From Candidatus Enterousia sp. (GTDB lineage: Bacteria > Pseudomonadota > Alphaproteobacteria > Rs-D84), in NCBI GenBank assembly GCA_045630455.1, contig JAZQTD010000030.1, forward strand, positions 50,422 to 114,421: 64,000 bases of DNA, in the 5' to 3' direction. Position numbers and translations under genes: made by a program. Shown piece by piece: positions 1-64,000 of the stretch (its first letter is position 1; each line of letters starts with the position of its first letter). The notes beneath the pieces were generated by a model that saw nothing but the letters and a program-made list of their open reading frames with translations, was not told the origin of the DNA and made no database searches.

Positions 1-735
1 GCTAGTATCCAGTTGTACAGTTGCTTCTCCGGGGTGTTTGCGACCTGCGCCGCCAGCTGGCACATTAGCCACGGTTCCTTCGATTAACTTTAATAAAGCC
101 TGCTGAACGCCTTCGCCGGAAACATCGCGTGTCAAAGATGGATTTTCAGACTTGCGTGAAATCTTGTCGATTTCGTCAATATAGATAATACCGCGTGATG
201 CACGTTCTACATCAAAGTTTGCATTTTGCAACAAACGTGTCAGAACGCTTTCCACGTCATCGCCAACGTACCCTGCCTCGGTCAATGTGGTTGCATCTGC
301 GATTGCAAATGGTACGTCCAAGATACGTGCCAACGTCTGGGCAAACAATGTTTTACCGGTTCCCGTTGAACCAATCAGCAAAACATTAGACTTTTGAATT
401 TCTACATTTGAAGATGCGGCAACACTGTGACGTTTATAATGATTATACACCGCCACCGCCAGTGTGCGTTTTGCGTCATCTTGACCAATAATGTAATCGT
501 TCAAGAAATTATAAATCTGACGTGGTGTCGGCAGTTTTGTCGACTCACGATTAATTTCATTTTTGACATCATCCGCCATAATATCATTGCACAGATTAAT
601 ACACTCGTCACAGATGCAGACATTACGTCCACTGACCAGTTTTTTAACCTCATACACGGCTTTGCCACAAAAACTGCAGAACTGATTGTTGTTTTCTGCG
701 GTTGGTGGTGTTGATGTTGTTTTATCGTCACTCAT
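1..735 (-). CDS. clpX: ATP-dependent Clp protease ATP-binding subunit ClpX (partial; C-terminus runs off the window start)
   Basis: The minus-strand frame is open from ATG at 735 ([11 protein letters not shown]...) to position 1. It has an N-terminal C4 zinc ribbon (CSFCGK...CICDEC), Walker A GSTGTGKT and IIYIDEIDK. It lies 15 nt downstream of clpP. It is absent from the ORF track because it has no stop codon in the window. Confidence 0.93.
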
Positions 736-750
736 TACACTAAACCTAAA

Positions 751-1338
751 TTATTTGCGTTCCAAGATACCATCGATTAAACCGAATTCTTTTGCCTCAG
801 TCGGGCACATCCAGTTATCACGTTCCATTGCATCAAATAGCTCTTTTTCTTTGCGCCCTGTAAATTCAGACATTTGTTTGATTAATGTCTTTTTATTTTT
901 TTGATACTGGGTTAAACGAATTTCCATATCTGTGATTTGCCCTTCGGCCCCGGCCAATGGCTGGTGAATCATAATCTGGGTATTTGGTAAAACAAAGCGT
1001 TTGCCTTTTTCGCCAGCGGCCAACAATACCGAGCCCATAGATGCAACCAAGCCCATACCGATTGATGATACCGGTGCCTTGATATACTGCATCGTGTCCA
1101 TAATTGCCCAGCCTGCGGAAACATCGCCGCCCGGGGAATTAATATACATAGAAATTTCTGCATTTGGATTTTCTGATTCCAAGAACAGCAATTGTGCAAC
1201 GATACTGTTCGCCATTGCTGGTTCAATTGCGCCGTTAACCATCACAATACGGTCACGCAACAGGCGCGAGTAAATATCAAACGAACGTTCGCCACGTGGT
1301 GATTCTTCGATAACCATTGGTATCAATGCCATAACCAA
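751..1338 (-). CDS. clpP: ATP-dependent Clp protease proteolytic subunit ClpP
   Basis: 195 aa. Typical ClpP sequence: ERSFDIYSRLLRDRIV, INSPGGDVSAG, GMGLVASMGSVLLAAG, IMIHQP. Confidence 0.96.
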   Translation of the reverse strand: MVMALIPMVIEESPRGERSFDIYSRLLRDRIVMVNGAIEPAMANSIVAQLLFLESENPNAEISMYINSPGGDVSAGWAIMDTMQYIKAPVSSIGMGLVASMGSVLLAAGEKGKRFVLPNTQIMIHQPLAGAEGQITDMEIRLTQYQKNKKTLIKQMSEFTGRKEKELFDAMERDNWMCPTEAKEFGLIDGILERK

Positions 1339-1612
1339 TTCCTTTTTTTACAACTTGTATTATATCACACAAAAATCCGATTCGCGAATTTTACAGCATA
1401 TTATATAACGATTTTTGCTTCTTTTTAGAAAACCTAATAAAAAATCCTGAAAAAAGCCTGCTTTTTGAGTGTGATTGATTGTGGCTGTTTGGGCAACTGG
1501 GGCAAATTTGAAAGAAATAATTAGGCGGATTTTAGTACGATAAATCTTGCCTTAGAGAAAAAATACGACTATCATTCACCTGGTGTGTAATTTCAGGTAA
1601 GGAAGAAGTATT

Positions 1613-4600
1613 ATGTCTAAATTGATTGTTGATGGAAACTGGGCGGCGGCAGACGTTGCGTACAGATGTGTTGATTTTGCAGCGATTTATCCTATTACCC
1701 CCAGCAGTACTATGGGCGAACTGGCGGATGAATGGTCGTTCCAACATAAAAAGAATATCTGGGGTGCAATCCCACAGATTATTGAAATGCAATCTGAGGC
1801 GGGTGCGGCTGGCGCAATGCATGGCGCACTTCAGATGGGTAGTTTGGCAACAACATTTACTGCATCCCAAGGCTTGTTGTTGATGATTCCAAATATGTAT
1901 AAAATCGCGGGTGAACAGACGCCTTTTGTTATGCATGTTGCGGCGCGCGCATTGGCAACGCATGCACTATCGATTTTTGGTGACCACAGTGATGTTATGG
2001 CTGTGCGTTCTACGGGGTTTGCAATGCTGTCTTCGCATAATGTTCAGCAGGCGCACGATATGGCGGCGATTGCGCACGCGGCGACACTGCGAACTCGTGT
2101 ACCGTTCTTGCATTTCTTTGACGGTTTCCGCACCAGTCACGAAGAATCGCGCTTGACCCGTATTGAAGATGACGTATTGCGTGAAATGATTCCTGATTCG
2201 TTGGTCTTGGAAAATCGTGCACGTGGTATGACACCAGATAATCCAACAATTCGTGGTACAGCGCAAAACCCAGACGTGTATTTCCAGGGGCGCGAGGCTG
2301 CAAATCCGCTGTATGACAAAACGCCTGAAATCGTCCAAGAATGTATGGATAAGTTTGGCGAATTGACGGGGCGCAAATATAAACTGGTTGAATATATTGG
2401 CGATGAAAACGCAGAACACGTTATTGTTGCAATGGGCAGCGCGGTTGACACAATCGAAGAAACATTGGTGCATTTGCCGACAGGATTGGGTCTGGTTCGG
2501 GTGCATTTATATCGTCCATTCCCAGCTGAGGCTTTCAAGACTGCATTGCCAAAAACGGTAAAAAATATTGCAGTCCTAGACAGAACAAAAGAACCTGGTG
2601 CATTGGGTGAACCGTTGTATTTGGATGTTAAATCGGTTGTTGGTGATTCGGCTAATGTATTTGGTGGTCGATATGGCTTGGGGTCTAAAGAATTTAAACC
2701 ACGTGATGTTAAGGCGATTTATGAAAATATGATGCGTGGCGAATTAAAGCATAACTTTACAGTTGGAATTGATGATGATTTGACGGGATTGTCGCTAAAA
2801 ACAGACCCTGCGTTCTCGGTCGAAGATCCGAATTTCAAGACGGCGATTTTATATGGTATCGGCAGTGATGGTACAGTTGGTGCGGTTAAAAATATCGTGA
2901 AAATAGTTGGAGAAAATTCTGATTTATATCCACAATCGTACGCAGTTTATGATTCGAAGAAGTCTGGTGGACTGACTGCTTCGCATATCAGATTTTCAGA
3001 TGCGCCGATTAAAAGTCAATATTTGGTAGAGGTTGCGGACTTTATCAGTGTTTCAAACTTTATGATTGCCCAGCGTTTTGACGTGTTCCGTGGTTTGCGT
3101 GCGGGTGGTACGGTTATGATTAACACATCGATGGCGCCAGATGTCGCGTTCGCGAATCTGCCAAAAGACGTTCAGGAACACTTGATGCGAATTCGTGCGC
3201 GTGTATTTTTCTTGGATGCGAATACTGCGGCGGCGGAATTGGGGCTGGGGAATCGTATTAATACGTTTATTATGCTGAATTTCTTTAACTTAACTCAGGT
3301 TATTAATCCAGAAATTGCAGCTAAAAGCGCAAAGGTCGCAATTGAAAAAACATACAAGAAAAAGGGTATGGATATCGTAGTGGCAAACTGGGCGGCGGTA
3401 GACAAAGCAGCTGATTATTTACACGAGTACCAGTTGCCATCATCTGTATCAAATTTTGCGCCTGATTTTGTACCGGCTATGACATCCGATACGCCGGCGG
3501 AAATTGCGGGTACATTGGGTGAAATGGCGGCGCAACGTGGCGATGCAATTCCGGTTTCTCGTTTCCGTGTTGATGGTGAATTTGGGGCAGGGCAATATCC
3601 GGTCGGCACGTCCAAATATGAAAAGCGTGCGGTATCACCACGTGTCGCAACGGTGGATTTAGAAAAATGTATCCAGTGTGGCAAGTGTTCTATGTTGTGC
3701 CCACATGCGGCAATTCGTATCAAGGTTATGACAGAAGAACAAGCTGAACAAGCGCGCAGCGAAGGTGTTATTGTTGTGCCGATGAAGACCCCAGAACTGG
3801 GTGCTAATATGTACTATACATTGAATATTTCGCCGGCAGATTGTACGGGCTGTAATGTGTGTGTGAAAAATTGTCCGGTCAAAGCTTTGTCTATGGAAAA
3901 CGCATCTGATGTGATGGAAAAAAATCAGGCGGCATTTAATGCGGCTGAAAAGTTGCCGGATGTGGAACGCGAAAAATTAAACTTGAATATTCCAAAGCAC
4001 GTTGAATTATTGCCGCATTATTTTGAATTCCCGGGGGCATGTGCGGGCTGTGGTGAAACGCCGTATGTTAAAATGCTGGCGCATTTGTTTGGGGACAGAA
4101 TGGTTGTTGCAAATGCAACGGGCTGTTCGTCTATTTATGGGGCGAATTTGCCTACGACCCCATGGACCAAGGATTCTTGTGGTCGTGGGCCGGCGTGGTC
4201 TAATTCGCTGTTCGAAGATAATGCAGAATACGGTCTGGGGATGCGTTTAGCACTGAATCAGAAGCGCGAAAACCTAAAATCACTGTTGTTCGAGGTCGGT
4301 ATTGAAAATGTAGAACAGTTGTTTGATGAAGCAGACCCGGCTAAGCAACGTGAAATTGAAACAAGTCTGCGTACCCAGTTGGCAAATATCAATGGCGAAC
4401 GTGCCCGATTGGCAGAAAGCCTGATTGGTGAAATTGTTGATAAATCTGTATGGATTATCGGCGGAGACGGTTGGGCGTATGATATTGGCTATGGTGGTGT
4501 AGATCATATCTTGCACAGTGGCGAAAATGTAAATATCTTGGTTTTGGATACCGAAGGCTATTCGAATACTGGCGGGCAACAGTCTAAGTCAACACCATTC

Positions 4601-5122
4601 GGTGCCAGTATGAAATTTGCCATTGGTGGTAAAGAACACGCCAAGAAAGATTTAGGATTAATTGCGATGATGAGTGGCGCATACGTTGCTCAGATTGCGA
4701 TGGGCGCAAATCAGGTCCAAGCGATTCGTGCATTCCGTGAGGCTGAATCTTTCAACGGTCCTTCGATTATATTGGCGTATGCGCCATGTATCGCGCATGG
4801 ATTCGCGCTGCAAAATGGGGTCGAACATCAAACGCAGATGGTTCAGACTGGGGCGTGGCCATTATTCCGATTTGACCCGAGACGTATTGCCGCAGGCGAA
4901 AACCCATTAAGTATGGATTCGTCGACTGAAAATCCGTTGCCATTGGAAGACTTTTTGAAAACAGAATCTCGTTTCGCGGCGGCGCGCGCGGCTAATCCCC
5001 AATTTAATAAACTGGTTGATTTGGCCAAGGCTAATAATGCGTATAAAAGCGAACTGAAACAGCATATTGCGCATTTTGCAATGGCCAATAAACCATGTGT
5101 CAAAGAAAATGGCGAGGGATAA
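1613..5122 (+). CDS. nifJ: pyruvate:ferredoxin (flavodoxin) oxidoreductase (PFOR)
   Basis: 1169 aa single-chain PFOR. N-terminus reads DGNWAAADVAYRCVDFAAIYPITPSS. Two 4Fe-4S ferredoxin motifs (CIQCGKCSMLCP, CTGCNVCVKNCP). TPP-binding region GGDGWAYDIGYGG. Confidence 0.96.
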   Translation: MSKLIVDGNWAAADVAYRCVDFAAIYPITPSSTMGELADEWSFQHKKNIWGAIPQIIEMQSEAGAAGAMHGALQMGSLATTFTASQGLLLMIPNMYKIAGEQTPFVMHVAARALATHALSIFGDHSDVMAVRSTGFAMLSSHNVQQAHDMAAIAHAATLRTRVPFLHFFDGFRTSHEESRLTRIEDDVLREMIPDSLVLENRARGMTPDNPTIRGTAQNPDVYFQGREAANPLYDKTPEIVQECMDKFGELTGRKYKLVEYIGDENAEHVIVAMGSAVDTIEETLVHLPTGLGLVRVHLYRPFPAEAFKTALPKTVKNIAVLDRTKEPGALGEPLYLDVKSVVGDSANVFGGRYGLGSKEFKPRDVKAIYENMMRGELKHNFTVGIDDDLTGLSLKTDPAFSVEDPNFKTAILYGIGSDGTVGAVKNIVKIVGENSDLYPQSYAVYDSKKSGGLTASHIRFSDAPIKSQYLVEVADFISVSNFMIAQRFDVFRGLRAGGTVMINTSMAPDVAFANLPKDVQEHLMRIRARVFFLDANTAAAELGLGNRINTFIMLNFFNLTQVINPEIAAKSAKVAIEKTYKKKGMDIVVANWAAVDKAADYLHEYQLPSSVSNFAPDFVPAMTSDTPAEIAGTLGEMAAQRGDAIPVSRFRVDGEFGAGQYPVGTSKYEKRAVSPRVATVDLEKCIQCGKCSMLCPHAAIRIKVMTEEQAEQARSEGVIVVPMKTPELGANMYYTLNISPADCTGCNVCVKNCPVKALSMENASDVMEKNQAAFNAAEKLPDVEREKLNLNIPKHVELLPHYFEFPGACAGCGETPYVKMLAHLFGDRMVVANATGCSSIYGANLPTTPWTKDSCGRGPAWSNSLFEDNAEYGLGMRLALNQKRENLKSLLFEVGIENVEQLFDEADPAKQREIETSLRTQLANINGERARLAESLIGEIVDKSVWIIGGDGWAYDIGYGGVDHILHSGENVNILVLDTEGYSNTGGQQSKSTPFGASMKFAIGGKEHAKKDLGLIAMMSGAYVAQIAMGANQVQAIRAFREAESFNGPSIILAYAPCIAHGFALQNGVEHQTQMVQTGAWPLFRFDPRRIAAGENPLSMDSSTENPLPLEDFLKTESRFAAARAANPQFNKLVDLAKANNAYKSELKQHIAHFAMANKPCVKENGEG

Positions 5123-5124
5123 AG

Positions 5125-5577
5125 ATGAAAGAGCAAAGATTTTGTCGTAAAATCGTGCTTGCGTTGGTTTGTTGTGCTGGGCTGACGGCGTGTACTTTCC
5201 AGACCAAGCATCGTGGCTATGTGTTCCCAGAAAATCTGGAAGCCGTTGTGACGGACATCAAGACAACCGCACAGTTGCAGGAAAAAATTGGTGCGCCCCA
5301 GGTAAAAACAATACACGGGGATACGGTTTGGGTTTATTTTGGTGCTGATGAAAACTATCGTGGGCCGTTAAAGCAAACTTATACAGATGAAACGGTGCTG
5401 TTGGCATGGGTCAAGGGTAACCAGGTTGTAAAAACAGCGGTTTTACGTGATGCAGATTTGCCAGACGTAGTCATAGCTGACGGAGAAACCCAGATTCCGG
5501 CTGCAATCGAACTGAACGCAATCGAAGAATTGTTCAATAATATTGGGCGCTTTAGTCCAGCAGGACTGGGACAGTAA
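5125..5577 (+). CDS. bamE: outer-membrane lipoprotein, BamE (SmpA/OmlA)-like
   Basis: ATG at 5125 follows GAGGGA. Lipoprotein signal LVCCAGLTAC. The mature part begins TFQTKHRGYVFPENL, typical of alphaproteobacterial BamE/OmlA. I prefer the internal start over the track start at 5095, which overlaps the nifJ stop. Confidence 0.6.
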   Translation: MKEQRFCRKIVLALVCCAGLTACTFQTKHRGYVFPENLEAVVTDIKTTAQLQEKIGAPQVKTIHGDTVWVYFGADENYRGPLKQTYTDETVLLAWVKGNQVVKTAVLRDADLPDVVIADGETQIPAAIELNAIEELFNNIGRFSPAGLGQ

Positions 5578-5620
5578 AATACTATTGTAAATATGTTAAA
5601 AAAAGTGTAGAATACTAATT

Positions 5621-6166
5621 ATGAAGAGAATGATTTTACTATTTTTAGGACTGATTGTTTCAGATGCTTATGCTGTTGCGGCGGCTGATTTTGCGTGTGG
5701 GCCGGGTTATATCTTGACGGAACACAAAAAAATTGATGGGCTGGATGCCGCAGAATGCCAAAAATTGTGGTGCGTTGATTTGGAAACAGGAAAGTCAATG
5801 GGGCGGGGTGATACACCAAACAGTGGCTATAAATCAACATCATATCCTGATGAATTGTCTGTTGGTGGTAAGAGTGTGACATGCTGGGGCGAACGTAAAT
5901 GGTGCGCCGGTCAGGTCCCTGGGGAATGGGATTCAGAACACGGAATGTATGTGCGTGGCACCTATAATCCAGACAGTGCATATCAATCTTATCAAAAGGG
6001 TGGATGTTTTACATGGCGATTGGAAGAGCATGATTGTCCGGCGGGTCAGACGGCGTTCTTAGGTGATGACGGTGTTTGGGATTGTCGTGAGCAGAAAAAG
6101 ACCGTGGAACAGGTTCGTGGGTCTGCAATACGTCGAACCAGTGCCCCGCGTCGAATAATAAGATAA
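5621..6166 (+). CDS. secreted cysteine-rich hypothetical protein
   Basis: 181 aa. N-terminal signal peptide MKRMILLFLGLIVSDAYA, about 10 Cys, followed by an intrinsic terminator. No family recognised. Confidence 0.6.
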   Translation: MKRMILLFLGLIVSDAYAVAAADFACGPGYILTEHKKIDGLDAAECQKLWCVDLETGKSMGRGDTPNSGYKSTSYPDELSVGGKSVTCWGERKWCAGQVPGEWDSEHGMYVRGTYNPDSAYQSYQKGGCFTWRLEEHDCPAGQTAFLGDDGVWDCREQKKTVEQVRGSAIRRTSAPRRIIR

Positions 6167-6171
6167 ATATA

Positions 6172-6197
6172 AAGCCCCATTTCGGGGCTTTTTTTAA
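6172..6197 (+). terminator. intrinsic terminator
   Basis: AAGCCCCATTTCGGGGCTTTTTTT hairpin plus T-run directly after the 5621-6166 ORF. Confidence 0.7.
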
Positions 6198-6259
6198 TTT
6201 TTTTGTTTCAATCATTTGTTTTTCGGCTTTTTTGTGGTATAATACACAGGGCAGAGAGA

Positions 6260-6844
6260 ATGGCAAACCTGATAAAGAGTGTAAATATGCCAAGTAAAAA
6301 GTTAGATTTTAAAACCGGACAATATGTAGTCTACCCGACTCAAGGTGTTGGTAAATTAGTACGTATCGAAGAACAGACAATTGCCGGACAAAAAATAAAA
6401 ATGATGGTAATTGATTTTGAACGCAATCATATGACATTGCGTGTGCCACTGGAACGTGCTGAAATTTCTGGGTTGCGCCCATTGTCTACGGTAAAAAAGT
6501 TGGATGAGGCTATTGCATCCGCCAAGGGTAAAGCCGGTGCCAAGCGTATGATTTGGGCACGTCGTGCCGCCCAGTACGAAGAAAATATTAACTCGGGTGA
6601 TCCAATGAAATTGGCAGAGGTTGTACGTGACCTGCAACGTCGTAGTGCCGCGGATACAATGACTTTTTCTGCGCGCCAGTTGTATTTGCGTGCTTTGGAA
6701 CGTATGGCCCAAGAATTTGCGGTATTGCATAAAATGGATTTGGATGCTGCATCTGATAAAATTGAAGATATATTAGGCATTCCAAAGGAAATAGACCTGA
6801 ATGCTGTTGAGGTTGACGAGGACGAAGTAGAAGAAGATAATTAA
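6260..6844 (+). CDS. carD: CarD/CdnL family RNA-polymerase-binding transcriptional regulator
   Basis: Contains FKTGQYVVYPTQGVGKLVRIEEQTIAGQKIKMMVIDF...MTLRVPLERA, the CarD N-terminal Tudor-like domain. The start is uncertain (6260 or 6287; the track start at 6203 is less likely). Confidence 0.85.
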   Translation: MANLIKSVNMPSKKLDFKTGQYVVYPTQGVGKLVRIEEQTIAGQKIKMMVIDFERNHMTLRVPLERAEISGLRPLSTVKKLDEAIASAKGKAGAKRMIWARRAAQYEENINSGDPMKLAEVVRDLQRRSAADTMTFSARQLYLRALERMAQEFAVLHKMDLDAASDKIEDILGIPKEIDLNAVEVDEDEVEEDN

Positions 6845-6876
6845 AATCCCACCGTTTGGTGGGATTTATTTTTTTG
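6844..6876. terminator. bidirectional intrinsic terminator
   Basis: AAATCCCACCGTTTGGTGGGATTT flanked by A- and T-runs, between convergent carD and the 6866-7072 ORF. Confidence 0.65.
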
Positions 6877-7072
6877 TGCCGATAACCAGTGCGTAAAACC
6901 AACCGACAAGAGACCATCCAAACAGCCAAGACCCCAGTCGAACAAGAAACATATCTTGTTTGCCTTTGTCGGTTTGGCGGGCAATCCATGCCGGGGCGCA
7001 AATAATGCCGACCAGTATGGATGTCGCCAGAATATATTTTATAATCAAAATAATCGTCGTTGTTGTTATCAT
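6866..7072 (-). CDS. small membrane protein, superinfection-immunity (Imm)-like
   Basis: Two predicted TM helices. The C-terminal WLFGWSLVGWFYALVIG resembles the Imm_superinfect signature (GWT.IGW..AL.WA). I used the internal ATG at 7072 because the track start at 7156 would overlap the eno 3' end. Confidence 0.4.
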   Translation of the reverse strand: MITTTTIILIIKYILATSILVGIICAPAWIARQTDKGKQDMFLVRLGSWLFGWSLVGWFYALVIGTKK

Positions 7073-7136
7073 TGCCGTGATTAAAATAGGGGGGGACGCA
7101 ATTGCGTGTCCCCCCCATACATTTTTTTCAATGTGA

Positions 7137-8411
<1,275 letters not shown>

Positions 8412-8498
8412 TTATGTGCAGTTTAATGTTGCCTTGATTTTGGGTTTTGTGCAATAATATAATCATAAATATATGGGAAAAAGAAATAGAAAAATAAT

Positions 8499-11400
8499 AT
8501 GTTAAAGAAATTACTTGCTTTTGTATGCGGAATTGTGCCGGCTGGTGCTTTTGCTGCGACGGAAAATATACCAGTAACGGATGTCAAAGATTTGGCGGGA
8601 TACAATGCGATTGAATCTTCGACTGCTGGGATTGTGATGGATGATTCTGTGTCTGTTGCGACGAATCAAATAGTTGCTGTGCAGGATAATGGTATTGCTG
8701 CCCTGACAGTTAAAGACACGCTGGATGTTGCGGGAGATATGCGTGTGTTTGATACGGCTTTGGCGCAGTCTGGTGGTGGTACGCTTTTTATTGATAACAA
8801 AGTTTCGAATACTTTTTCTTTGCAAATGGGTGGTGATTTAACTATTGGTGGGGGATTGACGGTTGGTGCTACGGATAATGCTGCGCGTACATTTAATATA
8901 ACGAATTATTATGGTGATACCTTTAATGTTTTAATAGATGGTTCTGTTGATGTTTTTGGTACACTGACAGTAACGGGGGTAAATGATTTTGAATCTGGGG
9001 CGATTGACGTTGATGGTGTAATTGATGTTGTTGCAGCCAACGATATAACTGTTGATGCTGTGACGGTGGCAAGTGGTAGTGCGACTTTTAAAGCAATGGA
9101 CACTTTAACTATTGTAGGTGCGCTACAAAATAATGGTGTCGCAGGTACTGACGTTGTTTTGTCTGGTGCAGAAATATCAGTTGCAGATATTCAAAATAAC
9201 GCTTCTGGTAAAATGGATGTCACTGTGTCTGGGAATTTGACTGCCACTGGGGTTGTCGAAAACAAGGGGCAGAGTCTGACAATTGATGCCACGGGTGCCG
9301 CTGTTGTTATAGATGGTACGATGACCAATGAAACTGGAAATATGATTGTCAAAGCCGACTCTTTGACTGTCGGTGGTGGTGATGCTAATAATGCTTCGTT
9401 TGTAAATAAAGCAGATTTGTCACTTACGGTTAGTGGGGCTGCTTCGTTTGCCAATGGAATCAACCTGGATATGAGTGAGGAACATTGGGGTGATTTTTTC
9501 TATATGAAGGTGGGCAGTTTGGATTTTGGGGATGGTGATACGACTGCGTTTTTTGCAAATAATTTGAATGATTATGATGTTATTGTAGATTCTGCATTTT
9601 CTACGAGTGATATATCCAATGGTTCGCAAAATGTGAATGCGAATATGTATTTGGCGGCGGCTGGGTTAACTGTTGAAGATGTTACAAATAATGCAGGTAC
9701 AATGAAGTTAGTGGCATCGAATTCTACAAATTTGACGGCGAATAGTGTGACAGATTCAGCTACTGCTAAGACAGACTTGTTTTCAGATGGTGGTACTGTC
9801 AGTGTTACAAATGATGTGATTGCCAGTGGAACTATGACTTTAAGTGGTCAACAGGTGTTAGTTGGTGGTGTTGTTGGAAAAGGTGGCAGTTTGGTTGTGA
9901 CGGGCAGTGCGGGTGAATCTGGTTTGGTGACAGTAAATAAAGATATTACAAACGCTAATGGTAACGTTAAATTGTCTGGTCGTCAGATAAAAGTTCTCGG
10001 AAATATTACAAATAATTCGGGAACTGTGACGGTTGGTGGATCTGACTTACAAGAATCTGCAATTCATTTAGGTGGTGTCAATGTTGTTAATGGTGTTGTT
10101 AACCTGAATGGGTTGTTGGGGGTTGATATTGCCCAGAAAACAGTAGAAGATAATACTTTTGGTACGGGAACTTTGAATGTTTCTGGTGGTGTTTTAAATA
10201 TTGGTTCTGCTACACACGCTTTGACTATTAATGGACCGACTGGTAATAGCGGTTTTGTTGTTGATATTGCGGGCAATGTTATCGCAACGGGGGTACAGGG
10301 GGTTGCGGGAACGGGTGATGTATATGTTGCCGCGTATGGTAATCAGGGATTTTTGCTTGATGCAAAAGGTGCTGTGAATATTGATGGCAGTATTTTGGCA
10401 AACGCTTCTGATGCCGTGGCACGCACATTGAATTTTGCAACAAATTCTTTGCAGGTCGGTGGTAATGTGACAGCAACGGGTTCTAATAATCGTATTGTTT
10501 TCCAAGGGTTGCTGAATCCAGATGATGATGTGATACCTGTTGGCAAAGTGATGGTTGATGGTGTTTTATCTGCATCAAACAGTGGGGCTGTTGAAATACA
10601 TAGCACTGATATTAGTGTTGGTAAGTTGACTGAAAGCAGTGGTGCGATTTATGTCTATGGTAATGATACGGCTCAGATGGCTGTGTCTGGGGGCGGTGTG
10701 TCTATATCAAGTGGTATTGCATATGGCGCGTCGGGTGCAACAAACAAGGGCTTGATTATTGCTAATACGCCGGTATTTTCATTGGTGTCCCAGACTCCAA
10801 ATGCAGATATAACCACAGATATTGACATTTCTGGTGGAATTGAATTGGGAAATGCGGGGCGTTTGAATCTGCAATCTGTGCGTGATATACAAATCGCTGG
10901 ACTAATTACATCTGGTGGTTATTTGGATATTGATGCAGGTGGTGATGCCAACATTTTAAATAATGTGACTGTTGACAGTCAAATGGATGTTACGGCTAAA
11001 AATATTGATATGGCTGATTTGAACAACAATGGGACTGTTAATTTGACGGCGAACGGTGATATTAATATCGGTATTTTAGAGAATACCGAAAATGCAGTCG
11101 GTTTGGATATTGATGTGTACGGTGATATTTATGTGACGTCTATTGAATCGGTGGCGGGTGATGTGGATATTATTGCGAATACTTTGGATGTTGATAATGG
11201 TCTGGATATCACGGGCGGCACGTTTAGTTTGGAAGTGTCAAAGGCAGAATTTGGCGGCGATGTTAATGTTTCGGGTGTTCTGAATCAGGGTGTAAATGAA
11301 ACTGGTATGCTGAATTTGACAGGGAATGATTTTACATTTAATGCGGTAAATCTGACAACTGGTGGATTTGTTGCCGATTCGAATACAGTGACGTACAATA

Positions 11401-13799
11401 TTACAAATGATGTTACAATTAATGGCAATATGACGATTGGCGAAATATCTGTGGCAACAGTTAATATTGATGCGGATGCATTTTACAATACCAGTGATGA
11501 TGAGGATAATTTATATACGTTCCGTAATAATGCTGCATTCAAGTTAGATGCAAGGGATGTGGCGACATTTGATAATGTTATCAATTCTGGGGCGTTGGTA
11601 ATTGATGCCGCAAAGGGGATTACGATGGCTGCTGTGCAAAATAGCGGTACGTTAAGTTTGGATTCTGGGGCTGATATTATTGATATGGCCAGTTTGGAAA
11701 TTAATGGTGGCAGAATCACGGTCAGTGGGGCGGGGTGGAATATAGATTCTGCGCTTTATACTACGGGGATGCTGTATCAGAATTATGCGGGAACTTTGTC
11801 AGATAACGATATCAATGTTAGTGCAAATGATTATTCTATAACTGCATCAAGTGTAACAGTTGCTGGAATCAGTCAAGCTGCTGGGACAACAATGAATATT
11901 TTAAGCAGTGATGTCACGGTCAATGGTGATATAAATACCACAGATTTAACGATTGCGGCAAACCCAGATACAGATTGGCTGGATTTATCTGTCGGTGGCA
12001 GTATATTGGGCAACACCAAGATTTATAACTTGGAACAGATGACAGTTGGGGGCAATTATGTCTTTGATTCAAATAGCCAACTGTTGGCGGCAATATTGCC
12101 ATATAATGTGACACCTGGGATTAATTCAACCACACGCAATTATTGGTCTACGGTCAGCACTAACGAAGATGATACATTGGGGCAGATTACAAATGCTGAT
12201 GATGGTGCGGCGTTGATTCAGGTTGTCGGTAAGTTTACATCTGGGACCCAGTATGATTCAAGTTTAACGTTAAATTCGACTTTGGCAGATGGTCAAATTG
12301 GGTTGCGTTTCCAAGATGTGTCTAATATTTCTGCGGAAACTGCGATTTGGTTGTTGCAGGCAGAGCAGGGATTGTCAGAATTTAGCAATCTAGAAAAAAT
12401 CCGTAATTTAAATGTGTTGTTCTGTAATGCGGGCAATACAACGTGTGTATTGTTAAACGAAGATAATTTGGGGGCGTATATTTCAGTTCGTGACACTGAT
12501 GCCAGTGGTTCGGCAGACAGTTTATATGTCGTATTTGACCCGCGATTTGGCGGACCGGTCTTAATCGAAGACAATCGGATTCAGCCGATTGTCGCGCGTC
12601 AGCCAGAATACACAGATGGTGAATATGTCGCTGCTGGTGCATTGGATAATTTAATCTCGGGACAGTTATTAAATACTGGATTCTTTAATAAAAGCCCGAT
12701 TGAGATTATTCCTGCGATTTTTGATGGTACGAATGTCGAAACTTTGATGACAGAATTGTACAATCGTATGGAATACCATGTTGAAACGTCTGATGGGTCT
12801 GTGTTCCTTCCTTTCAGTCGTTTGGTTCAGCCACGTGAAATCGAACAAATTGCGGGTGCGATTGCATTGAATGAACATACAGCGGCACGCAATTTCGAAG
12901 ATAGAATGATTGACGAATTTATATGGAACCGTAACCGTAACTTGAAAAAGGTTTGGGCGGATTTTGATTTTGGTATGTTCAGTCAGAATGTCTCAGATGA
13001 TAAACGTGTTTATGGTAATCGTTTTGAATTGTCGGGCGGATTTGATTGGCAGGAATCAGATACATTGATTGTTGGTTTGACGGGGCGTGTATCTCATATG
13101 TCGTCTGATAATTCGGATGCAATGGATTTGGGCTATATCCCGGGGCAGAGTATTGCGGGCAATGTATCTGTTGATGTTGCAGATACTAATATTGGCTTGG
13201 GTGCGTATTTGATGAAAGCACTGGGGCAAAAGTTCCGTGCATATGGAAATGTATTTGTCGACCTGCATTTGATTGATACGACACGTCATCAGACGTTTAT
13301 GGATGTGATTGAAGGTTCTGGTACTGCGTTGGCTTTAACGACAGAGTGGGGGTTGATGCACGATTGGTTGAACCAGTATGTTGTTGGTAATCTGTATGCA
13401 CGCGCGGGGTATAATTTTGGTTTCAGTGTGACCGAAGAAGCGGCGGGTGAAAACTATATGGACTTGGAATCTGATGGTTACTTTATGTTGACACCGGGGT
13501 ATTCGCTGACGGCGCAAAAGCGTATTTATCCATCTGCGTGGTTCCAGGTTCGCCCATATGCGACAATTGGTATTGAATATGATGTTTTGGGTGTGCCAGA
13601 TTTTGCAAAGTATAAATTTGCATCTGCAAATGCGTTTAGTGAGTATGATATTGCGATTGATCCATTGTGGGCGAATATTGGCGGTGGTTTTGAGTTCTTG
13701 TCTGCAAATGGTTTGCAGTTTGGTATTGATTATCGTTATCAGTATAATAATGATATGCAATTACATAATATCAAGGTTTCCGGTTCATATCGGTTCTAA
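8499..13799 (+). CDS. giant autotransporter-type outer-membrane protein (repetitive beta-helical passenger plus C-terminal beta-barrel)
   Basis: 1766 aa. Signal peptide MLKKLLAFVCGIVPAGAFA. G/T/N/V-rich degenerate repeats typical of passenger beta-helices. The C-terminal roughly 280 aa have alternating beta-strand patterns and end in ...SGSYRF (terminal aromatic). Confidence 0.85.
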   Translation: MLKKLLAFVCGIVPAGAFAATENIPVTDVKDLAGYNAIESSTAGIVMDDSVSVATNQIVAVQDNGIAALTVKDTLDVAGDMRVFDTALAQSGGGTLFIDNKVSNTFSLQMGGDLTIGGGLTVGATDNAARTFNITNYYGDTFNVLIDGSVDVFGTLTVTGVNDFESGAIDVDGVIDVVAANDITVDAVTVASGSATFKAMDTLTIVGALQNNGVAGTDVVLSGAEISVADIQNNASGKMDVTVSGNLTATGVVENKGQSLTIDATGAAVVIDGTMTNETGNMIVKADSLTVGGGDANNASFVNKADLSLTVSGAASFANGINLDMSEEHWGDFFYMKVGSLDFGDGDTTAFFANNLNDYDVIVDSAFSTSDISNGSQNVNANMYLAAAGLTVEDVTNNAGTMKLVASNSTNLTANSVTDSATAKTDLFSDGGTVSVTNDVIASGTMTLSGQQVLVGGVVGKGGSLVVTGSAGESGLVTVNKDITNANGNVKLSGRQIKVLGNITNNSGTVTVGGSDLQESAIHLGGVNVVNGVVNLNGLLGVDIAQKTVEDNTFGTGTLNVSGGVLNIGSATHALTINGPTGNSGFVVDIAGNVIATGVQGVAGTGDVYVAAYGNQGFLLDAKGAVNIDGSILANASDAVARTLNFATNSLQVGGNVTATGSNNRIVFQGLLNPDDDVIPVGKVMVDGVLSASNSGAVEIHSTDISVGKLTESSGAIYVYGNDTAQMAVSGGGVSISSGIAYGASGATNKGLIIANTPVFSLVSQTPNADITTDIDISGGIELGNAGRLNLQSVRDIQIAGLITSGGYLDIDAGGDANILNNVTVDSQMDVTAKNIDMADLNNNGTVNLTANGDINIGILENTENAVGLDIDVYGDIYVTSIESVAGDVDIIANTLDVDNGLDITGGTFSLEVSKAEFGGDVNVSGVLNQGVNETGMLNLTGNDFTFNAVNLTTGGFVADSNTVTYNITNDVTINGNMTIGEISVATVNIDADAFYNTSDDEDNLYTFRNNAAFKLDARDVATFDNVINSGALVIDAAKGITMAAVQNSGTLSLDSGADIIDMASLEINGGRITVSGAGWNIDSALYTTGMLYQNYAGTLSDNDINVSANDYSITASSVTVAGISQAAGTTMNILSSDVTVNGDINTTDLTIAANPDTDWLDLSVGGSILGNTKIYNLEQMTVGGNYVFDSNSQLLAAILPYNVTPGINSTTRNYWSTVSTNEDDTLGQITNADDGAALIQVVGKFTSGTQYDSSLTLNSTLADGQIGLRFQDVSNISAETAIWLLQAEQGLSEFSNLEKIRNLNVLFCNAGNTTCVLLNEDNLGAYISVRDTDASGSADSLYVVFDPRFGGPVLIEDNRIQPIVARQPEYTDGEYVAAGALDNLISGQLLNTGFFNKSPIEIIPAIFDGTNVETLMTELYNRMEYHVETSDGSVFLPFSRLVQPREIEQIAGAIALNEHTAARNFEDRMIDEFIWNRNRNLKKVWADFDFGMFSQNVSDDKRVYGNRFELSGGFDWQESDTLIVGLTGRVSHMSSDNSDAMDLGYIPGQSIAGNVSVDVADTNIGLGAYLMKALGQKFRAYGNVFVDLHLIDTTRHQTFMDVIEGSGTALALTTEWGLMHDWLNQYVVGNLYARAGYNFGFSVTEEAAGENYMDLESDGYFMLTPGYSLTAQKRIYPSAWFQVRPYATIGIEYDVLGVPDFAKYKFASANAFSEYDIAIDPLWANIGGGFEFLSANGLQFGIDYRYQYNNDMQLHNIKVSGSYRF

Positions 13800-13804
13800 A
13801 TAAG

Positions 13805-13832
13805 AATCCCGCAATTGCGGGATTTACTTTTT
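13805..13832 (+). terminator. intrinsic terminator
   Basis: AATCCCGCAATTGCGGGATTTACTTTTT immediately after the autotransporter stop codon. Confidence 0.7.
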
Positions 13833-13879
13833 ATGTTGTTTATGATATAATTATCTTTATTAATATCAAGAGGTTATGT

Positions 13880-14473
13880 ATGAGTGTAAAAAAAGATTTT
13901 GATAAATATGATGTTTTGGCTGATGTTGTGCGCGCTTTGCGTGATGATACCCAAGAGGTTTTAGTTGAAACAATTAATGCAAGATCTGTCGGGCATCAGT
14001 CATTTGTTATTGAAGACAAACCGATTATCCCAACAAAAAAAGAAAAATTTTTTTCTGGGATTGCATCGATTAATCGTATGCACGCAGAAAGTATAAAAAT
14101 TGGCAAAGATATTTCGATTAAACGTATTCGTCGTGAACCGACAAGGGTAAAGACAGATAAAAATGATTATTTTATAGATAATGGTTGGTATTATCAAGTT
14201 CGTACCAAAGACGGTGAAGCCCAATTTGATGGAAACGATAGTGACTTTCTGATGGCTTGGGGGATTGCATTGCAAAAGTATGATGGTACATATTCATACG
14301 GCAGACATCAGTTTACTAATAAAAAAGTCAGGGATGTTTATATGGGGCCAGGCAAATTGAAAAGTCACGATGCGCGTACAAACGCAGAGAAGGCAACTGA
14401 TCAATTGACAGGGCTGGGAATAGAACCAAATCATCTGGCTCACTATATTGCTCAAAGAAAGCAAAACGCTTAA
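13880..14473 (+). CDS. hypothetical protein
   Basis: 197-aa ORF with an AGAGG RBS-like sequence upstream. No recognisable motif. Confidence 0.5.
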   Translation: MSVKKDFDKYDVLADVVRALRDDTQEVLVETINARSVGHQSFVIEDKPIIPTKKEKFFSGIASINRMHAESIKIGKDISIKRIRREPTRVKTDKNDYFIDNGWYYQVRTKDGEAQFDGNDSDFLMAWGIALQKYDGTYSYGRHQFTNKKVRDVYMGPGKLKSHDARTNAEKATDQLTGLGIEPNHLAHYIAQRKQNA

Positions 14474-14629
14474 AAAGAACCGCCATTTGGCGGAAAGCTT
14501 GTTGAAGCAACTGTGTGTGAGGGTCTTCGTAGTTCTTTTAAATGTAAAGTGTATGCTGGCGACTATTATAATACATAAGGCTTTGAAACTTGGAACTAAG
14601 AAAGAAAAAGATGTCGTATGTATTAAACA

Positions 14630-14657
14630 AAAAATCCCCCAAACGGGGGATTTTTTT
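14630..14657. terminator. bidirectional intrinsic terminator
   Basis: AAAAATCCCCCAAACGGGGGATTTTTTT just downstream of ssb (minus strand). Confidence 0.7.
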
Positions 14658-14668
14658 GTTGTATGCCT

Positions 14669-15121
14669 TTAGAATGGGATATCATCGCCGATATCGGCAA
14701 CAGAAATCTCTTCGCGTGGGGCAGATGGTGCCGTTGGTGCACCCCCGAAATCACTATCACCCATTGTTTTGGCACCAGACAAGATTACCATTTGACCTGC
14801 GAATGGGTTTAATACAACTTCGGTTGTGAAAACATCAACACCTTGCTGGTTTTGCCATTTGCGTGTTTTTAATGAGCCTTCCAGATATAATTTTGTGCCT
14901 TTTTGTAACATACGTTCGGCAACTTCTACCAAATTTGGATTAAAGATTACAACGCGATGCCATTCGGTTTGTTCTTTTTGTTCGCCACTGTTGCGGTCGC
15001 GCCAACGTTCAGATGTCGCCAGTGAAAAACTAACTACCTTTTGACCGCTGTTCATTGTGCGAACCTGAGGTTCTTGGCCGATGTTACCGACCAAAATGAC
15101 TTTATTAATACTGCCTGCCAT
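14669..15121 (-). CDS. ssb: single-stranded DNA-binding protein
   Basis: Reads MAGSINKVILVGNIGQEPQVR, ERWRDRNSGE, TEWHRVV, with the acidic tail DDIPF. ATG at 15121 is preceded by AAGGAAG. The track start at 15166 adds an unlikely extension. Confidence 0.93.
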   Translation of the reverse strand: MAGSINKVILVGNIGQEPQVRTMNSGQKVVSFSLATSERWRDRNSGEQKEQTEWHRVVIFNPNLVEVAERMLQKGTKLYLEGSLKTRKWQNQQGVDVFTTEVVLNPFAGQMVILSGAKTMGDSDFGGAPTAPSAPREEISVADIGDDIPF

Positions 15122-15282
15122 TTTCGCTTCCTTTGTTTTATTATTAATCTGATCTGATTTGACCAAGAATATGGGTAAAAATCAAGAAAAAAAGCAAAAC
15201 TTGACTTTTTTGTCAAATTGTATTATAATAATGTCGTCAATTAAGCACGGTTCTGTGCGAAAACTTCCAAAAGGATATATTT

Positions 15283-16551
15283 ATGCATATTAATGAGTTA
15301 AAGGCGAAGTCGCCTCAGCAACTGCTGAAAATGGCAGAAGATATGGGTATTGAAAATCCAGCGCAATTAAATGTGCAACAACTGCGTTTTGCGGTTATGC
15401 GCGTGTTTGCTGCGGACAAAAAAATTACACTGATTGGTGATGGTGTGCTGGAACGTATGCAGGACGGTTTTGGTTTCTTGCGTGCGCCAGAATCGAACTA
15501 TCTGGCGGGACCAGACGATTTGTATGTGTCGCCAAATTTGATTAAAAAATACGGATTGAAAACCGGTGACTATGTCGAAGGGCAGATTCAGGCGCCGGCC
15601 GCTGAAACAGAACGCTATTTTGCGTTGGAAACGATTGAACGTGTTAATGGTGACAATCCAGAAAAATTGAAGCATCGTGTGTCTTTTGATGATATGACAC
15701 CACTGTACCCAGATGAACAATTGAAGATGGAAGTGCCGTCTGATACAGACAAGGGGCGCAATTTGTCTGCGCGTGTTATCGATTTGATTTCTCCAACAGG
15801 TAAGGGGCAGCGTTCGCTGATTGTTGCGCCGCCACGTACGGGTAAAACGGTTATGTTGCAGAATATTGCACATTCTATTGCAACGAATTATCCAGATGTT
15901 AAATTAATTGTTCTTTTGATTGACGAACGTCCCGAAGAAGTGACTGATATGCAGCGCAGTGTTAAGGGTGAGGTTATATCGTCAACCTTTGATGAACCAG
16001 CGGCACGTCATATTCAGGTTGCAGAAATGGTTATTGAAAAGGCTAAACGTTTGGTTGAGGCAGGACAAGATGTTGTGATTCTGTTGGATTCTATTACACG
16101 TCTGGGGCGTGCGTATAATACCTGTGTTCCATCCAGCGGCAAGGTTTTAACCGGTGGTGTTGATGCGTATGCGTTGCAACGTCCAAAGCGTTTCTTTGGT
16201 GCAGCACGTAATATCGAAGGTGGTGGTTCGCTGACTATTATTGCAACGGCATTGGTTGATACGGGGTCAAAAATGGATGAAGTCATCTTTGAAGAGTTTA
16301 AGGGAACAGGTAACAGTGAAATCATCTTGGATAGAAAACTGTCTGATAAACGTGTTTATCCGGCGATTGATATTACTAAGTCTGGCACACGTAAAGAAGA
16401 TTTGCTGGTTGGTAAAGAACAACTGGCAAAAACATATGTGTTGCGCCGTATTATCAATCCGATGGGAACGTTGGAAGCAATGGAATTCTTGCTGGATAAA
16501 TTGCGTGTGACAAAAACAAATTCGGACTTTTTCAGTTCAATGAATCAGTAA
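15283..16551 (+). CDS. rho: transcription termination factor Rho
   Basis: 422 aa. Reads FGFLR....[13 protein letters not shown], Walker [28 protein letters not shown]. Confidence 0.97.
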
Positions 16552-16578
16552 AAAAATCCCCCGCTTGGGGGATTTTTT
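16551..16578 (+). terminator. intrinsic terminator
   Basis: AAAAAATCCCCCGCTTGGGGGATTTTTT immediately after rho. Confidence 0.7.
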
Positions 16579-16595
16579 AGTGGTTGGTGATGACT

Positions 16596-16826
16596 ATGAA
16601 AACTTATTTATTTGTATTCTTGGTGGCGTGTGCCACCTTGTTTTTTGCGTATGGTGCGGGTGTGTGGGTGGGACGCGAAAAATGTAATGCTCAAACAGAA
16701 CGCAATGTCGCCATACAGCAATCTGAAATAATTAAAACAATGGAGACGGTAAATGCAGAAACTTTTAATACTGGGGTGCGTGATATTCGTCGCATCTTGT
16801 ACGAAAAATACACCATTGCTGAATAA
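16596..16826 (+). CDS. small N-terminally membrane-anchored protein (i-spanin-like architecture)
   Basis: About 77 aa. A single N-terminal TM segment (MKTYLFVFLVACATLFFAYGAGVWV) is followed by a charged helical segment. Its 3' end overlaps the next ORF by 74 nt. Confidence 0.45.
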   Translation: MKTYLFVFLVACATLFFAYGAGVWVGREKCNAQTERNVAIQQSEIIKTMETVNAETFNTGVRDIRRILYEKYTIAE

Positions 16827-16959
16827 TGTATGTGTGCCAATTGTATGCACGCCAATTTACGGACGCGAATCGGATTGGCGTGTGATAAGTGATGATATGG
16901 CGCGTAATATTTATCGCCATAATCGTATGTGCAGCGAAATTAATCGTTCGCGACAATAG
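16753..16959 (+). CDS. small lipoprotein (o-spanin-like architecture)
   Basis: 68 aa. Lipobox FVASC. The mature part is short and Cys/Pro-containing. It starts inside the preceding ORF in the +1 frame. Confidence 0.45.
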   Translation: MQKLLILGCVIFVASCTKNTPLLNNVCVPIVCTPIYGRESDWRVISDDMARNIYRHNRMCSEINRSRQ

Positions 16960-17776
16960 ATATTAATTCGCGTACAATTTGTACGGATTTTTCATCGCCG
17001 CTTGGTGCGTATTCTACAAATTCAAAGCTATCGGCATCGCGAAATTCAGATACAAAATACTTGGCTGCTTCTAATGATATTCCATTGGGTTCTGGTACCC
17101 AAACATCGCGGAATATGGTGGGGTCAATCACGTCAAAGTCAAAAGACACAACAAATGGTCGGGTGCCGATTCGTTTGCGAATTTCACGAACGGCAGCCGT
17201 CCAATCCGATTCGTTTCTTAATTCTGATGCAGGGCGAATGAATATGTTTTGTGTGCGGGCAAATTCTATCTCAGCGGGTTCAAATGCGCGTGTGCCGATA
17301 TAGAATAAGTTTTCTGGTTTTAAAGACGGTTTCTTGTTTGTTAGCCCCAGCCAGCGTTCATCGCCATCCCCCAATAATGCACGTACATTTGTGCCGTGGG
17401 GCGCACCAGATGCCTGAGATTTTGATGATTCTGGGGTATGAATGTCCAAGTGTGCATCAAGATAGACCAGACATAAATCAGATTCAGGTGTATGGTCTGC
17501 AACAGCCGCAAAATGTCCAAAGTTTACAGAATGATCACCACCAATCATAATATGCTGTTCGCGTGGTGTGGTCGCGTAGGTTTTTTTATGGACACCAAAA
17601 GCATCGCCAAAACGGTCTTGGGCGGCGACTTCTGGGGCAATATTGTCAGCGGTCACAATTTCCCAGTTGTGATTTGGAAACATTTTTTGAATTGTGTGTG
17701 GGGCTAATGCAGGGCCTGTATTTCTGATTGTGGCGGTTGCGCCACGAGCATACTTGATACCGATAAACTTAGTCAT
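16940..17776 (-). CDS. arginase/agmatinase/formimidoylglutamase (ureohydrolase) family protein
   Basis: Carries the Mn-binding signatures GGDHSV, YLDAHLDIHT and SFDFDVIDP. ATG at 17776 overlaps the stop of the upstream ORF (AATGACTAA). The track start at 17875 lies inside that ORF. Confidence 0.8.
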   Translation of the reverse strand: MTKFIGIKYARGATATIRNTGPALAPHTIQKMFPNHNWEIVTADNIAPEVAAQDRFGDAFGVHKKTYATTPREQHIMIGGDHSVNFGHFAAVADHTPESDLCLVYLDAHLDIHTPESSKSQASGAPHGTNVRALLGDGDERWLGLTNKKPSLKPENLFYIGTRAFEPAEIEFARTQNIFIRPASELRNESDWTAAVREIRKRIGTRPFVVSFDFDVIDPTIFRDVWVPEPNGISLEAAKYFVSEFRDADSFEFVEYAPSGDEKSVQIVRELISIVAND

Positions 17777-18731
17777 TATAATACTCCAATATACTTTCTG
17801 CGCCAGTTTTGATTCGTTGAAGATATTGCTCGTATACGGTGCAATCACGTGAAATTTCAGAACGATATGCATCACGTAAATTTGATGCCATATAATAGCA
17901 ATTATTTAAATGCTGGACACAGTATTCGTGTCCCATCGCGAATGCGTTTTGACCGCGTACTGTGCTTTCCAGCCCAGCCCAGTCAATGTCCAGCGCATTG
18001 TCTAGATTTGTCCAAGAGTTGTCAGTGTCCGTATAGACACCAACGGTTTCCATCCAGTATTCGTTCATTTCGTCGTCAGACCATTTATTTGTTCCCTTAA
18101 TAGTCAGTATTTTTGTGATTAATCCTTGAATTTCTGGTTGGTATTTTGAATCAATCTGGGACAGTTTTGCGCTGCAATAACAGCGATTGTATTCTGTATC
18201 TGGGCGTTCGCAATATCTGTTCATACACTCGGTATAATCTGCCATACAGCGCGCGGTTGATACGGTTTCTTTGACGGATGTGGTTGTTATATTTGATGCG
18301 GTGCGATTGTTTGCAGTAACTGGACTTGTGCGTCGATTACCGCGTGCGACCACGTTATTTGTGTTGCGATTCGTTGCGCTGCGCGCGACAACACGGCGAT
18401 TCGATTGATTTGCAACAGATGAGGTTGTTGTGGCAGCGCGTGCGATTGCGCCACTGTTCCTGCGTGGCACAACGCGACGCGAGGATGTAGAATTGTCCAG
18501 TTGTTTGGTTTTTACGACCACGTCCATTGGATTTGTAGACTGAGAAATTGTAACCCCAGGGTTTAAATCTGTGCGCATTTGATTGTTCATATATGGATAC
18601 ATGTAATTATATGTGTCGCGCTTGATATACTGGGATGTGGCGCGTGGCGTGGTTGTGACAGCCACCGCCCAGGCGGTATTTGATATCGCCAATGCAAGTG
18701 ATAGGACTAAAAAATATGTAATATTCCTCAT
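17769..18731 (-). CDS. secreted hypothetical protein (R/N/T-rich repeat region plus Cys-rich C-terminal domain)
   Basis: 320 aa. Signal peptide MRNITYFLVLSLALAISNTAWA. Degenerate RRVV(A/P)R repeats. C-terminal domain contains CMADYTECMNRYCERPDTEYNRCYC. Confidence 0.6.
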   Translation of the reverse strand: MRNITYFLVLSLALAISNTAWAVAVTTTPRATSQYIKRDTYNYMYPYMNNQMRTDLNPGVTISQSTNPMDVVVKTKQLDNSTSSRRVVPRRNSGAIARAATTTSSVANQSNRRVVARSATNRNTNNVVARGNRRTSPVTANNRTASNITTTSVKETVSTARCMADYTECMNRYCERPDTEYNRCYCSAKLSQIDSKYQPEIQGLITKILTIKGTNKWSDDEMNEYWMETVGVYTDTDNSWTNLDNALDIDWAGLESTVRGQNAFAMGHEYCVQHLNNCYYMASNLRDAYRSEISRDCTVYEQYLQRIKTGAESILEYYND

Positions 18732-18790
18732 ATGCGTATATCATAGAAAGTTTCGCAAAATCAAACAAGCATAAAAATATACAGAAATAT

Positions 18791-18818
18791 TTGCATTTTC
18801 AAAAAATGCTGTTATAAT
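18791..18818 (+). promoter_or_regulatory. sigma70-type promoter for tRNA-Pro
   Basis: TTGCAT, 16-nt spacer, TATAAT, ending about 12 nt before the tRNA 5' end. Confidence 0.5.
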
Positions 18819-18829
18819 GTGACTCGTTT

Positions 18830-18906
18830 CGGGGTGTAGCTCAGTCTGGTAGAGTGCTTGGTTTGGGACCAAGATGTCGAAGGTTCGAATCCTTTCGCCC
18901 CGACCA
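18830..18906 (+). tRNA. tRNA-Pro (anticodon UGG)
   Basis: CGGGGTG acceptor stem pairing with CGCCCCG, D-arm GCTCAGTCTGGTAGAGT, anticodon loop TTTGGGA, T-arm GAAGGTTCGAATCCTTT, encoded CCA. Confidence 0.93.
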
Positions 18907-19037
18907 CGAAATTCAAACCCGCCACTAAGGGCGGTTTTTCTTTTGATTTCTAATACTTACGCCGAGTTCGAGAGTCGTGTTTTTGAAAAGTGCTATTTTT
19001 TGCATTTTCGAACTTTTTATGATACAATACAAGAACA

Positions 19038-19337
19038 ATGACCATTAAAAGTATTCTTCGTTTACTGTTAATTATACTGACAATTTTAATTGCTACAGTT
19101 GTTGTTGATATTCTGTTATTAAAATTGTTATGGGTTGTTATAGATGGAACATTTTTTATGTTGCTGTGGTATCCATTGTTGTTATTAGCGCCCATGTTTG
19201 TGCAATCTTTCATTATGATGAAAATTTTTAAACTAAATAACAAAAAAACTGTCGTGGCTATAACTTTTATTGCAACAATTATCATTCAATTTGTTATGTA
19301 CCGTTTTTTTCTGCTACACCTACTTGCTATTGTATAG
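19038..19337 (+). CDS. small hydrophobic membrane protein (hypothetical)
   Basis: 99 aa with 3 predicted TM segments, in an AT-rich tract downstream of tRNA-Pro. Weak evidence. The antisense ORF 18950-19285 is the alternative reading. Confidence 0.3.
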   Translation: MTIKSILRLLLIILTILIATVVVDILLLKLLWVVIDGTFFMLLWYPLLLLAPMFVQSFIMMKIFKLNNKKTVVAITFIATIIIQFVMYRFFLLHLLAIV

Positions 19338-19533
19338 AATAAAATATTTTTCACATTTTCTATCTCTCGCCCTATTTTAATAATATCGGTTCGAGAATTG
19401 TTCATCAAGCCCGACCAGAGATAGATAAAAAAGTCGCAGTTTGTGCGACTTTTTTGTTGAAATTTGTGTGCTGTGGTTGAATATCGAAAAATATAAGGTA
19501 TAATTAGCTGGTTAAGCAAATGGGGTAAGTATT

Positions 19534-21228
19534 ATGAATGTTTATAAAGTTATTTCTGATAATGTTAAATCCAAATTGATGGGAATTGATGGTTTGGCTG
19601 ATGTTTTACCAAATGATATTTCGATTGAAACGCCTAAAATCCGCGACTTTGGGGATTTTTCGACTAATGTTGCGATGATATTAGCACGTCCGCTGAAAAA
19701 AGCGCCACGTGAAATTGCAGAAATGATTTTACCAAAAATCTGTGAAATTCCGTTTGTTGAAAATGCAACTATTGCGGGGCCGGGTTTTATAAACATTACA
19801 CTGAAAAATGATTTCTTGGTTACTCCGGAAAAATACAATGTTGCCTTGCCCGCGGCGCAGCCATTAACAATTGATATGGATTACGGTAGCTATAATATTG
19901 GTAAGGCTTTGCATATTGGACATTTGCGTACAACGGTTGTAGGGGATACTTTTAATCGTATTGCGCGCGCATTGGGGCATAAAACAAAATCTTATAATCA
20001 TATGGGCGATTGGGGGCGGCCAATGGGGCTGATTATTGCGTGGATTTTGGAATATGGTATGCCTAAAAATGCAGATGATATTAACGCAATGTATCCAGCA
20101 TCTTCGGCGCGTGCTAAAGAAGATAAAGAGTGGTTGGAACGTGCGCAAAAGGTCACAGTTGATTTACAAAATGGTAATGCAGAATATCTGAAAATTTATA
20201 ATGAGTTTGCGCCAATGTCACTGGCTCAGATTTCTGATATTTTGGTGCGCTTGAATATTTTGCCATTTGATGAAAACAAAGGCGAACGCTTGGTCGCAGA
20301 ATATGTGCCGGCGGTTCAAAAGATTTTAGATGAAAAAAATCTGATTGTACACGATGACGGTGCGGATGTTATTCCAGTAAAATTGGAATCGGATACTGCG
20401 CCAATGCCACCGGTTTTGTGGCGGTCCAGTACTGGTGCGCAAACTTATGCGGCGGCGGACTTGGCGGCGATTTATTATCGTACGACAACTGACAATCCAA
20501 CAGATATCGTGTATTTCACAGACAGTCGTCAAAACTTGCACTTTACTCAGGTGTTTCGTGCGGCAAAAATGGCGGGTATGGATTCTGCGAATTTGCAGCA
20601 TATCGGATTTGGTACAATAACAGGCGCAGATGGTAAGCCTTTCAAGACGCGTGATGGCGATGTGCCAAGCCTGCATCAGATGGTTGATATGGTTGCGGAT
20701 TCTGTGCGTGCACGTGCGACTGAGGCGGGTAAAGAATTATCAAATGAAACAGTTGAAATGATTGCGTTGGCGGCGTTGAAGTTTAATGACTTGATGCACG
20801 ATGTTAAATCAGATTATGTGTTTGATGTCGATTCGGTGACTCAATTCGAGGGGCGTACCGGTCCATATATCTTGTATACTGCGGTTCGATTGAACGCGGT
20901 TATGAAAAAGGCTGCGGATATGGGTGTTGTGGCAATGGCAGACAAGATTTCAGAATTGCAGCCTGCGGAACGTAATTTGTTATTGCGTGTGATTGATTTT
21001 GAGCGTGTGCTGGAAAATGCCTTTACACGGCGCGCAACCGATTTGTTGGCAAATTATGCGTATGATTTAGCCCAGGATGTAAACACGTTCTATCATCATT
21101 GCCCGATTTTGCGTGACGATGTTGCATTGGATGTAAAGCAGGGGCGTTTGTATATTGCTGATGCTGCACGCAAGACATTGTTAGATACAATCGATTTAAT
21201 GGGCTTGCGTGTGCCGGAATCAATGTAA
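19534..21228 (+). CDS. argS: arginine--tRNA ligase
   Basis: 564 aa. HIGH-type motif ALHIGHLRTT, a DALR anticodon-binding C-terminal region, and the ArgRS-typical terminal Met (..RVPESM). Confidence 0.93.
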   Translation: MNVYKVISDNVKSKLMGIDGLADVLPNDISIETPKIRDFGDFSTNVAMILARPLKKAPREIAEMILPKICEIPFVENATIAGPGFINITLKNDFLVTPEKYNVALPAAQPLTIDMDYGSYNIGKALHIGHLRTTVVGDTFNRIARALGHKTKSYNHMGDWGRPMGLIIAWILEYGMPKNADDINAMYPASSARAKEDKEWLERAQKVTVDLQNGNAEYLKIYNEFAPMSLAQISDILVRLNILPFDENKGERLVAEYVPAVQKILDEKNLIVHDDGADVIPVKLESDTAPMPPVLWRSSTGAQTYAAADLAAIYYRTTTDNPTDIVYFTDSRQNLHFTQVFRAAKMAGMDSANLQHIGFGTITGADGKPFKTRDGDVPSLHQMVDMVADSVRARATEAGKELSNETVEMIALAALKFNDLMHDVKSDYVFDVDSVTQFEGRTGPYILYTAVRLNAVMKKAADMGVVAMADKISELQPAERNLLLRVIDFERVLENAFTRRATDLLANYAYDLAQDVNTFYHHCPILRDDVALDVKQGRLYIADAARKTLLDTIDLMGLRVPESM

Positions 21229-21395
21229 AGTGCAGACTTTGTGGGCTTTTCAGGCGGTCGTATGGCCGTCTTTCTTTTTTTGTTGTTTGGTATTGTTTAT
21301 ATAGTTAATCTTGGTTAATTAATATAGTTTATTGAGGTTAATTATTGTTGGGTGTTTTGTTTTGTGGTATAATATGCGTAAAACAGGGGGTGAAT

Positions 21396-22676
21396 ATGGG
21401 AAATGTAAAAGAGTTTCGCGAAGCGATAGAAGCTATAAAAACAAAAAACAGAACACCGGAACAAGAATATCTTTCAGATATGAATAATTGGTTTTGTGTT
21501 CATACTACAAAATATTTGCCATTGGTAAATAAAGATGGGACGCAATACATTCCGACAACTGCGATGGCTACAGGGTTTGCCGGTGCACCACGAAATACAG
21601 TACATTTTACGCTAAATCACGTTGTGACCAGTCATGGATATGGTAATTGGGATGCAACGCCATATATTATTATTGCACCATATAAATCTGTGGTGGAATT
21701 GAATCAGAATCCAGCCCAGGTTTCTGCACACGATACATATTGGTCTGTGGGGGTAGATACAGGGTTTCGATTGCCACAAAATTCGTTTGTTATAAAAACG
21801 TCAAATGATGTGCTGTTTAGTATTGGTGAAAATGTGGCGACATACAAAACCGATAACTTTACAGACGAAGAAATTCAACAAATTGAAACGCTTATGACGC
21901 CTTATGACAGGGGGCAATATGAAAAATATAAAAATGCAGATTTTGAGGATTATGAAATAGAAGATATTCTGCGATTTGCACCAGAAATTGTCAAAAAAAT
22001 GTATGCGGGCAGCAAAGATAAAAAAGCATTTCTGCGTGGAATGTATGAAGAGGCAAAGTTTGAAATTTTGACAAGATATTTGCGCAATGCCGTTGTGAAA
22101 ATGGTTATAGACAAGATGGGTGGACGTCAAATTAATTTTTATGATGCCTGTGATAATAGTATGGCTATTGCAAAAACAGCAGATGAAAAGGGCTTGGATG
22201 GTGCAGCATCGAACAAAGGACATTCTGGTTCGATTTATTATGCCATAGAAGAGAGTTATGCAGGTTTAAATGTCCTTTTTAATGGAGGTTTTTTTAATGG
22301 TGGGGCTTACAAGCAAAAAGACGTTGAAGCTTTGTATAATGATATTGTTGATTCGCAACGGTTGAGTTATATAGATTTGCTTATTGATAGTATCATAAAT
22401 AATAAGCCAATAGATTTTTATGAGATTTATATGAAACGGTTTGAATATGAAGTTGGGTGTCGTGCAAGTAATGGATGGTGTAAAAAATATAAGTCAATAG
22501 CAGAATTTGACGAGAATTTGGATAAGACACTACGAAAACATGTAGAGGTTTTGTCGGCTAAGCATATGCAATGGTTGGCGCAAATTCGTCAGTGGCCAGG
22601 CTATGCGGGATTTATTGAAAAATTGAAAAAATTAAAATCGCCTGTTCAATTGATGGACAATGGACGTGATATATGA
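21396..22676 (+). CDS. hypothetical protein
   Basis: About 426 aa from ATG 21396 (RBS AGGGGG). No recognisable motif. Its stop overlaps the start of the MarR gene (ATGA). Confidence 0.55.
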   Translation: MGNVKEFREAIEAIKTKNRTPEQEYLSDMNNWFCVHTTKYLPLVNKDGTQYIPTTAMATGFAGAPRNTVHFTLNHVVTSHGYGNWDATPYIIIAPYKSVVELNQNPAQVSAHDTYWSVGVDTGFRLPQNSFVIKTSNDVLFSIGENVATYKTDNFTDEEIQQIETLMTPYDRGQYEKYKNADFEDYEIEDILRFAPEIVKKMYAGSKDKKAFLRGMYEEAKFEILTRYLRNAVVKMVIDKMGGRQINFYDACDNSMAIAKTADEKGLDGAASNKGHSGSIYYAIEESYAGLNVLFNGGFFNGGAYKQKDVEALYNDIVDSQRLSYIDLLIDSIINNKPIDFYEIYMKRFEYEVGCRASNGWCKKYKSIAEFDENLDKTLRKHVEVLSAKHMQWLAQIRQWPGYAGFIEKLKKLKSPVQLMDNGRDI

Positions 22677-23080
22677 TTATTGAAAATGAAATCGCGTTAT
22701 TTTGTCGGACGTATATGTCTTTACGGCCGCGGCTGTCGATTCGGCGCAGTGAGATGACGGTGTTGGGTATATTGTGTGGTGTGCCTGGGGTGCATACACC
22801 GGTATCTTTGGCGAATATGTTGTGTGTATCGCGCCCAATGATTGCATCGCATTTGGCGGCACTGCAAAGTGCGGGGTATGTCACACGTGTTGCGTCGCCT
22901 GAAGATGGGCGCAGTGTCTATATATTGCCAACAAAAAGTGGTAAAAAATTGTATTCTGAATATCACAGTGCCAGTCAGCGTGTTCTGGCGAATTTGTCGC
23001 GGCAAATGGGTGCTAAAAAGTTCGATACGTTTGTTAAATTAATCACGACGGCAAATAAAATTTTGGGTGCTCAGGATTAG
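22673..23080 (+). CDS. MarR family transcriptional regulator
   Basis: 135 aa. Winged HTH: LANMLCVSRPMIASHLAALQSAGYVTRVASPEDGRSVYILPTKSGKK. Confidence 0.8.
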   Translation: MIIENEIALFCRTYMSLRPRLSIRRSEMTVLGILCGVPGVHTPVSLANMLCVSRPMIASHLAALQSAGYVTRVASPEDGRSVYILPTKSGKKLYSEYHSASQRVLANLSRQMGAKKFDTFVKLITTANKILGAQD

Positions 23081-23159
23081 AAAATTAGGAAATCTTGCAA
23101 GTTTATAATTCTCTAATTTTGCTGTATCGTAGTTGTTGTAATAAACAATGGGGGAAGTT

Positions 23160-23768
23160 ATGGCAAAAAAAGACAAAAAATCACGTTGCAGCATATGCGA
23201 CTCTATTGCATCATCGGTGGAAAGACTGTATCATAAAAGCGCGCCACTCTTACTGGGCGAGGCTTTATTGTTGGGGGTTATTGCGCTGTTTATGGTGTTT
23301 AAGCCACTGGCAACTTTGACGACGTTGATGTTTGTATTGGGGTGCGGGTTGATGCTGTTTGGGCTGTATCGTGCGGTTGCAGGTTTTGTAATAACGCGTC
23401 CGTATGGTGGTGGTTGGGTTGATGTTATTTTTGGTCTGGTTAATGTGATTCTAGGGGTGTTGTTTTTAGTATATCCTGCGGGGTCAATGGTTGCGTTGTT
23501 GTATGTGTTTTTAATTCTGTTCTTGTTCAAAGCGTTCCAAGCATTGGTTTTTGCGATTAATATGACGCGTGCGCGTTTTGGACACTGGGGATTGGATTTA
23601 GTCGTGGCCTTGTTTTTGTGTGCATTGGCGATTGCTTTGTTGTTCTGGCCGATGGCGGGTGCGGTGGCGATTGTGTATTATCTGGCGATAACAATGCTGT
23701 TTTATGCCGCGGCAGACGTCTATATGTTCATAGAATTGCGTCAATTAAAAAATGAAGTTGGTGATTAA
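23160..23768 (+). CDS. HdeD/DUF308 family membrane protein
   Basis: About 6 TM helices with the repeated DUF308-like pattern (LLLGVIALFMVFKP..., GLVNVILGVLFLVYP). ATG 23160 follows GGGGGAAG. Confidence 0.65.
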   Translation: MAKKDKKSRCSICDSIASSVERLYHKSAPLLLGEALLLGVIALFMVFKPLATLTTLMFVLGCGLMLFGLYRAVAGFVITRPYGGGWVDVIFGLVNVILGVLFLVYPAGSMVALLYVFLILFLFKAFQALVFAINMTRARFGHWGLDLVVALFLCALAIALLFWPMAGAVAIVYYLAITMLFYAAADVYMFIELRQLKNEVGD

Positions 23769-23773
23769 AATTA

Positions 23774-23796
23774 AACCGCCCATTCGGGCGGTGTTT
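23774..23796. terminator. bidirectional intrinsic terminator
   Basis: AACCGCCCATTCGGGCGGT between convergent genes. Confidence 0.6.
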
Positions 23797-23797
23797 A

Positions 23798-24232
23798 TTA
23801 GAAAACTTCAGAGGCTACACTCATTGGTGTGTAATCTGGCGATTCTTCAATTGGTGCGCGACAGTTGTTACCTTCAAAACGATAATCTATAACTGTGTGG
23901 TTGTGAATTGTAAATGTTGTTTCGCACCGCAGATGTAGCGTTGTGGGCGATGTGCCTCCAACTGCAGTTGTGTGTGCTGAATATCCTGTAAAAGTTGTAT
24001 GATATGATGGAGATGTGCCAGGAAGCGATACGATTCTTGAATCGCTGAATGTTATGTATTTTATATCTTCAATATCATACGTCCTTATAGGTGTCCCCCA
24101 GCCTTGAATTAAGGCGTGTTCTGGCGCGCCTAACCATGTGCTACACATTTTGTCATATTCTATTGACTGGTCCACGCAAGCGCTTAATCCGCTTGAAACT
24201 ATTATTAAACTAACATAGCTTAATTTATTCAT
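23798..24232 (-). CDS. lipoprotein (hypothetical)
   Basis: 144 aa. Lipobox SSGLSAC. Last gene of a three-gene AT-rich minus-strand operon. Confidence 0.6.
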   Translation of the reverse strand: MNKLSYVSLIIVSSGLSACVDQSIEYDKMCSTWLGAPEHALIQGWGTPIRTYDIEDIKYITFSDSRIVSLPGTSPSYHTTFTGYSAHTTAVGGTSPTTLHLRCETTFTIHNHTVIDYRFEGNNCRAPIEESPDYTPMSVASEVF

Positions 24233-24235
24233 TTT

Positions 24236-24526
24236 TTATCTCCTGTGTATTAAGTAATGCAAATAACTTGCTGTTAAAATATTTAATGTTGCCCAGGTTT
24301 CAGCATCTCTATGTAGTGGAAATATTGGGTTGTAAGTTACTATAAACAGCGTTAGAATTATATATTCTGCTGGGTCTGATATTGTGTGGGCTTTCTTGGC
24401 TTTGATTGTAGACAATATGAGTGTTCCGCAAACCACTATGCGCAATAGTATATAAAAACTATGCGTCATCGGCAAAAACGCGGCCAGAAGAAGTAATGTG
24501 CAGTTTACTGTGAATAAGTGTGTCAT
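24236..24526 (-). CDS. small membrane protein (hypothetical)
   Basis: 96 aa with 3 predicted TM segments. Its start overlaps the stop of the upstream ORF (24523-24526). Confidence 0.5.
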   Translation of the reverse strand: MTHLFTVNCTLLLLAAFLPMTHSFYILLRIVVCGTLILSTIKAKKAHTISDPAEYIILTLFIVTYNPIFPLHRDAETWATLNILTASYLHYLIHRR

Positions 24527-25146
24527 AATCTTTCTTTATCTTGTGTGAATCCATCGGTGATATATTCAATGATTTTTGACACTATAAATGGCGTACAAAA
24601 TGCAAGAGCTAAATATAAAATGCTGTATAATTCAAAATGTTCAAAAAAATTACAACTATAGTGATAGTGGCATTTCCATTCTGTTGTGGATAAGAGTATG
24701 TCCCCTAAGAATCCCGCGACTAAACATAAACGTTTTACACCTGTGTTTTTCGGAGTAAAGTATTTTATACAGTATAATGATATCTTTTTTAACGTAAATA
24801 TACATATTGGGATAATTGTTGCTATGACTGTAGCTAATAATATTTTAACAGATATTTCTAATGATGGATCATACGAAAAAAACGAACCGCACAATGCTAT
24901 AAGGGCACTAGTTGCTGCAGCAAAGTAAATAAATTTCTTATATGTCAATTGTAGTTTTTTTGCTAAATACATAGGAATTGTGTGTATTATGCCAGAACAA
25001 TAAATTACTAACAAAGAAAAGACTATTTTCTGTAAGCCGACAAAATAATCAGATAGCAAGACATGAATTGTAAATACGCTAAATATAAACAAAATAATGA
25101 AACTGAATTTTAACCATTGTCTAGGGAATATATCTTCGTTGCTCAT
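24523..25146 (-). CDS. polytopic membrane protein (hypothetical)
   Basis: About 207 aa from ATG 25146 (RBS AGGAGA 8 nt upstream), 5-6 TM segments. First gene after the structured leader. Confidence 0.55.
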   Translation of the reverse strand: MSNEDIFPRQWLKFSFIILFIFSVFTIHVLLSDYFVGLQKIVFSLLVIYCSGIIHTIPMYLAKKLQLTYKKFIYFAAATSALIALCGSFFSYDPSLEISVKILLATVIATIIPICIFTLKKISLYCIKYFTPKNTGVKRLCLVAGFLGDILLSTTEWKCHYHYSCNFFEHFELYSILYLALAFCTPFIVSKIIEYITDGFTQDKERL

Positions 25147-25378
25147 TTTTTTTCTCCTGCACAAAAATAGACCGCCGGTGGAATTGGCGGTCGGGTGCTT
25201 TCAAAATCATACGATAAATGACCCTGTTGCTTTTGGGCGAACCCTGTTATATAACAACAGACACCCGACCAGTGTGGTCAGGTAATAACGGTGCGATGCA
25301 CCATAAATGGGTTCACGATGCAGACACACCGTATCGTATGGGGTTTGAAAGCCCCGAATCCAATTCCCATCGGATTCA
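25147..25378 (-). promoter_or_regulatory. structured 5' leader with terminator/antiterminator alternative (candidate riboswitch or attenuator, class unknown)
   Basis: Roughly 230-nt untranslated RNA between a near-consensus promoter and the RBS of the 24523-25146 ORF. It contains long-range helices (CATACGATA/TATCGTATG, GCTTTCAAA/TTTGAAAGC), an 8-bp hairpin CCTGACCA-CAC-TGGTCGGG, and a segment GGTCGGGTG that can pair instead with CACCCGACC, which overlaps the terminator 5' arm. Confidence 0.5.
25160..25192 (-). terminator. intrinsic terminator inside the leader
   Basis: The minus strand reads GACCGCC-AATTCCACC-GGCGGTC followed by TATTTTTGTG. It ends about 14 nt before the AGGAGA RBS. Confidence 0.65.
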
Positions 25379-25384
25379 ATGCTT

Positions 25385-25413
25385 ATTATAACTGATTTTG
25401 TATTTGTTTGCAA
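25385..25413 (-). promoter_or_regulatory. sigma70-type promoter of the leader/membrane-protein operon
   Basis: The minus strand reads TTGCAA (25413-25408), a 17-nt spacer, then TATAAT (25390-25385). Confidence 0.6.
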
Positions 25414-25438
25414 ATATAGGATTTTTTATTTGCGGGGC

Positions 25439-25467
25439 TTGAATTTTCAATAAATTTAATATAAAAT
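25439..25467 (+). promoter_or_regulatory. sigma70-type promoter of the (now split) host tRNA-Arg gene
   Basis: TTGAAT, 17-nt spacer, TAAAAT, ending 10 nt before the tRNA 5' end at 25478. Confidence 0.5.
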
Positions 25468-25477
25468 ACACGACAGT

Positions 25478-25518
25478 GCGCCCTTAGCTCAGCTGGATAG
25501 AGCATCAGATTTCTAATC
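25478..25518 (+). pseudogene. 5' half of host tRNA-Arg(UCU), truncated in the anticodon loop (attL side)
   Basis: GCGCCCT-TA-GCTC-AGCTGGATA-GAGC-A-TCAGA-TTTCTAATC, after which tRNA similarity stops abruptly (GTTCGTAATTCTTATGG...). Confidence 0.85.
25508..25518. repeat. att core direct repeat, left copy (GATTTCTAATC)
   Basis: Identical 11-mer at 42810-42820. Both lie in the tRNA-Arg anticodon-loop sequence. Confidence 0.75.
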
Positions 25519-25646
25519 GTTCGTAATTCTTATGGATAGATTTGGATAAAGATGTATAAATGCTGGATTTGTGCGGGTGCGCGTGAAAATCAGTTCTGTA
25601 TAAAACTTGATACAGATTGATTGAATTATATGTAATTGTATGTATA

Positions 25647-25677
25647 ATGTTACATATTTGTTACATAGAATGTTACA
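25647..25677. repeat. arm-type repeat cluster, left (three GTTACA motifs)
   Basis: ATGTTACATATTTGTTACATAGAATGTTACA. The first 26 nt match 42715-42740 at 24 of 26 positions, in direct orientation. Confidence 0.6.
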
Positions 25678-25723
25678 CAGGAATTGGCCGCATATTTGCA
25701 CCGAATTCCACACAGTTGGTTAT

Positions 25724-25800
25724 GTGCCCATGGCTCAATCGGATAGAGCAATTGCCTTCTAAGCAATAGGTTGCAGGTTCGAGTCCTGCTGGGCACGCCA
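25724..25800 (+). tRNA. island-encoded tRNA-Arg (anticodon UCU)
   Basis: GTGCCCA-TG-GCTC-AATCGGATA-GAGC-A-ATTGC-CTTCTAA-GCAAT-AGGTT-GCAGG-TTCGAGT-CCTGC-TGGGCAC-G-CCA. All stems pair perfectly. A possible own promoter is TTGAAT(25621)-16-TATAAT(25643). Confidence 0.92.
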
Positions 25801-26003
25801 CTAATTTGTAAGTCAAAAAATACCTATGTTTCAATAAGTTGTTTTATGTTTTTTCTTGGCTTTGTGCCGATTGTTTAAGGTTTCTGTTGACTTTTTGTGA
25901 ATCATATATTATATTACACATGTAATAACTCCCTTGCGTGCAAGGGATGGGGGCTGAGGGGAAACCCAAATAAGCCCCAATTTTTTTAGTATGGGGTGAT
26001 GTC

Positions 26004-26678
26004 ATGACAGTGGTTCAACGAGTAGGTGTATACATAGACGGTAACAATTTATTTTATGGAGCATTGAAAAGGGATGAGCGCCGAAAATATCGTTGGCTTA
26101 ATCCAGAATTGTTGGTTCGTGAAGTTTGTGATAACTATTTTAAGAACAATCTGGTACATGTTCAATTTATAAAATTTTATACGGCGCGTGTTAGTAACCG
26201 TTCTGGTAATCTTGATGCGCCACGTAATCAGCAGTTATATTTTAACGCATTAAAAACCATTAAAAATTTAGAAATTATTCTTGGCAACTTTCAAGTACAT
26301 GAAAAAATTTTGCCTATAGCACCTTTGGAATACAAGCCTAATGGTAAGCCAAAGTTGCAAAGTGTTTTGTCAACCGAAGAAAAGGGTTCGGATGTTAATT
26401 TGGGCGTACATTTGGTATATGATGCTTGTATGGATAACATTGATGTGGCCATTGTTATTACTAATGACACTGATTTGGCAGAACCTATCAAATTGGTTGC
26501 GGATAATTTAGGTAAGACCGTCATAAATTTATGCCCGCATAAAAGTGTAGCGTTTTCATTAAAGAAAATTAAAAATGTTAAGCACTATAAAATAGAAACA
26601 GCACATTTAGCGAAGTCACAGTTTCCTGATAGTGTAAAAGGAATTATACGCCCATATCATTGGTCAGAAGAGAATTAG
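26004..26678 (+). CDS. NYN (LabA-like, PIN-related) domain protein, putative RNase
   Basis: 224 aa. Reads VGVYIDGNNLFYG ... EEKGSDVNLGVHLVYDA ... DVAIVITNDTDLAEPIKL, the conserved acidic NYN signatures. Confidence 0.8.
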   Translation: MTVVQRVGVYIDGNNLFYGALKRDERRKYRWLNPELLVREVCDNYFKNNLVHVQFIKFYTARVSNRSGNLDAPRNQQLYFNALKTIKNLEIILGNFQVHEKILPIAPLEYKPNGKPKLQSVLSTEEKGSDVNLGVHLVYDACMDNIDVAIVITNDTDLAEPIKLVADNLGKTVINLCPHKSVAFSLKKIKNVKHYKIETAHLAKSQFPDSVKGIIRPYHWSEEN

Positions 26679-26765
26679 CTCTTTTTGATTTATTTTTGTC
26701 TGTGGCAGTTTCTAATAACCTGTTGTACTGTATAATTTGTTTATGTGGTAAGTGTTCTCATCAAA

Positions 26766-27977
26766 TTATCCTGTTATCATGCTTGCAACATTGTTTGCGG
26801 TGCGACGTGCGGCAATACTTGATGCATGTGCGTATATTTCAGTTGTGGTGATTTTTGTGTGTCCCAATACGTCTTTTAATATTCGTATATCTTCGCCCAT
26901 GCTGGTGGCCAGTGTTGCAAAAGAATGGCGCAGGTCGTGTATACGCATCCGTGGTAATTTGGCACGATCCAATGCCCACCAGAACGCTTTACGCAAATCT
27001 GTCAATGGGCGCGTATGGTCGATTGGTGAATGAAATACATACTGTTTGCTTTTACAAATTCTCAATGCCTGTTTTATAACTTCTATTGCCGGATCGCCCA
27101 GCGGTACATTAAATGCATCTGTTTTGCGTTTATTTAAACGTAGATACCCGTTTTCTAGGTCTAACTCGTCCAGTTCCAGGCTTGTTATTTCCCCACTGCG
27201 ACAGCCTGTCAGTGCAAGTGTTTTAATAGCCAGGATGGTTTGCGGTGCATATTTCCCAGCGCAAAATGCCTCGTCCAGTGCAGTAAACAAACGTTTATAA
27301 CCATCAATGTCCAGAATCGTATGGTTCATCTTTGGGGATTTTGCCTTTTGAACCAAATGGCATGGATTTGAATTTATTGCGCGATAATTGTATTTTTCAC
27401 ACCAATTTAGAAAGGTCGATAATAACCGCATAACATGCAATCCAACTGCAATAGTTTTTGTGTTTTTGATTTTATCGTACATATCCTGGATTGTGCGCAG
27501 ATCAATATCTGCAATGTATTTATCGCCAAGATATGGGATTATATACAGGCGCATCAATATTTCGTTTGATCGATAGGTATTTCCCCGATTGTTTTCGCGA
27601 CAATGTTTTTCCATAAATATTGGGGTTAGTTCACGGACTTGTTTACGTCGTGCTGCGGCCATTTCGTTTTGCTTTATGCGTATGCGCTGTTCTGATTGCG
27701 GGTCCAGACCGTTGGCGATATCTTGTTTGGTTTGTATCGCACGTGCGCGAATCTCATTTAAGCTAAATTCCGTCAGCGTGCCCAATCTTATGTGCTTTTG
27801 TTGATATGAACCGCGAACGCGATATCCCAAATAGAACACTTTGCGTCCAGATGCGGCCGAATACCGGCATTGTAGCCCTGGCAGTGCTGCATCTGTTATT
27901 TGCAAATCAATGTCGGATTTCAGTTTGTTCAGAAATCCTGTTGTTAAAACCAACTTTTGACATTTAAGTGTCCGCAT
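26766..27977 (-). CDS. int: tyrosine-type site-specific integrase (P4-like, DUF4102-type arm-binding N-terminus)
   Basis: About 403 aa from ATG 27977. The N-terminus reads LTDAALPGLQCRYSAASGRKVFYLGYRVRG...IRLG. The catalytic region reads LTGCRSGEI ... HDLRHSFATL ... LGHTKITTTEIYAH (R-H-R-Y). Confidence 0.9.
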   Translation of the reverse strand: MRTLKCQKLVLTTGFLNKLKSDIDLQITDAALPGLQCRYSAASGRKVFYLGYRVRGSYQQKHIRLGTLTEFSLNEIRARAIQTKQDIANGLDPQSEQRIRIKQNEMAAARRKQVRELTPIFMEKHCRENNRGNTYRSNEILMRLYIIPYLGDKYIADIDLRTIQDMYDKIKNTKTIAVGLHVMRLLSTFLNWCEKYNYRAINSNPCHLVQKAKSPKMNHTILDIDGYKRLFTALDEAFCAGKYAPQTILAIKTLALTGCRSGEITSLELDELDLENGYLRLNKRKTDAFNVPLGDPAIEVIKQALRICKSKQYVFHSPIDHTRPLTDLRKAFWWALDRAKLPRMRIHDLRHSFATLATSMGEDIRILKDVLGHTKITTTEIYAHASSIAARRTANNVASMITG

Positions 27978-28306
27978 ATGTTGTCCTTTGTTATACACAA
28001 CATTGATAATAAAAGTGCACAAGTCCAGTGAATAAGATTATCAAGGTTCTTGTCTAACAATATGCATTCGTGCAGTTCCTTGTACACGGATTCCGTGTTG
28101 CCAAAGACCATCCATTCGTGTTGGTGCTGGTACCTGGCCCGGGATAATGCAAATGAATTTTTTATCCAGCTGAACTTCATTATCGATGTAGCAATCTGCT
28201 GAATATGTTCTTTGCTGTGCGTGCGTGGGTTGCGTGCAAACGGTTTTGTCAGATTGATGTCAAGGTACCGAACATCCAGTTTAAGATTTTTAAAGTCGAT
28301 TTTCAT
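27944..28306 (-). pseudogene. ParB-like nuclease N-terminal domain remnant
   Basis: MKIDFKNLKLDVRYLDINLTKPFARNPRTHSKEHIQQIATSI matches the ParB-N motif (..NPRTHS..QI..IA.SI). The remaining sequence has no similarity and overlaps the int start, so this is probably a truncated ParB-N/methylase gene. Confidence 0.4.
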
Positions 28307-28326
28307 TTTTCTTTCCTTTTCTTTCG

Positions 28327-28420
28327 TGCGGCATAATATGCGGCACACTGCGCCGCAGATGCCGCAAGCAAAAACCGCAGAAAACCGCCACTTTGTCAAA
28401 ACAAGTGCGGTCTGCGGTCT
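28327..28420. repeat. cluster of TGCGGC/GCCGCA and CTGCGGT short repeats (iteron/operator-like)
   Basis: TGCGGCataataTGCGGCacacTGCGCCGCAgatGCCGCA ... ACCGCAG ... GTGCGGTCTGCGGTCT, inside a 196-nt intergenic gap. Confidence 0.4.
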
Positions 28421-28502
28421 ATTTTTTAATTCTGTGTGTAGCAAGGTCTCGCGGTTGCCGTTACCCTCAATACGAAATGTCGTCACAGAACCTATTATGT
28501 TT

Positions 28503-29084
28503 TTATGTGAATTTTCCTTCATTCCTTATCCATCCTATGATTTGTGCTATTGTTTTTTCCTGACCCATACATTTGCGTTTCAATGATATTTGCCCGCTTT
28601 CCAGTTGTTCCGGTGTAAATTCATTGAATAGCGGAAATAAATTTGGGTTTCTTTCAATGATTTTTGATAGCGAAAATTCGTTGTCTATATGATATTTTGG
28701 CTCTCGTAATGGACTGAAAGAGGTTGTTAGTTTCTGAAGCAAATCATTCGTGTGGCGTTGCATTTCCTTGCTTTGTTTTATTGTGTTTGTACTGTACTTG
28801 TTATTTGCTATTGCGTCTGATTTCTGTCTGATATCTGATAATGTCTGTTTGATATCTGATGAATTCTGTTCGCCCCAACGTGCCAATCTGTTTGCCGCCA
28901 GCCGTTCACATTTTGCTTTATACTTAATGTCGTCCTCATCTAATTCGGCTTTTATAAATGGCCACACAGCGCTTGAACATTCCATGTCGGGGTATTTCAA
29001 AATCGCCATAAATATGTCGCCGCGTTCTTCGCGTGATATATTTTCCAATAAAAGCGCCCATTTCGGGTTGGCCAGCCGTTTCAT
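28503..29084 (-). CDS. hypothetical protein (island core)
   Basis: 193-aa ORF in the AlpA-to-int operon. No motif recognised with confidence. Confidence 0.5.
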   Translation of the reverse strand: MKRLANPKWALLLENISREERGDIFMAILKYPDMECSSAVWPFIKAELDEDDIKYKAKCERLAANRLARWGEQNSSDIKQTLSDIRQKSDAIANNKYSTNTIKQSKEMQRHTNDLLQKLTTSFSPLREPKYHIDNEFSLSKIIERNPNLFPLFNEFTPEQLESGQISLKRKCMGQEKTIAQIIGWIRNEGKFT

Positions 29085-29093
29085 AACCGTTTC

Positions 29094-29303
29094 CTATTGC
29101 TTGTCGCTTGTACGCTGGAATATGTTGTTTTGTTCAAATTCAGCTATATCTTGTTTCCGATATACAATGCGACCGACACGTTTCAGAAATTTTGGTCCAA
29201 CACCGGTGCTGCGCCATTTTTGTAAAGTATTGCGTTTCAATCCCCACATTTCAGCCAGCGCACGTTCCGTCATATATTCGTCCTTGGATAATATTGTTGT
29301 CAT
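29094..29303 (-). CDS. AlpA/excisionase-family helix-turn-helix protein
   Basis: 69 aa. MTERALAEMWGLKRNTLQKWRSTGVGPKFLKRVGRIVYRKQDIAEF is a MerR/AlpA-type HTH, typical of island Xis/regulator proteins. Confidence 0.7.
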   Translation of the reverse strand: MTTILSKDEYMTERALAEMWGLKRNTLQKWRSTGVGPKFLKRVGRIVYRKQDIAEFEQNNIFQRTSDKQ

Positions 29304-29464
29304 GGTTTGTCCTTTTGTTTCGGGTTTTGATAGGTCTATGTAAAGATATATGCATAAAAAATAACCGTGCGCAATGCACGTTTTTGCGACAAAAAGGAAA
29401 TTAAGTTAGTTTAGGTTACTTTACGGTATAAAAAGGTACGATATAAGTATACTGGTTAGTTTGT

Positions 29465-29917
29465 TTAGTGGTTTAATTTCCAAACCAGCGCATCGATTGC
29501 GTTGGTGTAACGACGACTGGCGGTCTGACGTAACAGCCCGGTCTTTTTGCCAATTTTATTCATTGATAAACCTATTGAGTGCAGAATCAATAATTTTCTA
29601 TCTGTGACACTGTCCACAGAATCTAACCAATGCACCAAAACATTATAAAAATTATCGTGTGTATTATCAAAGGGGGCTATATTTGGGGGCAATTTAACGT
29701 CTGCAATAACAGATTCAAACCATTCGTATCGAACAGAACATTCCGCTGGCCATGTTGCCAACATGTGTTGCCGTGTTTTGTCGTTTTTATCCATTTGAAT
29801 AGCAAGGATGACCGCAGAGTAAATTTGTGCCTCAACGCGCGCTCGTGTCCACTTTGTCTCATCGTCCAATTCTTCAAAAAAACGGTTAAGAATAACACGT
29901 CGATTATTATTTTTCAT
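29465..29917 (-). CDS. hypothetical protein with C-terminal sigma70-region-4/LuxR-like HTH
   Basis: 150 aa. C-terminus reads LLILHSIGLSMNKIGKKTGLLRQTASRRYTNAIDAL. Confidence 0.5.
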   Translation of the reverse strand: MKNNNRRVILNRFFEELDDETKWTRARVEAQIYSAVILAIQMDKNDKTRQHMLATWPAECSVRYEWFESVIADVKLPPNIAPFDNTHDNFYNVLVHWLDSVDSVTDRKLLILHSIGLSMNKIGKKTGLLRQTASRRYTNAIDALVWKLNH

Positions 29918-30109
29918 ACAGAGATCATACCCTATAATCCATAAAAATCAAGAAAAAGCAATAAAGTAAGAAGATTATTTTCAGATGCTCCAAAAAATCA
30001 ATCGTTTGAAAAATTGTGTCGCCGCCAGATACAACACAAAAAACGCATTTTCCTGCCCGCCCCAGCACAGGAATATGGCAAACGGTTTTGAAGTGTTGTG
30101 GGGATGTAC

Positions 30110-31372
30110 TTAACGGAATGACGTATTTTTATTCGGTTTAAACCTCCACGTCATTTCTGTTTTTCTTTTATTACATACCGAAAGATCATGACTTTCCCAT
30201 TTTTTTACTGTTGACCATACCTTATCAAAGAAAAAATCTTGATGTGCTCTTACGGCAAAAAAATCATTTTCTTCTTTGGAACTAGGCACAATATAAACCA
30301 TGGACAAGTTTCCAAAGGTTAAAAAAGCCCATAATTTTGGCAACTGTTGTTTAGATTTTGCTCGTTTCACAAAAACAATTAACTCTGGATATTCACATAG
30401 TTTATATTTTTTCGTTCGTATTTTAACTACTGGCAAAGTTCCCCAAAATTCATCTTTAGTAATCCAGTTAATGGTTTCGGTAAAATTGCCACAAAATAAT
30501 TCTGCATTTATAACGCTTAGAGCATATTTACATAATGTTTTATAAATATTTTGTGGTGTTATTGATAACCCTTTACACACAGGAATAGTTAACAAATCTT
30601 GTAAATGGTTAACAGGGCGTTTTATTGAAATTTTCAACTTTTTATCTAAATCCTTATCATCACGATACATTCTCACTTCTGAGTTAGACATTGTTGGTGT
30701 TCCTGTTTTCCCACACACATTAAAAAAGATACGACTTGGCAATATCCAGTTACCGAAATCCTGTTCTATACCATTTCCAAACTTCTCATTACATGTATCA
30801 CATTCTTCGTTTAGTATTATTTTTTTATTATTTAAAAACTCAGAAAAAGCATGAGCTTTATGCTTAAAACTCACTTCCGGCATAGATTTACCACAAAATC
30901 TGCATCTTCTTTTTTGTCGAATTCTTTCGCCTACTTTTATTTCGTTATCAGCGTAAAAAGAATAATAATTATAATTATCTAAACATTTCATTGGAAACGG
31001 CATTTTTATACTTACACCATTAAGCCGAGCTAAAATTTTGCGAATTTTTATTTCTCGCTTTTGTGGTATTTTACTTATATCAGAACAAACAAAGATATAT
31101 TCATTTATACTACATTCTTCTAAGAATGTCTTCACTGTCCACAGTTGTGGACAATTTGAAATATAATGATTGAAAAAAAACTCAAAATCTTGTTTTTGTT
31201 TCTCAGAATAGCGAAAAATTGGACATTTTAATTTATTGTTTTTTACTTGTAGCCCAAAAAGTTTATATAATTTTAATATAAATTCATACGTTTCTTTATT
31301 TGGTGCTACAGATAAACTGACTAATTTTTGGGTGGACATAAAGCATATAGATATATTGTTTTTACCATTCAT
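30110..31372 (-). CDS. HNH-like (HNH_5-type zinc-finger nuclease motif) protein, otherwise uncharacterised
   Basis: 420 aa, very AT-rich. The central CRFCGKSMPEVSFKHKAHAFSEFL...NEECDTCNEKFGNGIEQDFGNW matches the C..C...H....C..CN..fG..lE layout. The N- and C-terminal regions are unrecognised. Confidence 0.55.
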   Translation of the reverse strand: MNGKNNISICFMSTQKLVSLSVAPNKETYEFILKLYKLFGLQVKNNKLKCPIFRYSEKQKQDFEFFFNHYISNCPQLWTVKTFLEECSINEYIFVCSDISKIPQKREIKIRKILARLNGVSIKMPFPMKCLDNYNYYSFYADNEIKVGERIRQKRRCRFCGKSMPEVSFKHKAHAFSEFLNNKKIILNEECDTCNEKFGNGIEQDFGNWILPSRIFFNVCGKTGTPTMSNSEVRMYRDDKDLDKKLKISIKRPVNHLQDLLTIPVCKGLSITPQNIYKTLCKYALSVINAELFCGNFTETINWITKDEFWGTLPVVKIRTKKYKLCEYPELIVFVKRAKSKQQLPKLWAFLTFGNLSMVYIVPSSKEENDFFAVRAHQDFFFDKVWSTVKKWESHDLSVCNKRKTEMTWRFKPNKNTSFR

Positions 31373-31414
31373 ACCGAATTCCTTATCTTTTTAGCCATTA
31401 TAACATATATTATA

Positions 31415-31687
31415 TTAAGAACCTGTAAACACAATCCCAAACCATTTTTGCATGACGGTCAGGCGGGGTTGATAGTCGTTCGCAGAGTTGATTTCTGTTT
31501 CGTATTCGTGTTTTAGTTGTGCTGACAATCCAAGTTCACGCACCAGGTGATTGCACACACCCATAAGATAGAAGATATTGCCCGCCGGACCGCTCAGGTC
31601 AATGACTAGGCCTGTTTGATATCTCGCCCCCGGCACACCCCGCCGGGCGGCGTGCAGTTTCCGTTCCAGCGCATCAATCGTTTCCAT
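31415..31687 (-). CDS. hypothetical protein (GC-rich block)
   Basis: 90-aa ORF. Its start overlaps the stop of the 177-aa ORF by 14 nt. Confidence 0.45.
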   Translation of the reverse strand: METIDALERKLHAARRGVPGARYQTGLVIDLSGPAGNIFYLMGVCNHLVRELGLSAQLKHEYETEINSANDYQPRLTVMQKWFGIVFTGS

Positions 31688-32207
31688 GTGCGTTGCCTTT
31701 GTTTTTTAATTCCTGCTGAATCTGTGTCCACATCAATTCCAGTTCATCCAGCCCCGTCAGGTCTGATTTCAACCACATTTCTGGGGCCTGCCATACGTCG
31801 TCCTGGGCACAGGCCAGCGCACCCTCCACCAATTTGCGGATGCGGAGGTTGCGTATTTCGTTCTTGATTGCGGACCGGTACAGCATGCGTTTGTCCACCG
31901 TGATGGGGCGTGATGTTGTGCCGGTGTGATACGCCCACCACTTGGCCATTTTTAGTTTGTTCAGCATTGCCACGCGCAGCATCGCCACCCCATAACTCAG
32001 GGGGCCGGTGCCGTCGAATATTTCATCGGCCAGGTGTCGCCCGGCGCGCCCGTTCAGAAATTCCAGGATTTCATCGGCGGACTTTTCGGGGTGAATTTGC
32101 CCCAGGCGTTTAACCGTGATGTCCCAGATTGCGTTTCGGTGGTCTGGGCTGTCATAGTGTGCCGCCAGCGCACCATAGAATCCATGTTGCTTGTTTATCG
32201 TTGTCAT
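31674..32207 (-). CDS. hypothetical protein (GC-rich block)
   Basis: 177-aa ORF, visibly more GC-rich than its surroundings. No motif recognised. Confidence 0.5.
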   Translation of the reverse strand: MTTINKQHGFYGALAAHYDSPDHRNAIWDITVKRLGQIHPEKSADEILEFLNGRAGRHLADEIFDGTGPLSYGVAMLRVAMLNKLKMAKWWAYHTGTTSRPITVDKRMLYRSAIKNEIRNLRIRKLVEGALACAQDDVWQAPEMWLKSDLTGLDELELMWTQIQQELKNKGNAHGND

Positions 32208-32340
32208 GTTTTGCCTCTTGTTTTTTCAACATAACAATGCCAACAAAAAAAGGAATAGCCAGGGAAATAAAAATAATTTGTATTTACTTGAATAAAACGA
32301 AATATACGGCATATAGAACAACAAACCAAAGGAGTTTATT

Positions 32341-32937
32341 GTGATATATGGTTATATTCGGGTTTCTACCGACAAACAGGACTGCGAAAATCAAAAATTA
32401 GGCATTGAATCCAAAGCCAGCGCATTAGGGCTTTGTATTGATAAATACATTGAAGATGCAGGCATTTCCGGCACCAAAGAACCAGAGCAACGCGCATTAG
32501 GCGGTGTTTTGCGACATTTAAATCCGGGCGACGTTATAATATGTAGTGAACTTTCGCGTCTGGGGCGAAAAATGTTCATGATTATGCGAATATTGGAGCA
32601 TTGTATGAAAATTGGGGCGCGTCTTTATACCGTCAAAGATGGCTATGAGTTGGGTGACACTATTCAATCTAAGGTTTTAGCATTTGCGTTTGGGCTATCA
32701 GCTGAGATTGAACGTAATCTTATTGCCCAGCGCACCAAAGAAGCATTGGCGGCATTACAATTACGCGGTGTGAAACTGGGCCGTCCAAATGGCCAAAAGA
32801 ATACTTACCATATCATTGACGGTCATGAAAACTTGATTTTAGACATGTATTCAGCAGGAGTTTCTAAACGAAAAATTGCCAGAACTATCCGGGTCAGCCC
32901 GCCCACAATTTCGCGATTTCTTGAAAGCAGAAAATGA
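32341..32937 (+). CDS. serine recombinase (resolvase/invertase family)
   Basis: 198 aa with a GTG start after AAGGAG. YGYIRVSTDKQ contains the catalytic Ser. Also SELSRLGR, a GLSAEIERNLI E-helix, and the C-terminal HTH SKRKIARTIRVSPPTISRFL. Confidence 0.9.
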   Translation: MIYGYIRVSTDKQDCENQKLGIESKASALGLCIDKYIEDAGISGTKEPEQRALGGVLRHLNPGDVIICSELSRLGRKMFMIMRILEHCMKIGARLYTVKDGYELGDTIQSKVLAFAFGLSAEIERNLIAQRTKEALAALQLRGVKLGRPNGQKNTYHIIDGHENLILDMYSAGVSKRKIARTIRVSPPTISRFLESRK

Positions 32938-33032
32938 CCCTTTAATTGTTCCAAAATTGTAAATAAAAAAACCGCGAAAATCAACCGATTTCAGCAATTG
33001 TTTTTGTGTAACAACAATGTCGTGGTTTAACT

Positions 33033-33713
33033 GTGGCAAAATCTTCGCAAGATTCTTCCAACAAACAAATCGTTTCAAAACGTCGTATTGCCGATCATGG
33101 GGAAGTATTCACGGCCCCACGGGAAGTTAATGCCATGCTGGACTTGGTAAAACAAGAAACCCAGCGCATTGACAGTCGTTTCTTGGAACCTGCCTGTGGC
33201 AAGGGCGCATTCCTGACCGAAATTTTGCGCAGAAAACTGGAAATTGTAAATTCACGCTATCATAAAAGCCAGATTGAATATGAACGATACATGGCATTGG
33301 CCGTGTCCAGCATATATGGCATTGATATTTTGCCCGACAATGTGGCGGATTGCCGTTCTTTGTTATTGGGTATCTGTATCGATAATTATGCCAGCGCATG
33401 TAAATTGAAATGCGAATGTATTCCAACTGATTTTATTGAAACGCTGCGCTTTATTTTAGGCAAAAACATTGTGCTGGGGGATGCATTAACCCTGAAACAG
33501 GTTGACGGTTCAAACGCCCCGATTGTATTCAGTGAATGGTCGTTGGTCATGGGTGACATGTTCAAGCGCCGTGATTTTTATTTCTATTCCTTGGTTGACA
33601 GCGAAATGGGCGGCGAATATTGCCGTTCTGATATGGGTGGCGGCACATGGATGCCCGTGCCTGTGCGTGAATTTCCCCTGACACATTACAAAAGGTTAAA
33701 ATATGCAGAATAA
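33033..33713 (+). CDS. adenine-methyltransferase-like protein lacking the catalytic (D/N)PP(Y/F) motif
   Basis: 226 aa. Motif X-like GEVFTAPREVNAMLDL, SAM motif I LEPACGKGAFL, then IYGIDI. I find no NPPY-type motif IV. GTG start. Confidence 0.55.
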   Translation: MAKSSQDSSNKQIVSKRRIADHGEVFTAPREVNAMLDLVKQETQRIDSRFLEPACGKGAFLTEILRRKLEIVNSRYHKSQIEYERYMALAVSSIYGIDILPDNVADCRSLLLGICIDNYASACKLKCECIPTDFIETLRFILGKNIVLGDALTLKQVDGSNAPIVFSEWSLVMGDMFKRRDFYFYSLVDSEMGGEYCRSDMGGGTWMPVPVREFPLTHYKRLKYAE

Positions 33714-35271
33714 CACATATAACCCAGACGTGTTAAGTTGCCTGGCAAATTTAAGTAATGACGAAGTATTTACACCACCTGCATTGGCAAATCAAATGCT
33801 GGACATGTTGCCAGCGGAATTGTGGTCAAATCCCGATGCAAGGTTCCTGGACCCGTGTTGCAAAAGTGGTGTATTCCTGCGTGAAATCGCGAAACGCCTT
33901 ATTGTTGGATTAGAACATCAAATTCCAGATTTACAGGAACGTCTGAACCACATTTATAAAAACCAGTTATTCGGCATTGCCATCACGGAATTAACATCGT
34001 TGCTGGCGCGACGTTCGGTATATTGTTCCAAGAACGCAAACAGCCAATATTCTATTTGCACCGATTTTAACACCAACAGTGGCAACATCATATTTGAACG
34101 GGTTCAACACACATGGGAAAACGGTCGCTGTAAATTTTGTGGTGCCGTACAAACAGAATATGACCGTGACACCAGCCTGGAAACACACGCATATCAATTC
34201 ATTCACGCAGACGAGGTATTTAATATGAAATTTGACGTAATTATTGGCAATCCACCTTACCAAATGAATGTTGGCAACGATGGCGGCAATAAGGCTAAAG
34301 CCAAAGCAATTTACCATAAATTTGTTGAACAGGCAGAAAAATTACAACCCAAATATTTATGCATGATTATCCAGAGCCGTTGGATGACCCGAACTGCAGA
34401 AGGAGTGCCTGAAGAATGGACAGACAGAATGCTTAATTGCAATCATATAAAAACGATGCATGACTTTGTAGACGCTAACATCTGCTTTCCTGGCGTAGAT
34501 ATAAAGGGGGGCGTTTGTTATTTTCTGTACGAAAAAGATTATGTTGGCAAATGTTCATATTTTTTACACAAAGATTCGAATTCTGCGCCTCTGCTAAACA
34601 AGGATTTCCTGAACGCTAAGGGGATTGGTATAGTTATAAGAGATTTGAATGCACTTTCAATATTATCAAAAATTGAGGGTGTTGAAGGTGCTTATTTAGA
34701 ACAAGAAAGTACGAATTTCTCTGGTCTAGTAAGCCCAAAGGATTTTTTTACCAACAAACAACAACTAACATCCAGTTGGGACCAATATGATGATGTTAAG
34801 TCAAGGGCTTCAGACATAAAATATTATTTAAACAAATCCATGCACAAGAAAGAGTTTGGCTGGATTAACGAAACCCAGATTCCAAAAAATAGGCAAGCCA
34901 TTAAACTGAATAAAGTATATATCACATCCGCTGCTGGCTCTGGAACAGATAGTCAGGTTTTAGGAAGACCTTTTTATGGGGAACCCAACAGCGTTTGTTC
35001 GCAAACATATTTAGTAATTGGTTATGACCCAGATAAACATAATTTCACTCAGACACAATGCGAAAACATAATATCATATATTAAAACCCGTTTTTTCCGA
35101 TATTTGGTGAGCATAAAAAAGAAAACCCAAAATGGCCCCAGGGGTGTTTATCAGTTTGTTCCCATGCAGGATTTTAGCGAACCGTGGGACGATGCCAAGT
35201 TATACAAGAAATATGGCCTGACGGCGGACGAAATCGCCTTTATTGAATCAATGGTTCGACCAATGGAGTAA
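33703..35271 (+). CDS. N6-adenine DNA methyltransferase (Eco57I/gamma-class) with C-terminal putative target-recognition region
   Basis: 522 aa. Reads EVFTPPALANQMLDML, LDPCCKSGVFL (motif I), LFGIAI, FDVIIGNPPYQ (motif IV). Confidence 0.85.
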   Translation: MQNNTYNPDVLSCLANLSNDEVFTPPALANQMLDMLPAELWSNPDARFLDPCCKSGVFLREIAKRLIVGLEHQIPDLQERLNHIYKNQLFGIAITELTSLLARRSVYCSKNANSQYSICTDFNTNSGNIIFERVQHTWENGRCKFCGAVQTEYDRDTSLETHAYQFIHADEVFNMKFDVIIGNPPYQMNVGNDGGNKAKAKAIYHKFVEQAEKLQPKYLCMIIQSRWMTRTAEGVPEEWTDRMLNCNHIKTMHDFVDANICFPGVDIKGGVCYFLYEKDYVGKCSYFLHKDSNSAPLLNKDFLNAKGIGIVIRDLNALSILSKIEGVEGAYLEQESTNFSGLVSPKDFFTNKQQLTSSWDQYDDVKSRASDIKYYLNKSMHKKEFGWINETQIPKNRQAIKLNKVYITSAAGSGTDSQVLGRPFYGEPNSVCSQTYLVIGYDPDKHNFTQTQCENIISYIKTRFFRYLVSIKKKTQNGPRGVYQFVPMQDFSEPWDDAKLYKKYGLTADEIAFIESMVRPME

Positions 35272-35274
35272 GTT

Positions 35275-37806
35275 ATGGCAAAGAAAGTTATGTTTCCAGC
35301 ACGTCCTGATGCCAACCCAACTATTTATGCGTATTCGGACAAAAATCCACAATATGATGGCATGTTAAAGGTGGGCTACACTATAAAGTCCGCTGCAACC
35401 CGTGTGGCCGAACAATACCCCATACTAAAACCTGGCGATATTCCATATGTCATCCATGTGGACGAACCTGCCATTCGCAAGGACGGCTCGGTATTCACAG
35501 ACAAAGACGTCCATCGCATATTGCGAAACCGTGGCATTATTCAACTGCACGACAAAGACGGCAAGTTAACCGAATGGTTCCAATGCGACGTCAAAGACGT
35601 TATGGCGGCAATCACATCATTGCGCACAGGCACCGACCTGGAAACCCAGCGCACAGAAACATTTGCCATGCGCCCCGAACAGGCCGAAGCCGTTGAAAAA
35701 ACAATCGCTTATTTCAATGCTTGGCACCATGAAAACCCTGGTAAAACTCCGCACTTTTTGTGGAATGCCAAAATGCGTTTTGGTAAAACATTCGCCACAT
35801 ATCAACTGGCCAAACAAATGGGGTGGTCCAAGATATTGGTGCTGACATTCAAACCTGCGGTGCATCAGGCATGGGAAGAAGACCTGAACAGCCATTGTGA
35901 CTTTGACGGGTGGCAGTTTATTTCCAAAAAAGACAAAACAACCGAACAATTCATGGATGCGGTCAAACACCTGGACAGCAATCGCCCCATTGTGTGCTTT
36001 GGTTCATTCCAGGATTATCTGGGCAAAAATGATGCAGGCGGCATCAAGGCACAGAACGAATGGGTGCATGGCACAAACTGGGATTGTGTCGTATTTGACG
36101 AGTATCATTATGGCGCATGGCGTGAAAATGCCAAAGACCTGTTTGAAAACGAATCCAAAGCCGAACAAAAAAATGCCGCTGGCGAGGCTATGGACTATTT
36201 TGACGAGTCTAACATGCCAATCACCACAGGGCATTATTTATACCTGTCTGGCACCCCGTTCCGCGCCATAAACAGCGGCGAATTCATAGAAGAGCAAATT
36301 TATAACTGGACATATTCGGATGAACAGCGCGAAAAAGAAGAGTGGAAAGGTCCAAACAATCCGTATGCGGCTTTGCCACGCATGGTAATGATGACATATC
36401 AGTTGCCCGACACCATTCGCAATATCGCATTGGGTGGCGAATTTAACGAATTCAACCTTAATGAATTCTTTGCCGCCGATGGCGATGGGGAAAATGCCAA
36501 GTTCAAATATGAAAACGAAGTTCAAAAATGGCTGGACTTAATTCGTGGCCAGTTGGCAGAAACCACCCTGGACAGCCTGAAAATGGGCGCCAAGAAACCG
36601 CCAATGCCATTTGCAGACACACGCCTGTTGGGCATCCTGTCACATACAATATGGTTCCTGCCATCAATTGCGGCATGCAATGCCATGGCAAACCTGCTGA
36701 AACGCCGTCAAAACACATTTTACCATGATTATCGGGTAATTGTGGCCGCAGGCACGTCCGCTGGCGTTGGCATAAAAGCCCTGGCACCTGTGCAAGAGAA
36801 AATGGCCAACCCATTGGAAACAAAAACAATCACCTTGTCATGCGGCAAACTGATGACGGGGGTATCGGTTAAACCATGGTCTGGCATCTTTATGCTGTGC
36901 AACCTTAAAAGCCCAGAATCATATTTCCAGGCGGCATTCCGTGTTCAAACCCCATGGACAATCAAAAATCCAGACGGAGAACACCCAAATGCCACCCAAA
37001 TCATGAAAGAAGAGTGTTATATCTTTGACTTTGCGCCTGACCGTGCGTTGCGCCAAATCACAGATTATAGTTGCCGACTGAATGTAAATGAATCCGACCC
37101 AGAAAAGAAAGTTGCTGAATTTATTAACTTTTTGCCTGTATTGGCCTATGACGGCAGCGCCATGCGCCAAGTTAATGCCAGCGAAATTCTGGACATGGCA
37201 ATGAGTGGAACCAGCGCAACCCTGTTGGCACGCAGATGGGAAAGCGCATTGCTGGTAAATGTGGACAATGCGACCCTGTTGCGCCTTATGAACAACAAAG
37301 CGGCCATGGACGCACTTATGAGCATCGAGGGATTCCGCAGTTTGAATCAGGACATTGAAACGGTTATTAACAAGTCAAACGCCGTGAAAGAAAAGAAAGC
37401 AGCCGCCAATGAACGGGAATTGACCCCAAAAGAAAAGAAAGAAATGTCGGAAGAAGAAAAAGAATTCAAATCCGCACGCAAACGCATCCAGGAAAAACTG
37501 ATTAAGTTCGCAACCCGTGTGCCGATTTTCATGTATTTAACCGACTATCGTGAACGCAGTTTGAAAGACGTCATAACCCAATTGGAACCTGGGCTGTTTA
37601 AAAAGGTGACGGGGCTGGACGTAAAAGATTTTGAATTGCTGGTAAGTTTGGGTGTGTTCAACGATGCGCTTATGAACGATGCGGTGTATAAATTCAAACG
37701 CTATGAAGACGCCAGTTTGGAATATGCAGGCATTAACAAACACGCAGGTGAAAGCGTTGGATTATTCGACACAGTCCTAAGCCACGAAGATTACGAGATG
37801 ATGTAA
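35275..37806 (+). CDS. GIY-YIG/T5orf172-domain plus SF2 (ResIII/SNF2-like) helicase fusion, putative restriction subunit
   Basis: 843 aa. The N-terminal roughly 115 aa read IYAYSD...MLKVGYT...RVAEQ...DKDVHRIL...LTEWF (T5orf172/MUG113-like GIY-YIG fold). Helicase motif I AKMRFGKT, motif II VVFDEYHYG, motif III LYLSGTPF. The start is 4 nt after the MTase stop. Confidence 0.8.
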   Translation: MAKKVMFPARPDANPTIYAYSDKNPQYDGMLKVGYTIKSAATRVAEQYPILKPGDIPYVIHVDEPAIRKDGSVFTDKDVHRILRNRGIIQLHDKDGKLTEWFQCDVKDVMAAITSLRTGTDLETQRTETFAMRPEQAEAVEKTIAYFNAWHHENPGKTPHFLWNAKMRFGKTFATYQLAKQMGWSKILVLTFKPAVHQAWEEDLNSHCDFDGWQFISKKDKTTEQFMDAVKHLDSNRPIVCFGSFQDYLGKNDAGGIKAQNEWVHGTNWDCVVFDEYHYGAWRENAKDLFENESKAEQKNAAGEAMDYFDESNMPITTGHYLYLSGTPFRAINSGEFIEEQIYNWTYSDEQREKEEWKGPNNPYAALPRMVMMTYQLPDTIRNIALGGEFNEFNLNEFFAADGDGENAKFKYENEVQKWLDLIRGQLAETTLDSLKMGAKKPPMPFADTRLLGILSHTIWFLPSIAACNAMANLLKRRQNTFYHDYRVIVAAGTSAGVGIKALAPVQEKMANPLETKTITLSCGKLMTGVSVKPWSGIFMLCNLKSPESYFQAAFRVQTPWTIKNPDGEHPNATQIMKEECYIFDFAPDRALRQITDYSCRLNVNESDPEKKVAEFINFLPVLAYDGSAMRQVNASEILDMAMSGTSATLLARRWESALLVNVDNATLLRLMNNKAAMDALMSIEGFRSLNQDIETVINKSNAVKEKKAAANERELTPKEKKEMSEEEKEFKSARKRIQEKLIKFATRVPIFMYLTDYRERSLKDVITQLEPGLFKKVTGLDVKDFELLVSLGVFNDALMNDAVYKFKRYEDASLEYAGINKHAGESVGLFDTVLSHEDYEMM

Positions 37807-37889
37807 AAAACAGCATTTAATCTATGGATTTTTAAGGATTTCTGTACTAGGATTTACTTGGTAAAAAGTCACCAAGGAATGTTATTGTT

Positions 37890-38573
37890 ATGGAATTTGA
37901 CAATCGCGATATAGAAATCCCGAATGCCATCATATCGATGGAGAATTTTTATGCACAAAATTTGGGACCAAAACGTAAAAAAATTTGTGAAATTCTTAGA
38001 ACCTTTAGCGATGATGCCGTCAACATATATTTAGCAGGCGTTGCTGCATTAGAAATTCCTAATTTTCCGGCCAAGCAATCTATTATTGGACATTGTTTCA
38101 GGGAGTTAATAAATGCCCTTGTAAGATCTGACGAAAACGAATTAAAGCAACAAGTGTTCACGGCTTTAAAATCTGCTGAATTTATAAGAAACAGTGAAAG
38201 CAAAAACGAACGCATTGAGCATGTAGTTAACGAAATATGGGAAAAGATAAAACCCTTAAATAATGAGACTTCAAAATTAAAAACAATGTTTATAGATAAA
38301 AATCCAAAACAAAAAAAAGATTTACTATTTTCTGATATAGAAACACGAAAAAAAACACAAAAAAATATAGATGATGTTATTCAGCAGGTTTTGACTGCGA
38401 AAGGGAATCTTGATAAAAGAAGACACTTTAATAAAAAATTTTCTATAATACCCAATGAACAGTTGATTGAAAACGTAACCATATTAGAAAATTATATTTT
38501 ACAATTAGAAGATCCAACATATATAAAACAAAAAGGGATGTTAGATGAAATCTTGGAAACAGCCAACTCCTGA
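37890..38573 (+). CDS. hypothetical protein (227 aa, predicted alpha-helical)
   Basis: AT-rich ORF 84 nt downstream of the helicase gene. No recognisable catalytic motif. Its 3' end overlaps the next ORF by 29 nt. Confidence 0.55.
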   Translation: MEFDNRDIEIPNAIISMENFYAQNLGPKRKKICEILRTFSDDAVNIYLAGVAALEIPNFPAKQSIIGHCFRELINALVRSDENELKQQVFTALKSAEFIRNSESKNERIEHVVNEIWEKIKPLNNETSKLKTMFIDKNPKQKKDLLFSDIETRKKTQKNIDDVIQQVLTAKGNLDKRRHFNKKFSIIPNEQLIENVTILENYILQLEDPTYIKQKGMLDEILETANS

Positions 38574-41427
38574 ACAGGTTTGTTTTGTTACAAATAGCAT
38601 GAAAGGGAACCTTAAAAGTTACTTCCTTTCTAGACTAGAAAATCCATTGTGGTTTCAGCCTTTGTATGACGAACATCTATTAGATTTCTCAAAAAAGTAT
38701 GCTGATGAGATACAAGATTATATATATTCATGGGATGCTTTACCATACTTATCAAGAATGGCGTCCATAATTCCAGAACAAGTTTTTGCACTCATAGAAC
38801 CTTTAGTAAATGCAATAAAAGACGCTTCAATTGAATCACCTTGGTTGGTTAAAGTAATCGTATTATCAATAGCTAAAGAAATGCCAGATACGCAATTTAA
38901 AGCCATTATGACGGCGTTCACATCATATATTTATAAAACACCATTTATCGATTTGTTTGATTTTACAACATTAAAATCTAATTTAATTAGATTTAAGAGA
39001 CTTGATCCTGCACAAGCTTTGAATTTGACAGAAGCGTTATTATCGTTGCAAATAAAATATGTTGGGGAATATGGTTCTACAGAAGTTGTGTCTAAATATG
39101 GAGACAATGATTATTATAGATACCAAGAGATGTTGAAAATTTTTCAAGAAATCTACAACAAACAAAAATTAAAACTATTTTCTGTTTTGGTTAAAATCTT
39201 TGATGATACAATTTATAAAACTTGCACACAAGAAGAACGAGAGAAATACGATAATTCTGTGTATATGGATCGTCCTGCTATAGAGAATAGCGAACAAAAT
39301 CATAATTTTTCTGGTCCAGAACACTTTGCAATAGATGCGATGCGCGACATTGCATCGTCCATAATATCCACAAATAAAAAAGACGAGGCCAATAAAGTTT
39401 TTGATCTGCTACAAAATTCTAAATCGCCCATCCTTGTGAGATTATACTTGTTTTTATTATCCGTGACTGATGTTTGTGACAAAAAAATCTTATCAGAAAG
39501 CTTGACGAATTATGAATTTTTTGATGGCCTAAATTATCACCATGAATACTTCCATTTGTTGAATAAAAAATTCAAAAAATTATCCAAAACAGCTCAATCT
39601 GTTATTCTCAAATATATTGAGGATGGCCCAACTGGTGATTATTACAAAAATAGTGAAGATAGCACTTCTGCAAAAGAACGTCAAAATCGTTGGAAGTTTA
39701 AACACTTGATACCTATATTAGGCTCTTTAACAAAAAAACAAAAGGAACGATTTAAAGATATATTGTTTGATGATACTGGGAACCCTATCATGCCAGGAGA
39801 CCACCCAGACTTTCTAACATGGATGAGTGGTTTTATAACTGTAAGACATGAATCTCCTTTAAAATCAGAAGAAATTCAAAACTCAAGCGTTGCAAAAATA
39901 ATTAAAACAATGCAAGAATGGCAACCTGCGCCTGATAATTGGCACGGCAAGCCGGACAGAGAAGGTTTTGCTGAAGCTATCAAACAGGATGTCTTAAATA
40001 CCCCCAAAAAGTACATATCTTCGCTCGGTAAATTAACAACTATAACTGAACCAACATACATTAGAGCCATTTTGCGCGGCATTATAGAATCTGGCTCAAA
40101 AACATCTGATGACTGGGTAAAAATTATTGATTTTATTGATTGGGTTGCAAAACAAAATGAAACATTTGATGATAGAAAAAGTTTTCATGACGGTGACCAA
40201 GATTGGTATTGGACAAAACAAGAAGTTGCTTCGTTGTTAAATTCTGCTTTTGTAAAAGATTCTAGTATAGATAAAACAGACGAACAATTGATTGAAAAAT
40301 CTTTCGATATTCTATATTCCTTGATAAATTCTGAAGACAAATTACTTGAAAATAAAAAAGATGAGGTTTGTTCTGGAGATAATTACATAAATAGAGCTAT
40401 TAACTCTGTTCATGGCCAAGCTTTGGATTCGTTATTAACTTTTGCTCTATGGTTAAAGAACAACAGCAAGTCAACAAATCAGGTAGAAGCATTATTAACC
40501 GATATTGTACAACGCCCCAAATATATTGACTCCCTTGCTATAATTGCTCGTGCTCTACCGTGGGTACATTTGTCTATGCCGGAATTTACTGAAAAAAATA
40601 TCGATATTCTTTTCCCGGAATCAAAAGAATACCAGTATATTTTAGATGTAACATGGCCAACTTTTGTTCTGTATACACGTGCATATGAAGACATGTTCTA
40701 TCTTATGAAAGAGAAATTTTGTTATGTGTTAAAAAAACATTTGTATATTGATCAAGATAAAAAACGTACAGATAAACAAATTGCCCGTCACCTAATGCTC
40801 TACTATGCTTGGGGATTGTATGACTTAGATTCTGAAATTTTATCTCTTCTTTTTGACGATATGGCAAATAAAGAAGAAATGGTGTCTTTTGTAAATCTTA
40901 TCGGTTTTATGCTATATCAAGTTAAATCGGATAACGATAATGTTTCAGATGAAATGATCCAACGTTTTATAGATTTTTGGGAATGGTTTATTGAGCATAT
41001 AAAGGGCAAAGAATCCGATTACAAAGATGTATTAAAGGAATTTGAGCGATGGTATCAATGCGGAAAATTCACAAAAGGAAACTGGGGTTTAAAACATTTG
41101 CATAGATTGGTAGCAGATGATAATCTGAAAATATCCATGTCTAATTTTATGTTAGAAGAGACTTTGGTCAGCGATTTATCAGAGAATCCCAGACTGGTAT
41201 TTGATATTGTTTCAAGGTTGGCTTTTAGAGGTGCAAGATTCGATTCTTTCAGAAGGAATGGGCTTATAGAACAAACTCTTGAATATATAAAAAATCATGA
41301 TTTTCCGGAAGACGAGACATTAAAAAGCGAAAAAGATGACTTTATAAGTAAATTATTACAAAATGCCGATTCTTGGGAATTAGACGATGCGTCTGCAAGA
41401 TTTGAAAAATATAGAGAAGATAGATAA
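38545..41427 (+). CDS. large hypothetical protein (960 aa, predicted helical-repeat)
   Basis: Uninterrupted 2.9-kb ORF in very AT-rich DNA. I see no Walker A/B, HNH, PD-(D/E)xK or other motif. Confidence 0.65.
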   Translation: MKSWKQPTPEQVCFVTNSMKGNLKSYFLSRLENPLWFQPLYDEHLLDFSKKYADEIQDYIYSWDALPYLSRMASIIPEQVFALIEPLVNAIKDASIESPWLVKVIVLSIAKEMPDTQFKAIMTAFTSYIYKTPFIDLFDFTTLKSNLIRFKRLDPAQALNLTEALLSLQIKYVGEYGSTEVVSKYGDNDYYRYQEMLKIFQEIYNKQKLKLFSVLVKIFDDTIYKTCTQEEREKYDNSVYMDRPAIENSEQNHNFSGPEHFAIDAMRDIASSIISTNKKDEANKVFDLLQNSKSPILVRLYLFLLSVTDVCDKKILSESLTNYEFFDGLNYHHEYFHLLNKKFKKLSKTAQSVILKYIEDGPTGDYYKNSEDSTSAKERQNRWKFKHLIPILGSLTKKQKERFKDILFDDTGNPIMPGDHPDFLTWMSGFITVRHESPLKSEEIQNSSVAKIIKTMQEWQPAPDNWHGKPDREGFAEAIKQDVLNTPKKYISSLGKLTTITEPTYIRAILRGIIESGSKTSDDWVKIIDFIDWVAKQNETFDDRKSFHDGDQDWYWTKQEVASLLNSAFVKDSSIDKTDEQLIEKSFDILYSLINSEDKLLENKKDEVCSGDNYINRAINSVHGQALDSLLTFALWLKNNSKSTNQVEALLTDIVQRPKYIDSLAIIARALPWVHLSMPEFTEKNIDILFPESKEYQYILDVTWPTFVLYTRAYEDMFYLMKEKFCYVLKKHLYIDQDKKRTDKQIARHLMLYYAWGLYDLDSEILSLLFDDMANKEEMVSFVNLIGFMLYQVKSDNDNVSDEMIQRFIDFWEWFIEHIKGKESDYKDVLKEFERWYQCGKFTKGNWGLKHLHRLVADDNLKISMSNFMLEETLVSDLSENPRLVFDIVSRLAFRGARFDSFRRNGLIEQTLEYIKNHDFPEDETLKSEKDDFISKLLQNADSWELDDASARFEKYREDR

Positions 41428-42246
41428 TTATGCTTTTTTAGCTGATGCTGGTGTTAAACCTTCTGTTGCGAGTGGTTTGATATGTAATATATGATCGCCG
41501 TGTTGTTTAAGAACGAAACAGACATTTAGTAATGAATTCAAAACAGTTTGCAAAACCGCCGCCCTAGCATATTTACTTTCATCTTCTTGAAAAGATTGAC
41601 TTGTTGCAAAAAATCTTCTTACCAAATATGGCGAAAAGTGTTTATAGCCACAAAACAGTTGATAATTTTCGTAGTTTATATCTTTGTTTTCATAATATGC
41701 AATCAACTCTGGTGTGTCTTGAATTGACTCTAAAACAAGCTTGAAATAATCTTCTGATATGTTTTGTATCGTATCTCCGTACCACTTTTTGTTGTAACTG
41801 TTACGATCAAGCCTATTTGGATTCTTAAGGCTTTTACGAAGGAATCTATCACAATTATTTTGATTCAGTAATTCTAAAACCCTATCTTTACGATCTGGGT
41901 GTACACGTAACATTTCTATTTGTTCAACATATCCAAAATCTATAAAATCTTTACCCCTGGTATTAAAATGCTTGTTTAACCATAGCAGTTGTATTTCAGC
42001 TTCTAAAATTTGACACGTAATGGAACTAGCCACAAAAACTCTGTTATTTTGCAAAGCATCATAAACCTCTGCCGACAGAGAAATAATAGCCCCCACCAAA
42101 CTATGTAGCCCCATAAGAGCCTTGTCTTTTGTAGCCTGAGGGTGAAATGATTCCATGGTGCGAACCATCATCCTTAATTTTTTCATTAAGATGTCTACGT
42201 CATCATTCTTTAACGGATGTGGCAATGGATATTCTTTGTTTAACAT
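41428..42246 (-). CDS. hypothetical protein, DUF5677/AbiV-like (tentative)
   Basis: 272 aa. The segment SSITCQILEAEIQLLWLNKHFNTRGKDFIDFGYVEQIEMLR resembles the R.l.E..i.l.yl core I associate with DUF5677/AbiV-type helical proteins. This is from recollection only. It converges on the 960-aa ORF, and the two stop codons abut. Confidence 0.4.
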   Translation of the reverse strand: MLNKEYPLPHPLKNDDVDILMKKLRMMVRTMESFHPQATKDKALMGLHSLVGAIISLSAEVYDALQNNRVFVASSITCQILEAEIQLLWLNKHFNTRGKDFIDFGYVEQIEMLRVHPDRKDRVLELLNQNNCDRFLRKSLKNPNRLDRNSYNKKWYGDTIQNISEDYFKLVLESIQDTPELIAYYENKDINYENYQLFCGYKHFSPYLVRRFFATSQSFQEDESKYARAAVLQTVLNSLLNVCFVLKQHGDHILHIKPLATEGLTPASAKKA

Positions 42247-42345
42247 TTCATCCTCGTGTTATTGTAAAATTATGCATATTTTTGTTGAATTTGTAAAGGT
42301 TATGATTTGTTACTGTTGATCCGGTAGCAACGATTTGGAAATGCG

Positions 42346-42690
42346 TTGGTTCGTGCAAATTATCAAAAATTGGACAAGAATATTCCTTATACAATGGAAT
42401 ATTTGAATAAGTTCTTTGGCAATTTGCTGTTGGGCGAGAAAAATCGCCTTGATAATCGTGAAATGCAGATAAAGGAAAATGTGGCAAAAACTACCCGGAA
42501 AACTACCCAGAAAACTGCCCAGAAAATTTTGGATATATTGTCGAAGAATCCAAGTGTAACACGTACCGAATTGGCCAGCACAACGGGGCTTAGCCCGGAT
42601 GGAGTAAAGTGGAATCTGGACAAATTGAAAAAGACCGGGAAAATTCGCCGTATCGGTCCAGATCGTGGCGGTCATTGGGAAGTTGTGTAG
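42346..42690 (+). CDS. winged-helix DNA-binding fragment (C-terminal part of a RecG-like/AlbA_2-type putative regulator)
   Basis: TTRKTTQKTAQKILDILSKNPSVTRTELASTTGLSPDGVKWNLDKLKKTGKIRRIGPDRGGHWEVV is the typical C-terminal wHTH of those proteins. The N-terminal domain is missing, so this is probably a remnant. A real start could be ATG 42463. Confidence 0.45.
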   Translation: MVRANYQKLDKNIPYTMEYLNKFFGNLLLGEKNRLDNREMQIKENVAKTTRKTTQKTAQKILDILSKNPSVTRTELASTTGLSPDGVKWNLDKLKKTGKIRRIGPDRGGHWEVV

Positions 42691-42714
42691 CGTTTTATGT
42701 GCATTTCTACAAAA

Positions 42715-42740
42715 ATGTTACATATTTGCTACATAGTATG
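42715..42740. repeat. arm-type repeat, right copy
   Basis: ATGTTACATATTTGCTACATAGTATG. 24 of 26 positions match 25647-25672, in direct orientation, 70 bp inside the right junction. Confidence 0.6.
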
Positions 42741-42809
42741 GAATTTGTAATATGGGAAAAATGGTGCAAATGGGCGGAAATTAGGCAAACAATCGGTTTG
42801 GGGTCAGAC

Positions 42810-42856
42810 GATTTCTAATCTGCAGGTCACAGGTTCGAATCCTGTAGGGCGTGCCA
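42810..42856 (+). pseudogene. 3' half of host tRNA-Arg(UCU) (attR side)
   Basis: GATTTCTAATC-TGC-AGGTC-ACAGG-TTCGAAT-CCTGT-AGGGCGT-G-CCA. There is no matching 5' acceptor strand upstream. It pairs with the 5' half at 25478-25518. Confidence 0.85.
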
Positions 42857-43160
42857 TAAATTCAAACCGTCACGATAGTGGCGGTTTTAATTTATATTGT
42901 GAGCCCTTGGATGAGAACCTAAAGGTTCGAGCCGCAGCGTCAGCGCAGGCGAAAGGGGCCCATAGAGCGAAAGCGAATATGGGAATTACAATCCTGTAGG
43001 GCGTGCCAGAAATTCAAACCGTCACGACAGTGGCGGTTTTAATTTATATTGCGAGCCCTTGGATGAGAACCTAAAGGTTCGAGCCGCAGCGTCAGCGCAG
43101 GCGAAAGGGACCCATAGAGCGAAAGCGAATATGGGAATTACAATCCTGTAGGGCGTGCCA
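42857..43160. repeat. two tandem 152-bp units, each ending with the last 19 nt of tRNA-Arg (AATCCTGTAGGGCGTGCCA)
   Basis: Units 42857-43008 and 43009-43160 differ at about 4 positions. The 19-mer occurs at 42838-42856, 42990-43008 and 43142-43160. Each unit starts with a hairpin/T-run (AAACCGTCACGAYAGTGGCGGTTTT). Confidence 0.9.
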
Positions 43161-43167
43161 GAAATTT

Positions 43168-43191
43168 ACCCGCCCGAATGGGCGGTTTTTT
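43168..43191. terminator. intrinsic terminator
   Basis: ACCCGCCCGAATGGGCGGTTTTTT after the last tRNA 3'-end copy. Confidence 0.6.
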
Positions 43192-43192
43192 G

Positions 43193-43621
43193 TTAATGTT
43201 GGTATGTTTTTTGTGCAGCTTGCGCAATCTTATTCTTGTGATGATAATATGATATATTGCGCAGGTGCATCAGTGATGGAAATGTTAGTAAAGTTTCACC
43301 GTTTGCCATTGGAACATAAACGTTCTTTAATGGTTCGCGATTTGGCCACAGGGCCTGTGCCAGATCTGGTTCAACAAATAAATAAACACTTGTGCCGTCT
43401 GCCCAGCAATATACGCCGTTATCGTAAGACAGGGTTGGTTCTTTGCTTCGTATGGCTGCTTCTTGCGCACGCTGTTTGTCATCAAAAGTTACGTGTTTCG
43501 CAATCCGGCGACCACTTGCGTCAAAAGCACTGATATATGGTGTGCCAGTCGTAAATTTTACATATTGATAAACGCTTGGGTTTTGTTTAACGACGTTTAA
43601 GAAAATTTCTTCGTTTTTCAT
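43193..43621 (-). CDS. hypothetical protein
   Basis: 142-aa ORF with GGAGTAAAAGTAATG-type RBS spacing. No motif recognised. Confidence 0.5.
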   Translation of the reverse strand: MKNEEIFLNVVKQNPSVYQYVKFTTGTPYISAFDASGRRIAKHVTFDDKQRAQEAAIRSKEPTLSYDNGVYCWADGTSVYLFVEPDLAQALWPNREPLKNVYVPMANGETLLTFPSLMHLRNISYYHHKNKIAQAAQKTYQH

Positions 43622-43755
43622 TACTTTTACTCCTTGAATACTTGAATGTGTAGCAAATCTGGGATTATTTTGTCAAGGATGTTGTGAAATCGTTCCTGTG
43701 TCGGGGCGGGGTGGTGCGTGCTATAATGTATCCCAGAGTATAAAGGAGAGAAAAT

Positions 43756-44229
43756 ATGAAAAAGTTTTTTCAATTTATTCTGGCGATGATTATATCTTTT
43801 ATCCCAGGATTTTTAGGTGTTGTATTTACACCGCATAATGCAAATGATGTTTGGTATAATGCGCTAAATAAATCTGTGTTGACACCAGATGCGTGGGTAT
43901 TTGGTCTGGCGTGGACAATACTTTATGCGTTGCTGGGCTGGTCGTTGTATCTGATTATTAGCAATGACAAAACAAGACAAAGCAAGGCACGCGCATATTG
44001 GTTGTTCTTTGCCCAGATGGTGCTGAATTTCGCGTGGACGTATTTTTACTTTGGTTTACATATGGTTGGGGCTGCGCTGGTTGTGCTGGGGGCGTTGATA
44101 GTTATTGCTATCTGGATGGCGGCGGCGTTCAAGCCAATCAGTAAACTTGCTTCTTATTTGGTGTGGCCATATATTATATGGATGCTGTTCGCGACATATC
44201 TGAATGCAAGTATACTGTTTTTGAATTAA
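43756..44229 (+). CDS. tspO: TspO/MBR family tryptophan-rich sensory protein
   Basis: 157 aa, 5 TM. Reads WYNALNKSVLTPDAWVFGLAWTILYALLG, LNFAWTYFYF, WPYIIWMLFATYLN. Confidence 0.85.
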   Translation: MKKFFQFILAMIISFIPGFLGVVFTPHNANDVWYNALNKSVLTPDAWVFGLAWTILYALLGWSLYLIISNDKTRQSKARAYWLFFAQMVLNFAWTYFYFGLHMVGAALVVLGALIVIAIWMAAAFKPISKLASYLVWPYIIWMLFATYLNASILFLN

Positions 44230-44257
44230 AAAAATCCCCAGGATATGGGGATTTTTT
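44229..44257. terminator. bidirectional intrinsic terminator
   Basis: AAAAATCCCCAGGATATGGGGATTTTTT between convergent tspO and rnhA. Confidence 0.65.
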
Positions 44258-44684
44258 ATTTCAATCTTTCAGCAGCGGTGCGGGCAAGTGTATCCACACG
44301 CTCGTTCATTTCGTCACCATTGTGACCACGCACCCAAAACCAATGAATTTTCTTTGTAGATGCCAGTTCGTCTAATTTTATCCACAGGTCTTGATTTTTT
44401 ACTGGTTTTTTATCAGCGGTGCGCCAATTATTTTTCTTCCAATTCTTCATCCAGGATAACATACCGTTTTTTACATACTGGCTGTCGGTGTGGATTTCCA
44501 GTTCATCGTGTTTGCGTGCCGCGGTCAGTGCGCATATCACCGCCATCAATTCCATTCGATTGTTTGTAGTGTCTTTTTCGCCGCCACTACGTTCGGCTAT
44601 GTGTGTGCCGTCGGTCGCAACAAAACCCCAACCGCCGGGGCCTGGGTTGCCTAAACAACTGCCATCTGTCCAAATTTTTAGCAT
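44256..44684 (-). CDS. rnhA: ribonuclease HI
   Basis: 142 aa. Reads IWTDGSCLGNPGPGGWG, TNNRMELMAVI, IHTDSQYV, WVRGHNGDEMNERVDTLAR. Confidence 0.93.
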   Translation of the reverse strand: MLKIWTDGSCLGNPGPGGWGFVATDGTHIAERSGGEKDTTNNRMELMAVICALTAARKHDELEIHTDSQYVKNGMLSWMKNWKKNNWRTADKKPVKNQDLWIKLDELASTKKIHWFWVRGHNGDEMNERVDTLARTAAERLK

Positions 44685-44720
44685 TTTTATATACGTCCTT
44701 TTTATGATATAATATCATAC

Positions 44721-46502
44721 ATGGCTTATAATTCCAAAGATTTAAAAGAAATGTCACGTGCAGTACGCGCGTGGGCGCTGCACGCATTAAAATGCGCTAA
44801 AAGTGGGCACGTTGGTATTGTGCTGGGGGCGGCGGATATTATTACGGCTGTTTATGCAAACTATATGCGATTCGGTCGGGACAAGTTTGTAATGTCAGCA
44901 GGACATGGTTCGGCACTATTATACTCGGTGTTAAATCTTTGTGGGTATGACATTAAATCGCTTGGCTCTTTTCGCAAAATGAACGGACTGCCCGGACATC
45001 CAGAATTTGGCATTGAAGGTGTCGATGCTACAACGGGTCCCTTGGGGCAGGGGGTTGGAAATGCTGTTGGTATTGCGTTGGCGGAAAAGTTGCGTGATTC
45101 GGATGGGCGTGTATATTGCCTGTGTTCAGATGGCGATTTAATGGAAGGTGTTGCGTTTGAATCGATGTCTTTTGCAGGACGTTACGGCTTAAACAATCTG
45201 ATTTGTCTGTGGGATGATAACGGCGTGTCGATTGATGGGGTAGCCTTGACAGACGTGGATGTTTCTGCGCGTATGACGGCGTTGGGGTGGAATGTTGTTA
45301 CTGTGTCTGGCAATGATTTTCCAAAGATAAATCGCGCATTGTCGGCGGCGCAGACGTCTGATAAACCAACTTTTGTTCAGTGCAAGACCAAAATTGGTGC
45401 GGGGTCGTCACTGGCGGGTTCAAATCGTGCGCACGGATATGCGTTAAGTGATGTAGAGATTTCAAAATTAATCGAAGAAAATATTTCTTCGACTGGTGAA
45501 ATGTTGTGGTCGGATGTAGCGCGTCGTCGCGTAGATATGTTGATGGTTAATCCGTCTATGAATGTGTCGGCGGTAAAAATGCCAGAAGTACCAGACGTGA
45601 TTTCAACGCGTGAATTGTCGGGGCTTTATATAAACGAAATTTTACGCGCGGGTTATCCTATATTTGGGGGTAGTGCAGATTTAGGGAGCAGTACAAATGC
45701 CCGTGTCACTGAATCTCGTGAAGTTGAGGCTGGTGTATTTGACGGAAACTATATAAACTATGGTGTGCGTGAACACGCAATGGCGGCGATTATGAATGGT
45801 ATCGTATCGGTTGGGTTGCGTGCGTATGGTTCTACGTTTTTGTGTTTTAGTGATTATATGCGACCGGCAATGCGTTTGGCTGCGTTGTCGGGACTGCCGG
45901 CGATTTATGTTTTGACACATGACAGTATTGCTGTTGGCGAAGATGGCCCAACGCATCAACCGGTTGAGCAATTAGCGTCTCTGCGATTGATGCCGAATAT
46001 GAATGTGTTCAGACCGTGTAACGGGGCCGAGGTTGCAGTATGCTGGCAAATGGCATTGCGTGATAATAACAGTCCGTCTTCGATTGTATTGTCGCGCCAG
46101 AAATTCAAACAGATTCCGACTCCGTCGGATGCGCAGATTTGTCGTGGGGCATATGTTATACGTCCAGCGACAACTGCCCGTGTGCGTGTGACAATTATTG
46201 CGACGGGGTCAGAAGTGCCATTGGCGATTGAGGTTGCAGAAAAGTTGGGTGATGGGGTTCAGGTTGTATCTATGCCGTCTGTTGAATATTTCAAACGCCA
46301 AAACGATGAATATAAAAGCGGAATTCTGCGCGGCTTAGTTGTTGTAATCGAAGCGGGTGCAACCGCGCCGTGGTTTGAATTTGCGGATGCAGTTGTTGGC
46401 ATTGATGATTTTGGAATGTCTGGGGCGGGTGACGAAGTTTATCGACATTTTGGCTTTGATGCGGACAAAATAGCAAAAGATTTGAAAAAGAAAATAAAGT
46501 AG
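44721..46502 (+). CDS. tkt: transketolase
   Basis: 593 aa. Reads SGHVGIVLGAADI, SAGHGSALLYS, LPGHPE, the TPP motif GDLMEGV, and EDGPTHQPVEQLASLR. Confidence 0.9.
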   Translation: MAYNSKDLKEMSRAVRAWALHALKCAKSGHVGIVLGAADIITAVYANYMRFGRDKFVMSAGHGSALLYSVLNLCGYDIKSLGSFRKMNGLPGHPEFGIEGVDATTGPLGQGVGNAVGIALAEKLRDSDGRVYCLCSDGDLMEGVAFESMSFAGRYGLNNLICLWDDNGVSIDGVALTDVDVSARMTALGWNVVTVSGNDFPKINRALSAAQTSDKPTFVQCKTKIGAGSSLAGSNRAHGYALSDVEISKLIEENISSTGEMLWSDVARRRVDMLMVNPSMNVSAVKMPEVPDVISTRELSGLYINEILRAGYPIFGGSADLGSSTNARVTESREVEAGVFDGNYINYGVREHAMAAIMNGIVSVGLRAYGSTFLCFSDYMRPAMRLAALSGLPAIYVLTHDSIAVGEDGPTHQPVEQLASLRLMPNMNVFRPCNGAEVAVCWQMALRDNNSPSSIVLSRQKFKQIPTPSDAQICRGAYVIRPATTARVRVTIIATGSEVPLAIEVAEKLGDGVQVVSMPSVEYFKRQNDEYKSGILRGLVVVIEAGATAPWFEFADAVVGIDDFGMSGAGDEVYRHFGFDADKIAKDLKKKIK

Positions 46503-46504
46503 TG

Positions 46505-47212
46505 ATGGCCGAATTTGAATTTGTTTTATCAAATGGCGAAAAAATTCCTGTGATTATTCAGACTCGTCGTGGTGCGCGGAATATTACGTTGCGCCCGAAG
46601 ACGCGACCGGTGCGCGAAATTCATATGTCGCGACCGTGGCTTGCATCTAATTCGTCAGCGTTGCGTTTTTTAGAATCTAAACGAAAATGGGTTGAAAATA
46701 TTTATAAAAAATGTCCGCAAAAGTGCGAATTATGTCCGGGTGATGAAATTGTGATTTTTGATTTGCGTGTGATTCTGGTGCATGATGCGGGGCGCAGGGC
46801 CAACCAATTTGTTCAAAATAATAATGGAACATATACGTTGGTTGTTGGGGGTGGGGCTGATATGTTTCAGCGTCGTGTGCGCGATTTCATCAAGGTAGAG
46901 TTTTTGAAGCGTGTCAAAGAATTTGTGCGTACGGTTCCTCGCGATTTTTGGCCAGCACGCATTGTAGTGCGTGATACAACAAGCCGCTGGGGCAGTTGTT
47001 CGACAACCGGCACAATGTCTTTTTCGTGGCGACTGGCGTTTGCGCCGGTTGCTGTTATGAGATATGTTGTTATGCACGAATTGGCGCATACAAAACATAT
47101 GGATCATTCTGCGGATTTCTGGGCGACTGTGCGTGAATTGTATGGTTTTGGGGTCGAGCGAGCAAAACGCTGGCTGACCCAGAATGGCGATGATTTGCAT
47201 AAATGGTTTTAA
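46505..47212 (+). CDS. YgjP-like (DUF45/M48-related) zinc metallohydrolase
   Basis: Reads SRWGSCS...SFSWRLAFAP...VVMHELAHTKHMDHSADFW, which contains the HExxH motif. Confidence 0.75.
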   Translation: MAEFEFVLSNGEKIPVIIQTRRGARNITLRPKTRPVREIHMSRPWLASNSSALRFLESKRKWVENIYKKCPQKCELCPGDEIVIFDLRVILVHDAGRRANQFVQNNNGTYTLVVGGGADMFQRRVRDFIKVEFLKRVKEFVRTVPRDFWPARIVVRDTTSRWGSCSTTGTMSFSWRLAFAPVAVMRYVVMHELAHTKHMDHSADFWATVRELYGFGVERAKRWLTQNGDDLHKWF

Positions 47213-47566
47213 TGCTATGAAAACGTACCTGTGGCGGGGTGAAGTTTAATGTGTCATAATCAAATTATCTTGATGGGACACACAAATCTGATGCCAAGCG
47301 ACCCAGATGTTCAAGGCAAGGAATTCTTTTCTTTCGTCATTTGTGGTACGGTTGCGCGGGTCGTGTGTCCCGCCCTTTTTTATGTGTTTTTTCTTGAAAA
47401 AAATAATTTTTGTACTAGAATTAATGAGAAATGAAAGCAAAAACGTTATTTTTATCGGTTTTTCATCACGCCCGCGCGGGCGAATATTAGCATATTGTCT
47501 TTTTGTATGATATAATGTGCACAAATGTGCATCGAGTTTTTCCATTAAAAACAATAGGATATAAAA

Positions 47567-48868
47567 ATGGATCTTAAACCAACAAAACCGTTGTCGGGTT
47601 TTATAGAATTATTGCCATCACAACAGCGTTGCTTTGATTTTTGTGCAGCGCGTATGTTGGATGTGTTAAAAACATCTGGGTTCAATATGCTGGATTTGCC
47701 GGCAATCGAACGGGCTGAGGTGTTAACAGACAAAGATAACTGGGACGAAATCGAAACCCAGATGTTCTTGTTCCAAAAAGGCGATACTAAAATGGGGTTG
47801 CGCTATGATGGAACGGTGGGTTTGTCACGATATGTGGCGGGACATCTGAATGATTTGGTGTTCCCATTCCGTGCAAGTCAGTTTTCAAAACGTTATCGTG
47901 GGGAACGTGCCCAGCGTGGTCGCTATCGTGAATTTTATCAGATGGATATGGATATAATGGGTGTGAATTCGTTGTCTACGAATTATGATGCGGAAATTAT
48001 ATCTGTGATTCAGCGTACATTAAATTCAGTGTCTGAATTTATTGGTGAAAACGCAGTTCGTGTCGGTTCACGACCATTCTGGGATGCGTTGTTTGACTAT
48101 CTGGAAATGACAGACGACCAGAAAAAAGACGTGTTCGTTTTGATTGATAAAAAAGATAAAATGGGTGATGAAGATTTTGCTGAAGGGCTGCGTGATACGT
48201 TGAATGACACAGAAAAAGAAAATCAGATTAAATCTGTGTTTACAAATGGTTATTCTGGTTTCTTGAACAAGTCTGACAACTTGGATGCGGCTGTGGCAGA
48301 ACTGAACGATTTTATGAAAACGTTGGAATTGTTTGGTGTAAAAAATGCTGAAATTGACCTTTCTATTACGCGCGGTTTGGCGTATTACACCGGTTTGGTG
48401 TTTGAATTTAAGTTGTTGAATCATCCAGAACTGGGTACGGCGGCCGGCGGTGGTCGTTATGCCGATTTGGCGGGAAAATTTAGCAAAACCAAGATAATTG
48501 GCGTTGGTGCAGCGATTGGTTTTTCAAGAATCTTTGTTGCGCTGATGGAATCTGGTGCGATTGATTTGTCGCAATTTGAATCGCCGGTTGATGTTGCGGT
48601 GCTGTGTATGGGGAATGATAACTTGTCGTATGCGGTGTCTGTTCTGAATGCGTTCAGAGATGCAAATATTGCGTCTGTGGCGTATATGGACGCCGATAAA
48701 AAGTTCAAGAACCAAATTGAATATGCTGATAAAATAAAAACTAAATTCAGTGCAATAATTGGCGAGTCTGAGAAAGAAAATCAAGTTGTCGCACTTAAAA
48801 ATATGACAACTGGCACACAAGATATGCTGTCGGTTGCGGATGCGATAAAAGTAGTACTGGGGGCATAA
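47567..48868 (+). CDS. hisS: histidine--tRNA ligase
   Basis: 433 aa. Class II motifs: LRYDGTVGLSRYVA, RYRGERAQRGRYREFYQMDMDIMG, RGLAYYTG, GGGRYADL. Confidence 0.88.
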   Translation: MDLKPTKPLSGFIELLPSQQRCFDFCAARMLDVLKTSGFNMLDLPAIERAEVLTDKDNWDEIETQMFLFQKGDTKMGLRYDGTVGLSRYVAGHLNDLVFPFRASQFSKRYRGERAQRGRYREFYQMDMDIMGVNSLSTNYDAEIISVIQRTLNSVSEFIGENAVRVGSRPFWDALFDYLEMTDDQKKDVFVLIDKKDKMGDEDFAEGLRDTLNDTEKENQIKSVFTNGYSGFLNKSDNLDAAVAELNDFMKTLELFGVKNAEIDLSITRGLAYYTGLVFEFKLLNHPELGTAAGGGRYADLAGKFSKTKIIGVGAAIGFSRIFVALMESGAIDLSQFESPVDVAVLCMGNDNLSYAVSVLNAFRDANIASVAYMDADKKFKNQIEYADKIKTKFSAIIGESEKENQVVALKNMTTGTQDMLSVADAIKVVLGA

Positions 48869-48873
48869 TAAAA

Positions 48874-49938
48874 ATGATTATTGAACAAAAATTGCGAGAT
48901 ATTCAGATGCGTGCTGCTGATATCGAAGCGCAGATGAATTCTGGTTCGATTTCAGGTGATGAACTGACCAGGTTGTCCAAGGAATATTCACGTCTTAACG
49001 AAATCTTGCCGTTGATTAATGAATATTTTCAGGTTGTGACAGGTATCAGTGATGCACAGGAAATGTTGAATGATGCGGAATTGCGTGAAATTGCGAATGA
49101 TCAGTTGCACGAATTGAATCATCGTTTGCCAGATATTGAAAAAAATCTGCAAATTGCATTGTTGCCACGTGACGATGCGGATGATAATAGTGTGATTATG
49201 GAAATTCGCGCCGGTGTTGGTGGTGAAGAATCTGCGTTGTTCGCGGGTGATTTGTATAACCAGTACAAGTCATATGCTTTACGCCAGGGATGGAAAGTTG
49301 AAGTTATTGAAGAAAATGCAACATCGTTACGCGGGTACAAGGAAATAGTATTCAAAATTGATGGGGCGGGGGCGTACGGTCGTATGAAATTTGAATCAGG
49401 GATTCATCGTGTACAGCGCGTGCCTGAAACCGAAGCAGGCGGTCGTATCCATACCAGTGCTGCATCCGTTGCGGTTATGCCAGAAGCCAAAGAAATTGAC
49501 GTTGTTATCGAAGATAAAGATATCCGTATCGATATTTTTCGCGCGTCTGGTGCGGGTGGTCAGCACGTTAATAAAACAGATAGTGCGATACGTATTACGC
49601 ACTTCCCAACGGGCATTGTTGTAACGTGTCAGAACGAGCGTAGTCAGTTACAGAACAAGATTTCTGCTATGTCGGTATTGCGTTCTAAGTTGTATGAAAA
49701 ACAGCGTATGGAACAAGAATCGGCCAGTAATGCATCGCGTAAAACAATGGTTGGTTCGGGTGATCGCAGTGAAAAGATTCGCACTTATAATTTCCCAGAA
49801 CAGCGCGTGACAGACCATCGTATTAAACTGACGTTGTACAAGTTAGATGATATCTTGGCTGGTGGCGCAGGATTGGATGAAATGATTGATGCGTTGATTG
49901 CCGCGGATCAGTTGGAACAACTGGCTAATATGGAGTAG
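48874..49938 (+). CDS. prfA: peptide chain release factor 1
   Basis: 354 aa. Tripeptide anticodon region RVQRVPETEAGGRIHTS (P-x-T type) and the GGQ motif SGAGGQHVNKT. Confidence 0.93.
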   Translation: MIIEQKLRDIQMRAADIEAQMNSGSISGDELTRLSKEYSRLNEILPLINEYFQVVTGISDAQEMLNDAELREIANDQLHELNHRLPDIEKNLQIALLPRDDADDNSVIMEIRAGVGGEESALFAGDLYNQYKSYALRQGWKVEVIEENATSLRGYKEIVFKIDGAGAYGRMKFESGIHRVQRVPETEAGGRIHTSAASVAVMPEAKEIDVVIEDKDIRIDIFRASGAGGQHVNKTDSAIRITHFPTGIVVTCQNERSQLQNKISAMSVLRSKLYEKQRMEQESASNASRKTMVGSGDRSEKIRTYNFPEQRVTDHRIKLTLYKLDDILAGGAGLDEMIDALIAADQLEQLANME

Positions 49939-50234
49939 TGCTTATGCGGCGTTGTGCGACAATCAGGGCTGTTTGTACAATGTGTCAAAATTCGTTGGGT
50001 GCGAAATCGTTCGAAGATTATACGTCGTATGATATAGAACTGCTTATCCAGCGTGGTGTGCTGAAAGGGTGTTGGCAGGAGTATGACGAGTTTATGTCGC
50101 ATCAGACAGAGGTTTTATCTTGGGTTGCTGATTTTGATAGGCGTGGTCGCGATAATAAAATTGTTGCCGATACGTGGCGATGGTGTCTGGGAATAAATAA
50201 AAAATTGCCTGTGAAAATCCAAAAACAACATTAA
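49938..50234 (+). CDS. hypothetical protein
   Basis: 98-aa ORF overlapping the prfA stop. No motif recognised. Weak evidence. Confidence 0.3.
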   Translation: MLMRRCATIRAVCTMCQNSLGAKSFEDYTSYDIELLIQRGVLKGCWQEYDEFMSHQTEVLSWVADFDRRGRDNKIVADTWRWCLGINKKLPVKIQKQH

Positions 50235-50260
50235 AAAATCCCGCGTTTGCGGGATTTTTA
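50234..50260. terminator. bidirectional intrinsic terminator
   Basis: AAAAATCCCGCGTTTGCGGGATTTTT. Confidence 0.65.
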
Positions 50261-51493
50261 TTTATAACTGGACGGTATGTTTGCATAGTCGCTTAGGCCT
50301 GTGCAATTAGAATACATCTTGGAGAATGGGTAGTAACCGGAGCCGGTGGTAAAGTAATTATATAGGAATGTTCCGTCTGGCTGTCTTGCGGACGGACCGG
50401 TCAGTCCTCTGCAGCCGTCAAATGCATAAGCAAACATATATGTTCGGTAATAGTTGTTATAGTTGCCAAAAAATCCCAATGGTATTTCGCCGGTCAGACC
50501 GGTGCAACCTTGGAAGGTGCCGTAAAACATGTACATTGCTGGTTGGCCATGTAGGTTTCCGAACAGTTTGTTTGGCAGAGTTTTTAGGGTGCTGCAGTAA
50601 CGAAAAGTTTCGCGGAACATACTGCTGCCAGGGGCGCCGTCTAATCCGCCGAACAGATTTTCGGGCAATTCTGTCAAATTGTACAGGTTATAGAAGGTTT
50701 GGTAAAACATATAGTCTATTGGTTTGCCGGTAATGCCTGAAAATAATTTTTTAGGCAGTCTAGTGATATTATAGTCATAGTAAAAGGTTTTATAGAAGCT
50801 TGGCTGGCTGCCGTCGGCCAGTGTCGGGAATATTTTACCTAGGCTGCCGATGATTTCATTTATCGCAGTTCTGGAAGCAAAACTGATTGTGGCTGGATCA
50901 TAAGAGCTGTAGTATTCCGTTGCCTGGCCGGCAAATCGGATTGTTTGGGGCTGGCTGGATGCATAGGTGTGTGAATAAGATTTTGTATATGATGATGTTT
51001 GGTTGTATGTTTCAACCGTGCCATCACCCCAGTCAATGGTAAATGTGCCTTTGGCGGCAATATCAAATGAAAACGAATTTGTTGCGTTTGTTTTTACTGC
51101 GAACACGTATGGTGGTGTCAAGATTTCTTCGCCTGGTTCTGGTTCGTCGGTATCTTCGGGTGGGGTGGCGGCTGTTTTTATTAGTGTATCAATGGCATTA
51201 TTAACAGTTATAGTGTTTGCGGCAAATTCGGTTGCGTATGTGCTGGTGCCATAGGTTGTTGTGTGTCCGCGTATTTGATTTGCAACGTCAATCGTGGTTA
51301 ATAGGTATTTCATATTGGCCGCCAGTTGTGGACTGGATAGTGCGGGGTTGTATGGTATGCTAAGATCGTATTTGTCTGCAATTGCAGTATGTATATATTC
51401 GATATTGGCAATTGGTGCATATTCAATTGCCCACGTGGCATTAAAAAATAAAGCGAATATGAAAATTAAAATCTTTTTCATTTTATTCGGCAC
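50258..51493 (-). CDS. secreted repeat protein (BspA/LRR-like approximately 25-aa repeats)
   Basis: 411 aa. Signal peptide MKKILIFIFALFFNATWA. C-terminal repeats follow the pattern LF..L.G.P...MF..TF..C..LT. Confidence 0.6.
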   Translation of the reverse strand: MPNKMKKILIFIFALFFNATWAIEYAPIANIEYIHTAIADKYDLSIPYNPALSSPQLAANMKYLLTTIDVANQIRGHTTTYGTSTYATEFAANTITVNNAIDTLIKTAATPPEDTDEPEPGEEILTPPYVFAVKTNATNSFSFDIAAKGTFTIDWGDGTVETYNQTSSYTKSYSHTYASSQPQTIRFAGQATEYYSSYDPATISFASRTAINEIIGSLGKIFPTLADGSQPSFYKTFYYDYNITRLPKKLFSGITGKPIDYMFYQTFYNLYNLTELPENLFGGLDGAPGSSMFRETFRYCSTLKTLPNKLFGNLHGQPAMYMFYGTFQGCTGLTGEIPLGFFGNYNNYYRTYMFAYAFDGCRGLTGPSARQPDGTFLYNYFTTGSGYYPFSKMYSNCTGLSDYANIPSSYK

Positions 51494-51692
51494 TTGGCAA
51501 TGGTTGGGTGGGTACTTTCAGTGTGCCGGTGACCGTGTATTCGCCAGCCATTGTTTGATTTGCGGTTGATTCAGTGGAGATTTTTGTATTGCTGATGTTG
51601 TCGACATAGGAGGTTGACGCGATATCTGCGTATGTGCGCGACACAGGCATTGTCATAAGCAACGTTAAAATGGCTATGTGGGCTTTTCGCAA
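51483..51692 (-). CDS. small secreted hypothetical protein
   Basis: 69 aa with a TTG start 4 nt after AAGGAGAG. It has a signal peptide. Its stop overlaps the start of the 411-aa ORF. Confidence 0.4.
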   Translation of the reverse strand: MRKAHIAILTLLMTMPVSRTYADIASTSYVDNISNTKISTESTANQTMAGEYTVTGTLKVPTQPLPSAE

Positions 51693-51930
51693 TAATCTCT
51701 CCTTGTTGGCATAGTGGGCTGTGCAAAAATAAAACCACCAAGCTGTTCGGGGTGGTCAGGAGGTTAGTGACAATTTACAGGAATTGTGTTGCTTATTCGA
51801 TATATTCGCAAACCCTCCTAACCCAAGTTAGGAGTTATTCCATCAAGACTTTTTATATGTGTCTTGAGGCCTGTAATTTAAGGTCACTACACCTTAGTTA
51901 GCACAGCTTATGCTAACGTTTGTTATGTTA
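51693..51930 (-). promoter_or_regulatory. structured 5' leader with internal terminator-like hairpin
   Basis: The minus strand carries a possible promoter TTGCAC-18-TAACAT (about 51930-51960). It then has hairpins GTTAGCA/TGCTAAC, CAAGAC/GTCTTG and CTCCTAAC/GTTAGGAG (51815-51834). CCACC-N11-GGTGG plus TTTTATTTTT (51725-51755) sits just before the RBS. Confidence 0.35.
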
Positions 51931-51987
51931 GCGAAATTTGTGTGTGTAGTGCAAGTGGAAAGTGTTAGCACTTTCTGGACAAATAAG

Positions 51988-52011
51988 AAAACGCCCAATC
52001 GGGCGTTTTTT
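51988..52011. terminator. bidirectional intrinsic terminator
   Basis: AAAACGCCCAATCGGGCGTTTTTT downstream of the minus-strand OMP gene. Confidence 0.65.
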
Positions 52012-52033
52012 GTTGCTTTATTTATTGTTTTGA

Positions 52034-53110
52034 CTAGAAAATATATTTTATATTCAGACCGCCGCCCCAGCCGTCGCGACCGCCATCGCGGCGAACAATT
52101 GTGCCGGACATATTAAAGCGTCCCAAGGTTTTTTCTAACGACAGACCGTATTCGGTAAAGTTGTCAGATTCCAGTGTTGCGAATTTTACGTTGTTTACTG
52201 TTAAATCGCCGCCGTTATCATAAGTCATAATATGACGTACGTGTGCAGTTCCAAACCAGCCGCTGCCAATATGTTTGATTGCGTGCAGGGCAGGTGCGAT
52301 TTCCAATACGCCTAGGTCTGAATTAGATATATTGTCGCCGGTTGCAGATATGTAGTTGTCTGCGCTTATCCATGTGTATCCGATTTGAACACCTGGTTGC
52401 AACGAGAATGTGCTGTCCAAAATAATATTAATAGATGCGTTTGCTGCTGCGCCTGCCCAAGTGTTTGTATAGCTGTCTGTGCCAACTGCGTATTCGGCAT
52501 CGTTTGTTAATACGCCACTATTAATTGTTGCGGACAAATTAAAGTGCTTTAATCCAAAACGACTGTAAAGCCCCATATAAGCACCGCGTTCGTTGATGTC
52601 TAGGTGTTGTACAGATTGGTCGCCGTTGATAAAACCTGCATAAACGGCCCAACCAGAAATTCCTTCAAACAATGATGGGCGGCCACCTGTTATTCCAACC
52701 ATGGCCAGGTCATAATCGGAATCTGCGCGACCAAAGTTGTCAAGATTGACGTTGTCGCCATAATGCTGCCATGTGAATTGCAGGTTTTTTAACAGAGGGT
52801 TGTTTTCACCGCCGCTACGTCCGGTGAATTCACTTGCATCGTATTCACCGTATATTGACATTGTGCCGTACATTGGCATTTTGCCGTATAGCTTATCGAT
52901 ATTTTGCTGAGGGGGTGTCATAGTTTTTTTGCGACCACTAAGGTTTGCAGCAGGTACGCGGTCGAATGTGTGCATTGCAGTGTGCAGGATTGAATCCTGG
53001 ATGGCGGCAATATTGTTCATAGATACGCTGTTTGCATAAAAGTGCGATGCGTTTGAATTATGGGTTGCCATGGCTAAAAGTCCAGCGGCCAGAATATATG
53101 ATGTTTTCAT
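52034..53110 (-). CDS. outer-membrane beta-barrel protein (autotransporter beta-domain-like, no large passenger)
   Basis: 358 aa. Signal peptide MKTSYILAAGLLAMATHNSNA. Alternating beta-strand pattern. Ends ...GGGLNIKYIF. Confidence 0.55.
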   Translation of the reverse strand: MKTSYILAAGLLAMATHNSNASHFYANSVSMNNIAAIQDSILHTAMHTFDRVPAANLSGRKKTMTPPQQNIDKLYGKMPMYGTMSIYGEYDASEFTGRSGGENNPLLKNLQFTWQHYGDNVNLDNFGRADSDYDLAMVGITGGRPSLFEGISGWAVYAGFINGDQSVQHLDINERGAYMGLYSRFGLKHFNLSATINSGVLTNDAEYAVGTDSYTNTWAGAAANASINIILDSTFSLQPGVQIGYTWISADNYISATGDNISNSDLGVLEIAPALHAIKHIGSGWFGTAHVRHIMTYDNGGDLTVNNVKFATLESDNFTEYGLSLEKTLGRFNMSGTIVRRDGGRDGWGGGLNIKYIF

Positions 53111-53220
53111 TTTTTTATTCTCTCTTTGATAATATTCTTATGTGAATATTATATCATATTTTATAGCGGAATAAAAACATAAAAAGATTTTTTATTGTAT
53201 AAACGGCTTTTTTTGATAAA

Positions 53221-53811
53221 ATGAAAACTGTTATGGATAAAGATTTGATTAAAAAGTTAGACAAGCCAATTGTTATGGTGGGCTTGATGGGGGCGGGCAA
53301 GACCAGTGTCGGGCGTGCGTTGGCGCGGCGATTGGGGGTCTTGTTTGTTGACTCGGATAAAGAGATAGAAGCTGCTGCTGGTTGCAGTGTGGTTGATATT
53401 TTTTCTTTGTATGGTGAGACAGAATTTCGTCGTGTAGAGCAACGGGTAATCGAACGTCTGTTGGATACAGAGCCGCGGGTCAAAGTTTTATCTACCGGCG
53501 AGGGGGCTTTTATAACGCCTGCTGTACGGGAAGTGTTATTGAAAAACGCGTTAACAATTTGGTTAAAGGCTGACTTGGAACTGCTTGTAAAAAGGACGAA
53601 ATCGCGTGATACACGTCCGCAACTTTTGCACGCAGACAGTCGTAAAATTTTGGGGCAATTGATTGACGAACGCTATCAGACGTATGCGATGGCGAACATT
53701 ATGGTTGAAACCCAAGACGAGAATTTGCGCAAGACTTTGGACAAGGTTTTGCGTGCAATAAAACAGCATATAACAAAAGGAAGTAAAAATGGCAGTAAAG
53801 AAACTTGTTAA
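53221..53811 (+). CDS. aroK: shikimate kinase
   Basis: Reads IVMVGLMGAGKTSVGRALARRLGVLFVDSDKEIE, GETEFRRVE, STGEGAF. Confidence 0.88.
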   Translation: MKTVMDKDLIKKLDKPIVMVGLMGAGKTSVGRALARRLGVLFVDSDKEIEAAAGCSVVDIFSLYGETEFRRVEQRVIERLLDTEPRVKVLSTGEGAFITPAVREVLLKNALTIWLKADLELLVKRTKSRDTRPQLLHADSRKILGQLIDERYQTYAMANIMVETQDENLRKTLDKVLRAIKQHITKGSKNGSKETC

Positions 53812-54352
53812 AGAATTTGGTTCTTTTATTCAGCGTGGCAATGCAATCGATATGGCTGTCGGTATCATTGTTGGTAGTGTGATGACCAGTGTGGTTAATT
53901 CGTTGGTAAAAGATGTCTTGATGCCACCAATTGGATTGTTGGTTGGTGGGGTTGATTTTTCCCAGTGGTTCTTTGTTCTGGGTGGGGGCGAAGCAGGGGC
54001 GACATATGAAACAATTGCCCAGGCCCAAGCTGCAGGTGCGACAACGTTGAACTTGGGACTGTTTTTGAATTCGATTGTTAGTTTCTTGATTACTATGTTC
54101 GCGATTTTCTTGTTTGTGCGTACAGTGAACAAGGCTCGCGCCAAAGCACCGGTAACAACGCATCCGTGTCCGTACTGTAAATCGTCTATTAATAACGCGG
54201 CAACGAAATGTCCATTCTGTTGTTCAGATGTAGAACCGGTTGAAACGGCGGCTGTGGGTGAAAGTGAGTTGGAAAAAAGTCTGAAAAATGTAAAGAATTT
54301 GGCAGTTGGTCAAATTAAGAAAATTAAAAAGATTACAAAGGGTAAAAAGTAA
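53789..54352 (+). CDS. mscL: large-conductance mechanosensitive channel MscL with C-terminal zinc-ribbon extension
   Basis: The N-terminal 130 aa read FIQRGNAIDMAVGIIVGSVMTSVVNSLVKDVLMPPIGLL, then GLFLNSIVSFLITMFAIFLFV. The extra tail reads CPYCKSSINNAATKCPFCCSDV. Confidence 0.88.
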   Translation: MAVKKLVKEFGSFIQRGNAIDMAVGIIVGSVMTSVVNSLVKDVLMPPIGLLVGGVDFSQWFFVLGGGEAGATYETIAQAQAAGATTLNLGLFLNSIVSFLITMFAIFLFVRTVNKARAKAPVTTHPCPYCKSSINNAATKCPFCCSDVEPVETAAVGESELEKSLKNVKNLAVGQIKKIKKITKGKK

Positions 54353-54378
54353 TTTTTGATAATTTAGTTTAGTTTCTA

Positions 54379-54405
54379 AGAATGGGGCAAAAGCCCCATT
54401 CTTTA
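54379..54405 (+). terminator. intrinsic terminator
   Basis: AGAATGGGGCAAAAGCCCCATTCTTT after mscL. Confidence 0.7.
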
Positions 54406-54472
54406 TGTGATTTTAGGTGTGGTTGTGTCGGATTATGTATAGTTTTATGTAAAAAGGGTATTCTTTTTTGCG

Positions 54473-54495
54473 AAAATGGCGGATTCCTGCGGTTT
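54473..54495. repeat. direct repeat, left copy (AAAATGGCGGATTCCTGCGGTTT)
   Basis: Matches 55371-55394 (AAAATGGCGGATTTCTGCGGGTTT) with one substitution and one indel. Both copies are preceded by TGC(G/A)A. Confidence 0.7.
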
Positions 54496-55370
54496 TTGTG
54501 CGTTTCTTTGCAAAAAAAAACATCGTTTTGGGCGATCTGAGAGTACGGTGTGTGTTTCTTGTATGGGGTAAGGGTGGATTTTAGTGTTGGATTGGTTTGT
54601 GTGCTTGGGTTGTGTTTGGTTGTGTTGCAATAGTAATAGGTGGTCGTATGGTGTTTTTTTATAAGAGATGAGTTTTTTTATCATACGACCATATGGTTTG
54701 TAGGGTGCTGGTAGGATGCATTCTTTACCTGTGTTTATTCGGTGGGGGATGAGCCGAATTTTTGCAGGGTATTATGGATATACAAAAGGCGCATAATTTA
54801 TATTATGTATAGTTTGATATAGTGGATTGAAGTGCGTTTTGTTGAAAGTGTTGGGTTTCTGGGGTTTGGGGCGGTTTTGTTGTGTTTTTGTGTTTGTTGG
54901 TGTTGTTTTTTTTGTGTCTGTTTTGGTGATGAGTGTGTCAGGTTAATCGATTCTCAGCGCGATGAACGTATTCTTGTATGATTGGCAGATTTCTGCACCC
55001 TGTGGCGCGATTGTTTGTTGTGTCTGTGTTTGTGTTATCTTTGTATGTTCTGTGGTGGCGATGAGTTTTGGTTTGCATATATTTGTATGCTCTGGGTGCT
55101 GAAAATCGATCTGAGGTGTTGGTGTTTTTATGCTGTTTGCGATGCGCAGATATAAATTAAAAATTATTTTTAACTAATAAAAATATCATTCTGATTATAG
55201 ATTTATAATTGAATTTATGTGTTTTTGTAAATATGTGTGTTTTTGGGTGTTTTTGCGGATGTGTCTAATAGTGTTTTGTGATTTATGTGGCTGGAGTTGT
55301 GTTATAGAAAAAATACCAAAAAAGCACAAAAATGGCGTTTTGCCCCCTATTCTAGTACTAAAAAATGCAA

Positions 55371-55394
55371 AAAATGGCGGATTTCTGCGGGTTT
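55371..55394. repeat. direct repeat, right copy
   Basis: See the left copy at 54473-54495. Spacing is about 900 bp. Confidence 0.7.
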
Positions 55395-55499
55395 GCGGGC
55401 AAAAATAGCCCGATGGGGCGGTAAAAATGCCCCTTTTTGTGACGGGGCGGGCGATTATTCATATAAACAGGTTGCTATCTTAGCGTGTTGTGTTAATGT

Positions 55500-56048
55500 T
55501 TGTGGTGTGATAAATCAAGGGGGCTTTGTGTGTTTTCGCAAGATTATAAACTGAATGTTTTGGTATGTGATGGTTGTGCGTGTCGTTGTTCGTTGGGAGC
55601 TGTGGAAAAAGATAAAGGGTCTGGTGTGTTTTATCCGGTGATAAATGGGCGTACGATAGCAACTTGGACGGATGCGGACGGTGCGTCACAAAATTGGGGA
55701 AATTACGTTTATCAGAACAGAACGTCTGCTGCTGCCTTGGTAAGAGCACACCAAATTGCAAAAGTTTGTGATTATTATAAAACGGGCATAATGCCACAGT
55801 CTGGTTCTGTAAAATGCACGATGTGTAATTTGCCGGATTCAGAAAAGTGTGATTTGCATTGGATGCCGTATGCGGGTAAAGATTCTTTTTACGCGTCTAT
55901 TGGTGGTCCGCACTGCAGGTTTGGTAATATCCCTGTGGATGCTATGCTGGTGAAGACTACAAATGTTGAAGGCAAAACGACAACAGAAGTGCTGAATAAG
56001 TTGCGTATGTATATTGCTAAAAATTGTGATAATGCTAAATCGCGTTAA
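55500..56048 (+). CDS. cysteine-rich hypothetical protein
   Basis: 182-aa track ORF. The more likely start is GTG 55530, after AAGGGGG. It has about 13 Cys and is followed by a terminator. No family recognised. Confidence 0.5.
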   Translation: MWCDKSRGLCVFSQDYKLNVLVCDGCACRCSLGAVEKDKGSGVFYPVINGRTIATWTDADGASQNWGNYVYQNRTSAAALVRAHQIAKVCDYYKTGIMPQSGSVKCTMCNLPDSEKCDLHWMPYAGKDSFYASIGGPHCRFGNIPVDAMLVKTTNVEGKTTTEVLNKLRMYIAKNCDNAKSR

Positions 56049-56049
56049 T

Positions 56050-56076
56050 AAAAACCGCCCAAATGGGCGGTTTTTG
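56050..56076. terminator. bidirectional intrinsic terminator
   Basis: AAAAACCGCCCAAATGGGCGGTTTTT. Confidence 0.7.
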
Positions 56077-56089
56077 TGTTTTATATCCC

Positions 56090-56341
56090 CTATTTTGCGT
56101 TTCGTTTGTGGGAACAACAATATGTAGATATCTTTTTTGCTAATTCTTTTGCTTCGGCAGCGGTTTTGCACAAAGGCGTTGTATGATTTTTTCCGCTGTC
56201 GTCATGATATGCGGCAATGATGGTGTCTCCTAATACTGGTATGTAATATTGACTATTAATATCAAAAATGTATTCGTTTGTTATCGGTGCAGCATTAAAA
56301 GCACAGTTTCTTTTACAGCCGTTGCATTTTTCTAATATCAT
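56090..56341 (-). CDS. small cysteine-rich hypothetical protein
   Basis: 83 aa. CNGCKRNC near the N-terminus and CC near the C-terminus. Downstream of the ACP-fusion gene. Confidence 0.4.
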   Translation of the reverse strand: MILEKCNGCKRNCAFNAAPITNEYIFDINSQYYIPVLGDTIIAAYHDDSGKNHTTPLCKTAAEAKELAKKISTYCCSHKRNAK

Positions 56342-56448
56342 TTCTTGTCCTTATTCTTTTTAAAGCGGGTGCTTAGTATAGCTAAAAAATATAGCTTGGC
56401 AAGTTTTTTGTGTAGGATTCATGTCCATGTATAAAGGGTTTGTTTTGT

Positions 56449-57051
56449 TTACCGTTGGTTTGATTGTCTTTTATGTATATAATTTACTATATCTCCAATG
56501 GTTTGAAAACCACAAGTATCAGGCAAATATATGTGATATTTGTTTTCGATGTTTTGTATCGTTAAAAGTCTATCAAGAGAATCCATGCCTAGATCTGTTT
56601 CCAAATTGGTGCCAAGGGTTACTGTTTGCTTGGTGTCAGAAGATACGCGAATAATATCTTGAATTTCTTGTAATAGCAATTGGCGTTGTTTTTCATCGTA
56701 TTGTGCTGATGGAAATAATATTTTTCCCAGTCTGTTCTGAACGTATTTGTTTTTGCAATTACCGTTTGCCAGTTGATACAAGCAGTGTTTTGCACGATGT
56801 GCTGCATTTGCTGCTCTGTGTGTACATTGTTGGCATATATGGCCTTGTGGTTGTGCCAGTCCATTGATTGTTATGTTGTTGAAAGAAAAGTTTATTGTTA
56901 TTGGACCATAGCTCGTTTCTGGATCAGTATTGTTTGATGTTTTGTATAATAATTGTTCGAATTGGGCATGTGTTAATGTGCTGATTCCATATTTGTTTAA
57001 TGTTTTTTCACTGATATATTCTGGTGGTGTTAATTTGTATGTTTTTTGCAT
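56449..57051 (-). CDS. hypothetical protein with C-terminal acyl-carrier-protein (phosphopantetheine-binding) domain
   Basis: 200 aa. The C-terminal roughly 80 aa read LGTNLETDLGMDSLDRLLTIQNIENKY...IGDIVNYI, which is the ACP DSL motif. The N-terminal roughly 120 aa contain the Cys/His-rich segment CQQCTHRAANAAHRAKHC. Confidence 0.6.
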   Translation of the reverse strand: MQKTYKLTPPEYISEKTLNKYGISTLTHAQFEQLLYKTSNNTDPETSYGPITINFSFNNITINGLAQPQGHICQQCTHRAANAAHRAKHCLYQLANGNCKNKYVQNRLGKILFPSAQYDEKQRQLLLQEIQDIIRVSSDTKQTVTLGTNLETDLGMDSLDRLLTIQNIENKYHIYLPDTCGFQTIGDIVNYIHKRQSNQR

Positions 57052-57130
57052 AGCGCTAATCCTCTTTTTTATTAGTATAGACGAAATATAAATGTTGGCA
57101 AGTTTATTTTGTTGTGTTATTATTTGGTGT

Positions 57131-57841
57131 ATGAGACTGGATTTAGAATTAGTTCAAAGAGGATTGTATCCGACACGTGCGCGCGCGGTGGCGGCGATTG
57201 ATGCGGGGCTGGTGACGGTTAATGGAAAGCTTGCTAAGAAGCCGAGTCAGGCGGTTGTGGAAACGGATGTGGTTGTTGGTGGTGAATTGCCCTATTCTGT
57301 TGGTCGTGGCAGTTTGAAGTTGGCGCACGCGTTGGAGTATTTCAAGATAAGTCCAAATGGTTTGTTCTGTTTGGATATAGGGGCCAGTACGGGTGGTTTT
57401 ACAGATGTTTTGCTAAAAAATGGCGCAAAACGTGTCTATGCGGTTGATGTTGGAACAAATCAGTTGGCGGACGATTTGCGTAATAATCCGCGTGTGATTT
57501 CAATGGAACAGACAGATATTCGTGATGTTGTGCCGACAGAAACAGTGGATTTGATTGTGATTGATGTTTCTTTTATATCGTTGGCTAATATTGTCGAGTC
57601 TCTGCCCTGCTGGTCGCCGAAAAATGTAATCGCGTTGATTAAGCCCCAGTTTGAAGTGTCTCGTGAAATTGCGGCTAAATATAACGGAATTATCAAGTCG
57701 CCACAATTGCACCAAGAATCAATTGCGCGTGTTGTTTCGGCGTTTGAAAAGAGTGGCTTTCGATTGTGTGGTGTCACCCAATCACCAATCCAAGGTGGCA
57801 GTGGTAATACTGAATTCTTGGCGTGTTTTGAAAAAAAATGA
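57131..57841 (+). CDS. tlyA: TlyA family rRNA (cytidine-2'-O)-methyltransferase
   Basis: MRLDLELVQRGLYPTRARAVAAIDAGLVTVNG is an S4 domain. SAM motif LDIGASTGGFTDVLL. I prefer ATG 57131 over the track start at 57092. Confidence 0.88.
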   Translation: MRLDLELVQRGLYPTRARAVAAIDAGLVTVNGKLAKKPSQAVVETDVVVGGELPYSVGRGSLKLAHALEYFKISPNGLFCLDIGASTGGFTDVLLKNGAKRVYAVDVGTNQLADDLRNNPRVISMEQTDIRDVVPTETVDLIVIDVSFISLANIVESLPCWSPKNVIALIKPQFEVSREIAAKYNGIIKSPQLHQESIARVVSAFEKSGFRLCGVTQSPIQGGSGNTEFLACFEKK

Positions 57842-57913
57842 TTAAAGTCCCTTGAATTTATGGGGATTAGCGTATAAAATTTCAGTTAGTTTACAAAAAT
57901 ATAGGACGAAAAT

Positions 57914-60310
57914 ATGGCAGACGATATCAAAAAGATTCATGAACGTGAGGCAAAATGGCAAAAACGCTGGGCGGATGCGCGTGCATTCGTGCCAAAAGAT
58001 AATGATTCAAAACCGCGTTTTTACACGTTGGTGGAATTTCCGTTCTTGTCTGGTGCGGGTATGCATGCTGGGCATATGATGAATTATTCAGGAATTGATG
58101 TGCTGGCACGTTTTCGCCGTGCACGTGGTTATGATGTCTTGTTCCCAATGGGTTTTGATGCTATGGGAATTGCAGGTGAACATTATGCGACAAAAATTGG
58201 TAAGCACCCCGCAGATGTTGCCAAAGAATTAATAGAATCTTATTCTAAGATGATTGATCGTGTTGGCTGGTCGGTCAGTCCAGAAACGCGTGTTGCGACA
58301 TCTGATCCAGAATATGTTAAATGGACCCAGTGGATGTTTATTCAGTTTTACAAGGCGGGGTTGGCTTATAAATCTGCCCTGCCGATGAATTGGTGTCCGG
58401 CGTGTAAAACTAACCTGACGAACGAAGAATTAGAAGATGGTTGTTGTGAACGCTGTCACGGACCTGTTGAAAAGAAAATGAAAGTTCAGTGGAATCTGGC
58501 TTTGTCAAAGTACGCGGATAAGTTGCTGGACGGATTAAATGATGTTAATTTTGATGAACGTATTAAAAAAGACGAAGTTAACTTGATTGGTAAATCTCAC
58601 GGAGCAGATGTTGATTTCCGCGTTGGTGATGATATGATGACGGTTTATACAACGCGCGTTGATACTATATTCGGTGTGACGTTCTGTGTAATTGCGCCAG
58701 AACATAAATTGTTGGCTAAATGGCTGGACGAAGGCAAAATCACTAATGCAGACGAAGTACGTACGTATGTCAAAGAATCAGCGGCTAAATCCGAAATTGA
58801 ACGCACGGACGCAACCAAAGAAAAAACAGGTGTTCGCTTGGATGGCATAATGGCCTTAAATCCATATACAGGTAAAGAAATTCCAGTGTTTACATCAGAC
58901 TATGTTTTGGTTGATTATGCGTATGGTACGATTATGGCGGTGCCGGCACACGACAGTCGTGACTGGGATTTTGCAAAGAAATTTGGTCTGGAAATTATTC
59001 CAGTATTGGCGGGTGGCGAACCAGACAAAGTTTGGGAGGGTGACGGTGCGCATATAAATTCGTCTTTCTTGGACGGTATGGGCAAAGAGGACGCAATTGC
59101 CGCGGCTATTAAATATGGTGCTGAGCATGGATTTGCGCGTGGTACGACCAAGTATAAATTAAAAGACTGGGGATTTTCACGTCAAATGTACTGGGGTGAA
59201 CCTATTCCAATGGTGTACTGTGAAAAGTGTGGTTGGGTGCCAGTTGATGAATCTGAATTGCCAATTATGCAGCCATATATGGTGGACTATAAACCAACAG
59301 ACGAAGGTGAAGGACCGCTGGCACGTGCAACCGATTGGGTAAATACAACGTGCCCGCATTGTGGTGCACCTGCAAAACGCGAAACAGACACTATGCCGGG
59401 TTGGGCGGGTTCTTCGTGGTATTATCTACGTTATTTAGACCCAAAGAATGACAAAGAGTTTTGTTCGCGCAAGCAAATGGAAAACTGGATGCCGGTGACA
59501 CATTATAATGGTGGGCACGAACATAATACGCGTCACTTGATTTATTCGCGCTTTTGGCATCATGCGCTGTATGATTTAGGACTGGTCAATACATCGGAAC
59601 CATATGCGCGCCGTACCGCCCAAGGGCTGTTGATGGGGAACGACGGATATAAAATGTCAAAGTCACGTGGCAATGGATTTATGGTGGCGGATTTGGTGGA
59701 TTCTGTTGGCGCGGATGCGGGCCGTGTATCGGTTCTGTCTTTGGGACCATGGGAAAATAATGCTGTTTGGACAGATGGCGCATTGGCGGGCGTTCAGCGT
59801 TTCTTGAAACGTGTAGAAAATATGTCAGATAATTTGACTGGCGATGAAATGACCGCAGAACAAGAACGTCTGATGCATAAACTGATTGCGGATGTCACAG
59901 AACGTATTGATAATATGAAATTTAATACGGCGATTTCTGCGATGATGGAATATATAAATGCGTTCAGTGGTGGTATGCCCCGCCCTGCGTATGAAACGCT
60001 GGTGCGTGTTTTGAATCCGTTTGCGCCGCATTTGACCGAAGAAATGTGGGAAAAACTGGGCAATACAGAAATGCTGGCGATGTCAGATTGGCCAACGTTT
60101 GATGCGGCAAAATTGGTTGAAACGTCTATGACGATTGTCGCATCTGTAAATGGCAAACGTGGCGCTGAATTTGCCGCGCCTGTTGATATTGCCGAAGATA
60201 CCTTGATTGAAATGGCAAAAGGCGCATTGGGGGCGAAACTGGACGGCGCAACGATTATTAAAACAATTGTTGTTCCGAAAAAGTTAGTGAACTTTGTTGC
60301 GAAAAAGTAA
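57914..60310 (+). CDS. leuS: leucine--tRNA ligase
   Basis: 798 aa. HIGH-type GMHAGHMMNY, PMGFDAMGIAGE, and KMSKS as YKMSKSRGNG. Confidence 0.95.
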   Translation: MADDIKKIHEREAKWQKRWADARAFVPKDNDSKPRFYTLVEFPFLSGAGMHAGHMMNYSGIDVLARFRRARGYDVLFPMGFDAMGIAGEHYATKIGKHPADVAKELIESYSKMIDRVGWSVSPETRVATSDPEYVKWTQWMFIQFYKAGLAYKSALPMNWCPACKTNLTNEELEDGCCERCHGPVEKKMKVQWNLALSKYADKLLDGLNDVNFDERIKKDEVNLIGKSHGADVDFRVGDDMMTVYTTRVDTIFGVTFCVIAPEHKLLAKWLDEGKITNADEVRTYVKESAAKSEIERTDATKEKTGVRLDGIMALNPYTGKEIPVFTSDYVLVDYAYGTIMAVPAHDSRDWDFAKKFGLEIIPVLAGGEPDKVWEGDGAHINSSFLDGMGKEDAIAAAIKYGAEHGFARGTTKYKLKDWGFSRQMYWGEPIPMVYCEKCGWVPVDESELPIMQPYMVDYKPTDEGEGPLARATDWVNTTCPHCGAPAKRETDTMPGWAGSSWYYLRYLDPKNDKEFCSRKQMENWMPVTHYNGGHEHNTRHLIYSRFWHHALYDLGLVNTSEPYARRTAQGLLMGNDGYKMSKSRGNGFMVADLVDSVGADAGRVSVLSLGPWENNAVWTDGALAGVQRFLKRVENMSDNLTGDEMTAEQERLMHKLIADVTERIDNMKFNTAISAMMEYINAFSGGMPRPAYETLVRVLNPFAPHLTEEMWEKLGNTEMLAMSDWPTFDAAKLVETSMTIVASVNGKRGAEFAAPVDIAEDTLIEMAKGALGAKLDGATIIKTIVVPKKLVNFVAKK

Positions 60311-60313
60311 GTA

Positions 60314-60337
60314 AAAACGGGCGTTTGCCCGTTTTTG
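60314..60337 (+). terminator. intrinsic terminator
   Basis: AAAAACGGGCGTTTGCCCGTTTTT after leuS. Confidence 0.7.
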
Positions 60338-60348
60338 CTTAATAATTA

Positions 60349-60377
60349 TTGCTATTTTTGGGTTTTTGTATTATAAT
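60349..60377 (+). promoter_or_regulatory. sigma70-type promoter upstream of trpS
   Basis: TTGCTA, 17-nt spacer, TATAAT, leaving a roughly 140-nt leader before trpS. Confidence 0.45.
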
Positions 60378-60520
60378 TTAAAGTATGAGTTCAAAAAACT
60401 TTATCTTTTCTGTTGCATTTTGTTGGCGCGTTGTCGCCTAAGGTATCTTTTGTAGCCCATTTTTGGCTTTCATTTCATTAACAAATTCATTAAAATCAAA
60501 TACAAGAAAAGGTAAATATT

Positions 60521-61519
60521 ATGTCAAATACAGATAAAATCGTTTTAACGGGTATTAAACCCACAGGTATGCCACACTTGGGCAACTATATCGGCGCGTT
60601 GAAGCCGTTGATTGAACGTGCAAAAAGCAATAAAACTTTTATGTTTATTGCGGATTTGCACGCGCTGAATTCTATTCACGATGCGGAACAGATTAAACAG
60701 CATACGTATGAAATTGCGGCGCTGATGATTGCGTTGGGGCTGGATCTGAATAATGCAGTATTATTCCGCCAGTCTGATATTGATGAAATCTATCAGCTAA
60801 ACACGCTGTTATCTAATGTCACGCCTAAGGGGTTGATGAATCGTGCCCATTCGTACAAGGCGGCAATGGATAAAAACGCGGCGGCGGGCTTGGATATGGA
60901 TGCGGGGGTTAATATGGGGCTTTATACGTACCCTATTCTGATGACGGCTGATATATTGCTTTATAACTCGGACATTGTGCCGGTTGGTGCAGACCAAAAA
61001 CAGCACGTTGAATTTGCACGTGATATCGCGGGATATTTTAACAATACTTATGGCGAAATATTTAAGTTACCAGAACCAGTGATTGGTTCGGATACAGGGC
61101 TTATCCCGGGGCTGGACGGCCGTAAGATGAGTAAGTCTTATGATAATACAATCGCATTGTTCGCGCCGGAAAAAGAACTGAAAAAGAAAGTAATGCGTAT
61201 TATCACTGATTCCAAGACACCCGAAGAATCCAAAGAACCGGATACTTCGACAATTTATCAGTTGTACAAACATTTTGCGTCTGAATCTGAAATTGCAGAA
61301 TTTGCAGAAATGTTCCGTGCGGGTGGTATGGGATATGGAACAGCCAAAACAATATTGTTTGAAAAAATCAATTCTGTTTTGTCGGGACCGCGCAGTGAAT
61401 ATGAACGCTTGATGGCAAATTCAGCGGAAATTGATGCGGTTTTGGCGCGTGGTGCGGAATGTGCCCGTGCGGTCGCGCAACAAACAATGGCGCGCGTTAA
61501 AAAGGCAATGTTGGGTTAA
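60521..61519 (+). CDS. trpS: tryptophan--tRNA ligase
   Basis: 332 aa. Reads GIKPTGMPHLGNYIG (HIGH-type), GADQKQHVE, KMSKS (GRKMSKSYDN). Confidence 0.94.
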   Translation: MSNTDKIVLTGIKPTGMPHLGNYIGALKPLIERAKSNKTFMFIADLHALNSIHDAEQIKQHTYEIAALMIALGLDLNNAVLFRQSDIDEIYQLNTLLSNVTPKGLMNRAHSYKAAMDKNAAAGLDMDAGVNMGLYTYPILMTADILLYNSDIVPVGADQKQHVEFARDIAGYFNNTYGEIFKLPEPVIGSDTGLIPGLDGRKMSKSYDNTIALFAPEKELKKKVMRIITDSKTPEESKEPDTSTIYQLYKHFASESEIAEFAEMFRAGGMGYGTAKTILFEKINSVLSGPRSEYERLMANSAEIDAVLARGAECARAVAQQTMARVKKAMLG

Positions 61520-61538
61520 AGTGTAAAGGAGAGAGAAT

Positions 61539-62270
61539 ATGAAAAAAGCACTGACTTGGGTTGGAACGGTTATTGGAACAGCGGCGGTGTTAGCCCTGAT
61601 ATTTGGTGCATTGGAACGCCGTGAAGAGCCACGTACAATCGCGACCACTGGCGAATGTTTGGCGACTGCGCCACGTGATAAAACGGCAATTACGTTGCGT
61701 GTGACAACACTGGATAAATCGGCGGCCACATCTATGAAAATGGCAACAGCCAAGGTCGCAGAAATTACAGAATTCTTGAAAACTCAAGATGTTCAAATGC
61801 AGACTACGCAATTTAATTCGTATGAAAAAACAGAATGGAATCGTGAGCAGCAAAAATCTGTGACGCTGGGGATTGAAACAACAATTGCGGTCGAAGTTTC
61901 AGCCGACAATATAGAAACGATTGAAAAAATCTTGACCCAGTTCGCCGGGCAGACAAACGTGTTTTCCGAAGATTTGCGTATGTACACCAGTCCAGAAACG
62001 CTGAAGCCAATTGTCGAAGATTGTATGGGGCGTGCGGTTGAAAATGCGCGTTCGCGTGCGAATGCTTTGGCGGCAGGCGATGGAAAGCGTGCGGGGAAAA
62101 TGATAGCGGTGTCGTATGGGACGGAAACGGGTGGTGTTGTACGTACAACATCTACTTTGATGCGCAGTGCGAAGTTAGAAGTTGCCACTGCTATGGATGC
62201 GGCTGGCACAATCGTTAGTCGCGATACAGATGTGTCGGTCAACGTTTCTGCAATATTTGAAATACGGTAA
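61539..62270 (+). CDS. SIMPL/DUF541 (BP26-like) periplasmic protein
   Basis: 243 aa. N-terminal anchor or signal, then ITLRVTT..., and a C-terminal RARSRANALAAGDGKRAGKMIAVSYG pattern typical of SIMPL proteins. Confidence 0.6.
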   Translation: MKKALTWVGTVIGTAAVLALIFGALERREEPRTIATTGECLATAPRDKTAITLRVTTLDKSAATSMKMATAKVAEITEFLKTQDVQMQTTQFNSYEKTEWNREQQKSVTLGIETTIAVEVSADNIETIEKILTQFAGQTNVFSEDLRMYTSPETLKPIVEDCMGRAVENARSRANALAAGDGKRAGKMIAVSYGTETGGVVRTTSTLMRSAKLEVATAMDAAGTIVSRDTDVSVNVSAIFEIR

Positions 62271-62273
62271 GAA

Positions 62274-63188
62274 ATGGAAGAACTGGTCCAAGAATTTTTA
62301 GAATATCTGACCGATACCAAGGGCTATTCGGTACACACCGTGACGGCGTATGAAATGGATGTTCGGGAATTTTTGGACTTTTTATCCAGGTTTAATGGTG
62401 GTGAAATTCAGATTAACGATTTAGCCCGCGCAGATACTATTTGTTTTCGGTCGTATTTGGCCGACCGCCAGCGGCGCGGATTGTCACATAAATCTACGGC
62501 GCGCGCGCTGTCTTCGTTGCGTGGTTTTTACAAATTTATAGCAAACAAGCACGATATAAAAAATGATGCGATTGGATTGATTTCTTCGCCAAAAATCCCA
62601 CGCAAGTTATCTAAGGCAATCGATGCCAGTGATGTTTCAGATATGCAAGGCGCAATTCGTGCAACAAATGCGAAAAATCCATGGGTGGCGGCGCGTGACT
62701 GGGCATTGGTGGTGCTGTTGTTTGGATGCGGGTTGCGTATATCAGAGGCGTTGGGGCTGCGTAATCGTGATGTGATGGGGCGGCCAGATATCTTGCGCAT
62801 TGTTGGTAAAGGAAACAAAGAACGCTTGGTGCCGGTGTTGCCGGCGGTGTGGGATGCGATGGATAAATATTTGGCGGTGCATCCATTTGAAAAACATCCG
62901 GACGAGTCGTTGTTTCGCAGTGTGCGCGGATTGCCGATGACACCACGTATGGCGGAAAAGGTTGTTGAAAATTTGCGTAATTATTTACAATTGCCCGACT
63001 ATGTGACCCCACACGCATTGCGACATACGTTTGCAACAGCGTTGTTGGCTGGTGGTGCAGATTTGCGCAGTTTGCAAGAATTGCTGGGGCATTCCTCGTT
63101 GGCCGCGACCCAATTATATACACGCGTAAATATGGCGGATATTTCAAACATATATGCGAACGCCCACCCGCGTGCGAATAACGATTAA
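62274..63188 (+). CDS. xerC: tyrosine recombinase XerC (Xer family)
   Basis: 304 aa. Reads GYSVHTVTAYEMDVREFLDF, GCGLRISEALGL, HALRHTFATALL, LQELLGHSSLAATQLYTRV, ...YANAHPRA. The tail looks more XerC-like than XerD-like. Confidence 0.75.
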   Translation: MEELVQEFLEYLTDTKGYSVHTVTAYEMDVREFLDFLSRFNGGEIQINDLARADTICFRSYLADRQRRGLSHKSTARALSSLRGFYKFIANKHDIKNDAIGLISSPKIPRKLSKAIDASDVSDMQGAIRATNAKNPWVAARDWALVVLLFGCGLRISEALGLRNRDVMGRPDILRIVGKGNKERLVPVLPAVWDAMDKYLAVHPFEKHPDESLFRSVRGLPMTPRMAEKVVENLRNYLQLPDYVTPHALRHTFATALLAGGADLRSLQELLGHSSLAATQLYTRVNMADISNIYANAHPRANND

Positions 63189-63215
63189 AAATCCCCCAAA
63201 CGGGGGATTTTATTT
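63187..63215. terminator. bidirectional intrinsic terminator
   Basis: AAAAATCCCCCAAACGGGGGATTTTATTTTT. The hairpin is identical to the one at 14630-14657. Confidence 0.65.
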
Positions 63216-63629
63216 TTGTTTCATAAGCATTTCTGCTTGTTTATTAGCGGTTAGATTTTGATGAATCTTGAATATATTTAGATGAAGAAAGTTGTCATTG
63301 TCAAAAGATATTACTATCTGGTCACCTTCCCGTGGCATCGGAGTTTTGCTATTGTCTAATTGTGAAGATCTAAATTGAATGGTTTGACCATCTTTTGTTA
63401 CGCAGTTTAATTCGTAATATGTACCATTTTTGCTTGTGTATGGTGTGACACGAAAAACCTTTACTGTATCAATGCCAGGAATTATACTTTTCGTTGTTTC
63501 ATACTCTTTTTTCTCGACCGTTTTAGATATACAACGAGCCGTACCCATCATCATCATACCAAGAATTGTCAGCTTGATAAATATTTTGGTGTTATATGCG
63601 AACTTGTCCGCGAAATCGTTTATGTTCAT
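63210..63629 (-). CDS. hypothetical membrane-anchored protein
   Basis: 139-aa ORF with one N-terminal hydrophobic segment. No motif recognised. Confidence 0.45.
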   Translation of the reverse strand: MNINDFADKFAYNTKIFIKLTILGMMMMGTARCISKTVEKKEYETTKSIIPGIDTVKVFRVTPYTSKNGTYYELNCVTKDGQTIQFRSSQLDNSKTPMPREGDQIVISFDNDNFLHLNIFKIHQNLTANKQAEMLMKQK

Positions 63630-63643
63630 TGGGTTTCCCTATT

Positions 63644-64000
63644 TTAAGAAATTTTTTCAACACGTCTGATGCGGCGTTCGATTGCGTCAAATGGGCTTTC
63701 CAAGAATGCCTGGACACATAAAAATGCCATTTCAATATCGATATCATCGGCCGCCAATGCCAGAACATTTGTGTCATCGTGAAAACGGTCGTCACGTGCC
63801 TGGTCTGGGCGGTCGCAACGTGATGCGCGAATGTGGCGATATCGGTTCGCGGCAATCATTATACCCGCCCCCGTGCCACAAATAATAATACCACGTGATT
63901 TTTCATCGTCTAACATTGCGTCGGCTAGTGTCGCTGCAACGTCTGGATAGTCTGCAGATGTGTTTGGGTCGTCAACGCCCAGATTTACAACGTTATAGCC
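63644..64000 (-). CDS. rpiB: ribose-5-phosphate isomerase B (partial; N-terminus beyond the window end)
   Basis: The frame is open to position 64000. Reads ...GYNVVNLGVDDPNTSADYPDVA...SRGIIICGTGAGIMIAANRYRHIRA...HDDTNVLAL, the RpiB/LacAB signature. Confidence 0.85.
   Translation of the reverse strand, partial: GYNVVNLGVDDPNTSADYPDVAATLADAMLDDEKSRGIIICGTGAGIMIAANRYRHIRASRCDRPDQARDDRFHDDTNVLALAADDIDIEMAFLCVQAFLESPFDAIERRIRRVEKIS

What the first reader, a model, noticed from the sequence alone, without database searches (positions are those of the whole stretch)
37890..41427. Unrecognisable 227-aa + 960-aa gene pair in the defence island, the best candidate here for an undescribed system
- **Gene layout.** Two co-oriented ORFs overlap by 29 nt (38545-38573). 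They start 84 nt after the helicase gene and end stop-to-stop against a DUF5677/AbiV-like gene.
- **Composition.** The block is visibly much more AT-rich than both the host backbone and the adjacent RM module, which suggests separate acquisition.
- **Content.** Neither protein shows any motif I can name. I see no P-loop, no HNH, PD-(D/E)xK, TIR, SIR2 or obvious HEPN signature, and no TM segments. Both look all-alpha. The large one looks like a helical-repeat scaffold (its N-terminus reads ...LENPLWFQPLYDEHLL...).
- **Context.** A long intact ORF kept in AT-rich DNA, translationally coupled to a small partner and sitting among restriction and abortive-infection-type genes, is the classic guilt-by-association signature of an anti-phage or anti-MGE system.
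Basis: inference. Interest (0 to 1): 0.7.

Follow-up and report, generated by a model that had tools for sequence, protein, structure and literature searches.

The report
Split Dsr1-like sensor–effector defence pair
The two overlapping genes are real and encode a very divergent, two-piece version of the Dsr1 family of anti-phage proteins, in which the usual NAD-destroying SIR2 domain is replaced by a small helical protein of unknown activity.

Summary
ORF A (37890-38573, 227 aa) and ORF B (38545-41427, 960 aa) are co-oriented, overlap by 29 nt, lie in a 31-33% GC block and match no Pfam, PADLOC, NCBIfam, PHROGs or PDB entry directly.

The pair is not an unrecognisable new system.
- **B is a Dsr1-type sensor.** An exhaustive profile search finds about 7,400 related clusters. 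41 of 42 sampled relatives hit PADLOC's Dsr1 model over its non-SIR2 part. The window-clade profile aligns to a bona fide Bacillus Dsr1 at 99.3% hhalign probability. A 2026 preprint shows that this Dsr1/Avs7 sensor recognises phage major capsid protein and pairs with many effectors.
- **A sits where SIR2 sits in Dsr1.** It is either fused to B (42 of 45 N-terminally extended relatives) or encoded separately. When separate, a 29- or 38-nt overlap is conserved across phyla and codes for both proteins.
- **A's activity is unknown.** It has near-invariant Y, H-x2-R-[E/D] and H residues. A confident model has no fold match. Some relatives give a partial match to Pfam pP_pnuc_1 (predicted nuclease).
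- **Context.** RM genes are the commonest neighbours.

Verdict: a new variant of a known kind (split gene, non-SIR2 effector). Interest is moderate and rests on the uncharacterised effector.

The parts
37890..38573 (+). Gene A, 227 aa. A small all-helical protein that occupies the effector (SIR2) position of Dsr1-type proteins. Near-invariant residues are Y47, H68-x2-R71-E72, H179 and L222. Its C-terminal helix is ...LDEILETANS.
   Evidence: ORF. Family alignments and invariant residues. A-family HMM hits the N-termini of fused relatives. Model with pLDDT 79 and pTM 0.71, 12 helices. No fold or sequence relatives in PDB or BFVD. Partial pP_pnuc_1 match in relatives.
38545..41427 (+). Gene B, 960 aa. 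An alpha-solenoid (HEAT/TPR-like) sensor homologous to the non-SIR2 region of Dsr1.
   Evidence: ORF. E=4e-134 against an HMM of 41 Dsr1-hitting relatives. 41 of 42 relatives hit PADLOC Dsr1 over profile positions ~290-1215 of 1227. hhalign 99.3% (E=4.5e-20) to Bacillus mycoides Dsr1 residues 676-1195. Karyopherin-like fold matches.
38545..38573 (+). 29-nt dual-coding overlap. It encodes the end of A (..DEILETANS*) in one frame and the start of B (MKSWKQPTP..) in the +1 frame.
   Evidence: Sequence. The same 29-nt (or 38-nt) overlap, the same frame relation and near-identical DNA (ATGAAATCYTGGAAGAAGCCAAC...TGA) recur in most split loci from Poribacteria, Planctomycetota, Chloroflexota, Proteobacteria and others. 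Both peptide motifs appear in tandem in fused relatives.
38533..38538 (+). Purine-rich Shine-Dalgarno-like AAGGGA, ending 6 nt upstream of the B start codon, inside the coding sequence of A.
   Evidence: Read from the sequence. An AGGAG at the equivalent position is conserved in the Poribacteria loci. Its function is inferred.
38018..38598 (+). Replaced cassette: A residues 43-227 plus the first 18 codons of B. It is the only part of the A/B genes that does not align at DNA level with the ~94% identical islands of the closest relatives, where the corresponding tract gives a single fused ORF.
   Evidence: blastn of the window against L012, L010 and L001. Sliding protein identity is 22-57% in the A core and 52-72% in the first 80 aa of B, against 85-100% in the rest of B.

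Best explanation
A and B together form a two-gene, non-SIR2 variant of the Dsr1-type anti-phage protein.

**Shown: B is the sensor.** B is a ~960-aa alpha-solenoid homologous to the C-terminal ~900 residues of Dsr1. These belong to the Dsr1/Avs7 sensor superfamily.

**Shown: A fills the effector slot.** A is the module that occupies the N-terminal slot held by SIR2 in Dsr1 and by a PIN domain in a few relatives.

**Inferred: how the two proteins associate.** In the split form A is made as a separate protein. It stays attached to B through its conserved C-terminal connector helix (LDEILE-AN) and the conserved N-terminus of B (MKSWKxPT). The 29-nt overlap carries B's own SD-like sequence and start codon inside the end of A, which would couple synthesis of the two proteins.

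**Inferred: how it acts.** By analogy with E. coli Dsr1 and S. enterica Avs7, B binds a conserved phage structural protein during infection, most likely the major capsid protein. The resulting conformational change or oligomerisation switches on A.

**Inferred: what A does.** A's chemistry is unknown. My best guess is a metal-independent nuclease or RNase that uses the near-invariant His68/Arg71/Glu72 and His179. This would stop phage replication or host growth.
For: **Pair linkage.**
- An A-like ORF of 208-271 aa precedes B, with a 29- or 38-nt overlap in the same frame relation, in about 35 of about 50 loci from many phyla.
- Independent natural A+B fusions occur in Alphaproteobacteria, Terriglobia, Amycolatopsis and Pirellulales.
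- Of the 150 best family representatives, 103 are B-only and 45 carry an N-terminal extension. Of those 45, 42 are A-type and 3 are PIN.

**B is a Dsr1-type sensor.**
- 41 of 42 relatives hit PADLOC Dsr1 model PDLC04166, best E=3e-67. The match covers profile positions ~290-1215 of 1227, which is everything after SIR2.
- Window B scores E=4e-134 against the HMM of those relatives.
- A Bacillus mycoides 'SIR2 family protein' is a bona fide Dsr1 (PADLOC E=7e-163). It matches the window-clade profile over its residues 339-1310 (E=2e-36), and hhalign gives 99.3% probability.
- The model is an alpha-solenoid.

**Function of the sensor family.**
- Dsr1 protects against phages and depletes NAD+ (bioRxiv 10.1101/2021.12.14.472415; PMC9391042).
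- The Dsr1/Avs7 sensor is triggered by phage major capsid protein. It is found with NADase, nuclease, kinase and 'HEPN-like RNase' effectors, and N-terminal effector mutations abolish defence (PMC12803255).

**A as effector.**
- It holds the SIR2 position.
- Its polar residues are near-invariant at ~15-20% overall identity.
- pP_pnuc_1 ('predicted pPIWI-associating nuclease') matches the first conserved motif in 4 of 10 relatives, two of them above Pfam's gathering score.
- PIN nucleases occur as alternative N-domains.

**Context.**
- RM genes are the most frequent immediate neighbours.
- The block is AT-rich.
- The taxonomic distribution is patchy.
Against: - Window B itself does not reach PADLOC's Dsr1 model. 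The link is transitive or profile-based, at about 18% identity, so trigger specificity may differ from Dsr1 and Avs7.
- A has no detectable SIR2, HEPN, PIN or other catalytic signature.
- A has no Foldseek match in PDB or BFVD (best E=0.6-0.7).
- The pP_pnuc_1 match covers only 37 of 133 profile positions and is absent from window A itself.
- A could therefore be an adaptor rather than an enzyme.
- Many neighbours in other lineages are housekeeping genes, and the RM-nested loci are dominated by one phylum, Poribacteria.
- No experiment exists for any A-type member that I could find.
Confidence: 0.7

Rival explanations
1. A is not an enzyme. It is an adaptor or regulatory cap, comparable to effector-associated (EAD/death-like) helical domains. 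On sensing by B it recruits or releases an effector encoded elsewhere, for example the adjacent RM nuclease/helicase or the DUF5677 protein.
For: - A is a plain helical bundle with no fold relative.
- The pair is repeatedly placed inside or directly behind RM operons. In Poribacteria it lies between Type III mod and res, with the res start overlapping the B stop. It lies behind RM genes in the window, Chloroflexota and Gammaproteobacteria.
- EAD-type adaptors are listed among the N-domains of this sensor family (legend of Fig. 2 in PMC12803255).
Against: - The neighbours differ between lineages, and many loci have no defence gene next to the unit. The fused single-gene forms therefore look self-sufficient.
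- DUF5677, the helicase and the MTase accompany the pair only in the closest clade.
- The His/Arg/Glu/His conservation at ~15-20% identity is more typical of a catalytic site than of an adaptor.
- PIN and SIR2 enzymes fill the same slot in relatives.
Confidence: 0.15
2. The 'pair' is a single gene. It is either a frameshift-inactivated (or mis-sequenced) copy of the ~1,195-aa fused gene seen in close relatives, or a gene whose full-length product is made by programmed +1 ribosomal frameshifting in the 29-nt overlap.
For: - The closest relatives (85-91% identical in B) encode one fused ORF of 1,191-1,196 aa.
- B lies in the +1 frame of A in every split locus.
- The overlap DNA is unusually conserved.
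Against: - The split arrangement with the same 29- or 38-nt overlap is the commonest state across phyla at ~20% protein identity, so it is not a recent lesion.
- 227-aa A proteins at 68-90% identity exist as separate ORFs.
- The window differs from its fused relatives by a replaced 0.58-kb cassette, not by an indel.
- B has its own ATG preceded by an SD-like sequence.
- Fused forms carry the A-end motif and the B-start motif in tandem. A frameshift inside the overlap could not reproduce that, so dual coding alone explains the DNA conservation.
Confidence: 0.05
3. The pair has a non-defence role, for example a helical-repeat scaffold or chaperone for a cellular process or for the mobile element that carries it.
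For: - B's fold matches are to karyopherins, CAND1 and other generic scaffolds.
- Several loci are flanked by housekeeping genes.
- There is no experimental data for this clade.
Against: - There is collinear homology over ~900 residues to the validated defence protein Dsr1.
- Effector-slot swapping between SIR2, PIN and A is a hallmark of immune sensors.
- The distribution is patchy and spans phyla.
- The composition is AT-rich and the setting is an RM/integrase island.
- No relatives were found in viral contigs or phage genomes, which argues against a phage structural role.
Confidence: 0.04

Closest known systems
Dsr1 (defence-associated sirtuin 1; Gao et al. 2020; Garb et al. 2021/2022; E. 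coli ECOR17 Dsr1, PMC9391042)
   Same: - B is homologous and collinear with the whole non-SIR2 part of Dsr1 (PADLOC profile positions ~290-1215; hhalign 99.3%).
- The effector module lies N-terminal to, or upstream of, the sensor.
- A helix '(L/I)D(E/D)IL' precedes the sensor in both.
- Both occur in a defence-island setting.
   Different: - There is no SIR2 domain, so NAD+ depletion cannot be assumed. A's slot is filled by an unrelated all-helical domain.
- Here two overlapping genes replace one polypeptide.
- Only ~18% identity is shared in the sensor, and the window protein falls below PADLOC's detection.
Dsr1/Avs7 sensor superfamily with exchangeable effectors (bioRxiv 2026, PMC12803255)
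   Same: - The paper reports about 9,100 proteins that share this sensor with NADase, nuclease, kinase, 'HEPN-like RNase', EAD and unknown N-terminal domains.
- It notes that for split proteins the adjacent genes were analysed.
- The trigger shown for SeAvs7 and EcDsr1 is the phage major capsid protein.
- The A+B family fits this description. tblastn with a family member also reaches haloarchaeal 'AAA ATPase' (Avs-like) proteins and Bacillus SIR2 proteins.
   Different: - B has no STAND NTPase, so it is Dsr1-like rather than Avs7-like.
- I could not check whether the A-type domain is one of the paper's named classes, for example its Streptomyces 'HEPN-like RNase' or an 'Unknown' class. The supplementary tables are not held.
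- A Streptomyces plasmid protein I examined does carry a short A-type N-domain.
- As far as I could find, no A-type member was tested experimentally.
Pfam PF18165 pP_pnuc_1 (predicted pPIWI-associating nuclease)
   Same: - The first conserved motif of the A family (Y-x-G-A ... P ... A-H-x2-R-E-L) is matched by this model in 4 of 10 A-type domains, with two above the gathering score.
- Like SIR2, it is a module annotated as partnering prokaryotic Argonaute-type systems, which is an effector-type role (my knowledge of the Pfam name only).
   Different: - Only 37 of 133 profile positions align.
- Window A itself gives no hit.
- The nuclease activity of pP_pnuc_1 is itself only predicted.
DSR2 (SIR2 + alpha-solenoid sensor that binds the phage tail tube protein)
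   Same: The logic is the same: an N-terminal effector plus a large helical-repeat C-terminal sensor that binds a phage structural protein directly (PMC10981675, PMC11850899).
   Different: No sequence relationship was detected. No Dsr2 model was hit in PADLOC, and no DSR2 structure appears among the top Foldseek matches.

Membership tests
Dsr1 (defence-associated sirtuin 1) | N-terminal SIR2 (NADase) domain | tested here: not met
   There is no SIR2 hit in A or B in Pfam or PADLOC. A is an all-helical bundle with no fold match. In a bona fide Dsr1 the SIR2 part is residues ~1-300, ahead of the region that aligns with B.
Dsr1 (defence-associated sirtuin 1) | Dsr1-type C-terminal sensor region (~900 aa helical repeats) | tested here: met
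   41 of 42 family members hit PADLOC Dsr1 over profile positions ~290-1215. Window B scores E=4e-134 against their HMM. hhalign gives 99.3% probability against Bacillus mycoides Dsr1. A direct hmmscan of window B is negative.
Dsr1 (defence-associated sirtuin 1) | Single-polypeptide, single-gene system | tested here: not met
   The window has two ORFs with a 29-nt overlap. Fused relatives exist.
Dsr1 (defence-associated sirtuin 1) | Anti-phage protection with NAD+ depletion | not testable with these tools
   This requires cloning, phage challenge and NAD+ measurement.
Dsr1/Avs7 sensor superfamily (PMC12803255) | Homology of the sensor domain to the Dsr1/Avs7 sensor | tested here: met
   Met through Dsr1. 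tblastn of a family member also reaches haloarchaeal AAA-ATPase (STAND-like) proteins at E=1e-25 to 1e-30. No direct comparison with SeAvs7 was made because I hold no sequence for it.
Dsr1/Avs7 sensor superfamily (PMC12803255) | Bilobed, sharply bent TPR/alpha-solenoid architecture | tested here: inconclusive
   The model of a fused relative is an alpha-solenoid (B part pLDDT ~85, pTM 0.47). Its fold matches are karyopherins and CAND1, E=3e-6 with low TM. I could not inspect the coordinates to judge the bend.
Dsr1/Avs7 sensor superfamily (PMC12803255) | Exchangeable effector N-terminal to the sensor | tested here: met
   A-type, PIN_12, HTH+A and SIR2 modules all occupy the same position. In the window the module is a separate upstream gene.
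Dsr1/Avs7 sensor superfamily (PMC12803255) | Activation by phage major capsid protein | not testable with these tools
   This needs a co-expression toxicity screen, a pull-down or complex prediction with cognate phage proteins.
Pfam pP_pnuc_1 (PF18165) | Match to the family model above the gathering score over most of its length | tested here: not met
   Window A gives no hit at E<0.1. Relatives match only profile positions 6-42 of 133, with 2 of 10 just above the gathering score.
HEPN superfamily RNases | R-x(4-6)-H catalytic motif on a four-helix core, with HEPN fold similarity | tested here: not met
   The conserved polar residues are H68-x2-R71-[E/D] and a lone H179. No conserved Arg lies 4-6 residues upstream of either His. 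No HEPN family appears in Pfam at E<=1 for 10 A-type domains. No HEPN structure appears among the Foldseek hits. HHpred-level comparison was not available.
AbiV/DUF5677 (the adjacent gene's family) | Homology of A to DUF5677 | tested here: not met
   hhalign of the A-family profile against the window DUF5677 protein gives probability 0.2%.

The most novel reading that the evidence does not exclude
**Reading 1.** The A-type module is a previously uncharacterised catalytic fold. It would be a new class of immune effector, using a His/Arg/Glu plus His site, that serves thousands of Dsr1-type sensors across bacterial phyla.

**Reading 2.** The phylum-spanning 29-nt dual-coding overlap is a selected device. 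It would set A:B stoichiometry or assembly, with A's last helix completing the sensor's N-terminal cap in trans.

**Reading 3.** The 0.58-kb cassette replacement that toggles fused and split forms and swaps the effector core may reflect selection by phage inhibitors aimed at the effector.
Probability: 0.35. Interest if true: 0.65.

Novelty: new variant of a known kind. Interest (0 to 1): 0.45.

Why it matters
- **A detection gap in defence annotation.** An abundant branch of the Dsr1/Avs7 sensor family lacks SIR2 and goes undetected. The profile search found about 7,400 clusters at 50% identity, but neither window protein gets a hit in PADLOC, Pfam or NCBIfam.
- **A concrete target for experiments.** The effector of this branch is a small helical domain with a clear set of invariant residues, no known fold relative and no assigned chemistry. 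Working out what it does would add an effector class to bacterial immunity. It would also test whether capsid sensing by this sensor can be wired to quite different outputs.
- **A natural split-versus-fused comparison.** Near-identical islands carry the split form or the fused form. This offers a ready experiment on how sensor and effector communicate.
- **A possible functional link to restriction.** The repeated nesting in RM operons hints at cooperation between restriction and abortive-type sensing.

Tried and rejected
**Searches that found nothing**
- Direct scans of A and B against Pfam, PADLOC, NCBIfam, PHROGs and PDB sequences gave nothing significant.
- The word-indexed homologue search suggested a rare family, with 19-23 clusters for B and 4 for A. 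This was a sensitivity artefact, which the exhaustive search corrected.
- Profile searches of PDB sequences with the B and A families found only designed helical proteins at E>0.03.
- Foldseek of A against PDB and BFVD gave no hit below E=0.5.
- Foldseek of the fused model gave only generic alpha-solenoids.
- tblastn of A against plasmids and of B against phages gave no match. A short A-type domain found only itself on plasmids.
- The canonical junction DNA pattern and the B profile found nothing in viral contigs.
- A literature search for 'pP_pnuc_1' found nothing. The first paper I checked for that domain was not its source. The supplement of PMC12803255 is not held.

**Calls that failed**
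It was replaced by an alignment of whole fused relatives.
- The search for related loci with the A alignment failed because no stretch was conserved enough.
- One scan was rejected for exceeding the residue limit, and P0020 was not on record for a context look-up.

**Uninformative result**
- The promoter/terminator scan found 26 promoter-like sites against 23 expected by chance. Only a weak stem-loop, at 37857-37876, lies between the helicase gene and A.

**Hypotheses rejected**
- A frameshifted pseudogene, or programmed frameshifting.
- Homology of A to the neighbouring DUF5677 protein.
- DUF5677, the helicase or the MTase as obligate partners. They accompany the pair only in the closest clade.


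Full report
**1. The observation**

ORF A (37890-38573, 227 aa) and ORF B (38545-41427, 960 aa) are present as described.
- They are co-oriented and overlap by 29 nt, with B in the +1 frame of A.
- A starts 84 nt after the upstream T5orf172+ResIII gene.
- B ends stop-to-stop against a convergent DUF5677 gene.
- GC is 0.31-0.33 over 38-42 kb against 0.42-0.48 around it.
- At this composition a 960-codon open frame has a chance probability of about 2e-36, so the ORFs are real genes.
- Direct scans of both proteins against Pfam, PADLOC, NCBIfam, PHROGs and PDB sequences returned nothing significant.

**2. The two genes are one functional unit**

The word-indexed homologue search found few relatives, but it was already informative.
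- The closest B relatives (85-90% identical) are 1,191-1,196 aa long. They are fusions of an A-like N-terminal domain with B.
- Genomic contexts of relatives at 43%, ~25% and ~21% identity each showed a 211-241-aa ORF upstream of B, overlapping it by 29-38 nt.
- A scan of one genome per species returned 45 loci from Poribacteria, Planctomycetota, Chloroflexota, Actinomycetota, Acidobacteriota, Proteobacteria and others. The window's nearest relatives are Alphaproteobacteria MAGs, for example from goat rectum.
- In about 35 of about 50 loci an A-like ORF ends 29 nt (sometimes 38 nt) after the B start, always in the same frame relation. Fused ORFs occur in Alphaproteobacteria, Terriglobia, Amycolatopsis and Pirellulales.

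The overlap DNA is nearly the same in all these phyla: ATGAAATCYTGGAAGAAGCCAAC...TGA.
- It encodes the end of A (…(D/H)EILEEAN*) in one frame and the start of B (MKSWKKPT…) in the other.
- Fused proteins carry both peptide motifs one after the other. Both motifs therefore matter at the protein level, and dual coding is enough to explain the DNA conservation.
- B has its own ATG with an SD-like sequence inside the end of A.
- I therefore reject both a frameshift pseudogene and programmed frameshifting.

**3. B is a Dsr1-type sensor**

- The exhaustive profile search with the B alignment found 7,393 representative clusters (at 50% identity) at E<=1e-3, and 3,658 at E<=1e-30. The family is large, and the earlier 'rarity' was a sensitivity artefact.
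- Of 42 diverse members, 41 hit PADLOC's Dsr1 model PDLC04166 (best E=3e-67). The window protein was the only one that did not.
- The match covers profile positions ~290-1215 of 1227, which is everything behind the SIR2 domain.
- Window B scores E=4e-134 against an HMM built only from those 41 relatives.
- A Bacillus mycoides plasmid 'SIR2 family protein' of 1,333 aa is a bona fide Dsr1 by PADLOC (E=7e-163).
  - It matches the window-clade profile over its residues 339-1310 (E=2e-36).
  - hhalign gives 99.3% probability (E=4.5e-20) over 506 columns.
- An AlphaFold model of a fused relative (B part pLDDT ~85) is an alpha-solenoid. Its only fold matches are karyopherin- and CAND1-type repeat proteins.

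**4. What is known about this sensor**

- Dsr1 is an experimentally validated anti-phage protein that lowers NAD+ during infection (bioRxiv 10.1101/2021.12.14.472415). The E. coli ECOR17 homologue restricts a T4 mutant lacking nrdC.5 (PMC9391042).
- A January 2026 preprint (PMC12803255) reports that Dsr1 and the STAND protein Avs7 share a TPR-type sensor.
  - About 9,100 proteins carry this sensor with diverse N-terminal effectors: NADases, nucleases, kinases, a 'HEPN-like RNase' in a Streptomyces protein, EADs and unknowns.
  - The phage major capsid protein is the trigger for both SeAvs7 and EcDsr1.
  - Effector mutations abolish defence.
  - The methods mention that for split proteins the adjacent genes were analysed.
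- The kind of system is therefore already described.

**5. A is the effector-slot module, and its activity is unknown**

- An HMM of the split-type A proteins hits the N-termini of most fused family members.
- Among the 150 best representatives, 103 are B-only and 45 have an N-terminal extension. Of those 45, 42 are A-type and 3 carry a PIN_12 domain. One has an extra HTH in front of A.
- A thus occupies the position that SIR2 holds in Dsr1.
- Across A proteins that share only 15-20% identity, the near-invariant residues are Y47, H68, R71 (usually followed by E or D), H179 and L222, in window numbering.
- A model of window A, built with whole fused relatives as the alignment, is confident (mean pLDDT 79, pTM 0.71) and shows a 12-helix bundle.
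- The model has no Foldseek match in PDB or BFVD (best E=0.6-0.7). The family profile has no PDB sequence match either.
- The only family signal is Pfam pP_pnuc_1, 'predicted pPIWI-associating nuclease'.
  - It matches the first motif (Y-x-G-A…P…A-H-x2-R-E-L) in 4 of 10 A-type domains.
  - Two of those exceed the gathering score.
  - The match covers only 37 of 133 profile positions, and window A itself gives no hit.
- There is no R-x4-6-H HEPN motif and no HEPN hit.
- A is unrelated to the adjacent DUF5677 protein.
- A Streptomyces plasmid protein carries a short A-type N-domain. Whether this is the preprint's 'HEPN-like RNase' class could not be checked.
- The last helix of A aligns with an 'IDDILKGE' helix that precedes the sensor in the Bacillus Dsr1. 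This suggests it is a connector belonging structurally to the sensor's N-terminal end. That is an inference from a small alignment.

**6. Most likely mechanism**

Shown:
- B is a Dsr1-type sensor.
- A fills the effector slot.
- The two are genetically coupled or fused.

Inferred:
- A binds B through its connector helix and B's conserved N-terminus.
- The overlap couples their translation.
- B recognises a conserved phage structural protein. The major capsid protein is the precedent. At ~18% identity the specificity may have changed.
- Recognition activates A.
- I consider a nuclease or RNase activity the most likely for A, at roughly 0.35-0.4. This rests on the His/Arg/Glu/His site, the partial pP_pnuc_1 match and the PIN domains used in the same slot.
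- An adaptor role is the main alternative.

**7. Context and microevolution**

- Among 128 immediate neighbours (±2 genes) in 33 loci, the commonest families are:
  - ResIII/Type III REase, 10 (best E=1.5e-152);
  - Type III MTase, 6;
  - Eco57I-type MTase, 3;
  - DUF3800, 3.
- In Poribacteria the pair sits between Type III mod and res, with the res start overlapping the B stop.
- Independent RM neighbours occur in Chloroflexota (Type IIG MTase) and a gammaproteobacterium (Type I HsdS). A NACHT protein is the neighbour in Trebonia. Other lineages have housekeeping neighbours.
- DUF5677, the T5orf172-ResIII protein and the MTase accompany the unit only in the closest Alphaproteobacteria clade.
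- Against those relatives the window is ~94% identical in DNA from 32.0 to 42.8 kb, except for two replaced tracts.
  - One is 34371-35145, inside the MTase gene.
  - The other is 38018-38598, which covers A residues 43-227 plus 18 codons of B.
  - The second tract converts a fused gene into the split pair and swaps the A core for a version that is ~30% identical.
- No relatives were found in phage genomes or viral contigs.

**8. Verdict**

- The finding is real, and it is almost certainly a defence module.
- It is a divergent, split, non-SIR2 variant of the Dsr1/Avs7-sensor kind, not an undescribed system.
- What is still open, and worth an experiment, is the chemistry of the A-type effector and the reason for the conserved dual-coding junction.
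- Scores: interest 0.45; novelty, new variant of a known kind.

Noticed in passing
window 34371-35145 and 38018-38598 (compared with L012, L010, L001): The whole island from 32.0 to 42.8 kb is ~93-95% identical in DNA to Alphaproteobacteria MAG loci, apart from two short replaced tracts. One lies inside the Eco57I-type methyltransferase gene and is probably its target-recognition part. The other covers the A core plus the A/B junction. Both look like diversification hot spots within one island.
   Followed up: partly
L020, L022, L023, L026, L033, L039, L043, L044, L049 (Poribacteria), about 7.3-15.6 kb in each locus: In Poribacteria the A-B pair is nested inside a Type III restriction-modification operon, in the order mod, sometimes DUF3800, A, B, res. 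The res start codon overlaps the B stop. The arrangement suggests co-transcription and possibly cooperation between the two defences.
   Followed up: partly
window 33033-37806: The upstream RM module looks like a Type IIG enzyme split into genes in swapped order. The 522-aa Eco57I-type MTase matches PADLOC REase_MTase_IIG profile positions 863-1357. The following 843-aa T5orf172(GIY-YIG-like)+ResIII protein matches positions 149-801. A 226-aa MTase-N-like ORF (33033-33713) precedes them. The same layout is conserved in relatives (L001, L002).
   Followed up: partly
window 41428-42246 (-): The DUF5677 (AbiV-like) gene is as AT-rich as A and B. It is conserved stop-to-stop with the B or fused gene in the close clade (73-96% identity) but is absent from all more distant loci. 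In L001 and L002 it is followed by a KAP-family NTPase gene.
   Followed up: partly
L014 127-1572 (Terriglobia): An RtcB RNA ligase gene (Pfam E=6e-175) ends exactly where the fused A+B gene starts. RtcB repairs RNA ends left by metal-independent RNases, so this could be a hint about A's chemistry. It could also be a coincidence, since it is a single locus.
   Followed up: no
L003, L004 (43%-identity relatives), 3.7-9.0 kb and 13.4-18.9 kb: In these loci the pair sits among phage- or satellite-like genes (large terminase, DUF5681, ParB-MTase). Nearby are a PADLOC candidate PDC-S11 protein, a KAP NTPase and a Fic protein. A remnant of the C-terminus of the T5orf172-ResIII gene lies ~3 kb downstream.
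   Followed up: no
window 18830-18906, 25724-25800, 30110-31372 (-), 32341-32937: The features are tRNA-Pro, tRNA-Arg, an HNH_5 endonuclease-domain protein and a serine resolvase. GC dips occur at 24-27 kb and 30-31 kb. The mobile or defence island may extend from the tRNA-Arg gene to about 43.7 kb, where TspO, transketolase and hisS begin.
   Followed up: no
plasmid hits H4-H13 (haloarchaeal plasmids) and H15-H25 (Bacillus, including B. anthracis pXO1-size plasmids): Relatives of the sensor occur on haloarchaeal plasmids in proteins annotated as AAA/ATP-binding proteins (Avs-like). They also occur in SIR2-family proteins on about 95 Bacillus conjugative plasmids.
   Followed up: no
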